From: a virus
Taxonomy: Duplodnaviria > Caudoviricetes
Reading direction: 5' to 3' (one strand)
Virus record (IMG/VR): IMGVR_UViG_3300044796_000135
Span: 1-62,730 of that record
DNA: 62,730 bases
In this document: piece by piece, positions 1 to 62,730 of the stretch
Layout of the letters: each line of letters starts with the position of its first letter
Position numbering within the stretch: position 1 is the first letter of the stretch
Made by a program: the position numbers and the translations under genes
The notes under the pieces: generated by a model
Seen by the model: the letters and a program-made list of their open reading frames with translations, nothing else
What the model was told of the DNA's origin: nothing
Database searches by the model: none

Positions 1-219
1 GCCGCCGACGCTGGTGAGGGCGTCGAACTTGGCGCTGCTGTTGATGGACAGGTCGCCGCCGACGCTGGTGAGGGCGTCGAACTTGGCGCTGCTGTTGATG
101 GACAGGTAGCCGCCGACGCTGGTGAGGGCGTCGAGCTTGGCGCTGCTGTGGATGGACAGGTCGCCGCCGACGCTGGTGAGGGCGTCGAGCTTGGCGCTGC
201 TGTGGATGGACAGGTCGTC
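1..219. repeat. Coding tandem repeat, 54-bp unit, ~4 copies
   Basis: gccgccgacgctggtgagggc recurs at 1, 55, 109 and 163. Confidence 0.95.
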
Positions 220-294
220 GGTAACTTCCGTCAGTCCTGCATATTTCTTTGCATCTGCCGCAGTGCGGATTTCAAGATTGCCGATGTATTTCAT
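1..294 (-). CDS. 5' part of a tandem-repeat (L-domain/LRR-like beta-solenoid) protein; continues across the origin into 62730..61783
   Basis: ATG at 294 gives MKYIGNLEIRTAADAKKYAGLTEVTDDLSIHSSAKLDALTSVGG..., open to base 1. Frame matches the open frame at the window end. Missed by the ORF track. Confidence 0.85.
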   Translation of the reverse strand, partial: MKYIGNLEIRTAADAKKYAGLTEVTDDLSIHSSAKLDALTSVGGDLSIHSSAKLDALTSVGGYLSINSSAKFDALTSVGGDLSINSSAKFDALTSVGG

Positions 295-295
295 G

Positions 296-472
296 TTACG
301 TCCCGTTGCTGTATTCGGTGAAGATTCTGGCCAACACGCTCGCGTCCATCCCCGCACGCTCCCGTAACGCCTCAATCGTTTTCAGCGCCTGCCCAGCCAT
401 GACGATCAGGTGCCGCTGGTGGTCACGGGCTGCGGCGAGACGGAGCACGGCGCGGTCGGTGGTATAATCCAT
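296..472 (-). CDS. hypothetical protein (MDYTTDRAV...)
   Basis: ORF in operon context; ATG at 472 follows the stop of the upstream gene. Confidence 0.55.
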   Translation of the reverse strand: MDYTTDRAVLRLAAARDHQRHLIVMAGQALKTIEALRERAGMDASVLARIFTEYSNGT

Positions 473-485
473 GCTTATCCGGTTG

Positions 486-1091
486 CTACCCACGGCTACA
501 ACTCCTAGGGATGTATTCTTGCAGCGGCGTTTCGTATGGCACGTAGAGCGGGTGCTTCGGGTGGCCGTGTTTTGTCAGCCCCAGGCAATGCAGATTGAAG
601 CCGAACAGCCAACCCAACATGGTTTCGTTCTGCTGTAGGTGGTCGCCGTGCGCTCCCCATGCGCAGACAATCCGGCCCGCGTCCGTGCAAATTTCCTCGA
701 CGTGTTCTTGGTTGCGAAAGCCGACAGGATCGATGCCGCCCCTTCGATCATCCATCGAAAGCAATACCTTGGGGTCAGTCGCGCGAAAGGCGAACAAGTT
801 CAGGACCGTGAGGCGCTCGAACTTCCATTGCTTTGCAAACCCGACGCACTTCCGAATTGTCGGATCATCTTTGTCAGCGTCGGCAGTCGAAGGATTGAGC
901 ATTATAAACACGCACGGCTTGGGCTCGCCCAGGTCACTCCCGATACCATCAACGGCGATCTTGCCGCGACTGTCCGTCAACCATTTCCAGTTCTCATGTT
1001 TGTGCGTGCCGCGCCATTCGCGGTCCAGCATGTAACGATACTGCCCGTCAGCCGAGAGGATGGCGTGCTTGCGAATGTACGGCGACATCAA
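486..1091 (-). CDS. DUF1643 family protein
   Basis: Motifs YRYxLxRxW, FIMLNPSTAD, DPTIRKC, NLFAFRATDP, AWG, PKHPLY. Confidence 0.9.
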   Translation of the reverse strand: MMSPYIRKHAILSADGQYRYMLDREWRGTHKHENWKWLTDSRGKIAVDGIGSDLGEPKPCVFIMLNPSTADADKDDPTIRKCVGFAKQWKFERLTVLNLFAFRATDPKVLLSMDDRRGGIDPVGFRNQEHVEEICTDAGRIVCAWGAHGDHLQQNETMLGWLFGFNLHCLGLTKHGHPKHPLYVPYETPLQEYIPRSCSRG

Positions 1092-1267
1092 TTCCTAGCT
1101 CCTGTGGGCGTTAAGCGGATAGGTATGGTATAATCGTTGCTACTATCGCGCAGGTCCGCTTCCAGATCAGCAATCGCGTTTTCGCTGCGGTCCAGGTCTG
1201 CGAGGTAGCCCGCGAGGATTTCCTGCATTGTGGCGAGGGTCGCAGATGGACGTGGGATGGCATTCAT
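1088..1267 (-). CDS. 59-aa hypothetical protein (MNAIPRPSATLATMQEILAGYLADLDRS...)
   Basis: Hand translation; ATGA overlap with the upstream stop, own stop overlaps the next start. Confidence 0.6.
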   Translation of the reverse strand: MNAIPRPSATLATMQEILAGYLADLDRSENAIADLEADLRDSSNDYTIPIRLTPTGARN

Positions 1268-1863
1268 GTTGACAACTCCGCACGCGCCTGAACAATCGCG
1301 GCATTCAAAGCAGCCATATCTTCTGGCGATCCACCGACGTCTGGGTGTAATCGCTTTGCACGTTCACGATATTTGGCTTCTGCCATGTCGCGAGTAATCG
1401 TTCCAGTCGGCGGGAATCCAATTATTTCACGCCAGCTTTTCTTGGCATCCGGCGCGGCCAATGTGGCAAAGCCAGCAAAGGCACGTTCCATCATCGTGCC
1501 GCCGCCGTGGCGCTCAAGCTGACGCATGGCACCGATGCCCAGGCCGATTGAGCGGAGATTATCATGCGGTGTCGTATAGGCATCTCGCGCCATGACCATC
1601 TGACGATTCTTGAGCATGAAATACACGGCGACGCCAGGATCTTCCAGCCGTCTACGCGCTTGATCCGCATACGGGGTTCCGTCGTTTTTAACCGCGAGCC
1701 ACGATGAAATAACTACGCTCTTGGCTCCGAGCAGTCGCAATTCGTTCATCAATTGGTCACGGGCACGCACGAATGATGTGTTGAACTTGTTGGAACTGGT
1801 GCGCCGATAGTCTGCCGTGCGCAGCCAGCCCTCGGGCCATTGAAGCGGATAGGATTGGGTCAT
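1264..1863 (-). CDS. phage protein with C-terminal J (DnaJ) domain
   Basis: YPLQWPEGW N-terminus, DPGVAVYF, C-terminal AKRLHPDVGG (HPD motif). Confidence 0.9.
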   Translation of the reverse strand: MTQSYPLQWPEGWLRTADYRRTSSNKFNTSFVRARDQLMNELRLLGAKSVVISSWLAVKNDGTPYADQARRRLEDPGVAVYFMLKNRQMVMARDAYTTPHDNLRSIGLGIGAMRQLERHGGGTMMERAFAGFATLAAPDAKKSWREIIGFPPTGTITRDMAEAKYRERAKRLHPDVGGSPEDMAALNAAIVQARAELST

Positions 1864-2069
1864 ATATCAGCACCCGGATATCTGCAACTCCGCGCCTGCC
1901 GCGCATCCGCACGGGCCTCGCGCATGAGGTACGCAATGAACGCCTCGGCCTCAGATTCGTCTGCGAACTCACCATGGATGTCCCGCCCATCCCGCACATA
2001 GTAGCCCACGGCGGGGTGTTCGGCGTCTACGTCGTCATGCGTGGCGATGTGGATGAGGGTGGGTTCCAT
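1860..2069 (-). CDS. hypothetical protein
   Basis: Start and stop overlap both neighbours. Confidence 0.6.
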   Translation of the reverse strand: MEPTLIHIATHDDVDAEHPAVGYYVRDGRDIHGEFADESEAEAFIAYLMREARADARQARSCRYPGADI

Positions 2070-3010
2070 TACTGGACCTCCTTCTCAGCCATTGTCTCAA
2101 TATAGGCCATCGCCCAATCCTGCGGGATCGTACCAAAATTCTGCGCGGGCGACTCTGGGTGCGCTTTGTAGTGCAGCAAATTAGCGGCGCCGGCCCATCC
2201 ATACTGTTTCTTGAGTTCATAACCGCGCTCGCCTGCCATCTGCACAAGATGACCAGCCGTACACATCGGTGTGCCGCAAACATTTCGCTCAGGCACGCAT
2301 TCTTCGGGGCCAAATGTGGACTGACGATGAATTCGTTTCTTTGTTTGGATATCTGCGAGCAGATTTGTGTAGGGCTTTTCCAAGAGAGGAATGTCCGCAA
2401 GAAGATCATCCGTCCAGCCAGCGGCTCTCAGGTCGCTCGGGGTCCAGCCAGCGGCTATCAGGGCGCTCGGGGTCCAGCCAGCGGCTATCAGGGCGCTCGG
2501 GGTCCAGCCAGCGGCTCTCAGGGCCCTCGGGGTCCAGCCAGCGGCTATCAGGTCGCTCGGGGTCCAGCCAGCGGCTGTCAGGTCGCTCGGGGTCAAGCCA
2601 GCGGCTCTCAGGTCGCTCGGGGTCCAGCCAGCGGCTATCAGGTCGCTCGGGGTCCAGCCAGCGGCTCTCAGGTCGCTCGGGGTCAAGCCAGCGGCTCTCA
2701 GGTCGCTCGGGGTCCAGCCAGCGGCTATCAGGGCGCTCGGGGTCAAGCCAGCGGCTCTCAGGGCCCTCGGGGTCCAGCCAGCGGCTATCAGGTCGCTCGG
2801 GGTCCAGCCAGCGGCTATCAGGTCGCTCGGGGTCAAGCCAGCGGCTATCAGCTCGCTCGGGGTCCAGCCAGCGGCTCTCAGGTCGCTCGGGGTCAAGCCA
2901 GCGGCTCTCAGGGCCCTCGGGGTCCAGCCAGCGGCTCTCAGGGCCCTCGGGGTTGTTTGACTAGCGAGAAGAAACTTATCTTCTTTGGTGAGGGCTTTGG
3001 GCATGTGCAT
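2069..3010 (-). CDS. decapeptide-repeat protein (18 x TP[SR][DAE]L[RIT]AAG[WL]) with C-terminal CGTxxCxAG domain
   Basis: ORF with 18 ten-residue repeats. The C-terminal CGTPMCTAGHLVQMAGERGYEL resembles the domain that follows pentapeptide repeats in phage proteins. Confidence 0.85.
   Translation of the reverse strand: MHMPKALTKEDKFLLASQTTPRALRAAGWTPRALRAAGLTPSDLRAAGWTPSELIAAGLTPSDLIAAGWTPSDLIAAGWTPRALRAAGLTPSALIAAGWTPSDLRAAGLTPSDLRAAGWTPSDLIAAGWTPSDLRAAGLTPSDLTAAGWTPSDLIAAGWTPRALRAAGWTPSALIAAGWTPSALIAAGWTPSDLRAAGWTDDLLADIPLLEKPYTNLLADIQTKKRIHRQSTFGPEECVPERNVCGTPMCTAGHLVQMAGERGYELKKQYGWAGAANLLHYKAHPESPAQNFGTIPQDWAMAYIETMAEKEVQ
2413..2952. repeat. Coding tandem repeat, 30-bp unit x 18
   Basis: Directly visible 30-bp periodicity. 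Confidence 0.98.
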
Positions 3011-3032
3011 TTCCTAGAAATGGATTTATGAA

Positions 3033-3341
3033 TTAGTTGGCACGAAACTGCTGACGATAACGAACAGTCTCGGCGTATTCCGTCGCCGATACGCCAGCGC
3101 GGAAAGCATCATACGCGAAGTCCATGCAGTAGCCGTCTTCGTCCTGATCACCGTCAAGTCCGCGTGCCAACGGCAGGACGAGAATCCCACAAACCTTGTC
3201 GTGCCAGCGTTCCCAGCGACTATCGCCACCGACGTTCATTTCGTGGTTGTGGAAGTCCTGCGCGGATTCGATCAGGGCATCTTGATAAGCCGACATCTTC
3301 ATTCTCCTAAGCCAAACACTGAAACCGATGCGGGGTAACAT
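3033..3341 (-). CDS. hypothetical protein, first gene of leftward operon (start may be further downstream)
   Basis: ORF just downstream of the leftward promoter. Confidence 0.6.
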   Translation of the reverse strand: MLPRIGFSVWLRRMKMSAYQDALIESAQDFHNHEMNVGGDSRWERWHDKVCGILVLPLARGLDGDQDEDGYCMDFAYDAFRAGVSATEYAETVRYRQQFRAN

Positions 3342-3382
3342 CGGCTTCCGTTTGTGGCCTCCTGTGTTGTTGCGATAGAGGG

Positions 3383-3467
3383 AGATTAGGCCCGGTCGAA
3401 ATGGGTGTCAACGAAAATCGTCACGACTAACGAAAATAGTTGACGGGGCCAAAATAGCCTGTATTCT
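3383..3467. promoter_or_regulatory. Divergent sigma70-type promoters with operator-like repeats
   Basis: Leftward TTGACA-N17-TAATCT (3411-3383); rightward TTGACG-N16-TATTCT (3440-3467); AACGAAAAT occurs twice between them. Confidence 0.7.
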
Positions 3468-3473
3468 GACACC

Positions 3474-3677
3474 ATGGAACATCGCGAAATTATCTTACGC
3501 TTCGGCGGCGTGACCAAGATGTCAGAGGCACTTGGTATGGAAAATAGGACCACTGTTCAGTATTGGGAGCAGAAGGGCGTCATTCCAAAATGGCGTCACC
3601 ATGAGATTTTGCAGGCGGCACGCAAGTTAAGGCTTGGCCTGAAAGAAACGGACCTACAGAATGGAGCCTCAAAATGA
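3474..3677 (+). CDS. Cro-like HTH regulator
   Basis: IILRFGGVTKMSEALG...TVQYW...GVIP pattern; position after a divergent promoter. Confidence 0.8.
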   Translation: MEHREIILRFGGVTKMSEALGMENRTTVQYWEQKGVIPKWRHHEILQAARKLRLGLKETDLQNGASK

Positions 3678-4096
3678 GGGAAAGACCACATTGGCAGAAG
3701 CCGTCCTATTTCGTCTATTTGGCGGCTACGAGTGATCGGTCTGTCTGGAAGATTGGAAAATCCTTTAGGCCAGAACTTCGCGCATCTTATGTCCATCTCG
3801 GAACGCCTTTCCCGCGATTCTCATTAATCCACAAACAACGGGCTGGTCGTTTAAGAAAATCCCTTTTTGTGGAAGGCTATATTAAATGGCTTTTTAAGCA
3901 TCAATTGGTGCATGGCCATGAATATTTTCATGGATCATTCAAAGACGTTCGGGCAGCATTAAGAGCCGCCCTGGCTTGGTGTAAACGCAACCCAGAATGC
4001 CAAGAGATTTGGCCCTCAAGAGAACAGTTCTATAAGCGCATTCGCTACTCTGGCCGCTACGAATTGCGCCCGGACATTTATGGGGCTGCGCCATAA
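3674..4096 (+). CDS. GIY-YIG/T5orf172-like protein
   Basis: FVYL...WKIGKS..PELR and GHEYF motifs. Confidence 0.65.
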   Translation: MRERPHWQKPSYFVYLAATSDRSVWKIGKSFRPELRASYVHLGTPFPRFSLIHKQRAGRLRKSLFVEGYIKWLFKHQLVHGHEYFHGSFKDVRAALRAALAWCKRNPECQEIWPSREQFYKRIRYSGRYELRPDIYGAAP

Positions 4097-4854
4097 TGGC
4101 TGAAAACTCCAAAATCGCATGGACCGATCACACGCAAAACTTCTGGGTCGGTTGCCAGAAGGTCTCGGCAGCGTGCGATTTCTGCTATGCGGAAAATTGG
4201 GCGAAGATGGCTGGCAGACCGCATCTTTGGGCTGGCACGCGCGAGCGCACCAAGGACTGGCGCAAGCCCAAAAAGTGGGACAAAGAGGCCGAATTGCGTG
4301 GCTATCCATATAAGATTTTCACTAACTCGTTAGCTGATTTCTTCGACAACCAAGCCGAACCGGACTGGCGTCATGAAGCATGGGCGGTGATCCGTTCAAC
4401 TCCTCATCTGCAATGGTTGATCCTCACAAAACGCCCGCAGAACATTGCCAAGATGCTTCCCGGAGATTGGGATGATGGATATCCAAACGTATGGCTTGGT
4501 ACGACGGCAGAAAACCAAGAAGAATACGACCGGCGTCGGATGCATCTGTTTTCCAACAAAGCGCGCGTTCATTTTTTCTCAGTCGAGCCGATGCAAAGCC
4601 CTATCATTCGCGACATTGCGAACGAGCGCGGCAAAACCGTTTGGTATATTTGCGGCGGAGAAAGTGGGCCGAATCGTCGTCCGTTTGAAATAGAATGGGC
4701 CGAGTCGCTTTGGAAATCATGTGCAGAAACACAAACGGCATTTTTCTTTAAGCAGGATTCCGCGCTCAAACCAGGACAGCAGGGCCGCGCGAGTGACGCG
4801 CTTTGGAACACGAAGCAATTTCCAGATAAGAACGCGGGGAAATCGCCCACATGA
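4096..4854 (+). CDS. phage Gp37/Gp68 (DUF5131) family protein
   Basis: SKIAWTDHT.N...GCQKVSAACDFCYA, LILTKRP, WLGT, CGGESG, FFFKQ. Confidence 0.92.
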   Translation: MAENSKIAWTDHTQNFWVGCQKVSAACDFCYAENWAKMAGRPHLWAGTRERTKDWRKPKKWDKEAELRGYPYKIFTNSLADFFDNQAEPDWRHEAWAVIRSTPHLQWLILTKRPQNIAKMLPGDWDDGYPNVWLGTTAENQEEYDRRRMHLFSNKARVHFFSVEPMQSPIIRDIANERGKTVWYICGGESGPNRRPFEIEWAESLWKSCAETQTAFFFKQDSALKPGQQGRASDALWNTKQFPDKNAGKSPT

Positions 4855-5057
4855 GCGGATGGCAACCAATAGCAACGGCACCAATGAAGAAATTCGTATT
4901 GGTAGCCTTAAAAAACAGCATTGACGACGTGCATCCCAGCAAGGTCGCTGAAGCCAAATGGGCTGGCAATCTTTACTGGCGTATTCATGGAGCGTCATTC
5001 CATCCAGATTTTATTACCCATTGGATGCCTCTACCAGAGCCGCCTCATGGACTTTAG
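4851..5057 (+). CDS. DUF551-like protein
   Basis: WQPIATAP ... THWMPLPEPP. Confidence 0.8.
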   Translation: MSGWQPIATAPMKKFVLVALKNSIDDVHPSKVAEAKWAGNLYWRIHGASFHPDFITHWMPLPEPPHGL

Positions 5058-5213
5058 CCCCACCTCCCTCACATGGCTCATAACCTCGCTCACGCCGAGT
5101 ATGCCGGGGATTGCGGCGCAGTATGTGTGGCTGGAAACGCTGCGGCTGATCGGGCTGTACCTGGGGGTTGGCGTGGGCTGCGTGCTTATGGCTGCTCCGG
5201 TTTGGAACCGCTA

Positions 5214-5804
5214 ATGGGACCATACCAGATTATCTACTGCGATCCCCCATGGCGCTTCGAAGTCTGGTCCGGTGAAACTGCCGTGAAAGCGCGCGTCAAT
5301 TCCAACGGCACTAACGTTGCTGCAGGTCACCACTACAACACGATGTCACCGCAAGAATTGTCAGAACTACCCGTCGCTGAGTGGTGCGCTGACGATTGCG
5401 TTCTGTTTATCTGGATATGCTGGCCGATACTTCCGCAAGCATTGCAGCTTATCGAAGCGTGGGGCTTCACATACAAAACATGCGCTTTCTCTTGGATGAA
5501 AGCCCACGCTGGTCAGATCGAAATGTTCCGCGATGATATCGACGCCAGCATGGGAATGGGATATTGGACGCGCGCCAATTCCGAAGTCTGCTTGCTGGCA
5601 ACGCGCGGTAAACCAAAGCGCATCAATGCAGGCGTGCGCCAAGGCATCATCGAGCCACGCCGCGAGCATTCTCGCAAGCCGGATTGTGTGCCGGACCGGA
5701 TTGTCCAGTTGTGCGGGGATCTGCCACGCCTTGAAATGTTCGCACGCACCAAGCGTGATGGCTGGGACGCCTACGGAAACGAAGTTGGGAAGTTCGTCGC
5801 ATGA
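5214..5804 (+). CDS. MT-A70 family adenine methyltransferase
   Basis: IIYCDPPW, HYNTM, AWGFTYKT, GMGYWTRANSE, EHSRKP, LEMFAR; start re-assigned to ATG 5214. Confidence 0.92.
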   Translation: MGPYQIIYCDPPWRFEVWSGETAVKARVNSNGTNVAAGHHYNTMSPQELSELPVAEWCADDCVLFIWICWPILPQALQLIEAWGFTYKTCAFSWMKAHAGQIEMFRDDIDASMGMGYWTRANSEVCLLATRGKPKRINAGVRQGIIEPRREHSRKPDCVPDRIVQLCGDLPRLEMFARTKRDGWDAYGNEVGKFVA

Positions 5805-5919
5805 TCCTCATGCACATTCAAGAACGCGACGTAGAAGCCTACTACAGCCAAGGTTGGACCGTCTGCCTATGCCTCGGCCATCATGGCTACTGGCGCCGTT
5901 TCATCGCGGAGTTGCGGTC

Positions 5920-6279
5920 ATGACCTCCCGCGCCTGGCACACCTCCGAAATAATGATGCTCAAGCGCATGTTCCCCGTCCTGAGCAACGCCGAACTGGCG
6001 CGGCATTTCAAACGGTCACAGGATGCGGTTGAGTCCAAAGCGTCCGCCATGGGGCTGAAAAAGTCGCCGCTGTATCTGGCCTCATGCCGGGTGCGGAAGC
6101 CGCGTGTGAAGTCGGAGCCGAAGCAGAGTGGTTATCTGGCCGGTACACCGCCCGAGAAGCCCACCACAACGCCGCAGAAGGCCATGGCTGGCGTATGGTA
6201 TGAGGATATGCCGGGACTACGCCGTGGCGTGCCTGTGTGCGGGAATAGGCTGGCGCGGCATGTGCGGCACATAGCCTAG
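5920..6279 (+). CDS. HTH/Myb-like hypothetical protein
   Basis: W..SEI..LKR.FP..SNAELARHFKRS..AV..KA..MGL. Confidence 0.6.
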   Translation: MTSRAWHTSEIMMLKRMFPVLSNAELARHFKRSQDAVESKASAMGLKKSPLYLASCRVRKPRVKSEPKQSGYLAGTPPEKPTTTPQKAMAGVWYEDMPGLRRGVPVCGNRLARHVRHIA

Positions 6280-6713
6280 AACGCCGCCAGTATCGCCGCG
6301 AACTGCTCCACGCTCCGCACCACGCACTGATTGCGCCCGGTAGCGATAGCCCAGGTTTGCCAGTCTAGCTGCTCGCTCGACATGCGCCCATCCGGGGCCT
6401 TCAACTCAATGAACCAGTCTCGGCGCGCGTCGTTGTGGAATAGCAGTATCTCCTGGTGGCCAGAATTCCCGAAGATGCCGAGTTTCTTCAGCCAGTCACG
6501 CCGCTGGGGCTGCGGGTTTGTGCGCTCTGGCTGCACCACAATGTATTGCAGCGCTCCAGGGTGAGCGCGCTGATAGTCGCGGATGAGTTTGACGCATTCG
6601 ACCTGGAGCGCGTCTTCAGGCTTGATGCGGAAGCGGCGGCTGCGGTTTTTCGGCAGCACGATGTCGGCGTCGGGCACATCCCCCATGCGCTGCTCGTAGC
6701 TGATGCGGGTCAT
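6276..6713 (-). CDS. VRR-NUC/PD-(D/E)XK family nuclease
   Basis: EDALQ, FIELKAPDGRMSSEQLDW, VVRSVE. Confidence 0.8.
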   Translation of the reverse strand: MTRISYEQRMGDVPDADIVLPKNRSRRFRIKPEDALQVECVKLIRDYQRAHPGALQYIVVQPERTNPQPQRRDWLKKLGIFGNSGHQEILLFHNDARRDWFIELKAPDGRMSSEQLDWQTWAIATGRNQCVVRSVEQFAAILAAF

Positions 6714-7480
6714 TTGAACACGCGAGCCAGGTGCCGCGACAATGGGAGCGGGATTTTGGCGATCATGGCGGAGGCGGCTTTGCGGGCCGTACTGCCTCCA
6801 CTAAACCGCCGCGGATCATATGGGCCGCCGTAGTCCGCACCGCTGCCCATTCGCATACCTTTCTTGGCCTCGCCTGCGCTGCGTGAAGTAAATCTATTAC
6901 CGCTACCGGGCGCAGTCGGACTGCGCCCGGTAGCGTGAACCTGTGCGGTCTGGAAAGACTTTCCAGACCCATCAAAGCGAAACGACGGAACTTTGGTGGC
7001 CTTAAATGTCGGCGGCATCAGCGCCGGCAGATCGCCCCAAAGATAGAAGCTGCCAAAGTTCCACCGCGCTCGACCAACCCACTCTTGCGCGCCGCGCACG
7101 TTTTCCACAATGAGCGGGATATGCTGCCCCGCAGCCTCGCAAGCCTCTCGCTGAATGCGGAAACAGGCGTCGAACAAAGTCGTCAGCCGCTTCTGCTCGG
7201 CAGGATCATCTTTGATATTGCGCCGCTTCTCCTTCGCCAGCGACCACGGCATCGCCATATAGCTGAATTCCTGGCACGGCGGCGATGCCACAATCACCGT
7301 CGCATCCTTGAACTGCGAACCATGCAACGTCAGCACATCCTGAATCGCCAGCATTCCAGGATACTTCTGGTCGCCGTACTGGTGGCGCTCGATGTCGAAC
7401 CCGATGCAGTCGTAACCTTCGGCGAGGAATCCTTCAGACCAGCCTCCTAAGCCGCAATACAAATCCACGACGAGCGCCAT
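6710..7480 (-). CDS. DNA cytosine-C5 methyltransferase-like protein
   Basis: DLYCGLGG (SAM-binding), ASPPCQEFS (catalytic PC), ENV. Confidence 0.85.
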   Translation of the reverse strand: MALVVDLYCGLGGWSEGFLAEGYDCIGFDIERHQYGDQKYPGMLAIQDVLTLHGSQFKDATVIVASPPCQEFSYMAMPWSLAKEKRRNIKDDPAEQKRLTTLFDACFRIQREACEAAGQHIPLIVENVRGAQEWVGRARWNFGSFYLWGDLPALMPPTFKATKVPSFRFDGSGKSFQTAQVHATGRSPTAPGSGNRFTSRSAGEAKKGMRMGSGADYGGPYDPRRFSGGSTARKAASAMIAKIPLPLSRHLARVFK

Positions 7481-7519
7481 CACCCCTCCCGCCTCGCGCT
7501 CCACAGCGAAGCCGCGAGA

Positions 7520-9055
7520 TCACTCATAATGCGCACCAACCCGAAACGCATCATAGATTTCCCGCGCCAGACTCTTGCACGGCTTGCTCTCGAAGCTTGA
7601 GTTGATAGCCGATAAACACCTTTCCTCTGACATAAATCCGTCGCGGAAAAACACCAGTGCCCAATAGCAGCGTCCCTTTCCGAGAACGGGGACGTTGGAG
7701 ATGTCTCTCACTTCTTCTCTCCCATCTCCGGCATGGCGTCGTTCCAACTGCGCCGCACCGGCTTCTTGCGCTTATACTCCGGCTGCGCAGCATCAAGCGG
7801 GGCCTGCATGTTCAGTGCGGCTTGGATCGCTTCGCGCGTCAGCTTCGCTGGCACCTTGCGTTTCACTGGATAGGACATGCGGCGTTCCTCTTCGGCAGTT
7901 TGCACCACGAAGCAATGATCGACGCTTGCCAGCCGAATATTCTGAAGCGCGTGTGTTTCCATGAGCCATCAACAGCGTAGGCGGTTGCAATTGCATCATG
8001 CCATGGTCCAGGCATGAACTGGCGCCGGGACTTCATAGCGGTTTCCTATGCACGATAACCTCATTCAGATACGCGTTCGTTTCGCCTAACTCATGCGACA
8101 GCCCAGCAACCTCGTCCATCACATCACAAAGAATAAGCGCGATCTGCGCCAGTAAATAGGTCTGGTTATCGGTCGGCTTTGCCTTTGCCAGCGCGCCACG
8201 TATTGCTGCATAGCGGGCGCTCCTTAGCTGCGGCGGCGTCATGTCCGTGCCGCCGATCCCGTCCTCGCTCATTTCGGCTTACCCGTTCCACCGCACGCCC
8301 GGCACAGGCCGTAGTTTTCCTCTTTGCCAGCGCGACCGGAGCCCATGCAGTGCTGACAGGTGGGGATGAAGCGGGGGGTCATTTACCGTCCTTTGCAGCC
8401 CAGATGAATGCAAAGAATACGTCCGACGAAACCTCACCATGAGACGCATCAGCGTATTCAAGATGCGGACCAGATGTCCTTAACTCTGTTTCACCAGCCG
8501 CCTGCATTTCTAGTGTTGGCTTCAACAGCGCATCTAAACAAGCATCCGCCACATGCAGCCGCGCTTCCCACAGGCGATACGGCATATCCTTTTGCATGAT
8601 GGCACCTTGGCCATAACCCATTGCATCTGGGTCTACGCCTTCACGGACACAGATCGCCCGCGCCATATTTTCCCGCATGGTCATACGCCACTCCTGGTCG
8701 TTACATGAGCGCGAGGTTTGATCTCATAATTAAAGTATTTAGCCGTCCGCCGCATTGCATGAGGACCCGCGAAATACTTTCGCTCGCCGTTAGTGTGTCG
8801 AAAACACGGCTCGCATCTTTGCGCCCCGCAAGTAGGGCAGCCGCTCTCCACCACTGACTTGTGACACCGCATCCAGAGATGTTTTTGGAAGGGATGGCGG
8901 ATAAATACACGGTCTTGATCCGCTCCATACCACTCCATTGTGATTGCTGGTTCAGTCATTCCGATTCCTTTGGCATCAGTTTTACGCCCAGGTCCAGATA
9001 CGCTAACGCCCACGCCTTCAGAAATGCTTCGGAGGCAGTATCGCCCAGCGCTCAT
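7520..9055 (-). other. cluster of small hypothetical genes (e.g. 8033-8272, 8379-8684, 8681-8959)
   Basis: Tightly packed minus-strand ORFs with overlapping starts and stops; no family recognised. Confidence 0.55.
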
Positions 9056-9612
9056 CCCCGCAGCCTCGCAATCGTACTCCGATGCACCCCATACTCTTTC
9101 GCTAGCCCGCTTGCCGTCGCCCCTGCCTGCAGCCTAGCAAGCGCCAGCACGCGCTGTTCCGGCTTCATGACCATGTTCTCCGGCTTGCGGCCACCGAGCC
9201 GCTTGCCAGCCTCCTTGGCGCGTTTGCGGCCCTCTCCGGTGCGGGCCAGGATGAGGGACCGTTCAAAGTCCGCCAAGCCGCCCAGGATGGTCACCATCAA
9301 TTTGCCGTGGGCTGTTGTCATGTCGCACCATTGATCGGCGAGGCTGCGGAACTTTGCGCCCACATCGTCTACGCGCTTGAGGATGCCCAGCAGATCCAGC
9401 GTGCTACGGGCTAGCCTATCCAAGCGCGTCACCAGCAACGTATCGCCAGATTGCAAGGCGCCTAGGAGGTTTGCAAGTTCTGCACGGTCACTGCGGATTC
9501 CGCTGATTTTCTCCTGATATATCGTTGTCGCCCCCGCAGCCGTGAGCGCGGCAATCTGGCCGTCAAGGTCTTGGTCGGCGGTGGAGACGCGGGCATAGGC
9601 GAGGATGGCCAC
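9052..9612 (-). CDS. small serine recombinase (resolvase/invertase) with C-terminal HTH
   Basis: YARVST, RLDRLARS, FERSLILART.EG, HTH LAKEYGVHRSTI; 186 aa. Confidence 0.95.
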   Translation of the reverse strand: MAILAYARVSTADQDLDGQIAALTAAGATTIYQEKISGIRSDRAELANLLGALQSGDTLLVTRLDRLARSTLDLLGILKRVDDVGAKFRSLADQWCDMTTAHGKLMVTILGGLADFERSLILARTGEGRKRAKEAGKRLGGRKPENMVMKPEQRVLALARLQAGATASGLAKEYGVHRSTIARLRG

Positions 9613-9613
9613 G

Positions 9614-10471
9614 TCACTTCACCATTCGATCAATGCCAAAGCCAGGTTCATCCCAAACGTCGATGATGAAACGGCCCTTACCGTGAGCAACGGCGCTGTT
9701 GGGGATAACGGCCATGAGGAACGGGTCTGGATTAATGACCACATGCGGTGCGATGGTGTAGTCCGTGACGAGAAACATAACCCTGCCGGCCGTGAAGTTT
9801 TTCTCGACAAGCGCAATCTTCTTGAGCGCGTGGAGCGGCAATGTGCGCGTATAGGCTGGTGACGATGCCGAACGCCAGTCATGAGGGCGCGGCGGGATAA
9901 GAAACGGTTCATCATGGGCCGCTTGCATGAGCCGCACGTTTGATTCGACGTGCACAGAGGTTCCATTTGAATGGGAAACAAACTGACCTCCTCCCCACCT
10001 TTCCTGACTTTGGTTGTACCAACTTTGGAAGGCGTGGCTTTCATAGAAGTCGGATGCCGGCGTAATTCCGGACTGACCATTTCCCCGGTTGCGGTTATCT
10101 ACGGAAGGGCGCCCAAATGTCATCACCGCCTCCGCATCTTTCGGGCGCACCGGGCACCAATGCCAACCAAGGCCCGTCGGGTTATCCTTCGCCGCAATAT
10201 CGTCCATATAGGATACGACCTCTTGATGATTGAATATGGGGAGATCATGCTTGGCGAGGAACAGCCTAAATTCCTCCACGAGAATATCTTGCGCCGGTAG
10301 GCCAATCGCCTCAGCGGTTGCACGATAGTCCGCAATGGCTGTTTCATGCATCGTATTGGTATCAACGCGCGGTTTGATTTTCCTGGGTGCGGTTTCCAGG
10401 CGGGGCTTATCAAGGACCGCGACACTCGCGGCTGCAATCGAAGGCTTGGGGTCAAAAAAGGCCATTGTCAT
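9614..10471 (-). CDS. conserved phage hypothetical protein
   Basis: Long ORF with AGGAG RBS before MTMAFF; C-terminal DPFLMAV...IDVWDEPGF. Confidence 0.7.
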   Translation of the reverse strand: MTMAFFDPKPSIAAASVAVLDKPRLETAPRKIKPRVDTNTMHETAIADYRATAEAIGLPAQDILVEEFRLFLAKHDLPIFNHQEVVSYMDDIAAKDNPTGLGWHWCPVRPKDAEAVMTFGRPSVDNRNRGNGQSGITPASDFYESHAFQSWYNQSQERWGGGQFVSHSNGTSVHVESNVRLMQAAHDEPFLIPPRPHDWRSASSPAYTRTLPLHALKKIALVEKNFTAGRVMFLVTDYTIAPHVVINPDPFLMAVIPNSAVAHGKGRFIIDVWDEPGFGIDRMVK

Positions 10472-10755
10472 TCTCCTGTTAGAGTTAAATCTGAAACAAA
10501 CACCACTGAACCCATGCGAGGACGCACAGAACGCCGACCATGAACGAGTTGATAGCAAGACACGCAATGTGGCCAGTGTGCCAGGAAACCACAGCGAGGA
10601 CGACTCCAGCCAACGCCGCGACCGGACATGTCACGCGCGTGATCTTTACGGAGCGCCGTAGGCTTGGCGGGATTTTCATCTGAAAACCGCATACATAACG
10701 AGCGCCAAGCAGAATATCTCGATGGCGGCGGAAAGTTGTGGACCTATCTCAATTG

Positions 10756-10950
10756 TCATTTCTGCTTCTCCATCATTGCAAACAACTTCGCCACCGGCAC
10801 AGGCATGGGGCGCTCGCCGTGTTCGTAATAGAGATAGGCGCGGAGGCTGATGCCCAGGGCTGTGGCGGCTTCGGGCTGTAGACGGTCGCCGCGCCATGTG
10901 CGGAGGCGGGAGGCTTGAGTCCAGAGGATGGGGGTGGTTGTGGTGGTCAC
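10756..10950 (-). CDS. XRE-family HTH protein
   Basis: LRTWR...QPEAATALGISLRAYLYYEHGER. Confidence 0.8.
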   Translation of the reverse strand: MTTTTTPILWTQASRLRTWRGDRLQPEAATALGISLRAYLYYEHGERPMPVPVAKLFAMMEKQK

Positions 10951-11242
10951 GATGTATCGCCAGCGCGCGTCATATAAGACAGAAGGTATCTCATCGCCTT
11001 TTCACGATCATCACCGAATTGTAGTTGAGCAACGGAAAGCGCGTCGACGCATAGCCACACAAATTCATCGCTCGGGGACTTCCACGTGTCGAGAGCAGCA
11101 TCAACGGCCCCCTGGGCATCAAACAAAGTCTGTGGCGGAACAATTATCTTTCCGTTCACAGCAAACGACGCGCCCATAGAACCCGGATGCCATTTTTCTA
11201 TAACGGCACGGATTAGTTTGTCGCGAATGGGATTGTTATCGC

Positions 11243-11461
11243 TCACGGATCGAACCTCACGCACACCGGACCACACTGGCGGCTGCACTCATCCGTGCGG
11301 TAATGCCGGTGGATCGCCACGCAGCGCAGCCGTTCCTGTTCGCGCTTGGCAAAGCCCCAGCCGCGCACCGGTTCGGCACCGGTGGACAGTTCGTCGCAGC
11401 GGGGACAGCCAGCAGTGCGCCGGCCGAATTTGGGTCCGCCGCAGGTGTGGGTGATGGTCAT
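11243..11461 (-). CDS. small Cys-rich hypothetical protein
   Basis: HTCGGPKFGR...CPRC; AAGG/GGAG upstream. Confidence 0.6.
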   Translation of the reverse strand: MTITHTCGGPKFGRRTAGCPRCDELSTGAEPVRGWGFAKREQERLRCVAIHRHYRTDECSRQCGPVCVRFDP

Positions 11462-11472
11462 GGCCTTAACTC

Positions 11473-12138
11473 CTATTCACGATACGAAATGAGAGAGGCA
11501 TGTCCAGCCAGCGGGCCACCGATCATCAGAGCCGCAAAGAGTGGCCCGAACCACCACGCCCAGCCTTCAAAGCCAGGCTGCGCGGCAATCCACTGGAAGT
11601 ATTCCGGTGACAGCCACGGAGCAGCAAACAGTAGCAATCCGAGTCCGAGAACGATGGCCGCAAGCACCAGTAAGAAGGTCTGGATGAATATCGCACCGCG
11701 TTTGGTGTACTTGTCCGCCAAGTGAGCCGCGACAACCGCCTTGAAGTCCTTGGTCAAGGTGCGATGGCTGAACACATGCGACACGCTAAAGTGCACCAAC
11801 ACCGCGCCTTCCGGGGCTGCGAAGTCATAAGCCGGATCACTGCCGCGACTGCCACCGGTGCCGGGTGAGCGACCGTAAGCCGCTGAGCCATCCGGCAGTA
11901 AGTACGAATCGACGCTGTAAGCCATGTCGATCATGCCATCGAACCGACCACCGCAGAACGGCTGAATAACCGCATCGACGGCCTTAGAGCCGGGCCCATC
12001 GGTATAGTCCACGTCGATTGAAGATCCGCCGCTATACGACTTAGAGCGGACGGAAAACTTCACGCTCGGGAACTTCGCCTTAAGCTGCTTGCGGATCAGT
12101 GCGGCGGTTTCGGTGGTGGAGATGTAGCGCTTTTCCAT
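11473..12138 (-). CDS. LPD29-like (large polyvalent protein-associated) domain fused to a 2-TM C-terminus
   Basis: TAALIRKQLKAKFPSVKFSVRS..YSGGSSIDV.YTDGP...FDGMID; hydrophobic tail. Confidence 0.75.
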   Translation of the reverse strand: MEKRYISTTETAALIRKQLKAKFPSVKFSVRSKSYSGGSSIDVDYTDGPGSKAVDAVIQPFCGGRFDGMIDMAYSVDSYLLPDGSAAYGRSPGTGGSRGSDPAYDFAAPEGAVLVHFSVSHVFSHRTLTKDFKAVVAAHLADKYTKRGAIFIQTFLLVLAAIVLGLGLLLFAAPWLSPEYFQWIAAQPGFEGWAWWFGPLFAALMIGGPLAGHASLISYRE

Positions 12139-12329
12139 TACGCAGCCCTCCCTTCGCCAAGTCGGCCCCACACCAGCAGGTTTGCCAGTTGGTTGGCGCG
12201 CACGGTGTTGACCAGGCGGTAGGTCATGCGGCAAGCGGCTGTCGTGCCCCAGCGGCATTCCTTGGTGAACCGGTAGCCAGCGGCTGCGAGGACCGGAGCG
12301 ACGATGTAGGCTGCGATTGTGCGGATCAT
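12138..12329 (-). CDS. hypothetical protein
   Basis: GGGGA RBS; stop overlaps next start. Confidence 0.55.
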   Translation of the reverse strand: MIRTIAAYIVAPVLAAAGYRFTKECRWGTTAACRMTYRLVNTVRANQLANLLVWGRLGEGRAA

Positions 12330-12501
12330 TTTAGTTCCCCTTGGTCTATCCCGTCCGGCACCATCGCCTGACACACAGACCATACCGAAAGCGCATACGG
12401 TGCGCAATGCATTTCGTGCACTTTGGGGAAGTTTTGTGTAACAGGATGTGGCCCCCGATCCTGCTTGAAAATTGTTCCCGACATAATGATACGGTTTTTC
12501 C

Positions 12502-12529
12502 TTGACGTACCGAAACGTGCAGGTAACAT
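12502..12529 (+). promoter_or_regulatory. putative rightward promoter for the replication genes
   Basis: TTGACG-N16-TAACAT; TACCGAAA repeated at ~12383 and ~12508. Confidence 0.5.
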
Positions 12530-12575
12530 GTGCGCGCACTTCATGCAATGACTTTTCATCACTATCGGTGGGGCA

Positions 12576-12767
12576 ATGAACGAGACAAAACCACTACCCG
12601 TGGATGTCGGCGGGGATTCAACCTTTCTTCAATGCAAGATCGATGCTGACCTGGATGCACGCCTTACGGCATCTCAACAACGCCATGGGTTCACGCGAAG
12701 TGCATTTTTGCGGCTCGCGCTGGTTGAGCGGCTGGAAAAGTACGAGCAATTGGATGGGGGGCAGTAA
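12576..12767 (+). CDS. ribbon-helix-helix (CopG-like) regulator
   Basis: LQCKIDADLDARL...HGFTRSAFLRLAL pattern. Confidence 0.7.
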   Translation: MNETKPLPVDVGGDSTFLQCKIDADLDARLTASQQRHGFTRSAFLRLALVERLEKYEQLDGGQ

Positions 12768-12769
12768 AT

Positions 12770-13102
12770 ATGAAAATCTCGAATTTTCCAGCGCTTAAGA
12801 ATCTATTAAGCCAGCGCAATGATATTTCTACACTCCGCAAGAATTTAACGTCTATTTGGAATAGTGATTGGGCTGACCCGTACAACCGATTTCAGGCCCG
12901 AATCGACTTAAGCCAACAGCGTAGTATTAAAAATATCTGTGTTATTGAATTGACAGCAAGCGAACGCGCTCCGTTTTTTGCTGCCATGGAGACGGTTCTG
13001 CAGGAAAGAGACAATAGGATTTGTCATCAGATATCTGCATTGGGAGTGGATTTAGAAGAGACTGCGGTGGTGATCCCAATCTCTATTCACGATAAGAAAT
13101 AG
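12770..13102 (+). CDS. hypothetical protein (AT-rich)
   Basis: ORF between regulator and helicase. Confidence 0.55.
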   Translation: MKISNFPALKNLLSQRNDISTLRKNLTSIWNSDWADPYNRFQARIDLSQQRSIKNICVIELTASERAPFFAAMETVLQERDNRICHQISALGVDLEETAVVIPISIHDKK

Positions 13103-13123
13103 ACATATTAGAGAGCCGCCATT

Positions 13124-14644
13124 ATGGCGCGCAATCCTCCTGATTTGGATATTGACATCGCTGATCCTCGCAGCGATGTGCCCATATTTGGCGATCAACC
13201 CGGCATTAATTTAAATAAGCCACTTCATAAATTAAATGGCCATGCGCCTGCGGCCGATATTATTACAGTCATTGACCCGCGCGCGCCGTTAGATATAGCC
13301 CATCTCTTTGTTAATCAACACTTTACTAATGAAATTGGACGCACGCTCCAACATCAACAAAGCGTCTTTACCAGGTGGATCGGAACGGTTTATCGGGAAT
13401 ATTCGAATGAGGAAGTCAGGGCGCGGCTTTATAATTTCCTGGAAAAAATATTTATTCAGGACAAAAAGGGATTAAAGCCATTTAAACCAACATCCCGCAC
13501 CGTCAGCGACGTTCTCGACTCGTTGCGTGCCGCCTGTCAGCTTGCGGGAGAACTGCGCCAGCCTGCTTGGCTTTTATCATCGCCCGCGCCGGCTGTAGCG
13601 TCTGAAATAATCGCCTGCCAGAACGGTTTGCTGCACTTGCCATCCGGCAAGCTTTTCCGCCATACACCAGCGTTCTGGAGCAATACGGTCCTCCCCTATA
13701 ATTATGACCCCAAAGCGGGTGAACCTCAATATTGGTACGACTTTCTCACCTCGATTTGGGAAGATGACCGCGCGGCCATTGATACGCTGCAGGAAATATT
13801 TGGCTACCTCCTAGGTAGCAACACCGATCAGCAGAAAATACCCCTCGTGGTTGGCCCAAAGCGCAGCGGCAAGGGCACCATCGCCCGCACACTAACGGCC
13901 ATGGTCGGCCCTGACGCCGTGGCTTCGCCAACGCTGCCAAGCCTCGAAGGCCAGTTCGGCATAGCCCCGCTCTTGGGTAAATCCATTGCGCTTATCTCGG
14001 ACGCCAGGCTTGGCGGACGTGCCGATCAGCAGGTTGTAGCCGAACGTTTGCTCTCAATCAGCGGTGAGGATTCGCAGACCGTCAACCGCAAGCATCTGGA
14101 CGCATGGTCCGGAAAGCTGGGAACACGGTTTTTTATCATGACAAACGAACTCCCCCGCATTACCGACGCGTCCGGCGCGCTTGCTTCAAGGTTTCTCATT
14201 CTCACGATGACAAAAAGCTTTTTAGGCCAAGAAGATCACGACTTAACTAATAAACTCCTCGCAGAACTGCCCGGCATTCTAAATTGGGCCATTATCGGCT
14301 GGCGCCGTCTCAAGGATAATGGGCGCTTTATGCAGCCGGCATCCTCGAATGAAGCCATGCAAGAACTCGAGGATCTGAGCAGTCCGACCAGCGCCTTCGT
14401 GCGTGAATGCTGCGATATCGCCCCCGGCAAACTCGCCACCCCCACCGAACTCTACGCCGCATGGCAGACATGGTGCGCCGAACAGGGGCGGAAATATGAA
14501 GGCGCGAAAAGCGTGTTTTGTCGTGACCTGCGATCCGCGTTCCCGTGGCTTACCCTCACACAAACCGGTGATGACCGTTCGCGGAAGTACCAGGGCATCG
14601 CGTTGAAACCAGAGCGCGTAATATCATCGGGATTTGGTTACTAG
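13124..14644 (+). CDS. D5/P4-family primase-associated SF3 helicase
   Basis: ACQNGLL (D5_N), Walker A GPKRSGKGT, ISD, TNELP, winged-helix C-terminus. Confidence 0.92.
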   Translation: MARNPPDLDIDIADPRSDVPIFGDQPGINLNKPLHKLNGHAPAADIITVIDPRAPLDIAHLFVNQHFTNEIGRTLQHQQSVFTRWIGTVYREYSNEEVRARLYNFLEKIFIQDKKGLKPFKPTSRTVSDVLDSLRAACQLAGELRQPAWLLSSPAPAVASEIIACQNGLLHLPSGKLFRHTPAFWSNTVLPYNYDPKAGEPQYWYDFLTSIWEDDRAAIDTLQEIFGYLLGSNTDQQKIPLVVGPKRSGKGTIARTLTAMVGPDAVASPTLPSLEGQFGIAPLLGKSIALISDARLGGRADQQVVAERLLSISGEDSQTVNRKHLDAWSGKLGTRFFIMTNELPRITDASGALASRFLILTMTKSFLGQEDHDLTNKLLAELPGILNWAIIGWRRLKDNGRFMQPASSNEAMQELEDLSSPTSAFVRECCDIAPGKLATPTELYAAWQTWCAEQGRKYEGAKSVFCRDLRSAFPWLTLTQTGDDRSRKYQGIALKPERVISSGFGY

Positions 14645-14665
14645 GGTTGTGGTTTTTGTTCCAAA

Positions 14666-14778
14666 CACGGGGTAACACGCGTGTATTTCCATTGCAGGAC
14701 GAGTATTCGAAAAGGTTAATAAAAGAGATAGTATATGGTGCAGTGGTCAAACACGCGTGTTATCGCGTGTACCCCGTG
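14666..14778. promoter_or_regulatory. probable replication origin
   Basis: Inverted repeat CACGGGGTA(A)CACGCG / CGCGTGTACCCCGTG and two ACACGCGTGT palindromes around an AT-rich spacer, right after the helicase. Confidence 0.55.
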
Positions 14779-14785
14779 CGTAACT

Positions 14786-15121
14786 TTATTGCGCGGACTT
14801 CTTCGGACGCCCGTTTTTCGGACGCAGTTCCGGAGGCGGATCGTAAGGCCCGGCGTTGAGACAGGACTGCAACAGCGCAGACCCAGCAGCACCGGTGTCA
14901 ATCCGATTCCCGTGGTAAGTCCGAGAGGGGAAGTTCCGTGACCAATGCTTGTGGTCCGGGATCATCGTCAGCAGCGTAGGCTGATTGAACAGCTCCCATG
15001 TGCGGTAAAGCTTAACCTGACCACGGATCAGGAATGCATACCGAACCTCACAATGCGGCGTATCAACGTAGCCAAGGGGGGTGAATAGAGGTTCTGCTGG
15101 CATTGGACTGGCTGGCTCCAC
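14786..15121 (-). CDS. hypothetical protein
   Basis: Isolated ORF with plausible composition. Confidence 0.55.
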   Translation of the reverse strand: MEPASPMPAEPLFTPLGYVDTPHCEVRYAFLIRGQVKLYRTWELFNQPTLLTMIPDHKHWSRNFPSRTYHGNRIDTGAAGSALLQSCLNAGPYDPPPELRPKNGRPKKSAQ

Positions 15122-15206
15122 GCGCGACGATAGCCACCGACGTAGCCGGCTGTCAATCTCCGCATTGTCTATCGACTTAGTAGGGAATAGGCAAACGGCT
15201 GTGTGT

Positions 15207-15355
15207 TATCAATGGCTTAGCAAAGTGGCGTGGTGCTTAGTCGCTGGCGATCCGGCCCACTACATCTAGTGGCGCGCGGCACTTGGCAGTTGTGAACAAT
15301 CGGGACAGGCCGATCCGCGCAGCACACTGGAAGTGTAAGCAATATAAATGGCTTA
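15207..15355. promoter_or_regulatory. two IHF-consensus sites in a long non-coding region
   Basis: TATCAATGGCTTA (15207-15219) matches WATCAANNNNTTR exactly; TATAAATGGCTTA (15343-15355) has one mismatch. Confidence 0.55.
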
Positions 15356-15642
15356 ACTATATGGCAGCAATTCTGATCCACCGGCCCGGGGTGGGACCTT
15401 GTTCGACCTGCACAGGGAGTTCCAGTATGGCTGCTAGCCCGACCGCGACTGTTTCCATCCCTAAATCCATTCAACTGCTGAAAAAATTTTACAGTTCCAA
15501 ATCAGTCTGACCCTGTGCTATAGCAAATCACCTACAGTGCAGGAGAATGATGGAATGAAGCCGGTTGCGCCCCATCTCCCGACACGGTAGATTGTCCCCA
15601 TCGCCCGAACAGACTGGCGCATTCATGGCCAAGGAGTTTGGC

Positions 15643-16077
15643 ATGTACGATTTCGCCGTGTTCATCGGCAGGTTCCAACCTTTCCACAATGGCCACAAGG
15701 CGGTGATTGATCACGGGTTGACCGTGGCGCGTCATGTGCTGGTGCTGATCGGGTCCGCTGGTGCCGCGCGCCGGCCACGTAATCCGTGGTCTGCGTTCAA
15801 GGCGCAGATTGCCAAGACGGGTGGAACGTTGGTGGAGCGCCCAGACTCCGGCGATCCGGTACAGGTGCTGATTGATGTGATTAAGCTTCTGATGAAAGAG
15901 CACGGCCACACGGTTAACTCAAAGGGCTGCGCTGTACTGCCTGACTACATCCGCGCCATCCAGGGCGATGAAAGATTAGGTCATCAATATCAATTACTGG
16001 ATAGTCTGTGGACTGGAGCGGTGACGGAATACCTTGGCAGGATCGGACTTGTCCGATGCGTCTACCGATTTCCATAA
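15643..16077 (+). pseudogene. chimeric NMNAT (NadM-type) N-terminus fused to an internal NAMPT (NadV) fragment
   Basis: FIGRFQPFHNGH...IGS...RNPW followed directly by GGTLVERPDSGDP...TVNSKG..VLP..IRAIQGD; AAGGAG RBS. Confidence 0.8.
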
Positions 16078-16083
16078 GAAACG

Positions 16084-16150
16084 GGCGTGTTTGGTTTTGG
16101 AAGCCAAACACGCCCGCCCTGCTTCTAGACCGCCGTACGCTCGGCTAGAA
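16084..16150. terminator. two adjacent hairpins, possible terminator
   Basis: GGGCGTGTTTGG...CCAAACACGCCC 12-bp stem, then TTCTAG...CTAGAA; no clear U-tract. Confidence 0.45.
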
Positions 16151-16266
16151 ATCCTTGCCACCCGCTACGATTGCTAATCCAGGTTGACGTACAAAATCCG
16201 GCAACGCGGACTGATGAAACACCGGGCCGTAGCCATGGCGCTCAGGAAACTGATGGGAGTGAAGAA

Positions 16267-19181
16267 GTGAAGGCTGACCCCACACAACGCTGCATCATCC
16301 CAGTTCAAGTTGAATACGGTTTCCCGGAAGACTTCAGCGAATGGCCGTTGTGGTCTCAGGGTATTTTGGAATCCGTGCCCGGGGAATGCGGCAAGAATTG
16401 GACCTATAAGATCCATGGTAACGTTGATAATTATGACTCTAGTTATGGCGAACTTGAAAATATGGAGATTGTGATTTCCTATGACCGGCTTGAGTCTGAC
16501 GATGAAATGAACGCGCGATTGAAGTCAGAAGATGCGGCTCGGGCTCAGAAGGAAATCAATGCCGAAACTGCAGCGATAAAACGCGAACAAAAAGACCGTG
16601 AAGAATATTTTCGTCTGCGACAAAAATATGGTGATGCATGACCAACCAAGACAAATCCGCCGTACTGCCCAGCCACGGTATGCACGCACTGAACCCCAAG
16701 CGCCTGCAATCCACGCCTGGAACCGCGCGCAAGCCGCTCACTACCGAGCAAAAGAAACTTCGCCGTCACGCACGCCGACAGCGCAACGTCGCCCATGACG
16801 CAGTGCTGGTAAACCTGCGCAGTTATCGCCACAATCAGCTTATTGCCGAGACGCGCTTTCCAGCCACACGCAAGAACCGCAAGGTTCACGCGCCGTGGCA
16901 GCCAGAGCATACAGTATGGACGAATTCCGCCACGGGACTGCGGTACAGCAAGACAGCACGGAAGGCAGCCTAAACTGTGCTCCGTAACACCAGCCCCTTC
17001 TGGAAACTCCCCGAGAACGCCGAGATGCTGAATCGATTATATCTCACGGCGTCTTGGCAGGAACTGCTCGCCGCCTTCCCAGGCAAGAGCAAGGTCGCGA
17101 TCCACAACGCGGCCAAGCGGCTCGGGTATCGTCGCATCGCCGTGTGCGTGGACAATGTTGCCAAAGACCCGTTGATGAAGGCATTGCAACAGCGCCGTAT
17201 TGCACTGGGTCTTTCACAAGTCGCGCTGAGTGTGCAGTTAGGATATGCGCGGAAGTTCGTGCAGGAGTGCGAATCGGGCCATAAAAATCTTAGTATCACG
17301 GCGCTCCGAAAATGGGCGAAGGCGCTTGGTATGGTGCTGGTAGCTGCCGTGCCGCAGACGCGGGCTGCCGTGGTGAGCGCGATGCAGGAGCAGGCGCGGT
17401 TGGATATGGCGGAGTGGCAGCGGCGGAGGGTGGCGTGACAAAAATTGAAATCACGGCGGATATGGTGATTCGCGCACGTGAATATATGAAGCGGGTTGGC
17501 ATGTGCGCGGTCGGCCCGGGTGGATTGGATAAGTTGCTTGACGCCGCCCTCAACCCTCCGCCAGAACCCGAGATTGTGGTGACGAATGAGATGTTTGAAT
17601 CTGGCATGCGGGCGTCCTTTGATTCTACTAACTGGATTGTTGCCATCTACAGAGCCATGCGCGTGCTGGAGCCACAACCGATGCAATACAAGGCCCGCAT
17701 GGTAGTTGATGGAGGAACCGCGCACTGCCGCAAAGAAGATCGTCGTGAATGTCAGCCCAACCACGTCCACTGCCGCAAGGATGATTCGTAATGACCGACG
17801 AACCCATGACGTTCAAGCAACAATCTGAGAACCTTCTCCAGATGCTGGAAAAGACGAGCGATGAACACGTGCGCCACATCCTTGTCGAAGAAACGCTGAA
17901 AATTATGTACGCATGGGGCAAGAACGGCGTGCCTGTGAAGGGTGGGCCATGACAATCGCCACGTGCCCGAAATGCTACGTACAATATGATACTGCGCCCG
18001 GAACACTCATCCATTGTTTGATGGAAGACGTGCGCGATTGTGGGATTCGTAGTGAGGCAAAAATGAGCGACGAAGAGCCACTTCCCGAAGAACTCGCCGA
18101 ACGCATAGCCAAGACGCCTCGCTGGAAGACGGAGAAGCCCTGCGCCAGTTGATGGTGCTTCTTCTCAAAGAGATGAGTTTCCTTGGCAACGTCCTCATCA
18201 GCATTGACGAGAAGCTTGAGGGCGTCCCGGATGGGGAGCGGATACATTGACCGAGCCCATACACACCGAACACCGGCTTACGGCCACTCAATACCCCGAA
18301 TCCAAATGGGGCGTTGTCCACGTCTGCGAATGCCCCGTTCCCGGCAGGCCGATGATCATGTCCTATAAGATCGGGACCGGTGTATTCGAGGGTACGGCGC
18401 TGGCTTGTAGTGCCTGTGGAAAATGGCAGCGGTAGGGAGTATGCTGGCGACATGAAGCCGCAAGTCCAAGTCGTCTACGATGAGAATATCCCCGACGGGG
18501 CCATGGTCGGGCATGATGAGTATGACGACGTGATTGTGGCTGTGGAATACGCGCCGATATTCCGCTACGTGACTGGCTGCGCTGCCGACGAAGACTTCGT
18601 GCGCACATGGCATGTCTCGGCTGGCTACGTGCGTAGGCTCGCGGCGTTGCAGGCTTGGGCGCGACTGGGCTGGGCGTGTGGAGGAAATGCGTGATGGATA
18701 GCTATGCTGACGCGCCCACTTCGATCACTGAAGCAAAATCCTGTAAACTACATGATGGCAGTTTGTGGACGCCGCGCGATGCCATAATCTCTGTATTGCG
18801 AGACATCGACGCGGGTAAAATCAAAGTTAAGAATGTGGCGATTTGTTTGACGGTTGAAGACGATGATGGCGATGTAGCAACGGAGCACGTTGCTGCTTAT
18901 AAGACGCGCCTTGAACTTCTGGGAACCATCATCAAAACCATGAACTGGGTTAGCGGTAAGGAGCCGTGATGGAACGTCTCGTTGAAACGACATCCATCGG
19001 CGATGAACTTTATCTCGGAGAGTGGTCATCCTGGTATGCGTGGTATCCGGTCATGATTGAGGACAAGTTAGTTTGGCTCAGTCATATTGAGCGGCGGCAC
19101 TATCGTATCAGAATGTTTCCGTTCATCCATGCCATGTGTCATTTCAGTGGCTGGCACCATCGGGAGATCGCCAGTGGTTAA
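16267..19181 (+). other. run of small hypothetical genes, including an XRE-HTH protein (16977-17438)
   Basis: Coupled plus-strand ORFs; RRIALGLSQVALSVQLGY...ESG HTH motif. Confidence 0.6.
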
Positions 19182-19641
19182 CTTCCCCACCGATCCACTC
19201 GACCCCAACTCCGACGCCATCTTCGCCGCAACCTACCTCAAAACCGGTGATGCCGCCGAAGCCTGCCAACGCGCGGGCCTCGCCAACTTCATGCAGGATA
19301 TCCGCGTCACGGCTGAGGAACAATTGCATCGCCCTGAGATTCAGGCGCTCCTGAAAACCATGGGCGAACTGATGCCGGTCGGCGACGTGGAAATAACACG
19401 CGAGTATGTGGTCACGTCGCTTGAGCGCATCCACAAGTCCGCTACCAATGATAAGCAATACCAGAGCGCCATCGCTGCGTTGAAGGTTCTGGCGCAGGTC
19501 AATGGCTATCTGGACACCACCGTGAACGTGAACCACCGCCTTGATCTCACCAACATGACCGATGCCCAACTTGCCAAGATCGCGGCGGGAAAGGCGATTG
19601 AGGGTGAGTTCAAGCAGATCACACAGGAGACGCGCGCATGA
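19174..19641 (+). CDS. terS: terminase small subunit
   Basis: FAATYLKTGDAAEACQRAG...LHRPEIQ...ITREYVV..L...AIAALKVLA...MTDAQL; GTG start after GGGAG. Confidence 0.75.
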   Translation: MVNFPTDPLDPNSDAIFAATYLKTGDAAEACQRAGLANFMQDIRVTAEEQLHRPEIQALLKTMGELMPVGDVEITREYVVTSLERIHKSATNDKQYQSAIAALKVLAQVNGYLDTTVNVNHRLDLTNMTDAQLAKIAAGKAIEGEFKQITQETRA

Positions 19642-21205
19642 AATCCGCCACCTTCGCCGCACCCCGTAAGCCACCGGAGCAGCCCGCTGCTAAAGCCGCG
19701 CGCCCCAAGCCGCTGATGGGCCAAGTCCGGGAGCACCTAAACCAACGCCGCGATGTTCGCATCCTGGCTGACGGTGACGGTACGACTGGCCCGCGCATTG
19801 TTGGCGTCCAACTCAAACGCACCTGGCGCAAACAGATACACAACCCGAACTCCATGTCGCCGCACGAGCGCGAATACTGGGAATACTATGGACAGGCGTT
19901 CCTGATCGAGGAGGCGCTGCTGAACAAACACTTCGAACTGGACCCTGAGCAAGTGTTGCTGCAAGAGGACATGGGCGAAGTCGGCACGGTGGTTGTCATG
20001 GCGACGAAGTTTCAGGATGTGCTGGAAGCGATGGGGCGCGAGCCAGACGACGTGCAGGATTATTTGGATCGGGTAGAGAAATGACGCTTGTCCCGATTGA
20101 GGCGGATGAACTTGAGGCGCTTGTAATGGCGGCTGCGTTGGTTCGCGATATCCGCAATGTTGTCACGGCGCATAAAAGCGATGCGGCGATCCAGCGAACC
20201 GAACAGCGGGTTGCCGACGCAATGAACATTGCCATGCGGGCTGTGAATGAATCCCGACGCATCAAAGACCCAATGGAAGATGAACCCGCGACGAAGTTTG
20301 AAATTGATATCTTGAATCGGATTTCCAATGGCGAACACGAAGCGCTTAATCCTCTCATCGCCAATGATATGCGACGAAAGCGTCTCGTCGTCATGGGCCA
20401 TATGTTCGCAACGATTGAATGGGGCGATAAGACGAAAGAGGTTCAGCCAAGTGACCGCGTTCTTTGGAAATTGACTGAGAAGGGTGCATTGGCCTGTATC
20501 AGTTCTGGCGAGCAGAAGAAGATTGCATGACTATGGACAAACCCATCTCCGTCTCCCAGGAACAAATCTTCGCTGGCTGCCAAACGCTGAAAGCCTGTGG
20601 GGTGCTGCCGCCGAACTTCGACCACGTGCAGGTCATGATTGCGGTGTCGCGTGCGTATAACGCGATGCGGCGGTTGGAGCAGCCGAGTGTGCCGGAGAAG
20701 GAAGTCTTTGCGCCGGGTCGGGTGGTGATGAAATGACGATCCCGGCAACAATCACTGAGGCTATGATTGTCCACGCAGCCGACATAAGATTTCGTCGCAA
20801 CATGTTGGGACTGGCTGACATTCATCGGAAGATGCTCTTGAATACGGCAAAGCCCCACCCGCGATGGAAGACTACTTTAAAACAAGCGGCGGCACTTGCT
20901 GAAGATTGGACATTGGAACCGCGCGAATCTCGCGAAAGATTGATTGCTGAGGTGCGCCAAATCCTGGAGGATGTGTTTGCATGACCGTCCCCCTTTGCGC
21001 CGACTGCGCCCACTGCACCATCCCAGCAGCAAACCCAGTCACCAATCCATCACCGAATATAAACCATGGCCTTTGCTATGCCGTCGTGGACCCGTTCAGC
21101 GGCGCGCCGTTTGCGGTGAAGGTGGCGCGGTTGGATAAGCACCCGGAGATGGGTTGGGTGTTGCCGTGCCAATACGCGGGGAATTTGTTTAAGGCTAAGT
21201 CGTGA
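19638..21205 (+). other. five small hypothetical genes between terS and terL
   Basis: ORFs 19638-20084, 20081-20530, 20527-20736, 20733-20984, 20981-21205, joined by ATGA overlaps. Confidence 0.7.
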
Positions 21206-22741
21206 ATGGCTATCGCGCCTACTCCAGAACAGGCTGCATCTGAACTCCTGCGCCGCCGCCGCGCGCGGGAATCTCTCGCTGAATATATGTGGTACGTGAG
21301 CGGGAAAGAGCCGCCACGGCATATGCGATTTACGTGCGATGGTATCCATCGTGTGATGGAGCGAAAGATACCGCGCCTCACTGTGGCAGAGCCGCCTGGG
21401 CACGGAAAAACCACGGTCATATCTCATCACTTTCCCGCATACTATCTTTCCAAATTTCCAGATCACTGCATCATTGCGGTTACCCATACTCAAGACTTAG
21501 CCAAGTCGAACGGTCGGCGTGCGCGGAATATTCTGGCATCTGACGAACACAGAAATCTATTTCCAGACATTGCGGTATCAGATGACAGTGCGGCAGCGGA
21601 TTCATGGGAAACAAACAAAGGCGGAATTTACTTAGGATTTGGTGTCGGCGCGACAGTGGTCGGACGTAGGGCCGATGCGGTAATAATCGATGATGCATTG
21701 AAGGGAATGGAAGACGCGGACTCGCAGTTGGTTCGCGACAAATTATGGACGTGGTATGGCGCCGATCTTCTGACTCGTCTCAAGCCGAACGGCGTAATTA
21801 TCGTCGTGGCAACGCGTTATAATTTAGATGATTTGACAGGACGCTTACTTGCCGCATCGAAACAGCCGGGGGGTGAACATTGGTATCAACTCATTTTGCC
21901 AGCTCTCGCTGAAAAGAAAGACCCGCTTGGACGCAAAGAGGGAGATGCTTTGTGGCCAGAATGGATGGATAGAGATTCTCTCCAACGTATCAAAGCGCAG
22001 CCTGCCATGACCGCGCGCATGTGGAGCGCTCTTTATCAGCAGCGACCCGTTGTTGAGGGAGGCAACATTTTGAAACGCGACTGGTTTCGCATCTGGAACC
22101 AGCCGTCACCACCCCGCTGCGAATACATCCTACAGAGCTGGGACACCGCAACTAGTACCCGGGCAAAATCTGCTTATTCTGCGTGCATTACCCTCGGTGT
22201 ATTCCGCGAGGACAAAACCGATCTTCCATCAATCATATTGCTCTCTGCTTTCCGTAAACGCATGGCGTATCCTGACCTTCGCAAGATGGCGCAGCGTTTG
22301 TTCAACGACTACTTGGATACAAACTTCGACGCGCCACTAGGCAACGGCGCAGTTCGTCAGCCCGATGTCTTATTAGTCGAGGATCAAAGCAGCGGATCGA
22401 GTTTGATCCCGGACCTACGCAAAGCCGGAGTAATGGCGACCGCAGTTCGCCCTGCTGCGTACGGAAACAAAGATCAACGCATATTGCTGGCGTCTGATCT
22501 TTTGGAAAATGGCCGTTTCTGGGTTCCAGGACTGGCGCCATCTTTCACGATGCCGAAACGGTGGGCGGAAGAATTTATAATTTCATGCATCAGCTATCCT
22601 GCCAGCGATAGCCGCGATTGGGTCGATACACTTTCTCAAGGGATTCTCCGGATAAAGAAAACCGGACTCGTCCACAACACCGAGGACCCGGTTGTTGAGG
22701 AACAGTGGAAAGACTCCGGCCGCACCGGGGCCATTTACTAA
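21206..22741 (+). CDS. terL: terminase large subunit
   Basis: PPGHGKT Walker A, IIDD Walker B, ALYQQRP, QSWDTA, DWVD nuclease motifs. Confidence 0.95.
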   Translation: MAIAPTPEQAASELLRRRRARESLAEYMWYVSGKEPPRHMRFTCDGIHRVMERKIPRLTVAEPPGHGKTTVISHHFPAYYLSKFPDHCIIAVTHTQDLAKSNGRRARNILASDEHRNLFPDIAVSDDSAAADSWETNKGGIYLGFGVGATVVGRRADAVIIDDALKGMEDADSQLVRDKLWTWYGADLLTRLKPNGVIIVVATRYNLDDLTGRLLAASKQPGGEHWYQLILPALAEKKDPLGRKEGDALWPEWMDRDSLQRIKAQPAMTARMWSALYQQRPVVEGGNILKRDWFRIWNQPSPPRCEYILQSWDTATSTRAKSAYSACITLGVFREDKTDLPSIILLSAFRKRMAYPDLRKMAQRLFNDYLDTNFDAPLGNGAVRQPDVLLVEDQSSGSSLIPDLRKAGVMATAVRPAAYGNKDQRILLASDLLENGRFWVPGLAPSFTMPKRWAEEFIISCISYPASDSRDWVDTLSQGILRIKKTGLVHNTEDPVVEEQWKDSGRTGAIY

Positions 22742-22999
22742 AATGGAAATCCGGTGGGAATGCCCGCTCTGTCATGAGAATAAAATATGGGATGTTGGAT
22801 TACGGATTGGGTGCATCAAGGCCGATTGTCCCGGGGTGCCGCTTTACTCCACCGCTCACAAGCCGGGCCAGTTGGAGCAAGTTGTGGCGGGGCTGTTCAA
22901 GAGGCCCGTACCGGTTGCCGATCCCGAGTAGTCCGCAACTTCCTTGCCCTGTCCGCTAGGTGGTGGTAATAATCCCCCGTCCTACACCATGGGCGGTAA

Positions 23000-25447
23000 G
23001 TGTCGAACCTCAGTTCGCAAACTCTTGATTCAGTGCTCAACGGCGCTCCTCATCCATCAATGGACGAGGACCCATCTGACGTTGAGATTACCCCCGACGA
23101 GCAGCCCCAAGACGCCGCCGACATGGAGAAGGACGCGGACGGCAACATCGTCCTGGACCTGTCGCAGCCGGTTGAGGGCGACCCCACCGTCCACGACGCC
23201 AACCTTGCCGAACACATTGACGAGACAACGTTAAATACGATTGCGCAGCAGCTTATCGACGCTGTTGCCGAGGATAAGCGGTCCCGGGCGGAATGGGAAC
23301 AGGGCCTGACCACTGGCCTGGAATACCTGGGGCTCAAAACAGACCTCCGCACTTACCCCTTCGACGGTGCCAGCGGCGTATTCGACCCGCTCATGCTGGA
23401 AGCCGTGATCCGCGACTTAGCCAATTCATCGGGCGAACTTCTGCCGGCAGGCGGACCCGTCAAAACCCAGATCATCGGCATCCCGAATGCCGACACCGAA
23501 GCCCAAGCATCGCGGGTTAAGGAGTTCATGAACTTCTACCTGACCGAGGGTGCCCCCGAGTGGCAGGAACAGACCACCCAGATGCTGCTGTGGCGGGCAA
23601 TCGCTGGGTCGGTGTTCAAGAAAACCTACCAGGACCCGATCCTGAACCGCCCCGTTTCCCCATTCATCACGCCAGACAAGTTCATCGTTAGCTACTACGC
23701 CGATTCCGAGATGGAGACGTGCACCCGGGCGACTCACATCCTGGAAATGCCATACAAGTCCATCCGGCAACTGCAACTGAGCGGGTTTTACCGCGACATC
23801 GAACTTGGCGACCCCGATACGGCAAACTCGGGTACCAGCGATACCATCCGTCAGGCGATTGACAGCATTGTCGGTCTTTCCAAGTCACAGGGCAGCAACC
23901 TCAACGATGCGGACAAGCAATACCAACTCTTTGAATGCCACGTCGATTGGGACCTGGACGGCTTTGAGCACGAAATAGATGAGAAGCCTACTGGCCTCCC
24001 GCTGCCCTACATCATCACGATTGATACGGCCACGATGAAGGTGCTAGCCATCCGCCGCAACTGGCGCGATGGAGACGACGCATTCTCGAAGATTCAATAT
24101 TTCACCCACTTCCGCTTCATCCCTGGCCTCGGCTTCTACGGCATTGGTTACGCGCACATTCTCGGGAACCAGGCGCAGTCGGCAACGGGTCTGTTACGCC
24201 AGATGACGGACGCCGAGACGCTCTCGATGTTCCCGGGCGGCCTCCGGGTCAAGGGGATGCGGATTGACGACAACAATATCCTGATTGGCCCGTGTGAGTT
24301 CCGCGAGATTGATACGGGCGGCTTGCCGATCAATCAGGCTGTGGCCCCAATGCCCTATAAGGGCGCATCCGAGGTATCGTTTCAGCTCTGGACCACCATG
24401 CGGGAGAATGCGCGCGGACTAGGGTCTACTACGGAACTATCTGTTGGCGATGGCCGCCAAGACGCTCCGGTCGGCACTACGCTAGCGTTGCTTGAAGCCG
24501 CGAACAAGATCATGTCGTCAACGATAAAGACGGCACATCGCGCTTTCCGGCGTGAGTTCAAGATATTCCACGCGTTATTCGGCCAATATTTGCCGGAGAA
24601 GCCATATCCGTTCCCAGTCGCTGGCGGTGCCATGTCGATCATGAAAACGGACTTCTCATCGTCCATCAACGTTATCCCGGTTTCTGACCCCAATATCACG
24701 TCCTATGCCCAGCGCGTCACCCGCGCCGAAGCGATCATGCGCTTCATGCAACAGGACCAGAAAAACCTGTTCGATGGCTATCAGACATACCGCCAAGCAT
24801 TGATCGAGATGGGCGTGGACGAAGGCCGCATCAACGCTGTGTTGCCACCGCCGAAGCAGGCCGTACCGTCAGATCCGCTAAGCGAGAACGAAAACGCGCT
24901 GCAAGGCGTCCCGCTGAAGGCCGCTGAGTACCAGGACCACAAGGCTCATATTGCCGCGCACCAACCGCTGGCACAGTCCATTCCGGCCATGCAGGCGCAC
25001 GTCGCCGAACACATGGCCATGCAGATGCGCGTCAACGTGCAGAAACAGTTGGGCATCGAACTTCCGCCTGCTGGCACAAAGCTTCCGCCGCAGATCGAGA
25101 ACCATATTGCGATGCTGACGGCCAAGGCCATGACGGCGCTCAACCAGCCGCAGGGTGCGCAACCCACCGATGCCGAGATTGCTATGAAGCAGATTGAGGT
25201 TGAGGCGTCTAAGGTCCAAGCCGACATGGCGGAAACCGAGGCGAAGAAGCAAATCGCCGCATACAACGCCCACATGAAGTTCGTGGACGGCGAGAAAAAC
25301 CGCCAGAACCGAATCACCGTGGAACTGCTCAAAGGCCAGAACCAGCGTATGGCCGACCAACGTAAGAACGCGGCTGGGTTGGCCGCGAAACAGTTTGGCG
25401 GTGGGACTGCACGTCCGACCGCACCGACAACCAAAACCGTCCAATAG
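23000..25447 (+). CDS. portal protein
   Basis: 815 aa after terL; GPVKTQIIG, FIPGLGFYGIG, APVGTTLALLE, VSDPN motifs of podophage portals. Confidence 0.88.
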   Translation: MSNLSSQTLDSVLNGAPHPSMDEDPSDVEITPDEQPQDAADMEKDADGNIVLDLSQPVEGDPTVHDANLAEHIDETTLNTIAQQLIDAVAEDKRSRAEWEQGLTTGLEYLGLKTDLRTYPFDGASGVFDPLMLEAVIRDLANSSGELLPAGGPVKTQIIGIPNADTEAQASRVKEFMNFYLTEGAPEWQEQTTQMLLWRAIAGSVFKKTYQDPILNRPVSPFITPDKFIVSYYADSEMETCTRATHILEMPYKSIRQLQLSGFYRDIELGDPDTANSGTSDTIRQAIDSIVGLSKSQGSNLNDADKQYQLFECHVDWDLDGFEHEIDEKPTGLPLPYIITIDTATMKVLAIRRNWRDGDDAFSKIQYFTHFRFIPGLGFYGIGYAHILGNQAQSATGLLRQMTDAETLSMFPGGLRVKGMRIDDNNILIGPCEFREIDTGGLPINQAVAPMPYKGASEVSFQLWTTMRENARGLGSTTELSVGDGRQDAPVGTTLALLEAANKIMSSTIKTAHRAFRREFKIFHALFGQYLPEKPYPFPVAGGAMSIMKTDFSSSINVIPVSDPNITSYAQRVTRAEAIMRFMQQDQKNLFDGYQTYRQALIEMGVDEGRINAVLPPPKQAVPSDPLSENENALQGVPLKAAEYQDHKAHIAAHQPLAQSIPAMQAHVAEHMAMQMRVNVQKQLGIELPPAGTKLPPQIENHIAMLTAKAMTALNQPQGAQPTDAEIAMKQIEVEASKVQADMAETEAKKQIAAYNAHMKFVDGEKNRQNRITVELLKGQNQRMADQRKNAAGLAAKQFGGGTARPTAPTTKTVQ

Positions 25448-25456
25448 GAGGACGCC

Positions 25457-26254
25457 GTGGCAAAAAACGACAGTTACTCTAGCGGGTACGCAAACGCTCA
25501 GAAGCTGGCCAAAGACATCGGCTATGCTCACGGCGGCAAGCCAAAAGCCCCCGAAAAGTTGGCGGTTGGCGGCAAACTCCATGTCCGACTCCCCCATGCG
25601 CGCCTCAGTATGCATCCGAAGAAAACCGTCGTGCGCGGCGAAAAGGGCGGCATGAAATCGCTCATGGCAAGCCCGCTCGGTGCGATGGCTGGTCCCGGAC
25701 CTGGCGCAATGCCGGAAGCCGCATCCATGCCGATGCCCGCACAAGGCTCACCGATGGCAACGCCGCCCCCCACGCTTGGCGGTGGTGGGATGAAGAAGGG
25801 CGGCCATCCGCGCAACAAGACCGCGAAATATGCCAAGGGTGGTCCTGTGAAGAAAGAGGGCGATAACGCAGGCAAGCCTACGGGCACGCTGAAGAAAGGC
25901 CCGGCAGTTGGTGCCATCCCACTGGAATCCCACGGCAAGAAACGCGCCGTCGGCGTCCCCGGCGATCAGATCAATCCCGGCATGGACGGCAAAGAAAAAC
26001 TCCATGGCCACACTGGCAAAGACAACATTGCGATGGCCAAGGGTGGGGGCGTGAAGTCAGAGCGCCATGTCCACGTTCACCATCATCACTATAAAGCCGG
26101 CGGTGGCGTGAAGGGTTATGCGGCCGGCGGCGCTGGCAAGATCAACCACGGCGCCATGAGCGAAGATGGTTCTATATCAAAGCCGCATATTCCAAGCGCG
26201 AAAGAGCCAATTAAGGTTAGATCGCGGGGCAAGAATGCTATTCGCGGGGGCTAA
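25457..26254 (+). CDS. basic Gly/Lys-rich protein with repeated xAxGG motifs
   Basis: AGGAGG RBS; YAHGG, LAVGG, MKKGG, YAKGG, MAKGG, YKAGG, YAAGG. Confidence 0.75.
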   Translation: MAKNDSYSSGYANAQKLAKDIGYAHGGKPKAPEKLAVGGKLHVRLPHARLSMHPKKTVVRGEKGGMKSLMASPLGAMAGPGPGAMPEAASMPMPAQGSPMATPPPTLGGGGMKKGGHPRNKTAKYAKGGPVKKEGDNAGKPTGTLKKGPAVGAIPLESHGKKRAVGVPGDQINPGMDGKEKLHGHTGKDNIAMAKGGGVKSERHVHVHHHHYKAGGGVKGYAAGGAGKINHGAMSEDGSISKPHIPSAKEPIKVRSRGKNAIRGG

Positions 26255-26256
26255 CC

Positions 26257-26526
26257 ATGGCGCTCACCATGAGCCAAATCGACGCGATCCGGATGCAGGC
26301 AGTTATCGACTATCTCGGTACCTATCCGACATGGAAGGTAGCGGTCGAACCGCACCAGACGAAGGCCCACATCTTCCAGGATGGCCAAGAATGGCAGTTA
26401 GGGTTTTCGCACCAGAAGGCTAATCCCGGAACGTTTGAATACGAGAAACTTCTATCGGCTCTGAATAAATCCATGGCGCATTTTTTGGCGCTCCCGGTTG
26501 AAGAACGCAGAAAACACGCCGCATGA
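26257..26526 (+). CDS. hypothetical protein
   Basis: ORF in late operon. Confidence 0.6.
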   Translation: MALTMSQIDAIRMQAVIDYLGTYPTWKVAVEPHQTKAHIFQDGQEWQLGFSHQKANPGTFEYEKLLSALNKSMAHFLALPVEERRKHAA

Positions 26527-26536
26527 GCAATCAAGC

Positions 26537-26815
26537 ATGAGCCTCGACGCATTCCGCAAACTTATCTCCGAAGAACTGCAAAACCGCGCCGATGCCCGCG
26601 TATCGCAAGCTGTGAATGTGCGCGCTCGCCCAGCAACGAAGGATTTGCCAGCATCCTCGGTTGAGGAAATCGCGCTGGTGACCATTGAAAACCTTGCTGA
26701 AGCCCGCGCTTATGGCGAGGCAATCCGGGTGGTCACGGCGGCATATAAGAAGCTTACCGATCCTCAGCCGGAAGAAGCGGCTCAGACTCAACGCAAAATC
26801 GTAAAGGCGTACTAA
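26537..26815 (+). CDS. hypothetical head-cluster protein
   Basis: Short helical ORF coupled to the GroES-like gene. Confidence 0.65.
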   Translation: MSLDAFRKLISEELQNRADARVSQAVNVRARPATKDLPASSVEEIALVTIENLAEARAYGEAIRVVTAAYKKLTDPQPEEAAQTQRKIVKAY

Positions 26816-27336
26816 TGAACGAGATCAACCCCGAAGAACTTACCGCGATTGATTTGTCTGCGCTGCAAAGTACGGCTACTGCAAAGCCAATCAGCTTCAT
26901 TGAGTCGCACGAAGAAGCCGAAGTCCAAAAGATTATCGACCAACAGTTTGTCGAGATGTGCGGCAAGCGATATGCGGGCCGTCCGTGCGGCTACCATATC
27001 GTCCTCAAAATCTATGTGCGCCCCGAGGAACTGAAAACCGTCATGGGTGCGGACGGCAAAGAGGTTACGCTTTACCTGCCACCATCCGTCACCGCCGAAG
27101 ACAAATACCGCTCCGGCACGGGCCTCGTGGTTGCCATGGGTTCGCAGTGCTACGAGAAGCCGCGCTTCCCGGCGCCGTGGTGCAAGGTTGGCGATTGGGT
27201 GCGCATCTCACGCGGCAATCTCATCCGCACCACCTATCGCGGTGTGGCTCTGGCCCTGGTTGCCGATGACAACATCCTGGAAGTCATTGACGAGCCGTCC
27301 GACTGGATCGACGGACACCCCGATTACAAAACCTGA
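26815..27336 (+). CDS. GroES-like co-chaperonin
   Basis: PCGYHIVLK...LYLP...GLVVAMG..CY...PWCKVGDWV...LVADDNILEVI. Confidence 0.85.
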   Translation: MNEINPEELTAIDLSALQSTATAKPISFIESHEEAEVQKIIDQQFVEMCGKRYAGRPCGYHIVLKIYVRPEELKTVMGADGKEVTLYLPPSVTAEDKYRSGTGLVVAMGSQCYEKPRFPAPWCKVGDWVRISRGNLIRTTYRGVALALVADDNILEVIDEPSDWIDGHPDYKT

Positions 27337-27359
27337 TTTTACTACGCATGAGGTAGCCC

Positions 27360-28487
27360 ATGAGCGATACATCAATTCAACTTGATCCGGACATTCTTAC
27401 GCCGCCTCTCCCGCCAACCGAGCAAGAAGTGGAAGTCGGCCAAGACGACGGTTTGCCACCGGTAGAGATTGGCGAGGATGGCGGTGAACCGGAACCGGTT
27501 GTCGCCACCGAGCCTAAACCCAGAAAAACCTCGCGCCGTGATGCCCGCATTGAATCGGCCACCCACGCCGCCGCTGCCGCAACGCAGCGTGCTGAAGAAG
27601 CCGAACGCCGCGCGATTGCTGCCGAAGCGCGCGCCGTCGAGGCTGAAAAGCAGCGCGCAACGGCTGACGAAGCCACAATCAAGAACCACGAGGCGTGGCT
27701 GAAGTCTGAACGCGATAAGGCCCGCTCTGCCAAGGTCGCGGCCCGTCAAAGCCAAGACGTAACCGCCGAAATGCAGGCCGATGAACTGATCGCGGTCACG
27801 TCATCGCGGCTGGCTGACCTGGAAGCCCTGAAGGAATCGCAGAAAGCCGCCCCGGAACAGCCACGCCAGCAGCAACCGCAGCAGCAAGCCCCACAATTTG
27901 CACCGCTTTCCGAGCCGGTCCAAGAATGGATGGCCGAAAACTCGTGGTTCCACCCGTTCAAGATGGGCAACAACGGAACCCCCCTGATCGTCAATGGTAA
28001 GCCCGTCGCCAACCCTGATTTCGATGCTGAAATGCACGACGCCGCGATGCTGGTTCACAAAAAACTATCCCATGGCATCAAAGCCGGGCGCTATGATTTC
28101 AAAGTTGAATCGCCGGAATACTTTGAAGCCATCACCGACGAACTGAACGGCATCTTCGGCGATGAGCAGGATGAAGAACCCGTCGTTATCGAACAGCCCC
28201 AACCGCAACGGAGAATCCCCATGTCCACCACGCGGCAGCCTGTCGCACCGGCCACCCGTACCGGGGTTCCCGGCCAAGGCAACGGCACCAAGAATCCCAA
28301 CAAAGTCACCATCCCAGGCGAGCACGCAGCCGTCGCGTTGTCACTCCGGGACGCTGGCGTTTTGGCCTACCGATATCCTCAAGGCCATGCCAAGGCTGGC
28401 CAGAAGATGTCTGATCGCGACACGCTGCTCCGCTATAACCAGGACTTTCAGCGCGAAACCGAAAACGAAAAACAGAGGAGAGCCTAA
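27360..28487 (+). CDS. head scaffolding protein (putative)
   Basis: Acidic N-terminus, coiled coil, W..ENSWF, SPEYF; position between portal and capsid. Confidence 0.75.
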   Translation: MSDTSIQLDPDILTPPLPPTEQEVEVGQDDGLPPVEIGEDGGEPEPVVATEPKPRKTSRRDARIESATHAAAAATQRAEEAERRAIAAEARAVEAEKQRATADEATIKNHEAWLKSERDKARSAKVAARQSQDVTAEMQADELIAVTSSRLADLEALKESQKAAPEQPRQQQPQQQAPQFAPLSEPVQEWMAENSWFHPFKMGNNGTPLIVNGKPVANPDFDAEMHDAAMLVHKKLSHGIKAGRYDFKVESPEYFEAITDELNGIFGDEQDEEPVVIEQPQPQRRIPMSTTRQPVAPATRTGVPGQGNGTKNPNKVTIPGEHAAVALSLRDAGVLAYRYPQGHAKAGQKMSDRDTLLRYNQDFQRETENEKQRRA

Positions 28488-28490
28488 ATC

Positions 28491-29045
28491 ATGGCCCAAC
28501 GTGGACGCCCGCGTAAAATCCGCGACGAGGAATCGCCGCAGGACAGCCGCACCCCGCGCGTTGCCGCAACCCGCGCCCGCTCTGCCCGAGAAGTTGCCGC
28601 CGACTATCAGCGTTCGGCGCTGTATGTGCCCAAGGGCCGTTGGCCTCCTGGCATGACCCTGCGCTGGGTTGCGTTTGAGGTTGAGGGTGCCGTCAATAAC
28701 ATGAATTGGTCGAAGCGCATCCGTGACGGCTGGGTGCCATGCAAACGTGCGGATTACGGCGATTTGTTCCCGTCTCTGCCGATTCCTGGACATTCCGCAG
28801 CAAACGACGAATCCATTATTTTCGGCGGTCTGTGTCTCTGCCAGCGTCAAACTCGCGACGTGATCCGCGACCGCAAATACATCGAATCCGAAACGGCGGC
28901 GCAAATGAGTTCATTTAAGGACTACGTAGAGGAACGCGGCGTCGGTACGGCTCGTGTCCTGCAGAACGATACGGATGTAACGCTTGGCGGCGTGAACCGC
29001 GACAAATCTGCGGAGTTCAAGGAAGATTCCGTAGCGGAGGCTTAG
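28491..29045 (+). CDS. conserved head-cluster protein
   Basis: LRWV...KRIRDGWVP...GGLCLC pattern. Confidence 0.7.
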   Translation: MAQRGRPRKIRDEESPQDSRTPRVAATRARSAREVAADYQRSALYVPKGRWPPGMTLRWVAFEVEGAVNNMNWSKRIRDGWVPCKRADYGDLFPSLPIPGHSAANDESIIFGGLCLCQRQTRDVIRDRKYIESETAAQMSSFKDYVEERGVGTARVLQNDTDVTLGGVNRDKSAEFKEDSVAEA

Positions 29046-29462
29046 GTGACTTATCCAACAACGCCAGATGAACTGAGGGCTATGATTGATGCACGGTGGC
29101 CGGTGGTTCGCGAAAGCTATAATTCGCGTGAAAAATATGAAGATTATGGGAATGTTGAGTTAAGGCACCGCGTTCTCAGACCGTGCGGCTTTGAAGTCGA
29201 GGGTTTGAATTGTGACAAACATCCTCTGATATTCACTGAGGAACATGCAATTCGGGCGCTCTGGTTCCGCTATATGGAGTTAACGCCTCCGAGCGATTTT
29301 GAGGTTGATACAAAGCCAGTATTGTTTGTGTGGAGAGAGTTCCCAGAAACAAACTTAATGCACGGCATTTGGTCAGCGCGGATGCGATATAGCTGTCTTT
29401 GGCGTGATCGCTTCAACGAATTGACGCCACTGGAGAGGGTCGGAATGACGATTGCCGCATAA
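29046..29462 (+). CDS. hypothetical protein (AT-richer, moron-like)
   Basis: ORF with codon usage unlike its neighbours. Confidence 0.55.
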   Translation: MTYPTTPDELRAMIDARWPVVRESYNSREKYEDYGNVELRHRVLRPCGFEVEGLNCDKHPLIFTEEHAIRALWFRYMELTPPSDFEVDTKPVLFVWREFPETNLMHGIWSARMRYSCLWRDRFNELTPLERVGMTIAA

Positions 29463-29547
29463 GGCTTGACGAACCCTGGATTTGCGAGCATCCTTTCGTC
29501 CGTGGCATTCCCCGTGCCGCATCGATTGGTCCATCTTCCCGTCTCTG

Positions 29548-29585
29548 ATCCCGCCGCAGACCCCTGCGGCGGGATTTGCTTTTTC
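29548..29585 (+). terminator. intrinsic terminator
   Basis: ATCCCGCCGCAG/CTGCGGCGGGAT 12-bp stem followed by TTGCTTTTT. Confidence 0.75.
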
Positions 29586-29784
29586 CTCTTGCACGCAACG
29601 GAATTGTGTGACAACCATAAGCAGTCGCTACCTGTAGTATTCAGCGACACGCTCTCCGATGGTTGTTAACGTATCAACCAACCGGCTCCTTCCGGCGATC
29701 AGGGTCTACGTATCCCTGCCGTTCACCGCCCGGACACGCGGAACAACGACACACAGTCGCTTTGTTCAACGCAGGAGCTATCAC

Positions 29785-30429
29785 ATGACATATGGCGTCA
29801 ATCAGCCGCGCGGGTTCCAAGTCGCACGGTCCTCCATTAGCGCGCCCTGGAACGGGCAGACGACGGAGTACCCGATCACCGCGACGGACGCGAATACGAT
29901 CTTTACCGGCGACCCGGTAACGTTTTCCACACTCGGCACCGTGACCCGGGCCACCGCATCCAGCGCGTGGCTTGGCGTGTTCATGGGCACCAAGTATCAG
30001 ATCGCGAACAACATCTCGCAGATCAGCTTCCCGTTCTGGCCCGGCAATCCCGGTGTCATTGCCGGCACAACCCCGGTCGCCATGGTCATTGACGATCCCT
30101 GGCAGACCTACACCATCCAGGAAACGTCCAACACCGGCGCGTCGGGCACTCCGCTCACCCAGGGCGCTGTCGGCCTGAATGCGAACTTCCTGTTCACGGC
30201 GGGCAGCACGGTCACTGGCCTATCGGGCACGTCACTGGACAACACCACGACGGCCACCACGCTGGTTGGTTCCGTCAAAATCCTCGCGGTCGATCCAACC
30301 ATCGAACTCGGCGTTCCTGCGGTCACTCCGACCCTCAACGGCGGTCAAGGTACGGTCGGCGCTTTCGCAAACTGGCTAGTCCAGATGGACAACGGCGTGA
30401 TGCGCGCCGGCTCCATCCGGGCCGTGTAA
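29785..30429 (+). CDS. capsid decoration/cement-like protein
   Basis: PRGF...IFTGDPV...GVFMG...VIDDP; AGGAG RBS; directly upstream of the capsid gene. Confidence 0.75.
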   Translation: MTYGVNQPRGFQVARSSISAPWNGQTTEYPITATDANTIFTGDPVTFSTLGTVTRATASSAWLGVFMGTKYQIANNISQISFPFWPGNPGVIAGTTPVAMVIDDPWQTYTIQETSNTGASGTPLTQGAVGLNANFLFTAGSTVTGLSGTSLDNTTTATTLVGSVKILAVDPTIELGVPAVTPTLNGGQGTVGAFANWLVQMDNGVMRAGSIRAV

Positions 30430-30442
30430 GGAGCACAGAACA

Positions 30443-31348
30443 ATGGTCATCAACACAACCGCCATTGCCAACCTGCTCCGTCCAGGTTTGGCGTCCGTAT
30501 TCGCGGATACCGAAATGTATCCGCCGCAGTGGTCCGAAATCTTCGAGAAACACACTTCGGACAAATCAGTGGAAATCGAAGTCGAAGTCCGCCTGATGGG
30601 CCTCGGCGCGATCCGGCAGGAAGGTTCGCCGACTCAGTTCCAAGACATGGGACAGATGTTCGTCACCCAGTACGTCAACAAATACGTCTCGGCCGGCTTC
30701 GTCGTCACGCGCCAGGCGATCAAGGACAACCTCTACAAAAAGGACTTCCCGCAGCAGGCTATCGCGCTCAAGGACTCCCTGGACCAATCCAAGGAAGTTC
30801 TCGGTGCCAGCGTGCTGAACAACGGGTTTTCCACCAGCTTCCCGATTGGTGACGGCGCGGCGATTTACTCAACGTCTCACCCGATCCTGTCCGGCACCGT
30901 GGCGAATACGCCGACCGTTCAGACCGACCTCAACGAAACCTCTCTGCAAGACGGACTCGTCACGATCCAGCAGTTCAAGAATGCCGCTGGCCTGCGTGTC
31001 ATGGTTCAGCCGCAGAAGATGATTGTCCCGCCGCAGCTTCAGTGGACGGCCAACCGGCTGCTGAACTCGCAGTTCCGTACCGGCACCGCCAACAACGACA
31101 TCTCGGCTGTCTACAACGTCAACGCCGTGCCCATGGGTTACCGGGTCAATCAGTTCCTGTCCGATACGTCGGCGTGGTTCCTGCTCACGAATGCGAAGAA
31201 CGGTTTCAAATACTATGATCGTGAGCCGTACGAGACGAGCATTTTTTCGGACTTCCCTACCGACAACCTACTCGCTAAGGCCATCGCTCGCTACAGCTTC
31301 GGCATTAGCAACTTCCGCGCCACCTACGCCTCGTCCGGTACTCTGTAA
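30443..31348 (+). CDS. major capsid protein (Mu gpT-like family)
   Basis: LLRPGL, AIKDNLY, VLNNGF, GDG....S.SHP, LNETSL, MIVPP.L, ANNDI, AWFL, RYSFG. Confidence 0.9.
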   Translation: MVINTTAIANLLRPGLASVFADTEMYPPQWSEIFEKHTSDKSVEIEVEVRLMGLGAIRQEGSPTQFQDMGQMFVTQYVNKYVSAGFVVTRQAIKDNLYKKDFPQQAIALKDSLDQSKEVLGASVLNNGFSTSFPIGDGAAIYSTSHPILSGTVANTPTVQTDLNETSLQDGLVTIQQFKNAAGLRVMVQPQKMIVPPQLQWTANRLLNSQFRTGTANNDISAVYNVNAVPMGYRVNQFLSDTSAWFLLTNAKNGFKYYDREPYETSIFSDFPTDNLLAKAIARYSFGISNFRATYASSGTL

Positions 31349-31359
31349 GGAGTCGCCAC

Positions 31360-32163
31360 ATGACCAACTTCGGCGACATTATTTCCCAAGGCGGTGCAAC
31401 CTATAACCGCGTTCAGATGCCCACGGGCGGCTCTGCACGCGATACCGAGAACATGGGTGCGGTTGTTACGCCCATCTTCGCATACATCCCCACGTCGGCC
31501 TCTGGCGGCGCGCCTGCTACGGCGCTTCCGTCTGGCATCGTAGCTTCCCAGCAGGCGACTGGCGGCGGCACGCTGTCCATGTCCGGCTCGCTGGTCTCTG
31601 GCGGCGTGGCAACCCTGGACGTGCCACGCGGCATCGCCATCTCATCGACGGCCACGACTACTCTGGCGACCTGTGTCTTCACGTTGCGAGGTACTGACTT
31701 CTATGGCGCTCCGATGACGTGGAGCGGCATTGGTCCGGGCATTGCCGCGACGGTTCTATCTAACCAGTGCTTCAAAACGATTACGACCGCCTCTGTCGTG
31801 GGGTTAGTCACGGCCAATACCTCAATCGGCACCAGCGACGTTTATGACGTGCCGTACCGCATTCCCAACGCTGGCTTTATCGCGAGCATGGCTTTTGGTG
31901 GTGCCGATGCCACTGCGTCCACGGCTTCGGGTGCTGCCGCCGTTATCACCGCTGGCCAGTTGCCAACATTCGTTATGACGGCCTCTGCGAGCGGTCCGCG
32001 CGGTACCGTTCAGCTGCCGACCGGCAACTTAGCGAACGGCACCACCTTCTTCACCATCTTGCAGGTCAACCCGATTTTCTCGGCAACGACGCCTCGGAAC
32101 ATGATCGTGCCCGGTAACGATACCACCGCGAATACCTATGGTCCGCTTCCATTCAGCAATTAA
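31360..32163 (+). CDS. Thr/Ala/Gly-rich virion structural protein
   Basis: LDVPR...GTDFYG.PM...FKTIT; strong RBS. Confidence 0.75.
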   Translation: MTNFGDIISQGGATYNRVQMPTGGSARDTENMGAVVTPIFAYIPTSASGGAPATALPSGIVASQQATGGGTLSMSGSLVSGGVATLDVPRGIAISSTATTTLATCVFTLRGTDFYGAPMTWSGIGPGIAATVLSNQCFKTITTASVVGLVTANTSIGTSDVYDVPYRIPNAGFIASMAFGGADATASTASGAAAVITAGQLPTFVMTASASGPRGTVQLPTGNLANGTTFFTILQVNPIFSATTPRNMIVPGNDTTANTYGPLPFSN

Positions 32164-32220
32164 TATGATACCTTGGGTGGGTAGCCATTTTGGCCGAACC
32201 CCCAAGGATAGGAATATCGC

Positions 32221-33147
32221 GTGGTAGAACCGCATCAATCCGCCCAGCCGTCGCCTGTTACTCTCGGGTCCAACCGCAAGGCTGTGAACATCATTGCCAT
32301 GGGTTCGAGCCGGAACGACTTCTTCACGGCGCAGCTTGTTGAGAATCGCCCGGACATCCTGAAAGACGCGGAAATCTGGACCATCAACTACATGGGTGCG
32401 GTCATCCGCTGCAACCGCATCATCCACATAGATCCGGTTCACGCCTACCTTGGCATCCCGACCGTCAAGGATATGTGCGACAACGCGCTGAAAGATAATA
32501 TCCCGTTCTACACGTCGCATCCGCATCCGCATTACCCGAACCATGTGGTCTACCCCATGGATAGGGTCGTGGCGTGGGGCGGCATCTCTTATTTCAATAC
32601 GTCAGTGTCCTACGCAATCGCGCTGGCCATGGCTGAGGGTTACAACGAAATCGGCCTTTTCGGCTGCGATTTCTCGTACCCGGATGTCCACCTTGCTGAA
32701 TCTGGCCGCGCTTGCTGCGAGTTCTGGATGGGCCTTGGCTCTGAGCGCGGCATCAAGTTCTCCATTGGGCAGCATTCTACCTTGATGGACATGCACTGCG
32801 GTCAGCATCCCTATGGCTGGTTCCAGCACCCACTCGCGCCCCCGGTTAATGGCGGCAAGCTGATGAACACGACCGAGATTCTTGCGCACATCGAGCGCGT
32901 GCGGAATCCGACGCCGCAGGTGAATATTGTGGAGTTGAAGATCGCGAGCCCAGCGCAGGTGGAATCGCAATCGGCATTTCAGAACAATGCGCTGGCCGGA
33001 CAATTCATCCCGGCAAATCAGCAGGCTTGGGACAACCACACGCAAAACCAAGCGCCGCTTGGGCATGTCGGCCCTCAATATCACCAACTTTCTGGGCTAC
33101 AGGCTGTACCCGGGGCAAAGCCGAACGGTTCTCTGCTGTCCCAATGA
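32221..33147 (+). CDS. glycosyltransferase-like (GT29/DUF115-like Rossmann) enzyme
   Basis: IIAMGSS, EIWTIN, SVSYAIALA..EGY.EIGLFGCDF. Confidence 0.55.
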   Translation: MVEPHQSAQPSPVTLGSNRKAVNIIAMGSSRNDFFTAQLVENRPDILKDAEIWTINYMGAVIRCNRIIHIDPVHAYLGIPTVKDMCDNALKDNIPFYTSHPHPHYPNHVVYPMDRVVAWGGISYFNTSVSYAIALAMAEGYNEIGLFGCDFSYPDVHLAESGRACCEFWMGLGSERGIKFSIGQHSTLMDMHCGQHPYGWFQHPLAPPVNGGKLMNTTEILAHIERVRNPTPQVNIVELKIASPAQVESQSAFQNNALAGQFIPANQQAWDNHTQNQAPLGHVGPQYHQLSGLQAVPGAKPNGSLLSQ

Positions 33148-33157
33148 GGAGACTTAG

Positions 33158-33871
33158 TTGCGCGAGATCACGTTCAGTTTCCCGGCAGCGTCCGTTAATG
33201 CCATCGCCGCAACCCAGTCCATTACGGCATCGGCTGGCGGCGGTGTTATTCTCAACGGCAGCCTTGCGCCGATTGGGAACCTGACGCCATCTGCCACGAC
33301 GGCCACCTCTGGCAGCTATCTCACCAATAAGCCTTTCACGCTCTCCGGCATTGCGCGTCCCGTGACGATTAGCGCAACTTCGTCTGCGACTGGTGTAGTG
33401 TTTACCGTTGTCGGATTCGATGCGCGCGGAATTGCGCAGACAGCATCCTTTCTCGGTGCGTCTGGTGGAAGTTCAACTGCAAGCGATTTCACGGCCACCG
33501 GCAGCGGGACGGATTTCACCATTATCACGGCTGTTCAAACGTCGGCCTCGATGGGCAACTTTACGGTTGGCATCGGCGCTACTGGGAGCAGCCGCTGGAT
33601 CGAAACCCAAATTTTTTCCAACCCGTTCAATATCGCTATCTCGGTCAATCCAGCAACATCCGGCCCGATTACGATCCAGGATACCCCGGACGATGCCAAT
33701 GCTGCGGCACCGGTAAATATCTTCAACCACGCCACGCTTGTTGCGGTTGTCGCGGCTCAGCAATCCAACTATGCAATGCCAGTGCGTTTCACGCGCGCGA
33801 TTTGCGTGCCGACACAGATTGCTGGCGCAACGGCGGTATCCACAGTGAACTACATCCAGACGGGGGTGTAG
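33158..33871 (+). CDS. Thr/Ala-rich virion structural protein
   Basis: GAGGAG RBS, TTG start; beta-rich composition. Confidence 0.75.
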   Translation: MREITFSFPAASVNAIAATQSITASAGGGVILNGSLAPIGNLTPSATTATSGSYLTNKPFTLSGIARPVTISATSSATGVVFTVVGFDARGIAQTASFLGASGGSSTASDFTATGSGTDFTIITAVQTSASMGNFTVGIGATGSSRWIETQIFSNPFNIAISVNPATSGPITIQDTPDDANAAAPVNIFNHATLVAVVAAQQSNYAMPVRFTRAICVPTQIAGATAVSTVNYIQTGV

Positions 33872-33873
33872 CC

Positions 33874-34410
33874 ATATCTAATTTATTCTTCTCTGGCGTA
33901 TCGGCGGTAGCACCATCAGCAGCGGCGTTGACGGGCACGCTTCCTGTTGCCAATGGTGGTACGGGACTGACCACGATTGGCGCAAACCAAACGCTGATTG
34001 GAACATCGGGCGGATTGTTCAACGCGGGCGATGTTCCGACGCGGCTGATCGCGTACTCAACAGCACTCGCGTTGACGGCTTCGGGAGACCAGCTCCTGAC
34101 GATGAATAACAGCGTGAACCTTGGCAATTATATCGTGCGCCGGGTGACATGGGGCTTACCGCTTACGTCGGCTCTTGCGACCGTCATAACAGTGGCCACG
34201 CTGCGCACGGCGATCAACGGCGGTGGTTCTGCGATCACAGGGGCGCTTGTTGTTACGGGGCTTTCCGCAACGACTGCATTCCTGGATCAGGTCGTGACAC
34301 TGGCGAGTGGGATTTCAACTTCGACACAGCTTGTGGTCCAGGTGACTACGCTGGCCAGCACTGCACCAAATTCGCAAATTTTCGTCTACGCGGATCTTCT
34401 GGGCGTTTAA
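33874..34410 (+). CDS. virion structural/tail protein, probable ATA start
   Basis: GTLPVANGGTG tail-fibre motif; GGGGGTG-N5-ATA. Confidence 0.65.
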   Translation: MSNLFFSGVSAVAPSAAALTGTLPVANGGTGLTTIGANQTLIGTSGGLFNAGDVPTRLIAYSTALALTASGDQLLTMNNSVNLGNYIVRRVTWGLPLTSALATVITVATLRTAINGGGSAITGALVVTGLSATTAFLDQVVTLASGISTSTQLVVQVTTLASTAPNSQIFVYADLLGV

Positions 34411-34428
34411 CATGAAAGGAACTGCACT

Positions 34429-34725
34429 ATGAAAAAGAGCATTGGCGGAGCGGCCCACGAAGGCGACGGCTTCCGTGGCGACGGCTTTGAGTCCGGTGGT
34501 CACACCGCGAAGCACAAGCATGACCATTCGCACAAGACTTCCTCGCTGATGGGATTTGGTCCCGGCAACGGTTACGCCAAGGGTGGCCATCCCCATGCCG
34601 AAGATGAGGACATGGAATCGCATGAGGAAGACGGCGAAATGGGCGATGCGTTGGCCCACGGCGGAGGTGTTCATCATGCCAAGAAGCACCACACCCACGG
34701 CAGCAAGCACCATAAGGGCAAGTAG
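34429..34725 (+). CDS. His/Gly-rich small protein
   Basis: AAGGA RBS; FESGG, YAKGG, LAHGG. Confidence 0.65.
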   Translation: MKKSIGGAAHEGDGFRGDGFESGGHTAKHKHDHSHKTSSLMGFGPGNGYAKGGHPHAEDEDMESHEEDGEMGDALAHGGGVHHAKKHHTHGSKHHKGK

Positions 34726-34727
34726 CC

Positions 34728-34961
34728 ATGGGCCGCGAACGCAAGATGGAAATGCGCGGCGAGGACAGCGGGATTAAGTGCGCTGAGGGTGGTTGGATCG
34801 CTAAGGCCACCGAAAACAAAGGCGCACTTCACCGCAAACTGCATGTTCCGGAAGGCGAAAAGATTCCGGAGAAGAAACTTGCCAAGGCAGAACATTCGAA
34901 AAACTCTACCGAGCGCAAGGAAGCAAACTTGGCGAAGACGTTGCGTGGATTTAAGAAGTAG
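34728..34961 (+). CDS. small basic phage protein
   Basis: WIAKA...KGALHRKLHVPEGEKIP.KKL...ANLAKTL. Confidence 0.75.
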   Translation: MGRERKMEMRGEDSGIKCAEGGWIAKATENKGALHRKLHVPEGEKIPEKKLAKAEHSKNSTERKEANLAKTLRGFKK

Positions 34962-34969
34962 GTGTCACT

Positions 34970-35668
34970 ATCGTTTCGTCTGGAACATATAATTTTGGTG
35001 TTACCACCGGAATTGACGAAGTTTTCACCGAGGCCTTTGAACGCATAGGCCGAGATGCCAGCACCTTGTCTGCGAATGACTTGGACTCTGCACGGCGGAC
35101 GGCTGGATATGTGATATCAGATTGGGCAAATCGCCCCGTAAATTTGTGGACTGTCGTGCTGAATATTCAGCCGCTGACGACTGGACTACAAAGCTTTGCG
35201 ATGACATCCCAGCAGCTTTTCATCCTGCAGGCCGCCACCCGCACCACAGATTCGAGCGGCGTTAATACCGACTTGGTTATTTCGCCAATCTCGCGTGCTG
35301 AATATTTGGCATTGCCAAACAAAGCGCAGCAAGGTTCGCGACCAGTACAATTCTATCTTGAAAGAACTATAGTTCCAAATTGCTACGTTTGGCCGACATG
35401 CCAAGATAATACAGTCTCTATTGTCTACTACAGCGCCAACATGGTTCAAGACCCAGGCGCTTATACGAACACCATGAACATTCCGCAGCGTTGGATGGAT
35501 GCGCTTGCTTCGGCTTGTGCGTATCGCTTGGCTGTAAAGTTCGCCCCTGAGCGCGCCATTGCTTTGAAAACACTTTCTGATGAAGCTTACGGAGCCGCCG
35601 CGACTGAAGACACCGAGAACGTTCCGATGCGTATCGTGCCGGATACAATGGGACGGAGATTCGGATAA
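34970..35668 (+). CDS. head-tail adaptor/tail tubular protein A-like, probable ATC start
   Basis: SSGTYNF...DE...EAFERIG...SARR...WANR.VNLW...ISRAEY..LPNK...RP.QFY. Confidence 0.75.
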   Translation: MVSSGTYNFGVTTGIDEVFTEAFERIGRDASTLSANDLDSARRTAGYVISDWANRPVNLWTVVLNIQPLTTGLQSFAMTSQQLFILQAATRTTDSSGVNTDLVISPISRAEYLALPNKAQQGSRPVQFYLERTIVPNCYVWPTCQDNTVSIVYYSANMVQDPGAYTNTMNIPQRWMDALASACAYRLAVKFAPERAIALKTLSDEAYGAAATEDTENVPMRIVPDTMGRRFG

Positions 35669-36069
35669 TGGTCTACGGTAACGCAAATCCACTGCGCCGC
35701 AAGGTGCGCAAGCCTTACAAGATTGACGTAAACAACCCGCAGGCCGCTGCAGTTTGCGATGGGTGTGGATTCCAAGTTAATAGGTCATCCCTCACCAAAC
35801 ACATGCAGTACAAAGGCGGCATGACGCCTCAGTGGGATGGTCTGCTCGTCTGCGGAACCTGCGATGACGTGCCGCAGCCATACTTCAAACGTCTCGTCCT
35901 ATTCCCAGACCCCGTTCCCGTGGTTAACCCACGCCCCGAAGCCATCGGCGCAACCTATAGCGGTTACGGCTACCTCGTGACTGAGAACGGGCAATACCTC
36001 GCGGACGGCCCCGACTTCTGGCTGGCCCACAACATCGTCTCGTTCAAAAACCCGGAGCCGGTGCCGTGA
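35668..36069 (+). CDS. CxxC...CxxC protein of the tail cluster
   Basis: AVCDGCGF ... LLVCGTCDD.PQP ... DP.PV.NPRP. Confidence 0.75.
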   Translation: MVYGNANPLRRKVRKPYKIDVNNPQAAAVCDGCGFQVNRSSLTKHMQYKGGMTPQWDGLLVCGTCDDVPQPYFKRLVLFPDPVPVVNPRPEAIGATYSGYGYLVTENGQYLADGPDFWLAHNIVSFKNPEPVP

Positions 36070-37001
36070 GCAACCAACTCACCACGCCGAATGTGACGAT
36101 TGTCCAACTGCCAACGCAAAACGCGGTTTTGGCCGGCGATTCCTTTGCCGCATGGTCCGCAACTGCAAGTCAAACCTACAGGCCGCTTTCGACTCAGATA
36201 GCGGCATTCGTGAATACGAATCTCGGTCTTGGAAATATGTCGCTGCAGAATGCCGCGACCGTTGCGATCACGGGCGGCTCAATAGCAGACACGACGATCA
36301 GCATTACTGCGGCTGCGAATGTTAATCTATCTCCGAGTGGCCTGGGCTCCGTTACAATATCGCCGAATACGACCGGTGCGATCAACAATATGACCATTGG
36401 CGCCACAACTCGTGGATCAATCGCCGGAACGACCGGAGACTTCAACAGCACACTCTCCGTCACCGGCCTCTCCACCCTCACCGGCGGCTTCTCTGCCGGG
36501 GCGAATAGCTCGGTGACGGGGACGTTCGGGGTTAGCGGGACAGCATCGCTCGGTACCGGCTCTACTCACTCTATCACCGTCAGCGGCTCTAGCACCAACC
36601 CGACGATTGGGGCAAGCGGCGGCGGTCTTAATTTCGTTGCGCCAAACAGCCGATATGCTTTCTCAGCGGCAGCTAATCCAGACTTGCAGCTAGTTGCAAC
36701 AGCATCGGGGACTGACCTCAAGACCTGGGATGCCGTTCTCGTCTCCAATAACTACCAAATCCAAGCGACAAAAGACGATCTGTCAGCCGCGACGACGGCC
36801 TACTCCATCACACGCGGCACCACCTATAACGTCGCCTCCCATACTTGGTACACCAGCACGACGGCGGGAACGCCGGTCGCCACGATGGCGCTCTCGATGC
36901 AATCGGCAAAAACCAACCTGACTATCACCCCGCCAACATCTTCGGCAGGTCTCGCAACAGGCACGCTCTACAGCAACGCTGGCGTTGCCACATTCGCATA
37001 G
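36066..37001 (+). CDS. tail fibre-like protein
   Basis: NLGLGNMSLQNA..VAITGGSI motif; Thr/Gly-rich. Confidence 0.7.
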   Translation: MSNQLTTPNVTIVQLPTQNAVLAGDSFAAWSATASQTYRPLSTQIAAFVNTNLGLGNMSLQNAATVAITGGSIADTTISITAAANVNLSPSGLGSVTISPNTTGAINNMTIGATTRGSIAGTTGDFNSTLSVTGLSTLTGGFSAGANSSVTGTFGVSGTASLGTGSTHSITVSGSSTNPTIGASGGGLNFVAPNSRYAFSAAANPDLQLVATASGTDLKTWDAVLVSNNYQIQATKDDLSAATTAYSITRGTTYNVASHTWYTSTTAGTPVATMALSMQSAKTNLTITPPTSSAGLATGTLYSNAGVATFA

Positions 37002-37010
37002 GAAACCAAC

Positions 37011-37517
37011 ATGGCTCTCGTTAAATCTTTCACGATCCCCATTCCCGGCGCTGGCGACTTTGCGATCCCAGCCGCCTACTGCATGATCGTTGCGCCCGTA
37101 TTCGATAAGCTGGCACTCGCTGGCGGCTTTGGTGTTGCGATCTGGAAAGATCAGGCCACGCGGGCGGCGTTCGCTACCGCGCAGGCGGATTTCGTCGCCA
37201 AGTCCACAGCATTCCAAGCCGCTGATGCCGCGCTGAAAGCATTCTTGCCATCTGTCGGCGACACAGACGATAAGATTAAGGCCAAGGAAGCCGCGAGCAT
37301 CGGACCACGCGCCACGCTGCAACTCGCGCAGATTGATCTTCAAAACGCGGTCAACGCCTGCAACGCACTTCAGCAAGTCAAAATCGGAGATGGTCTACGC
37401 TATTCATTCGATGCGTTGACTTCATCGGCGATCACCACCAACGGCGAGATTGACGTGGTGAAGTGCTATGCGTGGCTAAAGACACAGCCGGATTGGGTTG
37501 AAGCGCAGGACGTATAA
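37011..37517 (+). CDS. tail-associated hypothetical protein
   Basis: AGGA RBS; C-terminal CYAWLKTQPDW.EAQDV. Confidence 0.65.
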   Translation: MALVKSFTIPIPGAGDFAIPAAYCMIVAPVFDKLALAGGFGVAIWKDQATRAAFATAQADFVAKSTAFQAADAALKAFLPSVGDTDDKIKAKEAASIGPRATLQLAQIDLQNAVNACNALQQVKIGDGLRYSFDALTSSAITTNGEIDVVKCYAWLKTQPDWVEAQDV

Positions 37518-37581
37518 TGGCAATCACAGGCCGCCACCACGGCCAGTTCGGCGTGGACAGCAATTTTAACAGCGAGCTGAT

Positions 37582-37938
37582 ATGACAATTACAGCAACGC
37601 AGTATGTTTTCAAAGCATCCGCGCTTACGGCGACCACGACTGCGACCGTAGGTGCGTACATCGTCCCATCCGCTGTAACGACCCGAGCGCAGATGGTAGC
37701 GATGACGGTTGCGAATACATCCACCACCGCCGGGGTGCGCAACTGGGTAGATGTTCAGATTTGGGACGGCACGACCGCGTGGGATATAGCAGGTAAACGG
37801 ACGCCGATTGATCCAGGCGGTAGCTTTGTCGTGATTGGTATCGAGAAGCATATGCTGCCGACTGGGGGCGGTATCTACGTCACGCCGTATGCGACAACTG
37901 GTCTCACAGCCGCAATCAGCGTGGTGGAACTGACATGA
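37582..37938 (+). CDS. small beta-rich virion protein
   Basis: Coupled ORF, Thr-rich. Confidence 0.7.
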   Translation: MTITATQYVFKASALTATTTATVGAYIVPSAVTTRAQMVAMTVANTSTTAGVRNWVDVQIWDGTTAWDIAGKRTPIDPGGSFVVIGIEKHMLPTGGGIYVTPYATTGLTAAISVVELT

Positions 37939-38339
37939 CGAATAACTTAGGCCGCGATATCGGCGCGAGCCCGTCAACTGAATTTTATCCGTTCAGTGCT
38001 GCGACGGCATCAAGTCCCGTCATTCTGATTACAGCGACAACGGCCACGGGTGGCGGCACGAATATCCATACGGCGAACGTCGATAAAAATCAGGACGTTC
38101 TGTTCGTTACAGTGGCCAACAACTCTCTCACGGCCCTTGTCGCATATGGCCAACTCGGCACGACCGCGACCACGCTGAGTATGCCTTATTCGATTAGCGC
38201 CGGATCGGTGCAGGTCATCTATAGCGGAAATGCCTCTGTTGCAAATGGTGGTCAATTCGGAATCTGGACGACAGCCACGACAGGGTTAGCCGTTACTGGA
38301 TTTATTGCACGTACATATACAAGCACAGGAAGTTTTTAA
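37935..38339 (+). CDS. small beta-rich virion protein
   Basis: Coupled ORF, Thr-rich. Confidence 0.7.
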   Translation: MTNNLGRDIGASPSTEFYPFSAATASSPVILITATTATGGGTNIHTANVDKNQDVLFVTVANNSLTALVAYGQLGTTATTLSMPYSISAGSVQVIYSGNASVANGGQFGIWTTATTGLAVTGFIARTYTSTGSF

Positions 38340-39527
38340 GTGAGTTTCCCGTTTAGTCCTGGATTAACAGCAGCGCCACTATCGCCATCGGCGCGGGCTG
38401 GCCTTATAAATTTTCTGGGCACACAAACCGTTGTCATTACGGTTCCGACATGGGCTAAGCGTGTGTGGCTTGGGGGAATGGGTGCTGGTGGTGGCGGTGG
38501 CGGATCAACAACGGCGACCGATAAGGGCGTTGGTGGTGGTGGCGGCGGCTATAGCGAAGATGTTCACGCTGTTATCCCCGGCGAGACAATCACCTTTACC
38601 ATCGGCGCAGGTGGTCCTGGTGGCGTCAACGGGAGTGGATCGGCAGGTGGGAATACTACTATAGTTTCATCTGCGTCTGGAATTTCGATGATTTCTAATG
38701 GCGGTGCCGCAGGAACCAAGGGTGCCGGCACGCAAGCCGGTGTTGCTGGTGGGACCGCGACTGGTGGTTCCATAAATTCTTCAGGCGGCGCATCGGGAAC
38801 AGCGACGACAGGAAACCCAGGGGCCACCGGGGGTGGTGCTCCAGGCCATCCGCTCGGCACAGGCGCGGCCTCGGGCGGTGTATCGGGTATCCTCGGCGCG
38901 TCGGGCGGTGCTGGCCTGCGCGGCGCATCTGGTACGATTACAGGCGGCACAACCTCATGCGCGTCTGGTGGTGGCGGCGTTAATTTTGCGTCGGGGGCAA
39001 TAAGCGCGGGTACGATTGCTTCGGGCGGCGGCGGCGCGGCCTCGGCTGGTGTAGTGAATGCTACGACAGCGGGCTTAGGATTCTTTCTGGGCCAAGCGCA
39101 GCCAGATGCTGCGGCTGCTATATCTACAACGGCGACGGCGACCGCGCAGATTGGATTCGGGAATGTCCCGCTTATTTATCAAGCCCTAAGCGGAGTAGGT
39201 TTTGGTACTACGGGGGGGAGTAATAGATTTTATGCCCCTGCCGGCGGCGGCGGCGGTGGTATCCGTGAAACAAATAATTCTGCCAGCATGGGCGGACTCG
39301 GTGCTGGTAGCGGCGGTGCTGCTTCGTCATCTACTGCGGCCGGCGTTGGCAACCCATTGTCTACCAACCTGCCGCCGCCGTTTGGTGGTGGTGGTGCGGC
39401 TGTGTCGAACGGCGTTGCGACAGCGTCTCCAGGCGGCCTTGGCGGTGGCGGTGGTGCGGCGATAGGCACCACAGGCACCGCCGGTACGGGCGGTGACGGC
39501 TACGCGTTCTATCAGTTCTTCGGGTGA
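38340..39527 (+). CDS. glycine-rich tail fibre/spike protein
   Basis: TVP......GAGGGGGG...GGGGGGY...PGETITFTIGAGG glycine-rich domain. Confidence 0.75.
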   Translation: MSFPFSPGLTAAPLSPSARAGLINFLGTQTVVITVPTWAKRVWLGGMGAGGGGGGSTTATDKGVGGGGGGYSEDVHAVIPGETITFTIGAGGPGGVNGSGSAGGNTTIVSSASGISMISNGGAAGTKGAGTQAGVAGGTATGGSINSSGGASGTATTGNPGATGGGAPGHPLGTGAASGGVSGILGASGGAGLRGASGTITGGTTSCASGGGGVNFASGAISAGTIASGGGGAASAGVVNATTAGLGFFLGQAQPDAAAAISTTATATAQIGFGNVPLIYQALSGVGFGTTGGSNRFYAPAGGGGGGIRETNNSASMGGLGAGSGGAASSSTAAGVGNPLSTNLPPPFGGGGAAVSNGVATASPGGLGGGGGAAIGTTGTAGTGGDGYAFYQFFG

Positions 39528-39530
39528 TTC

Positions 39531-40040
39531 ATGACGACATTCGCTCACACTGAAACAGGGCGCGCGCTTGATCCTTGGCCTAACGATACGCCAGCCCATT
39601 ATCTTGCGCGTTTTCCCGGCGTTGATACGTCGGCATGGGCGGTAACGCAGGTCGAGGACGGTACAACGCAAGGCGCTACCCCGGACGGCCAAGGTGGATG
39701 GGCAAACGCGGCGGCACCAATTACACCTGTGCCGCAGCCCAATAATGCAAACAACCCATATTGGCCAAAGAAAATACTTGAGACCAAGGACTTCTATGCC
39801 CTAGTGGGCCAAGTCTTAGGTGCGCGCTATCCGCGACTGCGGAAAGACGACGCATTCCTATGGGTCTATGACTCGTTGAATAAGATTGATCTCGTCAATA
39901 CCGATGACCATGCAGGACAGTTTCTCGAGATGCTGGCCTATCTTGAAAAAACGAATGCGGCCGATGCGCAACCGCTGATGAGCGCGCAGGACGTTGCGGT
40001 TATCATGGCGTCGTGGCCTCCCGCTACGATTACGGGGTAA
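39531..40040 (+). CDS. hypothetical tail-fibre-associated protein
   Basis: Position after glycine-rich fibre gene. Confidence 0.6.
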   Translation: MTTFAHTETGRALDPWPNDTPAHYLARFPGVDTSAWAVTQVEDGTTQGATPDGQGGWANAAAPITPVPQPNNANNPYWPKKILETKDFYALVGQVLGARYPRLRKDDAFLWVYDSLNKIDLVNTDDHAGQFLEMLAYLEKTNAADAQPLMSAQDVAVIMASWPPATITG

Positions 40041-40043
40041 TAC

Positions 40044-40694
40044 ATGCCCGTCAATATGACATTCACATCTCTGCAAACCGACTTGCAGAATTATATCGAA
40101 CGCGGGCAAGCTGTATCAGATCCGACCGTCAACGCGCAGATTCCGTCGATCATCAATCTCACCGAACGGAAGATTGCCCGTGAGTTAAAAATTCAGGGGT
40201 TCCAGCGGTTCGCGATTTCTGCAATGCAGGCGAATCTATCCGTTTACCAGAAGCCGACAGGATGGCGTGAAAATATTTCCATGAGTATTGGAACCGGCGT
40301 TGGTTTCAACACGTGGGTTCCTATCTACACGCGGGATTTTGAATATGTCCGCGCCTATTGGCCGGATGCGACACAGGTTGCGCAGCCCAAGTACTACGCG
40401 GATATGGGCTATAGCGATTGGTGGTTTTCTCCAACACCGGATCAGGCTTATCCATTTCAGGCCGTCTACTGGGAATTGCCGCCACAACTCGATGCGGCGA
40501 ATGTCACCAACTGGCTCACGACATATGCTCCGAATGCTCTATTGCATGGATGCCTTGTCGAGCTTTACGGGTTCCTGAAGAACGCAACGGAACTTGCGGT
40601 ATGGCAGCCGATTTATGACCGGGACATGGCGGCTTTGTCGGGAGAGGATTTGCAGAAAATCCTTGATCGCACGCAGCAAAGGAAAACGTCGTGA
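40044..40694 (+). CDS. tail adaptor/tubular protein
   Basis: MTFTSL..DL..YIER...QIP.II.L.E.KI, P.YY, PTPD, NWL...AP..LL.G.L. Confidence 0.75.
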   Translation: MPVNMTFTSLQTDLQNYIERGQAVSDPTVNAQIPSIINLTERKIARELKIQGFQRFAISAMQANLSVYQKPTGWRENISMSIGTGVGFNTWVPIYTRDFEYVRAYWPDATQVAQPKYYADMGYSDWWFSPTPDQAYPFQAVYWELPPQLDAANVTNWLTTYAPNALLHGCLVELYGFLKNATELAVWQPIYDRDMAALSGEDLQKILDRTQQRKTS

Positions 40695-41836
40695 CCAGTT
40701 ATACAGACACCTTTAATGCTGGCACGATCAATCCGGGGTTTGTTGCGTACAAACTCTACAACATCGTTGCTAACACCGCGCTGTCATGGCCGGTTGACAC
40801 GAACATCGGCGCTAACATTGTCGCCGGGTTCAACGAGTGTCAGACCACGGCTGGCCTGTCCTTCACGATGCCGCCTGCGAACCAAGGCAGCATTGGTGTC
40901 GCGTGCATTTTCGACAATACGGGTGCCAATCAATTCACCGTTCTGAATAATGGTGGGGGTGTAATTCTCACTGTAGCGGCCGGTACGGCATGGGTACTTG
41001 TGCTTTCCGGCAATGGGACGATCAACGGCACGTGGCTGACATTCCAACTGGGCAGCGGAACATCTTCCGCCATTGCCGCATCACTAGCCGGTCTTGGCAT
41101 CAAGGCCATCACGACAACGCTGAACCAAGAATATCCGGTTACCAGCTACAACACGAACCAAGTCATTGTTGCAGGATCGCGTGCCGCCCTTGCGGTCTGG
41201 ACGGGCGGTGGCGGATCGTTCTCGTTAACGAGCGCAGCAACTCTAGGCGCAAACTGGTTCTTCAATATATCGAATCAAGGTACGGGCGCGCTGGTTATAA
41301 CCGATGCCGGGGGTGCGCTCTTAAACGGCGCGGTATCGCTGACCCTTAACCCTCAGGATAGCTGCATTCTTATCACGGACGGCGTGTCGTGGTATACGGT
41401 CGGCATCGGAAAGAACGCGACGTTCACGTTCAATTTCATCGCCATTAGTCTCACCGGTGCAGGACTCACTTACACGCTGACGGGTGGCCAGCTCAATCAG
41501 TACAGCTATCGCTTTACCGGGGTTCTTTCGCAGAATGTGATGGTGATCGTTCCGAACACCGTGCAGTTCTATTTTTTCGATAACGAAACCACAGGCGCGT
41601 TCACCCTTTCGTTTGGAACTGCAGGTCAAATATCCCCACCCGTTTTGACGCAAGGTGCGCGGGGTATTTACAACTGTGACAGCGTTAATTTGCTGCTGTC
41701 CGATACGATGGGGCTTTCAACTCCGATTCCGATCACAGGTGGCGGGACTGGCGCGATAACGGCAACGGGCGCGCAGGCTAACCTCGATGTTCCGAGCAAT
41801 CTTACCGCATTCTCTTATGCGATTATGTTTGGGTGA
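40691..41836 (+). CDS. tail structural protein
   Basis: Long beta-rich ORF in tail cluster. Confidence 0.7.
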   Translation: MTSYTDTFNAGTINPGFVAYKLYNIVANTALSWPVDTNIGANIVAGFNECQTTAGLSFTMPPANQGSIGVACIFDNTGANQFTVLNNGGGVILTVAAGTAWVLVLSGNGTINGTWLTFQLGSGTSSAIAASLAGLGIKAITTTLNQEYPVTSYNTNQVIVAGSRAALAVWTGGGGSFSLTSAATLGANWFFNISNQGTGALVITDAGGALLNGAVSLTLNPQDSCILITDGVSWYTVGIGKNATFTFNFIAISLTGAGLTYTLTGGQLNQYSYRFTGVLSQNVMVIVPNTVQFYFFDNETTGAFTLSFGTAGQISPPVLTQGARGIYNCDSVNLLLSDTMGLSTPIPITGGGTGAITATGAQANLDVPSNLTAFSYAIMFG

Positions 41837-41839
41837 TCG

Positions 41840-43084
41840 ATGGAAACGACACCTATCAGTCTTAACTCTCAGCCAGGCATACGTCGCGATGGAACGGCAC
41901 TTGGTGGCACTAATTACGTTGACGGTTTGTGGAGCCGTTTCCAACGCGGGATGCCGCGCAAGATCGGTGGCTATCGTCGGCTGACCAACAATCTCAGCGG
42001 CGTTTCGCGTGGTGTGTCTGTTTTAGATCAATCTTCCTATAGCTACATTGCGAGCGGTTGGTCGGGTGGATTGGACCAACTGCAGATCAATATCAACGCC
42101 GTCCCCAGCATTGTCAGCAATCGTACGCCAGTGGGATTTGTTGCAGATCCAAATAACTGCTGGCAGTTCGACAGTTTATTCGATGCGACAAGTGCGACCG
42201 TTGTCCTCGTGGCACATGCCGCACCGAACCTCACGGATATCGGCAATACAACGGCTCAAGCCGTGTGGGCTGGCGACTTTACGTCAACGGCACCGCTCAC
42301 CAGCACCGGCAGCATGGTGTCGGGCGGCGCGTGTGTCGTGCAACCATATCTAACGACGTTTGGAACAGCGGGCACTATCAACTGGTCTGTCCCGAATAAG
42401 CCCTACGATTTTGCCGGAAGTGGAAGCGGCACAGCGCGTATCAGTGGCCAGAAAATCGTGCGCGGGTTGCCAATCCGTGGCGGAGCCGGAAACGCTCCCG
42501 CTGCGATATACTGGTCCTTGGATATGCTTCTCCGCATGTCGTTCATTGGTGGCACGGCGTTCTTCCAGTTCGACACCCTCAGCAGCCAGTCCACCATTCT
42601 CTCGCCTATGAGTGCGCTGGAATATGACGGTATTTATTACTGGGCAGGCGCGGACCGATTCCTGATGTTCAATGGCGTGATGCAGGAAGTGCCGAACAAC
42701 ATGAACATCAACTGGTTCTTCGACAACCTCAACAACAACGCGGCGCAGAAGGTATTCGCCTTCAAGAACACGCGTTGGGGTGAAATCTGGTGGTGCTTCC
42801 CGTTCGGGAACGCGACCGAATGCACGAATGCCCTGATCTACAACGTGCGTGAAAACTCATGGTATGACACCTTATTGCCGAGCAATTTCCGCACGGCAGC
42901 ACACGAATCAACGACATTCCGCTCTCCGATCATGACCAGCGCGGACGTAGACGTTATCACCAAGAGTTATAAGCTTTGGCAGCACGAATACGGCGTGGAT
43001 GCTATAGACGGCAACAGCGTAACCGCGATCAATTCCTATTTTGAAACCGCCGTCATTTCAGCCCCTGGCGGGAGTCTTGGCTGA
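41840..43084 (+). CDS. tail nozzle/tubular protein B-like (N-terminal part)
   Basis: PGIRRDGT, RFQRGMPRKIGGY, EIWWCFP, YNVRENSWYD. Confidence 0.75.
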   Translation: METTPISLNSQPGIRRDGTALGGTNYVDGLWSRFQRGMPRKIGGYRRLTNNLSGVSRGVSVLDQSSYSYIASGWSGGLDQLQININAVPSIVSNRTPVGFVADPNNCWQFDSLFDATSATVVLVAHAAPNLTDIGNTTAQAVWAGDFTSTAPLTSTGSMVSGGACVVQPYLTTFGTAGTINWSVPNKPYDFAGSGSGTARISGQKIVRGLPIRGGAGNAPAAIYWSLDMLLRMSFIGGTAFFQFDTLSSQSTILSPMSALEYDGIYYWAGADRFLMFNGVMQEVPNNMNINWFFDNLNNNAAQKVFAFKNTRWGEIWWCFPFGNATECTNALIYNVRENSWYDTLLPSNFRTAAHESTTFRSPIMTSADVDVITKSYKLWQHEYGVDAIDGNSVTAINSYFETAVISAPGGSLG

Positions 43085-43407
43085 TGCCTATCAACAAAAG
43101 CCTCTATCTGGATTCGGTTGAGCCTGATTTCATTCAGACCGGTGCTATGTACGTGCAGATGTGGGGCCGCATCAATGCCGCCGCGCCGGACACTGGCGGT
43201 GCCGTGCAGTCTTTTCCAGCGCCGGGAAATACGGCTGGCGCTCCGAGTTCACAAACCGGCGCGCCTCAAGCGCAGCAGGTTGTCTATTTCCGGGAAGGTC
43301 GGCGTGAAATGCGCATCCGGTTTGGCAGCAACGTCCAGGGCGGCAACTACCAGTGCGGCCAACTCATCGGCATCATCGGCATCGGTGACGGGAGAATGCG
43401 GACATGA
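43084..43407 (+). CDS. C-terminal part of nozzle-like protein
   Basis: VEPDFIQTG, REMRIRF.SNV.GGNYQ.G; TGATG overlap. Confidence 0.65.
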   Translation: MPINKSLYLDSVEPDFIQTGAMYVQMWGRINAAAPDTGGAVQSFPAPGNTAGAPSSQTGAPQAQQVVYFREGRREMRIRFGSNVQGGNYQCGQLIGIIGIGDGRMRT

Positions 43408-43643
43408 TTATTCCCGGCCCGCGCGGTTTTACGCTCAAACAATGGGCGGATCAGATTTGCCTGACGATGGATAAATTCGGACCCATGCCGGTCCTGGCCA
43501 GCGATCTCTGGAAACCATGGGCTGCAGTCATTGTTGGCTTACCCACAATTACGGGTGTAGTATGCCCAAATCCTTACCAATTCGATGACTGGCGTGCATG
43601 GGGTGAACAGTTCTGCGGCATTTTGGCCGGGAGTTCACTATGA
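43404..43643 (+). CDS. small Trp-rich conserved protein
   Basis: PRG.TL.QWAD ... PNPYQFDDWR.W. Confidence 0.7.
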   Translation: MIIPGPRGFTLKQWADQICLTMDKFGPMPVLASDLWKPWAAVIVGLPTITGVVCPNPYQFDDWRAWGEQFCGILAGSSL

Positions 43644-45328
43644 GCGGTATCGCCGACGCTGTTACGCAAGTCCAGGGCCTTGGCCGTGGGACCGATACTA
43701 TGCTCGCGCACGTCTCCCCGGACGAAGCGCATCTGATGGATTATCTACAGGGTGGCACGCGGGTTAATCCGCATACCGGACTGCCGGAATATGGGCTATT
43801 CGGGAACATCCTGAAGGCTGTGGCGCGTGCAGCGGCGGCCATAGCCGGATTTACTTACGGCGGTCCGCTTGGTGCCGCTGCCGCCTCTGCTGCTGCGACA
43901 AAATTAACCGGGGGCAGTTGGAATGATGCACTAAAAGCCGCAGCTTTATCTGGTGCGGGCAGCGAATTGGGCCAGGGCATAAGTGGTGCAGGATGGAATG
44001 TTGCTGGATATAGCAATGGCTTAAACAGTGCGGCATCGTCCCTTGATGCCGCTGGGAGTATAGGCCCAGATACTGGGAGCGCCGTTGCTACAGGCGGAAC
44101 AACCTCAGGAACCACAGGCGGTGCGGCTGGTATCCCGAGCGTGACGGCATCTGTACCTGATACCAGCGAGGCACTGAGCACGCCTCTTGGTGGCACGCCG
44201 GCGGCCACGGCAGGCAGTGTTGCCGCCCCGACCGGGTTATCCAGTGTACTTTCCCACATCGGCGGTTATGGCGGCCTTGGTGCGGGCATGGGCTCACTTG
44301 CGGTTCCACTCCCGATTCCTGGCGCTGCCCCCGCTCCGCAACAGTCACAATTCAGCCTGCCGCCCGTGACCCCGAACGCGGAAAGCTACATTCCGTATAC
44401 CGGCAATCCACTCACCTATGGCGAGACGGGCGGACAGCATACGTTCCTGAGCAATGTGAACCCACTGACGCCGCCGCCGAACTACATGGCTGCTGGCGGC
44501 CAGCCTCAGGGTCTTGGTGCGATGGCATCCAGCACACTGCCGCCGATGCAGATACCGTTCGATATTCAGGGTTTTGCAAGTGGTGGCGCATCAACGCCTG
44601 CAACGACAACCCCGGACAACACATCCACGGCTGACGACACACTGAACCTGCCGCTCGTGACGCCGTTCGTGCGGAAGTACATCCCGTACACGGGCGACCC
44701 GCTCCACTATGCAGAGACGGGCGGTGTTCATCAGTTTCTGGACAACGTGAACCCATTGACTGCGGCGATCCCTGCAGGGGTTGCGGCTACGACCGCTGCG
44801 CAAGGTGCGGCAGGAACTGGAAACGGCGTGTATATTCCGGGCGTTGGAATGGTCAATATTCCTACCAGCGCCTTGAACGGAACCTCTACGACGAAAGCCG
44901 CGCCGTCAGCACCTGCGCCCGTGGGTAACTATGCGGATTACCTGACGCATGGTGCTGGGTGGACGCCTAACGCAGCCACGCCTGCCGCAACCCCCGCCGC
45001 TGCGCCACAACAGCAGACGCCATCTACGCCCGCTGGCCTTGCGCAGTTGTCGCCACAGTATGCCGCTCTGTTGAAGGGCTTTAATGCGATGGCCAAGGGC
45101 GGCGCACCGCATGAAGGACAGGTGAGTGGGCCGGGTGGGCCGCGCGAAGATTTGGTCCCAGCTCAACTCTCGAATGGTGAGCACGTGGCGACCGCAGCAG
45201 AAATTAATCGTCTAGGTGGTGGCAACAACGAGCGCGGTCAAAAGCGCATGTATAAACTTCGCCGTATCATCAAGAAAAATCCGCAGAAGATTATCAAGGC
45301 CATCAACAAGACGGCGGCGCACGCATGA
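43640..45328 (+). CDS. internal virion/ejection protein
   Basis: N-terminal GRGTDTMLAHVSP.E...NPHTGLPEY; C-terminal GPGG...D.VPA.LSNGE.V; internal 39-aa duplication. Confidence 0.7.
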   Translation: MSGIADAVTQVQGLGRGTDTMLAHVSPDEAHLMDYLQGGTRVNPHTGLPEYGLFGNILKAVARAAAAIAGFTYGGPLGAAAASAAATKLTGGSWNDALKAAALSGAGSELGQGISGAGWNVAGYSNGLNSAASSLDAAGSIGPDTGSAVATGGTTSGTTGGAAGIPSVTASVPDTSEALSTPLGGTPAATAGSVAAPTGLSSVLSHIGGYGGLGAGMGSLAVPLPIPGAAPAPQQSQFSLPPVTPNAESYIPYTGNPLTYGETGGQHTFLSNVNPLTPPPNYMAAGGQPQGLGAMASSTLPPMQIPFDIQGFASGGASTPATTTPDNTSTADDTLNLPLVTPFVRKYIPYTGDPLHYAETGGVHQFLDNVNPLTAAIPAGVAATTAAQGAAGTGNGVYIPGVGMVNIPTSALNGTSTTKAAPSAPAPVGNYADYLTHGAGWTPNAATPAATPAAAPQQQTPSTPAGLAQLSPQYAALLKGFNAMAKGGAPHEGQVSGPGGPREDLVPAQLSNGEHVATAAEINRLGGGNNERGQKRMYKLRRIIKKNPQKIIKAINKTAAHA

Positions 45329-45789
45329 ATGCCATCGCCCAACATCTTTTTGCGAGCCCAGCCGCGTCACCAAAACGCTTCGCAATGTGGTGGCTGAAGA
45401 ATCGCCCGATCATGCCGCCGCAGGATGGGTTAAGACATGTCGGGAATTTCGCAGGGCTTGTGCTTTATCGCGAAGGTCAGTTTCAGGTTCAGCTTTTCAT
45501 TGCCAAGCCCGAAACCACCGTCCCACATCACATGCACCGCAACGTGGAATCTTATGAACTACAAATTTGTGGAGACATTGCGTTCTGCACCACGAACCAG
45601 GAATATTCGCATGGGATGCTGCACATAGATTCCTGCGAAGACCACGCGGCTTTTGGTACAGGAAAATCAGGCGTTGCGTTCTATTCGTTTCAGAAGTGGC
45701 TAAATGGCATCGCTCCTTCCAGCGTTGATCTCGATTGGATTGGCGACCCCATGACATCTGAGCATGTTTCGGAGATCAGAACGTCGTGA
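45325..45789 (+). CDS. cupin-fold protein
   Basis: FQVQLF...P...VPHHMH.NVES.E ... H; paralogue of 46199-46621. Confidence 0.65.
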   Translation: MNAIAQHLFASPAASPKRFAMWWLKNRPIMPPQDGLRHVGNFAGLVLYREGQFQVQLFIAKPETTVPHHMHRNVESYELQICGDIAFCTTNQEYSHGMLHIDSCEDHAAFGTGKSGVAFYSFQKWLNGIAPSSVDLDWIGDPMTSEHVSEIRTS

Positions 45790-46196
45790 ATATGATTTCT
45801 GCAACAGACGCATTGATGCAGCCAGTTCAGTTCACGATTGAACGATGGATCAGCGTCCGTGAGGCGCTGTTGCCGTCGATTGAGCGACTTGGCGGTACCT
45901 ATACCGAAACCGATGTTGTTGCAGCCTTGATGGCTGGGCAGATGGGTTTGTGGATTTACCGAGGCAGTGCGCTTGTGACTAATCTCAATATTTACCCACG
46001 ATTGAAGGAACTAAATATTTTCATCGCCGGTGGCCATATGGAAGACGTCATGGCTTTCGTGCCAAGTCTCGAGGCTCATGCGAGAGAAATTGGGTGCCAG
46101 AGATTTAAGCAAGACGGTCGGTGGGGGTGGCGCAAGTGGGAAAAAGACTATCCGGGATTTAGGTTTCATAACGTTTCGCTCGTGAAGGATTTGTAG
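45786..46196 (+). CDS. GNAT-like acetyltransferase-fold protein
   Basis: YP..K.L.IFIAGG...LEAHAREIGC.....GR.GW. Confidence 0.65.
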   Translation: MNMISATDALMQPVQFTIERWISVREALLPSIERLGGTYTETDVVAALMAGQMGLWIYRGSALVTNLNIYPRLKELNIFIAGGHMEDVMAFVPSLEAHAREIGCQRFKQDGRWGWRKWEKDYPGFRFHNVSLVKDL

Positions 46197-46198
46197 GG

Positions 46199-46621
46199 TT
46201 GGTTTCAAGCGCTGCGACCGTCAAGGAATTTGCCGATTGGTGGATGGACCAAAAACCATTTGATCCACCACGGCAACCTATGTGTTTTTTGCCAAACATT
46301 GCAGGCGTTACGCTCTACTCAAAATCGCCGTTTCAGGTTCAGTTATTTATCTCTGCGCCCGGATTGAATATACCTTCGCACGCACATCCGAATGTCGATG
46401 TGTTGAATGTTACAATCTCTATTCCGAAAGCATTTAGGCAGAAATCAGAAGTAAGTGTTCCGCCAGGGACGGTTCACGAATTGCATACCATGAAGCGCGG
46501 CGGATCATACCTATCTTTTCAAAAGTGGCTGAATGACGTGCCCATAAAAAGTCTCAATCTCGATTGGATTGGCGAGCCGATGGACGAAAACCACGCAGTT
46601 GAACTTGCAGGAGCAAGATAG
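46199..46621 (+). CDS. cupin-fold protein (paralogue)
   Basis: FQVQLF...IPSHAHPNVD ... GTVH ... SFQKWLN ... DWIGEPM. Confidence 0.65.
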   Translation: MVSSAATVKEFADWWMDQKPFDPPRQPMCFLPNIAGVTLYSKSPFQVQLFISAPGLNIPSHAHPNVDVLNVTISIPKAFRQKSEVSVPPGTVHELHTMKRGGSYLSFQKWLNDVPIKSLNLDWIGEPMDENHAVELAGAR

Positions 46622-46623
46622 CT

Positions 46624-48108
46624 ATGGGCAGCGGCGACACAAACACCCCAGCAACACAAACCGTTGTCCAACAACAGGACCTGCCGCAGTGGTATCAGCA
46701 GTACCTGCAGCAGCTCATTCCAGCTGCGCAATCGGCTGCGGCAACGCCGTATCAGGCATACGGTGGGCAGCGCATTGCTCCGTTGACGCAGGACCAGCAA
46801 CAGGCGCAGGCGCAGATACAGAACCTGCAAGGCGACCAGACCGCCAACTTGACGAGCGCTTACGGCACCGCCGCCGCTGCCGCCGATCCAAGCATCGCTG
46901 GGTCCGGAATCGCTGCCGCGTCTCCCTACTTTGGCAGCGCAACGGATCAATTCGGGAACGCCGCGAACACAAACGTTGTCGGCGCCGGTGCGGGGCTTGT
47001 TGGACAGGGGGCGCGGACTATCGGTCAGGGTGCGGGTACAATCGACCAAGGTATTCAGCAGGCCGATCAGGGTGGCGGCTTAGCTGCAGCGGCTCCATTT
47101 CTTGGCGCGGCCTCACAGTCGCTGCCGCAAGCCACACAGGCCAACGTCAGTCCGTACCTTAACGGCGCGCTACAGTCGCTCGCCAATCAGTCGAACCTGC
47201 AACTGCAACAGCAAATCCTGCCAGCGGTGCAGGGCCAGTTCATCTCGGCGGGTCAGTTCGGTTCCACACGTCAAGGCGATGTGACGGATCAGGCCATCAA
47301 CAACCAAGAACAGACGCTGCAAAACTCTCAGGCCAGCTTGCTCAATCAGGGCTACCAGAACGCCGGCCAGTTGGCGGAGTCGAACCTTGGGCTTCAGGGC
47401 CAGTTGGGTGCGACAGCCGGTGGCCTGGAAAACACGAATATCGGTCAGTTGACCTCAGCGGGTCAGGGGCTTGGTTCACTTGGTCAGGGCTATGGGTCGC
47501 TTGGCCAAGGGCTGTCTGCCGCAGCCGCACAGCAGGGCCAGTTGCAACTTGGTGCGGGGCAGGGCTTGGCTGGTGTCGGCTCATCGGCTGGGCAACTTGG
47601 GTTGTCCGGTGCCCAAGCGCAGTCCGCAGCCGATATTGCATCTGCACAGGCCCAGGCTGGGATATCACAACAGGCTCAGAATATGGGTATCCAAGATTCA
47701 GCGGCATTGCAGGCCGTCGGCCAGCAGCAACAGCAGCAGGGCCAGTCCAACCTGGATACGGCCTATCAGGACTTCCAGAATCAGGTCAATTACCCATGGA
47801 CCCAGATCGGAAACCTGTCGAACGTCATCCACGGGCTCCCGGTCAATACGACCCAGAATACGACCAGCACGGCGCCCGCCACGACAAGCCAACTGGCCCC
47901 GTCACCATTGGGACAGTTGGCAGGCGCGGGCACTGCAATCGCCGGGCTGTCCAATTCCGGGGTGTTCGCAGCCAAGGGCGGCGCGATCACGAAACGCCGC
48001 GTTGTCAAAAAAGCGAAGGGTGGCCGCATATCCGACAAGCCGGGCCGCAACGCCAGCTATGGCCACATTGAACGTGCCGGATTGGGCTTTGCCATGGGGT
48101 TGAGGTAA
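46624..48108 (+). CDS. ejection/DNA-transfer (pilot) protein
   Basis: Gln/Gly/Ala-rich; YQAYGGQRIA, QQQQ.Q..LD.AYQDF. Confidence 0.75.
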   Translation: MGSGDTNTPATQTVVQQQDLPQWYQQYLQQLIPAAQSAAATPYQAYGGQRIAPLTQDQQQAQAQIQNLQGDQTANLTSAYGTAAAAADPSIAGSGIAAASPYFGSATDQFGNAANTNVVGAGAGLVGQGARTIGQGAGTIDQGIQQADQGGGLAAAAPFLGAASQSLPQATQANVSPYLNGALQSLANQSNLQLQQQILPAVQGQFISAGQFGSTRQGDVTDQAINNQEQTLQNSQASLLNQGYQNAGQLAESNLGLQGQLGATAGGLENTNIGQLTSAGQGLGSLGQGYGSLGQGLSAAAAQQGQLQLGAGQGLAGVGSSAGQLGLSGAQAQSAADIASAQAQAGISQQAQNMGIQDSAALQAVGQQQQQQGQSNLDTAYQDFQNQVNYPWTQIGNLSNVIHGLPVNTTQNTTSTAPATTSQLAPSPLGQLAGAGTAIAGLSNSGVFAAKGGAITKRRVVKKAKGGRISDKPGRNASYGHIERAGLGFAMGLR

Positions 48109-49947
48109 ATGGTCGCTCCGGTAACACTTGCTGGGCTCGGCGGTGGCGACTCATCGCAGATTCTGGCCGCCCTGTCGTCCAACGCGCCGGCTACGCTGAA
48201 GGCTGCCGCCATGCGCGCCGCAGGGCCACAGACCCCCTCCATGGGCCAGCAACAGGCACCCCAGCCGACACCGACGATTGCCCCACGCCCGGTTAACGCC
48301 AGCGGTGGGCCGAACGATGCTTTCCGGATCGGGTCGGATTCGGCCAAGCAGTCCGTGGCCGACGAAACCGACGATGATGACCAGCCACCCGCGCCGGCTG
48401 GCCTCGGCAGCTTTGCTGGGTTCAGCCCTGTGCTGTTGGCAGCCACCAAGAAGCAGATGCAGGCCATGGGGGGCGCTGGGGGCGGCGACAATGCTCAGGA
48501 CAAGGCGCTGGCTATCGCACAGGCCGGGTTTGGTATGATGGGCTCTGGCAGCCCCTATGCAGGCGAAGCGGTCGGCAAGGGAGGGATGGCTGGCATAGAG
48601 GCGCTACTGGCCATGCGGAAACAGCGTGCGCTCATGGGGCTGCAGCAGGCCGAAGCCTCGCGGAACCAGATCGCGGCCATTGCGCCGTTCGTGCCGTACA
48701 TGACCAAGGACCAGATCAACAGCACGATGGGCGGCCTGGGCATGGGCAGCCAAGGTGCGCCTGGTGGGCAACCACCTGGTGGTCAGACTGCGCCGGGTGG
48801 TGGGGCAACCGCAGCGCCCATGGGTGGTGGCAGTATGCCTCCGAGCGGCGGCGGTACAGGCGCGCCCGCTGGTGGTGGCGTATCATCCTCGGTCATTCCG
48901 CCGACTGCGATCAATCAGGCCATGGCGGACCTAAACCAATACCCGGCTGGGTCGCCGCGATTCAATGCGGCCATGGATGTTTTGAAAACCGCCGCTCAGT
49001 ACGACCCGTCACTGCAGGCGCGGCTTGAGGGCGCTAAAACCGGAGCGTCTGAGGGCGTAAGGTCTCACTACACGATGGTGGACGCCTTCGATCCGGCTAC
49101 GAACACTACGAAAAAGGTACCGCTTAGTTCCATTGTAGGCGGCGGTGGCGGTGGTGGATTTGGCGCGGCGACGGGGACGCAATCTGGTGGTGGTGGTGGG
49201 TCAACAACCACCCAGCCTAGCGGTGGTGTCGGCGTTCAAACTGAGCCTACGCCCGTTCAAAAAACCCAGGCCGCAATTGCTGCAAAATATGCCGAGACGG
49301 TTCCCAACGCGAATGTTGGCATGGCTCAACAGGAACAGCGGCTCGGCATTCTTGAGGATACGCTCGGAAAGTTGCAGACCGGCGCGTGGGCCGAGGATAA
49401 GGGCGACGTGATTGCCGGACTGCGGTCTATCGGCCTCGATGTCCCAAATATGGATACGGCCAATCCCGCCGCTGTTCAAATCATGGTCAAAAACTCCCTC
49501 AAGGATGTGTTCGACCAGATCAAGGCCATCGGTGGACGGCCACTCGTCACGGAAATCACCGGATTGAGCAAAGCTACGCAGAACCCAGATTTGCAGCCCG
49601 AAGCAAACAAGGAAATCATTGCTCAGGCGCATGGGCTTATTGATTGGCAGAAGCAGTATAACAACGACTTCTCGAATCAGTATGCAGCGGGTCCTATGGA
49701 TCTAGCCAAGTTCTCCCAGCAATGGACCGCCGACCATCCCCTTTCCGGGTATGTCCAGAACCGGCTGAAATCATTCGGCGTCAAAGGCGTTGATTTCCCG
49801 GATGTGCCGATTGGTGGCGTTGGTGTTGCGGACAAAGATCAGTTCGACAGGAAAGGCAACGTTGTCCTGCGTGCGGGCGACAAATACATGAAGGATTCGG
49901 CTAAGCATTTCATCCCGCTCAATAGCTATCTGACCGGTTCGCAGTAA
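48109..49947 (+). CDS. internal virion/ejection protein
   Basis: Size, composition, position. Confidence 0.65.
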   Translation: MVAPVTLAGLGGGDSSQILAALSSNAPATLKAAAMRAAGPQTPSMGQQQAPQPTPTIAPRPVNASGGPNDAFRIGSDSAKQSVADETDDDDQPPAPAGLGSFAGFSPVLLAATKKQMQAMGGAGGGDNAQDKALAIAQAGFGMMGSGSPYAGEAVGKGGMAGIEALLAMRKQRALMGLQQAEASRNQIAAIAPFVPYMTKDQINSTMGGLGMGSQGAPGGQPPGGQTAPGGGATAAPMGGGSMPPSGGGTGAPAGGGVSSSVIPPTAINQAMADLNQYPAGSPRFNAAMDVLKTAAQYDPSLQARLEGAKTGASEGVRSHYTMVDAFDPATNTTKKVPLSSIVGGGGGGGFGAATGTQSGGGGGSTTTQPSGGVGVQTEPTPVQKTQAAIAAKYAETVPNANVGMAQQEQRLGILEDTLGKLQTGAWAEDKGDVIAGLRSIGLDVPNMDTANPAAVQIMVKNSLKDVFDQIKAIGGRPLVTEITGLSKATQNPDLQPEANKEIIAQAHGLIDWQKQYNNDFSNQYAAGPMDLAKFSQQWTADHPLSGYVQNRLKSFGVKGVDFPDVPIGGVGVADKDQFDRKGNVVLRAGDKYMKDSAKHFIPLNSYLTGSQ

Positions 49948-52139
49948 TGGCTGATCCGACCTACGAGTGGAATGACAACGGGAGTGCATCCCCGACAGTT
50001 CCGGGCGATGAGCCCGTCGCCGCGCCTACCACTGCGTCTACGGGTGACACGTCCTATGAGTGGAACGGAAGCGGCAACACGTCTGGCACCGGAGCGCCTA
50101 CGTCTGTTAAGAAACTGCTTCTGCACAAGGCTACGGATTCGTTTCTGCCGCCTCCGCCGTCCGTTCCCCTGTCATCTGACAAAACTCTGGCCCTCCTGCT
50201 TCGTGGAATGACGGGTGGTGGTTCTGATTATGTTGGCGCGGCTGGACAGGTCGCAGGTGATCGCGTCGGCAATATGCTTAACCCAAGCAGCGCTACACCA
50301 TTGTCTTTCAATGATGCCTTAAAGCAACAGGGTCAAAGCGCGGACGCTTCTATGCAGCAAAACCCCATTATGGGGCATGGTGCTGAGATGGCCGGCGGCC
50401 TCACATCCCCTATATTCAATGGAATTAGCTCTGGCGTTAGCAGCGTTCTCGGATCACTCCCGCGTTATCTTAAGTATGGATTGCAGGGCGGAACGATGGG
50501 CATGGCGACTGGTCTCACCTCCGCGCGTGATCAATCTGGCGGCCTGCCGACTGGGCAAGACGTTCAGTCAAGCATGGAAAAGCAGGGCGGAATCGGCTCC
50601 GCACTTGGCGTTGCAATTCCAGGTGCCACCGAATTGGGAATCAAGGCTATAAATCTTTTGCGTGGTGCGCCGCAGATTTTGGATAGTGCCGGAAATGCTA
50701 TCGGAGACGTTACGCAGTCGGCAATACAGAGAATAACAAAAGCACTTGGTCGCGATGATTTGAGCACCCCCGGAACTGCGCAAACAGTTCTCTCAAATTT
50801 AGGTCCGCAGGGTGTGTTGGGTGATGTTGGGGCAAATACGTCGCTTGCTGTTGAGCGCGCTGCTTCCCGTCCAGGCGCACCATTAACCGCCGTTTCTAAA
50901 TTCGCAGCGGCTAGACAGGCTGGTGCGCCAGAGCGCGTGGCCGGTTCAATTACGGACAATCTGGCTGATCCCAATTTCTACGAAATGATTGACGCTCTGC
51001 GCACTCAACGGAACACCATTGCCGCCCCGTTGCGACAGCAGGCGCTTGATGAATCTGCCGGCGTGCCTGTCAAAAGCGACTTGGTACAACGGCTACAGGG
51101 AACGCCTGAATTTCAAAGTGCGATGGCGACTGGTAAGTCGATTGCTCGCATGGAAGCCGCTCGCACTGGTAAAGAAATCCCGCAAACAGAACAGTGGTTT
51201 CATGGCGATAGCTTTGATGATCCTGACATCGAGTCTCGGACTGTTCCTACGCTCCGTATGCTGGATGCTGCGAAACAGGGATACAATGAGCTGTTAAAAC
51301 CATACCGCAATCCGTTCACTGGCGCGCTGGAAAACCTTCCACCAAAAGGGGTGGAGATTGCAAAGACGGCTGACGCGTTGACACAGGAACTTCGCGCAAA
51401 TTCGGATACTTATGGCCAGTATCTTGATAATTGGGCTGATCCGTCTCAATCCATGCAAGCCGTGAAAACTGGCAAAAATTTCCTGACCATGAAACCGCAG
51501 GAAGCATCGCGGATTTGGGACGGAATGTCTGATTCGGAAAAACAATTTGCCAAGGTTGGATTTGCAAAGGCACAGGTCGATAAAGTTGGCGATGTGAGTA
51601 AGGGCGGCAATCCAGCCGGACGACTGCTTGCGACACCAAATCAGACATCTGTCGCCCAAATGATCTACGGTGATGACTTTCCGGCATTTCAGCAAGATAT
51701 GCAGAACGAAGCGACGTTCGCGCAAAATAACTCGAATTGGTTACGTGGATCTCGTACCGGCATCCGCACCAATCCTGAAGAAGACGAAGAAGGTGCTGGC
51801 GGTTCTTTGATTGGTGCGGCCGGCCATGCCGTAAGTGGAAATTGGAAAGGTGCCGCCACCCACGCCGTTGGACCCGCAATTGAGCGCGCCAAAAACATGA
51901 TTATTGGCATGTTTGGTCCCGGCGAAGCGGTTTCAACCGAAATGACAAACAGGCTGCTTTCGCAAGATCCTGCCGTTCAATCTGAAACATTGGATTTGGT
52001 TAATAAGATGGCTGCGGCTCGGGCGCAAAGAATAGCGATGCCGTCTGATCTCGCGGCAAAATCAATATCGTCAATTCCTGGGATTCTTGCGCCTGAACAG
52101 CGCGCCCGCATGAATTTACAAATGCCAGAGGCACAATAG
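49947..52139 (+). CDS. large internal virion/ejection protein
   Basis: 730 aa, last gene before the lysis cassette. Confidence 0.65.
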   Translation: MADPTYEWNDNGSASPTVPGDEPVAAPTTASTGDTSYEWNGSGNTSGTGAPTSVKKLLLHKATDSFLPPPPSVPLSSDKTLALLLRGMTGGGSDYVGAAGQVAGDRVGNMLNPSSATPLSFNDALKQQGQSADASMQQNPIMGHGAEMAGGLTSPIFNGISSGVSSVLGSLPRYLKYGLQGGTMGMATGLTSARDQSGGLPTGQDVQSSMEKQGGIGSALGVAIPGATELGIKAINLLRGAPQILDSAGNAIGDVTQSAIQRITKALGRDDLSTPGTAQTVLSNLGPQGVLGDVGANTSLAVERAASRPGAPLTAVSKFAAARQAGAPERVAGSITDNLADPNFYEMIDALRTQRNTIAAPLRQQALDESAGVPVKSDLVQRLQGTPEFQSAMATGKSIARMEAARTGKEIPQTEQWFHGDSFDDPDIESRTVPTLRMLDAAKQGYNELLKPYRNPFTGALENLPPKGVEIAKTADALTQELRANSDTYGQYLDNWADPSQSMQAVKTGKNFLTMKPQEASRIWDGMSDSEKQFAKVGFAKAQVDKVGDVSKGGNPAGRLLATPNQTSVAQMIYGDDFPAFQQDMQNEATFAQNNSNWLRGSRTGIRTNPEEDEEGAGGSLIGAAGHAVSGNWKGAATHAVGPAIERAKNMIIGMFGPGEAVSTEMTNRLLSQDPAVQSETLDLVNKMAAARAQRIAMPSDLAAKSISSIPGILAPEQRARMNLQMPEAQ

Positions 52140-52146
52140 TCCGCAC

Positions 52147-52503
52147 ATGACCGATAGTTCCGAATCGATTGCCTCGTTGCGCGCCTGGAAAGAAGCGCAC
52201 GAGGACCGCTGCAAAGAGCGGTTCGATGCTAATGCGCGCGACCTGGGCGAGATCAAAGCCGCGATCCAGTATATGAGCGCAGACCTGAAAGAAACGGTTA
52301 AGCGCATCCATGAGCGGAATGAAATCACCGCTACGGCTATCTCGGACACGCGCAGCATGGCCGCAACGGAAATTGTCAAAGTCAATCAACGCATTGATAG
52401 CCACTCTATTAAAACGCTATTGGCTATCCTCGCTGGAATCGGAGGGTTTGCAACTGCGATCAGCGAATGGATATTATCGCATATAGGCGTGGTGCCGAAA
52501 TGA
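52147..52503 (+). CDS. coiled-coil protein with C-terminal TM segment (holin/antiholin-like)
   Basis: HEDRCKERF, C-terminal hydrophobic helix; precedes endolysin. Confidence 0.55.
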   Translation: MTDSSESIASLRAWKEAHEDRCKERFDANARDLGEIKAAIQYMSADLKETVKRIHERNEITATAISDTRSMAATEIVKVNQRIDSHSIKTLLAILAGIGGFATAISEWILSHIGVVPK

Positions 52504-52943
52504 GCCTCGATCCCATCCGCCGCGCTGTATTGATAGACATGGCTTTTGAGTTGGGGCGCTCTGGCCTCGCTGGATTCCCGCACTTCCTCGCAGCCATGCG
52601 TCAGGGCCAATGGGCCACCGCAGCCGTCGAGTTGAAAAACAGCCTCTTATTCTCTCAGGTCCCGCAGCGTGAGCAGGAAAACATCGCGTGCCTCGTCACG
52701 GGCCAGTTCCCGGCTGGGGTAACCTGCGCTGAGGATTTGGTGAAACGCCATGAGGGGCTGACGCAGGTCGCCAAGCCGGACGCCAAGGGCTTCTGGGTTC
52801 TGGGATGGGGCCACGATATTCCCGCGCCGACGGATGGCGTGCCTCCGATCTGCACCTATGAGCAGGCCGAGACGTGGTTTGAGCAGGACATGGCCTTTGC
52901 GGCGGCCCATGCGGAGATTGATCTTGGAACGGAATATTGGTGA
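52500..52943 (+). CDS. endolysin, GH24/T4-lysozyme family, circularly permuted
   Basis: VLIDMAFELG..GL..F...AA.E..NS comes before RHEGL......D..G....GWGH. Confidence 0.85.
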   Translation: MSLDPIRRAVLIDMAFELGRSGLAGFPHFLAAMRQGQWATAAVELKNSLLFSQVPQREQENIACLVTGQFPAGVTCAEDLVKRHEGLTQVAKPDAKGFWVLGWGHDIPAPTDGVPPICTYEQAETWFEQDMAFAAAHAEIDLGTEYW

Positions 52944-53179
52944 TGGATAAACCGGCATCCGCTGGCAAAACAGCCGCTATTGCAGGCATGGCCGCGACCC
53001 AAAGCGTCACATTGCTGCTTTACATCGTCCACAAATTCGGCATTGACGACATGACACCAGAGGTTGCGGCTGCTATTATAGGCGTTGCAACAACGATAGC
53101 GGGAGCCATCATGCATGGCTTCCAGCGCAGCGAAGAAAAGAAAGCTTCCATAGCCATAACCCAAGGATCAGTCACATGA
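52943..53179 (+). CDS. holin-like 2-TM protein
   Basis: Two hydrophobic segments and a charged C-terminus. Confidence 0.6.
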   Translation: MDKPASAGKTAAIAGMAATQSVTLLLYIVHKFGIDDMTPEVAAAIIGVATTIAGAIMHGFQRSEEKKASIAITQGSVT

Positions 53180-53532
53180 GCATTTTCGCCGACTTTGAGA
53201 ATTTCATCACCACCAAAGCGTGGCCGTTCCTGCGCAATATCGGCAAAGCGACCGTGACCGCTGAAATCACGGCGCTGACGCCCATCGCCACAACCTTGGC
53301 GGCAGAGGCTCAAACCGACATCGTGACGGCAGCGGCTTCCGGCTCGCTCAGCAATCTGGGTGCTGTCCTGGGTGCGCTTGTGACTAAGACGGCGGCGCAG
53401 GCAGAGGCGCAGGCGATTACCGCTGGCGCAACATCGCTGCTAGCCTCGGTCGGTACGGCGCTGGCGACCAATACGACCACGGCGACTTCGCTGACGCCTG
53501 CGGCTCCGGTCGCGGCGGTCCAGGGCAGCTAA
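53176..53532 (+). CDS. Ala/Thr-rich hypothetical protein
   Basis: Coupled ORF with AAGGA RBS. Confidence 0.65.
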   Translation: MSIFADFENFITTKAWPFLRNIGKATVTAEITALTPIATTLAAEAQTDIVTAAASGSLSNLGAVLGALVTKTAAQAEAQAITAGATSLLASVGTALATNTTTATSLTPAAPVAAVQGS

Positions 53533-53562
53533 TTTTCTCAACCAAAATCAAAGGAGATTAAG

Positions 53563-53841
53563 ATGTCATCTTTTAAGTCTCAGTCTGCCAATCAAGCCAC
53601 TAATGATCTACCGCGCCCGCAGACAATTACTGAGAGAACATCCGTCGTTCTTTCCAGACTTCACACATTAAATGCCACTCTGGAAAATGTTCTCTCCAGA
53701 GTTCGCGGCGCACAGCCATCGCCTATTGATGGCGGCTTAAAACCAGAACCCGTGCCGAATCTCGAATTGATGCTGACTCGCCTGGAAAACACTCTTTGCG
53801 AAACTGAAAGCCATATTTCAGAGTTTGATCGCAGCATCTAA
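53563..53841 (+). CDS. hypothetical coiled-coil protein
   Basis: AAGGAG RBS. Confidence 0.6.
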   Translation: MSSFKSQSANQATNDLPRPQTITERTSVVLSRLHTLNATLENVLSRVRGAQPSPIDGGLKPEPVPNLELMLTRLENTLCETESHISEFDRSI

Positions 53842-54056
53842 TGTTCTCCTGGCTCTCCATCATCAGCGGCGCGCTCTCGGCTATTGGGAAGGCTCTTGGG
53901 CTGATCCATGACGCCAACGAGCGCGCTGCTGGTGCTAACGCCGTGATCGCCAAAGACAACGCCGCAACTGCAAAGGCCGATGAAAATGCTGCGCAAAGTA
54001 TGGTGGATACCACTGACGCTTCTGTGTCTGACAGCCTGCGCAACGGTAAGTTCTGA
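53841..54056 (+). CDS. i-spanin-like protein
   Basis: N-terminal hydrophobic segment; overlaps a lipoprotein gene. Confidence 0.5.
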   Translation: MFSWLSIISGALSAIGKALGLIHDANERAAGANAVIAKDNAATAKADENAAQSMVDTTDASVSDSLRNGKF

Positions 54057-54216
54057 GGCTCCGGCGCTTCATTGCCCGCCGCTCAAGGATTACACCTTGG
54101 CAGACCAGCAGCGCGTCGCCCTTGAGCGTGGCGGCTTGGCGCTGGATGATCCCATGCGGACCATGATTGACGACTACGGGGCGCTTAGGAACGGTTGCCG
54201 GGCGGCTGGGAAATGA
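53980..54216 (+). CDS. o-spanin-like lipoprotein
   Basis: Lipobox LTAC, CPPL, C-terminal Cys. Confidence 0.6.
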   Translation: MKMLRKVWWIPLTLLCLTACATVSSEAPALHCPPLKDYTLADQQRVALERGGLALDDPMRTMIDDYGALRNGCRAAGK

Positions 54217-54965
54217 AACGCCTCCTCATCGCCGCCACGCTGGCCCTAGCAGCCTGTGGCTCATCCCCGGCACCTACGCCAGTACCAAGTCCGCAGCCAA
54301 TCGTAGCCTACCCGAACGTCCACCCAGGTAACTCGCAATGGGTCATGGCTCCGGGTACATGGGCCGAATACGACTTCGATTCCTACACCGGAACGTTCAA
54401 CCCATTGAACGGCATGATTACCGTCGATCCAACGTCCGTGAAGGTGGTTCAGCAGGAGCGGCAGACCAATCTCGCGTACCACATGCCGCTGGATGCCTCA
54501 CAGCTTGCCATGGCGCGCGTCCAGACGAACGCGGGCTACGCGGCCACGACGGTTGACCCGACCCTGGCCTACACGCTGGTAGAGCGTCAGAGCGCCACGC
54601 TAATAGGGGAGGCGGCGAACCCAGGCGCGGCGTCTCAGGACCCACCAGAGCCGTACACCACGGTGAGCCCCGTTGTCGGCGAAGTCGTCAACACCATGAG
54701 CCTGGTCACGAAATTTGACGGAACCACGTTCTATTTCACGACGCGGTACACCACGATTGCTGTGGGTGTTACCTTTGATGGATTCCCCAACGCCACGGTC
54801 ACCACGCTCACCGAGAACCCCGGCGATGCTGGCAACAACGAGATGGCCTACGTGTGGGTCTTTTCTGGCGGCGAAATCGCGGAAGAGATAATCGGCTGGG
54901 TGGCGGCTGATGGTAGCCTCACGAATGGCGCTTTATTGCGACGGACGGGGATGGGGCGGAATTAG
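54213..54965 (+). CDS. lipoprotein of unknown function
   Basis: MKRLLIAATLALAAC lipobox, Pro-rich linker. Confidence 0.75.
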   Translation: MKRLLIAATLALAACGSSPAPTPVPSPQPIVAYPNVHPGNSQWVMAPGTWAEYDFDSYTGTFNPLNGMITVDPTSVKVVQQERQTNLAYHMPLDASQLAMARVQTNAGYAATTVDPTLAYTLVERQSATLIGEAANPGAASQDPPEPYTTVSPVVGEVVNTMSLVTKFDGTTFYFTTRYTTIAVGVTFDGFPNATVTTLTENPGDAGNNEMAYVWVFSGGEIAEEIIGWVAADGSLTNGALLRRTGMGRN

Positions 54966-55282
54966 AACGGGATATCATCGTCGCTTGATCTTGCCCGAAC
55001 ATCACGGCCAATCATCCAATCGTGAAGTCTCGCACGTTGTAGCCCAATAAAATCCCAGAACCGCTCGCGCCACGTTGGCGGACGATGCGCCCTATCATAG
55101 GATTCATAATACGCAGTCATCTCATCGCTGCTCAAATACCATCGCTCGCCGCAGTAATTGCATTGTGCCGCGCCGTCCCAATCAAGCTCGTAGTCTTCAT
55201 GGCAGCAATCGCCGTATGATTCTTCCTGATACCGGAACTGATCGTCGTCAATCTCGTCTTGGGTCCATTTGTGGTCGCTCAT
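54962..55282 (-). CDS. hypothetical Cys-containing protein ending DDDIPF
   Basis: GAAGGA RBS before MSDHKW. Confidence 0.65.
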   Translation of the reverse strand: MSDHKWTQDEIDDDQFRYQEESYGDCCHEDYELDWDGAAQCNYCGERWYLSSDEMTAYYESYDRAHRPPTWRERFWDFIGLQRARLHDWMIGRDVRARSSDDDIPF

Positions 55283-56671
55283 TCCTTCCCCCTCACCGCA
55301 GCGGCGGCGCGGCTCAATACGCACGTAATAGAATGCACTAACTTATCACGGTCTGGCAGTCGGCATTCTTCACCACAGATGTTGCACTCGCGAAACCATC
55401 CGTCCGAATCTTGTCCCTGCGTATAGGCGCGATCTGCCAACGCCTCCCTGCACGCGTCCAACTCGGCGCGGAGGGCGTCACGCTCTGCGATTAGTGTCCT
55501 GCTGTCAAAAACTGCCATCGTCTACGTCCTGGGTGGGTTGGTGGGGGTGTTGGGCGCACCATGCTTATCCGGTTGTTAGCCACGGGTACTATCGCTTGGT
55601 GCCGATGCGTTTGTAGGCGGCTTCGGTTTCGTCACGCAGCACATCCGCGCAAGCCAAGTTCTCGAATGTAATGACCGTCCCTCCGGGAACGCATTCCGTC
55701 TTTCTGAGGCCGCTTTTAGAAGCGCCCTCTCCAATTTCACCAGGCATCGATGCTGGCTCGATGAAAAGCGCTGCCTTATTGCCAAAATAGCCATGATTGA
55801 TAACGAAACGGCCAGCACCGAGTTCAATTACGTTTATGCTCATGATATTCTCCTAGATTTAGCTCCCATAGGCATTAAACACACCGCATCCATCCTATGC
55901 CGCTCGATCTCGGGGATCATTGTTTACGACTCTCCCACTCATAATTGGCTACGCCGATTGCAAACAAAATGGCGGGGCCGAACAACAGTGACCACATTGG
56001 CTCCGCCATAGACGTTTTAATCACCGCTGTTGCAAACAATGCGCCAACCATCATCGACATAATGTTCATCTCTATTCCCCCTCCGCGCTCACGGGATTGG
56101 CGGGGGTGCTACGGATGGCTGCCGCAACATGTTGACCGTCGCGAAAGCGGGGAACTGCCATACCGCTATAATCTGCGCCGACGCGGTGTTCCGCAATCGC
56201 CGCACACCGCTCGCGTTCAGCCTTCTTCGCCGCCTCGGATGCGGAGGCGCGGACTTGGGCAAACTCAGCGGCAATCATTTCGATGCAGGCGGCGTCATCC
56301 GCGACACATGACATTCTTTCAAAGAGGTCGGTGGCCGTAACTGCATCCTCCCCCGACACCGGCGCCATCGCGGAGGAGAGGAGGGCAACTGCAATGTCGC
56401 GATAGTACGCCGGGCAATCGTTATGATGTTCGAGCCGTTCCTTCGGGTTCATCCCGCAAGTACACGGTAAAGCCTGCCGCGCCATCGCCTCGTCGCCAGC
56501 GGTGGTAGGGGGCGATAGCCTGTCGATATAGGTGAGCAATTCGCGCCTATCGCAATGTGTTCGCCATTCTGCAGTCGCGTGGTCAATGTCTCGCAGCGTT
56601 GAGTCTTTGAGATGGCGTGCACGTATCTTTTCCAACTTCTCCGCGTCGATGATCTGCGTGGGGTGGGTCAT
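55279..56671 (-). other. small hypothetical early genes (55279-55518, 55589-55843, 56072-56671)
   Basis: Co-oriented ORFs with RBSs. Confidence 0.6.
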
Positions 56672-56943
56672 GGCTTGGTTTTCTTTCTTGCGTGGAACAA
56701 ATCGTAGGAAGCCTGTAACGCCATCCACATTTCTGGCTTCATGCACGGCTTCAAAACCTTAGAAAATCGCAACGCGTATGGAGCAGTCAGCGGGGCTTTA
56801 TGGTTGATAATCTCGCTGACGTGCTTCGGTGTCATCTTCGCTCGGCGCGCAAACTCAGCCTGTGACCAACCACGGATTTCAAGATATTCTTGTAAGTGAT
56901 CGCCGGGGTGGGTAGTCCAGTTTGGGTTAAATGCGTCGCTCAT
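56668..56943 (-). CDS. HigA-family HTH protein
   Basis: HPGDHLQEYLE..GWSQAEFA......KHVSEII..K..LT...ALR...W..LQ..YDL. Confidence 0.85.
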   Translation of the reverse strand: MSDAFNPNWTTHPGDHLQEYLEIRGWSQAEFARRAKMTPKHVSEIINHKAPLTAPYALRFSKVLKPCMKPEMWMALQASYDLFHARKKTKP

Positions 56944-56976
56944 TCTCCGCTACTCCTTGTCCGGGGATGGGGTGGG

Positions 56977-57177
56977 TCATGGCTTTGCTGTCCTTGTATA
57001 AAAATAAATGTAATCCTGAAACTTCATTAAAGCCGCGCCTGCAATACCGCCCCATTCAAATTCCGTAATATGGAAGCTGCCGTCCAGCATCCATCGGATA
57101 CAGCCCATAGTCGCAATCCATCCCAGCACCAATATCGTCATCCAGCCAACGATTTTGAGAAAAATATCAAAGCTCAT
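56977..57177 (-). CDS. small membrane protein
   Basis: Hydrophobic ORF between junction repeats. Confidence 0.65.
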   Translation of the reverse strand: MSFDIFLKIVGWMTILVLGWIATMGCIRWMLDGSFHITEFEWGGIAGAALMKFQDYIYFYTRTAKP

Positions 57178-57206
57178 GCTCCGCTACTCCTTGTCCGTCG
57201 AGTTGG

Positions 57207-57350
57207 TCATGGCTTGCTCCAGAATGTTTTGCCGCATGTCGTTCCGATCCAAACGGTGCCTTCACCTTTCGCGGTCGCATACATGATGCAACAGCCGGTC
57301 CAGAGATGCCAAAGACAGTGACACCAGCATTTAATCCACCCGAGAATCAT
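57207..57350 (-). CDS. 47-aa Cys/Trp-rich peptide
   Basis: Hand translation MILGWIKCWCHCLWHLWTGCCIMY...FWSKP; bounded by junction repeats. Confidence 0.6.
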   Translation of the reverse strand: MILGWIKCWCHCLWHLWTGCCIMYATAKGEGTVWIGTTCGKTFWSKP

Positions 57351-57356
57351 TCTCCG

Positions 57357-58142
57357 CTACTCCTTGTCCGGGGATGGTGGCGAGGGCTCTTGCGGTACGT
57401 CTGGCAGTACAAAATATCTCGTGCCAAGTCTAGAATCCCACAGGCGTTCAACAATCACATCTTGGCATCTGCCGTCTCCGTGAACTAATAGCGCGAGACA
57501 ATTGGCGGACCTTTCAAGATGCGTTCGCATGTGGAACGAAGCGTTAGGACCAAGATCACTCATCAACCTCCACCCGGCTTGCGGAGGGAAGGCGGCGAGG
57601 ATACGTAGGATGCGGTCAGGGGAACAGGCGGCGATGTAGTTCGTGTTAATTTGCGCCTGTGAAAGTCCATTTTTGTGCCAATCTTTATGCGGGTTTACTA
57701 CATCAACAATCCAGCCAGAGCCCTCAACGAAGATGTGAGAAGCGATGGTGTTGTGTTCAGCCACCCACGGCCCCGGCGTTGCTTTCCGCGCTAGTTCTTC
57801 CAACGCAGCAATTTCCCTCCCCACCCCCGAGCCCGGCTGTGTGGGACGGCGGTAGCCTGCGTGAATAAGCGCCTCGGCAATCTCGCGGTGCTGGCTCATT
57901 CTCAATTCAACATGTCCGATGCGGTCGTAAGCCACGCGGAGAAAATCACGCAGTTCGTCTTTATCTACATCCCCCACCTTCTCCGCTTCGGGCGCGGGGC
58001 GTTCCGCTCGCAAGGACTCAACTGTGGCAATGAGACGATCAACGAGCGGCATTTGATACGGGCGGTACTCGTTATTTCCTGCCCAGTACTCAAATTCCTG
58101 ATCCGTCAGCGGTTCTGCGGCTGGCGTGGGCGTGCGGGTCAT
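57357..58142 (-). CDS. Ead/Ea22-like domain protein
   Basis: LEELARKATPGPW ... YIAACSPDRILRIL. Confidence 0.65.
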   Translation of the reverse strand: MTRTPTPAAEPLTDQEFEYWAGNNEYRPYQMPLVDRLIATVESLRAERPAPEAEKVGDVDKDELRDFLRVAYDRIGHVELRMSQHREIAEALIHAGYRRPTQPGSGVGREIAALEELARKATPGPWVAEHNTIASHIFVEGSGWIVDVVNPHKDWHKNGLSQAQINTNYIAACSPDRILRILAAFPPQAGWRLMSDLGPNASFHMRTHLERSANCLALLVHGDGRCQDVIVERLWDSRLGTRYFVLPDVPQEPSPPSPDKE

Positions 58143-58399
58143 GGTGTGCTCCGAAGTGGGCAGTCAGAAACTTTGCGGAAACATTCGGCCGATATGCCAC
58201 CGTGATCAGGATTATCTGGACATTCTACGTTGCAGTAATCTGGACATACTTCGATACGGCCACCGCCGATGGCGCGCTCTGCATTGGCTTGGAGGAGCGC
58301 CTTGAAAATCACGCTCATAGAAGGCTGTGCATTAGGCGGAATTCGCTCTGCTGCCGTCGCCACATCTATTGCAAATTGATACTCTTCTTTGGTCAGCAT
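58139..58399 (-). CDS. hypothetical protein
   Basis: Coupled ORF. Confidence 0.55.
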   Translation of the reverse strand: MLTKEEYQFAIDVATAAERIPPNAQPSMSVIFKALLQANAERAIGGGRIEVCPDYCNVECPDNPDHGGISAECFRKVSDCPLRSTP

Positions 58400-58406
58400 C
58401 CCGCAC

Positions 58407-58646
58407 CTACTTCTTCAGAAACGCCGGAATCGCGGCGGTCTTGTCAGTCGCGGCTTCGTTGATGGTCTTGGCGCGGACGTTCACAGGGCGAGCATCCTCA
58501 ACCAGAATCTCCGCACCCGTTGCTTTGAGCGCCGCAAGTTTGGCCTCGTATTTCTCAAGCGCGAGCGCGTAGTCTTTGGCGCTGCCGTCGTAGGGGATAT
58601 CGCCTGCATCGTGCGCGGTGAGGCGATAGCGGAGGACGTTTGTCAT
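58407..58646 (-). CDS. hypothetical protein ending IPAFLKK
   Basis: ATGA overlap with the exonuclease stop. Confidence 0.65.
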   Translation of the reverse strand: MTNVLRYRLTAHDAGDIPYDGSAKDYALALEKYEAKLAALKATGAEILVEDARPVNVRAKTINEAATDKTAAIPAFLKK

Positions 58647-59299
58647 GAGGCAGTTCCTTCTGTTGCATCCGGGATGTGAGTTTGCTTATGGCGCATGGAA
58701 GCTAGGGCGGCATCGCGCTCGGCCAGAACGTCCGCAATGCCCTTGATGAGCGCGCCATGCATTTCCTTGTCGGGGAAATGCCGAATCGTCAGCGGCGGCA
58801 ATTCGGGGTGGAAAAAGCTGAGATCCCACCACGCGCGGCCTGTAATGAGCAGCGAGCCCTGGACCTGCTGGATGTAATCGGTCGGGGCTTTGCCGTACTT
58901 CTGGTAGTAGAGCCGGGCTGCAATATGCCGCTCTGCCTTGAGGCATTTAATCTCAAGCCCCCCATCGTCGCCCACCAGGGCATCTGGCGAGCACCCGGCC
59001 AGTCCAGCATCATTGGTGACAAATCCCACGCGCTGCACGTCTGCATCTGTTGTGAAGGCATATAGATCCACCGCAGCCGCCTCCATGTCCTTGCCCCGGT
59101 TCATCCAGACGTTACCCTCGAAGGCGTCCAGGGTTTGGCCGGCAAATAGTTCCGCCGCCAGTTCGTTGGCATAGCCGCTGAGTGACTTGCTCGCCGCTCC
59201 GGTGCTGGTGACAAGGCGCGAGAACTCGCTAGCCGTGGGGATGCCGATGCGCGCTGCGGCCCATTCTGGCGTGCCCTGGACGCAATCTATGATTTTCAT
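58643..59299 (-). CDS. YqaJ/lambda-exonuclease family
   Basis: QGTPEW..AR.G.PTAS, CSPD, LEIKC, YIQQVQ. Confidence 0.92.
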   Translation of the reverse strand: MKIIDCVQGTPEWAAARIGIPTASEFSRLVTSTGAASKSLSGYANELAAELFAGQTLDAFEGNVWMNRGKDMEAAAVDLYAFTTDADVQRVGFVTNDAGLAGCSPDALVGDDGGLEIKCLKAERHIAARLYYQKYGKAPTDYIQQVQGSLLITGRAWWDLSFFHPELPPLTIRHFPDKEMHGALIKGIADVLAERDAALASMRHKQTHIPDATEGTAS

Positions 59300-59436
59300 T
59301 TGCGAGATTCCATCCATATAGGCGGCTTTCCAATAAAGTTTGGATGCGGCTTTTTGACACAATCAATCTTGCAAGGACGCCACTTCTTGGTCCCGTGATG
59401 GCGTCTCATTCGGCGTCCGCACTTTTTACACTTCAC
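59296..59436 (-). CDS. 46-aa basic CxxC peptide
   Basis: GTG start, MKCKKCGRRMRR...; stop overlaps exonuclease ATG. Confidence 0.5.
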   Translation of the reverse strand: MKCKKCGRRMRRHHGTKKWRPCKIDCVKKPHPNFIGKPPIWMESRK

Positions 59437-59452
59437 TTTCTCATCTCCGAAA

Positions 59453-59608
59453 AGGTAGCAGGGGAAGACCTACGTCCATGTGCCCTACGGCATCCCCATA
59501 CGACCTTTGTTTGCTGACTTGGCAGCAAACATACTTAGATTGTGCATACAATCTAAGTGCCAGTAACCACTCCTGTAGGGCTTAGGACACCAGGTCATAG
59601 TTACTAAT
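59453..59608 (-). ncRNA. unassigned structured RNA
   Basis: Several long complementary segments; G-U pairs favour the minus strand. Confidence 0.65.
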
Positions 59609-59616
59609 CCGAATCT

Positions 59617-60123
59617 TTAGACTGTTTGCGGTTGCGGAGCAGGGTCAGCGCTTGCCACCTGTTCTGGCGCTGCATCCAGCAACTTCACACCACCGTTGAC
59701 ATGAACTTGCGTAATGATCGGCAGATTGTTGAGCGTATCTCCGAAGTCGCCAAGCATCGTCTTCTTGAGATCATGGCGCTCCTTCTTCAGTTCCGCGTCC
59801 TTCACCGCCGCAACCGCTTCATCCTCGAACGCTTTCAGCTTCTCATAGGACGACGTATCAACCTTCGTGATAATCCATCGCGCCTGCTCGTTGCTCGTGA
59901 AAGACGGCGGTGCGTCGGCCTTGACGATTTTGACCACGCTAACGCGATGACGTGTGCCAGTTTCGACGGCGACAAGATCGCCCTCTTTGATAGATGGATC
60001 AAGCGTTTTGAAAAACTCGCGTTTGGCTGTCGGCTTGTCGCCATCATCCGCCTCAAAAATTCCGAGCATTCCACGTGCCTTATCGTGGAGCAAGAAAACG
60101 GCGAGGCTATAGTTCTGCATCAT
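59617..60123 (-). CDS. conserved phage hypothetical protein
   Basis: GAAGGA RBS; FFKT.D..I..GDLV.V, WII.KVD. Confidence 0.7.
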   Translation of the reverse strand: MMQNYSLAVFLLHDKARGMLGIFEADDGDKPTAKREFFKTLDPSIKEGDLVAVETGTRHRVSVVKIVKADAPPSFTSNEQARWIITKVDTSSYEKLKAFEDEAVAAVKDAELKKERHDLKKTMLGDFGDTLNNLPIITQVHVNGGVKLLDAAPEQVASADPAPQPQTV

Positions 60124-60150
60124 AGGTTTATTCCTTCTTTTGGGTTGATG

Positions 60151-60879
60151 TTACTTCTTACGTGCTTCCAGGGCCATCTTGGCCTTGTTGAACTGGCTGG
60201 CGGGGATCGCCGCGAGGTTTTCCACCCCCATGAACTTCAGCGTCTTTTCGAGGCTGGCTTTCGTTTCAGTGATGAGGGTTACTAAGATCGTGACTTGTTC
60301 TTCAGTGATATTGCTAACCGGGCCACTACCGCCCGCACCGTTTCCATCATCGTCGTATTCGCCCTCGGCGATGTTGAAAACCATCTTCAACAATCCGCGA
60401 CGGGCATAGGATATTGCCGACATGGTGGCGTGGGTTTTGGTCATTACATCGCCGCCTTTCGCCCCCTTGCCGTCGTTCGGCATATCCAGATGGCGCTTTT
60501 CCTCGTGGCCGTTTGCGTGCGTGACTTTGCAGACAACGCGGACGTGACCTTCCGGTGCGCCGTCCTCCGTGTCGAAACTGGGCGCAAACCCATGCCTTGA
60601 ATAGATTGGCCGGATTGCATTGTCGAGCGCGGCATAGGATGCATACTTGCTGCGGGTTTGCGGGTTTGCGGCGTCCTGCGAGACGGGCCGCAACTCGGCC
60701 TGCGTTTTGTTCATGGCGTCCGAGTAGGCCAGCTTGGCACGGCGTATTTCGATGCGCTCAGCAAGGTCATAAAGGCGCGTCATCTTTTCGGCATCCACAT
60801 TAGGATCTGTGGCGGCGCGGGAGATGACCTGCATCAGCGTGGCGGCCTCGGATTGCACAGATGGAAGTTGCTCGTTCAT
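60151..60879 (-). CDS. erf: ERF-family single-strand annealing recombinase
   Basis: NPQTRSKYA, V.H.NGH.E, SAISYARR, DDDGN. Confidence 0.9.
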   Translation of the reverse strand: MNEQLPSVQSEAATLMQVISRAATDPNVDAEKMTRLYDLAERIEIRRAKLAYSDAMNKTQAELRPVSQDAANPQTRSKYASYAALDNAIRPIYSRHGFAPSFDTEDGAPEGHVRVVCKVTHANGHEEKRHLDMPNDGKGAKGGDVMTKTHATMSAISYARRGLLKMVFNIAEGEYDDDGNGAGGSGPVSNITEEQVTILVTLITETKASLEKTLKFMGVENLAAIPASQFNKAKMALEARKK

Positions 60880-61786
60880 AACTCTACTCCTTCACGCTTC
60901 GATTTCTCAGCAATCATTTCCAGATGCTTCCGCGCCATCTGCGGCTCGTTCCACACGCGGCGGTCTTTAGCTGCAGCATCCGCGAACCCATGTATCCACG
61001 CCAGCAGGTTGCGGGCTCGGAGGAGTTCGGCGCGGCAGAGGTTGATGTCGGTCCAGGGGGACATGTGTCACCAATACCTGCTAAACCACGTTGCCTTAAC
61101 GGACTTATGCCCGCGAGCCTCTTTCCAACCGCGCTCGTAAGCTTCGCGCCGGATAGCTTCAATCGCTTCGTGCATGGTTTCGTCCATTTTAGATGCGAGA
61201 AAACCTGCATAATATTCATTCCCTGCACTGTAAAACAGATTGAAGTCTACAAGTCCGACAGTGGGAACGTGAATCTTAACGATGGCGCGCACGTTGGATT
61301 CATTGCGTCTAAATTCGATCATATCACCCACCAGAAAAACCACGGCACAACCCGATTCCGCCAGCGCAACAGCCACCGCAACCACCCCGGCCGCCGCGCA
61401 TAATCCGTGGTCGCGATCACGCCCATGCGGGTGATGTGCCAGGAGGTCGTGGTCATATCAGTTATTCCCAAAATCTGAGTAACTCATTCCGCCATATTCA
61501 TCGGGCTCGTCGTCATCATCGTTGTCCCAATTGTTCCAGCCCATGCGTGGTTTCGGAAGATCAGCCTGAGCCTTGTCCTTGCATTCAACGTGCTGGACGC
61601 GCCAAGACCGATTGTGCCGCTCGAAAAATCCTGCACCAGGATCGACGTTCTTGCCGCATTTATAGCAAGGGCCAGCATACTTGTTTCTCACCACTTCAAC
61701 TCCACGCAGGCACCATACAAAAGCAGCATGAACAGCGCGCCGGCAATGAAGGTCAGAACGCGTTCGGTGGTCGGGATGGGGGTCAT
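60876..61786 (-). other. small hypothetical early genes
   Basis: ORFs 60876-61064, 61068-61325, 61458-61691 and others. Confidence 0.5.
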
Positions 61787-62730
61787 GGCGCAACCACTTC
61801 CACAAACTTCTCATGCCCATACGCGCCCTTGGTTTCTTTCAGTATCTCCGCGAGCGTATATGTTTTCTTCAACGCACCCTTGCGCGCCATGAAATCCTGC
61901 GTCCCGTACTGACACGCGCCAGTGACCATGCGGTACACAAACGCCCAGTCCTCGGGGGATTTGCGCGTCGTCTTGGCCATGTTTCGGTATTGCTCGATAT
62001 CACGCGTGCCAGTCTTGAATTGCAGTTCGCGGACGGCTTCTTCGATGGTCTTGCCATGCGCGTTATGCTGACCCGACTGAGCCACATAGAACTTATCGCC
62101 GATGACCTTTTGGTTTTTGATCTTGGAGTGACGACAGGCGAGGACCGTAACGCCGTGTGCCTGCTTCGAGGACAGCACGACGCAGCCAATGCCGTCCAGG
62201 ATCGTGAATTTGCTGTAGCCGCCTGTGTAGAGTTTGCCAGCGATTAGGGAGGCGTCTTTGTAGATGGACAGGTAGCCGCCGACGCTGGTGAGGGCGTCGA
62301 GCTTGGCGCTGGTGTTGATGTACAGGTAGCCGCCGACGCTGGTGAGGGCCGGGGCGTCGAACTTGGCGCTGCTGTTGATGGACAGGTAGCCGCCGACGCT
62401 GGTGAGGGCGTCGAGCTTGGCGCTGCTGTGGATGGACAGGTCGCCGCCGACGCTGGTGAGGGCGTCGAGCTTGGCGCTGCTGTTGATGTACAGGTCGCCG
62501 CCGACGCTGGTGAGGGCCGGGGCGTCGAGCTTGGCGCTGCTGTGGATGGACAGGTCGCCGCCGACGCTGGTGAGGGCGTCGAGCTTGGCGCTGCTGTTGA
62601 TGTACAGGTCGCCGCCGACGCTGGTGAGGGCCGGGGCGTCGAACTTGGCGCTGCTGTTGATGGACAGGTAGCCGCCGACGCTGGTGAGGGCGTCGAGCTT
62701 GGCGCTGGTGTTGATGTACAGGTAGCCGCC
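61783..62730 (-). CDS. 3' part of the origin-spanning tandem-repeat protein
   Basis: Open frame from 62730: GG[YD]L[SY]I[NH][ST]SAK[LF]DA(PA)LTSV repeats, then AHGKTIEEA..EL.FK and YRMVTGAC..GT domain. Confidence 0.85.
   Translation of the reverse strand, partial: GGYLYINTSAKLDALTSVGGYLSINSSAKFDAPALTSVGGDLYINSSAKLDALTSVGGDLSIHSSAKLDAPALTSVGGDLYINSSAKLDALTSVGGDLSIHSSAKLDALTSVGGYLSINSSAKFDAPALTSVGGYLYINTSAKLDALTSVGGYLSIYKDASLIAGKLYTGGYSKFTILDGIGCVVLSSKQAHGVTVLACRHSKIKNQKVIGDKFYVAQSGQHNAHGKTIEEAVRELQFKTGTRDIEQYRNMAKTTRKSPEDWAFVYRMVTGACQYGTQDFMARKGALKKTYTLAEILKETKGAYGHEKFVEVVAP
62262..62730. repeat. Coding tandem repeat, 54/60-bp units, ~8.5 copies
   Basis: Unit starts at 62275, 62329, 62389, 62443, 62497, 62557, 62611, 62671, 62725. 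Confidence 0.95.

Follow-up and report, generated by a model that had tools for sequence, protein, structure and literature searches.

Genes and features of the lysis region

The stretch of DNA analysed here (the window, 62,730 bases) is a phage genome from a peat metagenome, held as an IMG/VR record with ends classed as linear and a CheckV completeness of 100%. Its GC content is ~55–58%, and it encodes a primase, a large terminase, a portal and structural proteins. The features that concern us make up a putative lysis cassette and are listed below, with equivalent positions in T4 lysozyme (T4L).

52147..52503, + strand: upstream 118-aa ORF with one C-terminal TM-like segment, unmatched in Pfam and PHROG; putative lysis protein of the holin or antiholin type
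52500..52943, + strand: gene of the permuted GH24/T4-type endolysin (P0001), 147 aa plus stop
52500..52718, + strand: helical lobe, C-terminal in canonical lysozymes (T4L 89–162), residues 1–73; assigned by BLASTP, PDB profile search, VIA-align and PHROG
52713..52754, + strand: new junction of the old C-terminus to the old N-terminus, residues 72–85; linker AGVT, then the helix-A equivalent CAEDLVKRHE up to Glu85
52719..52940, + strand: catalytic lobe, N-terminal in canonical lysozymes, plus the long inter-lobe helix (T4L 1–88), residues 74–147; assigned by PF00959, BLASTP and the half model
52752–52754, + strand: codon of the catalytic Glu85, equivalent to T4L E11
52779–52781, + strand: codon of Asp94, equivalent to T4L D20
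52797–52799, + strand: codon of Val100 at the T26 position, read from the sequence
52943..53179, + strand: holin-like ORF, 78 aa, with two TM-like segments; matches the holin family phrog_9284 (E 2.7e-5)
53841..54056, + strand: putative i-spanin-like ORF, 71 aa, with a hydrophobic N-terminus below the TM threshold and no family match
53980..54216, + strand: putative o-spanin-like lipoprotein ORF, 78 aa, with the lipobox LTAC; matches phrog_26778 (unknown function, E 4.9e-10)

The ATG of the endolysin gene overlaps the stop codon of the upstream 118-aa ORF (ATGA), and its TGA overlaps the ATG of the holin-like ORF downstream (TGATG). A second possible in-frame start is present at 52467; the N-termini of the homologues in alignment A1, which comprises seven permuted sequences, line up with the Met at 52500 and not with this ATG. 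Further downstream, the lipoprotein ORF overlaps the 3' end of the 71-aa ORF in another frame, a layout from which we infer an i-spanin/o-spanin pair.

Both halves of the endolysin match T4-type lysozymes in swapped order

A sequence-only reading of this DNA had proposed that the ORF encodes a stand-alone, circularly permuted T4-lysozyme-type endolysin within a lysis cassette, in which the normally C-terminal lobe comes first, followed by a short linker and finally by the catalytic segment. Sequence and profile matches, the predicted structure, the homologues and the gene neighbourhood all bear this proposal out. When the protein was compared by BLASTP with the T4-type gene e lysozyme from phage RB5, residues 2–72 aligned with positions 90–160 (42% identity, E 1e-18) and residues 79–135 with positions 5–75 (E 1e-5). 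Each half likewise matched P0007 and P0009, two close relatives of canonical order, at 43–57% identity (E 1e-17 to 1e-25), again with the order swapped. The swapped-order match of both halves is far beyond chance. The ends of the chain agree with the same arrangement: joining the terminal W to the start of the protein restores the canonical motif, as had been noticed from the letters. In the sisters, the motif L(D/N)..R.A.L begins two residues after the equivalent W, and it is with this motif that the window protein opens.

The protein scores 28.6 bits against PF00959 (Phage_lysozyme), above the gathering cut-off of 22.3 and hence sufficient for membership of the family, with profile positions 1–53 falling on residues 82–136 only; the collinear succession of N-lobe and C-lobe is absent, as the C-lobe comes first. 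The expectation that each half would be recognized by the Phage_lysozyme model held for the N-lobe half, on the positions just given, and failed for the C-lobe half, which produced no PF00959 match when submitted alone. The same pattern was observed in the five permuted proteins tested, where the match to PF00959 is limited to profile positions 1–58 and lies in the C-terminal half; in the canonical sisters P0007 and P0009, the match runs collinearly over profile positions 2–104/105.

The C-lobe is identified instead by structure, by a profile search of the PDB, by PHROG profiles and by the BLASTP match to T4-type lysozyme. Residues 6–58 align at the very C-terminus of two long profiles that include a lysozyme (tail lysozymes), namely phrog_13211 (positions 824–876 of 887) and phrog_2083 (positions 843–894 of 908), and residues 79–135 match the endolysin family phrog_7. 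The PDB profile search equated residues 2–71 with T4L 90–159 and returned only T4L variants, all of them via the C-lobe.

Overall, the chain corresponds to the general definition of a circular permutant: two segments homologous to the family are swapped and the old termini are joined, with no other rearrangement. The ORF at 52500..52943 thus encodes a GH24/T4-type lysozyme in rotated order, and we consider it very probable that its product is a soluble endolysin whose chain is an exact rotation of the canonical one. Its homology to GH24 is clear but its topology is different, because the permutation itself breaks the collinear order.

The predicted structure retains the two-lobe T4 lysozyme fold

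AlphaFold2, supplied with alignment A1, generated a full model with a pLDDT of 94.9 and a pTM of 0.89, and the model of the endolysin held in the ESM Atlas has a pTM of 0.90. The best PDB rows returned by Foldseek were 2o4w ('T4 lysozyme circular permutant'), 1p5c ('Circular permutation of Helix A in T4 lysozyme') and the C-terminal fragment 2o7a. In VIA-align, residues 1–85 of the model superposed on residues 89–178 of 1p5c_A (Z 11.1, rmsd 1.6, 85 residues aligned) and on residues 89–181 of 2o4w (Z 10.2), and an alignment was also obtained with residues 89–182 of 2o7a (Z 9.4). Wild-type T4L chains aligned over residues 1–72/74 only, which correspond to T4L 89–162/164 (Z 7.6–8.5). The 12 residues gained relative to the wild-type alignment are the helix-A equivalent, which follows the last helix as it does in the engineered permutants; consistent with this, DSSP assigns a helix to residues 77–85 of the full model.

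Since sequential aligners return only one half of a permuted chain, residues 74–147 were folded separately. Residues 2–74 of the resulting half model (pLDDT 93.9) superposed on T4L 1–88 (Z 8.2, rmsd 2.7, 73 residues aligned). The superposition on T4L that the sequence-only reading had called for thus gave a separate match for each predicted half, and the structural ranges abut exactly at T4L 88/89, the chain being equivalent to T4L 89–164 followed by 1–88. In these models the two-lobe fold of T4L is kept, with each half superposed separately; how the lobes are placed relative to each other depends on the AlphaFold confidence (pTM 0.89), because superposition of the whole model is sequential only. 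Among ESM Atlas clusters of at least 50 members, structural matches covered only about half of the endolysin, with TM values of at most 0.48.

Permuted relatives share the junction and appear to be rare

The 157 proteins recovered as candidate relatives comprise nine permuted proteins (the window protein included, one being partial and one C-terminally extended), 132 of canonical order, 14 in which only the C-lobe matched at threshold, and two false positives. Later counts use the 128 canonical proteins under 260 aa. The 14 C-lobe-only proteins, in which the C-lobe mostly lies late in the chain, were taken as probable canonical proteins with diverged N-lobes and omitted both from the 128 and from the tree described below. 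The two rejected candidates are repeat proteins, P0024 of 2644 aa and P0059 of 1027 aa, whose similarity is confined to a GxxxxGWG..P stretch.

Eight further permuted proteins (P0002–P0006, P0008, P0010 and P0011) share the junction, as a genuine permutation had been expected to show, and are 52–62% identical to the window protein. P0008 is partial, and the other seven are full-length homologues with intact frames. P0011 carries a 73-residue hydrophobic C-terminal extension with no similarity to the holin of the window. There are 35 invariant columns in the permuted set, the catalytic residues among them. The permuted proteins are 146–153 aa long, and the canonical ones have a median length of 148.5.

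The canonical relatives also allowed the rotation to be tested in silico. As single copies, none of the 128 covers at least 90% of the permuted profile, and 80 do so once doubled head to tail; for close sisters the score about doubles (for example, P0014 rises from 107 to 180 bits). The collinear, end-to-end alignment to a known lysozyme that would speak against permutation was accordingly not found for any of these 128 proteins as a single copy.

The permuted order looks rare in the sequence collections covered. Among the best 150 of 2606 cluster representatives (E up to 0.001), three are permuted (P0010, P0011 and P0008). A tblastn search of 50,697 deposited phage records matched 1239 of them, none of which covered 80% or more of the query at a single locus; at this sensitivity there seems to be no permuted relative among isolated phages, in a collection from which the window's own record may itself be absent. 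A scan of IMG/VR yielded a single locus (L002), of canonical order, and a scan of genome contigs gave seven pattern matches, none of which was a relative. The metagenome contig scan gave two loci: L005, which is canonical, and L004, which was taken as the same canonical contig as L002, since the two agree in length and in match statistics. In the ESM Atlas we found no large cluster (at least 50 members) that was permuted or matched over the full length, the nearest being ordinary Phage_lysozyme families.

The catalytic pair is conserved and the T26 position is variable

In T4 lysozyme the active site is described as a Glu-Asp-Thr triad, whose third member, Thr26, helps to position the attacking water. 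Glu85 and Asp94 of the endolysin keep the spacing of E11 and D20, with eight residues between them, and are both present in all nine permuted proteins, while the position of T26 is occupied by Val100, in agreement with the assignments first made by eye. The equivalent of T4L H31, His105, is likewise found in 9/9 permuted proteins, and Asp130, the equivalent of D70, is invariant in A1. [quoted passage not shown]

The endolysin therefore lacks the Thr expected of GH24, as do its permuted relatives, in which the T26 position holds V in four proteins, A in three and E in two (Thr in 0/9). Thr at this position is not universal in the GH24 family: the 128 canonical proteins carry T in 93 cases, E in 13, V in nine, S in seven, A in three, and G, Q and a gap in one each, so that 35 of the 128 (the gap included) are non-Thr. 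The nearest canonical sisters have A, S, V or E. Because these sisters also lack it, the loss of Thr is a feature of the clade that is unlinked to the permutation, and the possible altered chemistry suggested in the sequence-only reading is not supported as a trait linked to the rearrangement.

The permuted lysozyme as the probable endolysin of the phage

A crude hydropathy scan detected no TM-like window and no lipobox in the endolysin. With no N-terminal signal or SAR segment and a holin-like gene adjacent to it, the protein has the attributes of a soluble, holin-dependent endolysin. It is also the only wall-degrading enzyme found in the window: across this genome, which is rated 100% complete, there was no further match to PF00959 and none to SLT, Amidase_2 or Peptidase_M15_4.

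Taken together, these observations make it likely that the protein is the working endolysin of the phage, with activity on a Gram-negative host and dependence on the holin both deduced from the genes. The chain starts at the equivalent of T4L 89, forms the helical lobe up to the old C-terminus and passes through a linker of 4–5 residues into the old helix A; the catalytic beta-sheet lobe comes next, then the long inter-lobe helix, and the chain stops at the equivalent of T4L 88. The predicted fold and the active site are kept, the latter with Glu85 as the general acid, Asp94, and the His105-Asp130 pair. The enzyme is therefore expected to cleave the MurNAc-GlcNAc bond of peptidoglycan, and we regard it as probably active. 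The adjacent holin would give it passage through the inner membrane of its Gram-negative host, and the spanin-like genes would complete lysis.

Alternative explanations

An assembly or gene-calling artefact, such as a chimeric contig or a collapsed tandem repeat, could in principle create the permuted order in a window that derives from a metagenome assembly. Misassembly at the gene ends was one of the refuting outcomes named in the sequence-only reading. In a peat-metagenome run, a separately built Logan contig (54,046 nt) includes positions 51800–53600 with 0 differences; this run may be the window's own source sample and is then not independent. A run from another study supplies two contigs of 151 nt, both identical to the window, one of which bridges the gene start (52438–52588) and the other of which ends just before the stop codon (52790–52940). 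No repeats flank the gene, and diverged homologues from other, independent assemblies have the same order and the same junction. The contigs from two runs together with these homologues exclude misassembly, and we attach only a negligible probability to an artefact of any kind.

The remaining doubts concern what the protein does. It is highly improbable that a rearranged lysozyme gene has here lost its lytic function and is decaying, with lysis carried out by some unrecognized enzyme. Several ORFs of the cassette do lack a family, and the search extended to only four alternative endolysin families, one of which (GH19) had a silent control; yet the conservation among the eight same-order proteins, with their seven intact full-length frames and the 35 invariant columns, the confident model and the translational coupling inside the lysis cassette all speak against decay. 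A folded permuted lysozyme with changed chemistry or regulation, acting as a lytic transglycosylase or a retaining enzyme, or with altered hinge motion, has somewhat more to be said for it, and we still judge it distinctly unlikely. The V, A or E found at the T26 position in all nine permuted proteins, against Thr in 93/128 canonical ones, would fit such a change, as would the break at 88/89, which removes the continuation after the C-helix in a fold whose subdomains are tied by two connections (available text of bioRxiv 10.1101/353649). The nearest canonical sisters also lack Thr, however, so that any change in chemistry would belong to the clade and not to the permutation, and the Glu and Asp are invariant. 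An ordinary endolysin with a rotated chain thus remains our preferred reading.

Origin of the permutation

To place the permutation among its relatives, the N-lobe and C-lobe segments were put in one order and a tree was built from the nine permuted proteins and the first (best) 70 of the 128 canonical ones. The permuted label requires one change on this tree, and the permuted rows fall inside a starred 15-row clade together with canonical P0007, P0012, P0013, P0016, P0017 and P0020. The branch that unites the permuted proteins has an SH-aLRT support of 0, and stars mark only four of the 76 inner branches. A single permutation event within this canonical-order clade is most likely; because the uniting branch has a support of 0, the case for it comes from parsimony and from the common junction only.

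The junction itself offers a record of how the two ends were joined. The permuted linker from P71 to H84 is 12 residues long. The canonical sisters end 1–5 residues past the TG.WP motif and start 11–12 residues before (H/N)EG, which sum to 13–17. CAEDLVKRHEG, with which the linker ends, is similar to the N-terminal helix of the sisters (SAADLVRKHEG and SAADLVIFHEG), and P71 and G73 are invariant in A1. At the opposite side of the rotation, the new termini were formed without loss of a residue, the canonical W-x-x-L-(D/N) being equivalent to the terminal W followed by M-S-L-D. The sequence of the junction would fit a head-to-tail fusion of two canonical copies and supports a route in which a tandem duplication would have been followed by in-frame head-to-tail fusion and by loss of the outer half-copies. 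No surviving intermediates of this route were found. Of 582 longer candidates, none scored as a tandem or fused form, which is weak evidence; a tblastn search of six canonical sisters against the whole window gave only two in-gene matches below E 0.1 and thus no remnant half-copies; and direct repeats around the gene are of chance size only. Upstream of the ATG, the in-frame sequence shows a weak alignment to the last part of the canonical N-lobe, which was judged to be a BLAST extension and was not counted as evidence.

Alternatively, the gene could have split, and its halves could have fused again in the opposite order. There do appear to be lysozyme pieces of half size: the C-lobe alone is matched by phrog_33534 (94 positions, unknown function; residues 2–71, E 1.4e-11), and PDB 4evx_B, a 94-residue 'putative phage endolysin', matches the N-lobe only (Z 7.8). 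Such a fission and re-fusion would, however, have to account for a junction whose length and sequence are nearly exact for a head-to-tail join and for new termini that lose no residue; moreover, no split forms or related proteins under 80 aa were found, although this is weak evidence. We consider this route unlikely and retain the duplication and fusion of canonical copies as our working model.

Implications

The endolysin is a real and conserved natural circular permutant of the T4-lysozyme fold with an ordinary biological role, and it is probably active. It is of moderate to high interest for the study of how proteins evolve and fold. Work on folding, on stability and on engineered circular permutants uses T4 lysozyme as a standard model. 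In the rotated chain the lobes would be covalently tied only at the junction of helix A and the beta-sheet, beside the catalytic Glu, and the long inter-lobe helix would end free. The permutant and its canonical sisters (43–57% identical per half) form a matched pair in which folding cooperativity, co-translational folding and hinge-bending catalysis could be compared. The nearly seamless join, with no residue lost at the termini, also makes the clade a clean example of a permutation arising in fast-evolving phage genes.

One further proposal is possible but doubtful, namely that the clade represents the first case in nature of a circularly permuted T4-lysozyme fold, the topological complement of the engineered variant CP13, and that its rewiring gives the phage a selectable difference instead of being a neutral rearrangement. 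If this were true, nature would already have run the missing folding-cooperativity experiment on a classic model protein, and the rewiring might alter hinge motion, the order in which the lobes fold on the ribosome, with the C-lobe first, or the moment at which the enzyme becomes active in lysis.

A separate point concerns annotation. Domain models such as PF00959 give half-length matches on permuted proteins, and for this reason permuted enzymes may pass for fragments.

Comparison with known systems

Full-text literature searches, with most subscription journals and supplements outside their scope, retrieved no published natural permuted GH24/T4-type lysozyme, and a prior description is possible. 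The sequence-only reading had cited pesticin as an example of a permuted T4L-like fold; the full-text searches returned no paper that links pesticin with T4 lysozyme and permutation, and we know of no such description. Among the matches listed, 'circularly permuted' in the endolysin literature refers to genomes. In the case of PHAb10, the same term denotes a dimer arrangement in the available text of PMC11594527. Natural circular permutation of the catalytic domain of a cell-wall hydrolase is described for the NlpC/P60 superfamily (YaeF/poxvirus G6R, LRAT-like) in the available text of PMC6403190. These proteins differ from the window protein in both fold and chemistry, being papain-like Cys-His peptidases and not lysozymes.

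Close natural counterparts are the canonical sisters from metagenomes (P0007, P0009, P0013, P0014 and P0016, together with L002 and L005), which have the same length and the same non-Thr residues at the T26 position; P0007 and P0009, at the per-half identities given above, keep the normal order of N-lobe followed by C-lobe. The gene e lysozyme of T4 and canonical GH24 endolysins are of similar size, align with both lobes in sequence and predicted structure, and have the Glu/Asp spacing and the His31-Asp70 pair in common. They also share the role of a soluble endolysin in a holin-endolysin-spanin cassette, which is read here from the genes. In contrast to T4L, the window protein is rotated at 88/89, its old termini are joined by a short linker, it carries Val at the T26 position, and its N-lobe is ~14 residues shorter, as indicated by a gap in the BLASTP alignment.

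The engineered permutants of T4L (1p5c, 2o4w and, from the Marqusee laboratory, CP13) place helix A directly after the last C-terminal helix, as the window protein does, and residues 1–85 of its model superpose better on them than on the wild type (Z 11.1 and 10.2 against at most 8.5). According to the available text of bioRxiv 10.1101/353649, the subdomains of T4L are tied by the end of helix A (12/13) and by the C-helix; in CP13, helix A is appended to the C-terminus and the chain is opened at 12/13, which leaves the C-helix as the sole link between the subdomains. Compared with CP13 as described there, the window protein keeps the link at 12/13 and opens instead after the C/D helices at 88/89, a complementary topology in which the C-lobe is synthesized first. 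Unlike the engineered permutants, the window protein is a natural and diverged one, on which selection acts in a phage.

Sequence around and within the permuted endolysin gene

The reading frame of the endolysin is open from position 52413, past an in-frame stop, and the stretch that precedes its ATG (52428-52499) could be weakly aligned in the BLAST extensions to the end of the canonical N-lobe, an alignment that is not significant on its own. This in-frame stretch and the 3' end of the gene upstream overlap, and any remnant of a first copy would be expected at this site. Within the gene itself, a 13-nt direct repeat, identical at 12 of 13 positions, is found at 52536-52548 and 52887-52899; both copies encode DMAF, one in each half of the protein, and the repeat is probably a product of chance.

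Partial, spurious and extended lysozyme relatives

Two matches each cover a single lobe. The family phrog_33534 (94 positions, unknown function) matched the C-lobe only (52500-52712, E 1.4e-11), while PDB 4evx_B, a solved 94-residue chain described as a 'putative phage endolysin from S. enterica', matched only the N-lobe (Z 7.8). Genes that encode half a lysozyme may exist. Two large repeat proteins, P0024 (2644 aa) and P0059 (1027 aa), scored E values of 1e-14 to 1e-20 against the lysozyme and were rejected as members, since their similarity to it is confined to a repeated motif, G(Y/F)TF.GW....P..MP, that resembles GFWVLGWGHDIPAP; such repeat matches are a trap for automated counts.

Extensions of 70-100 residues, rich in hydrophobic segments, are found in endolysins of this clade, at the C-terminus of one permuted relative (P0011) and of the canonical-order proteins P0012, P0015, P0023 and P0025. 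The extended endolysins may be membrane-tethered forms or fusions produced by read-through into the following gene; comparison of the P0011 tail with the holin of the window revealed no similarity.

Neighboring genes

Two further reading frames lie close to the lysis genes, one in the window and one in L002, the locus that carries the canonical-order sister lysozyme:

54195-54965, + strand: ORF of 256 aa that carries an LAAC lipobox and immediately follows the spanin-like pair
L002:4428-4964: 178-aa ORF, directly downstream of the sister lysozyme

The first, for which the PHROG search returned no family, is a predicted, uncharacterized phage lipoprotein, and the motifs of the second read like those of an HNH/AP2-type homing endonuclease.

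Active-site residues across the relatives

Residue statistics over 137 proteins (relatives among P0010-P0157 for the D20 position) showed that the Asp equivalent to D20 of T4 lysozyme is replaced by Cys in 14 of the 128 canonical relatives. At the T26 position, Glu is present in 13/128 canonical and 2/9 permuted relatives; the carriers include P0010, P0011, P0009, P0016 and the product of L002:3998-4435. In T4 lysozyme, an engineered change at the T26 site trapped a covalent intermediate, according to the title of PDB 148l. The relatives that naturally possess Glu at this position may use a different mechanism. The change engineered in T4 lysozyme is T26E.
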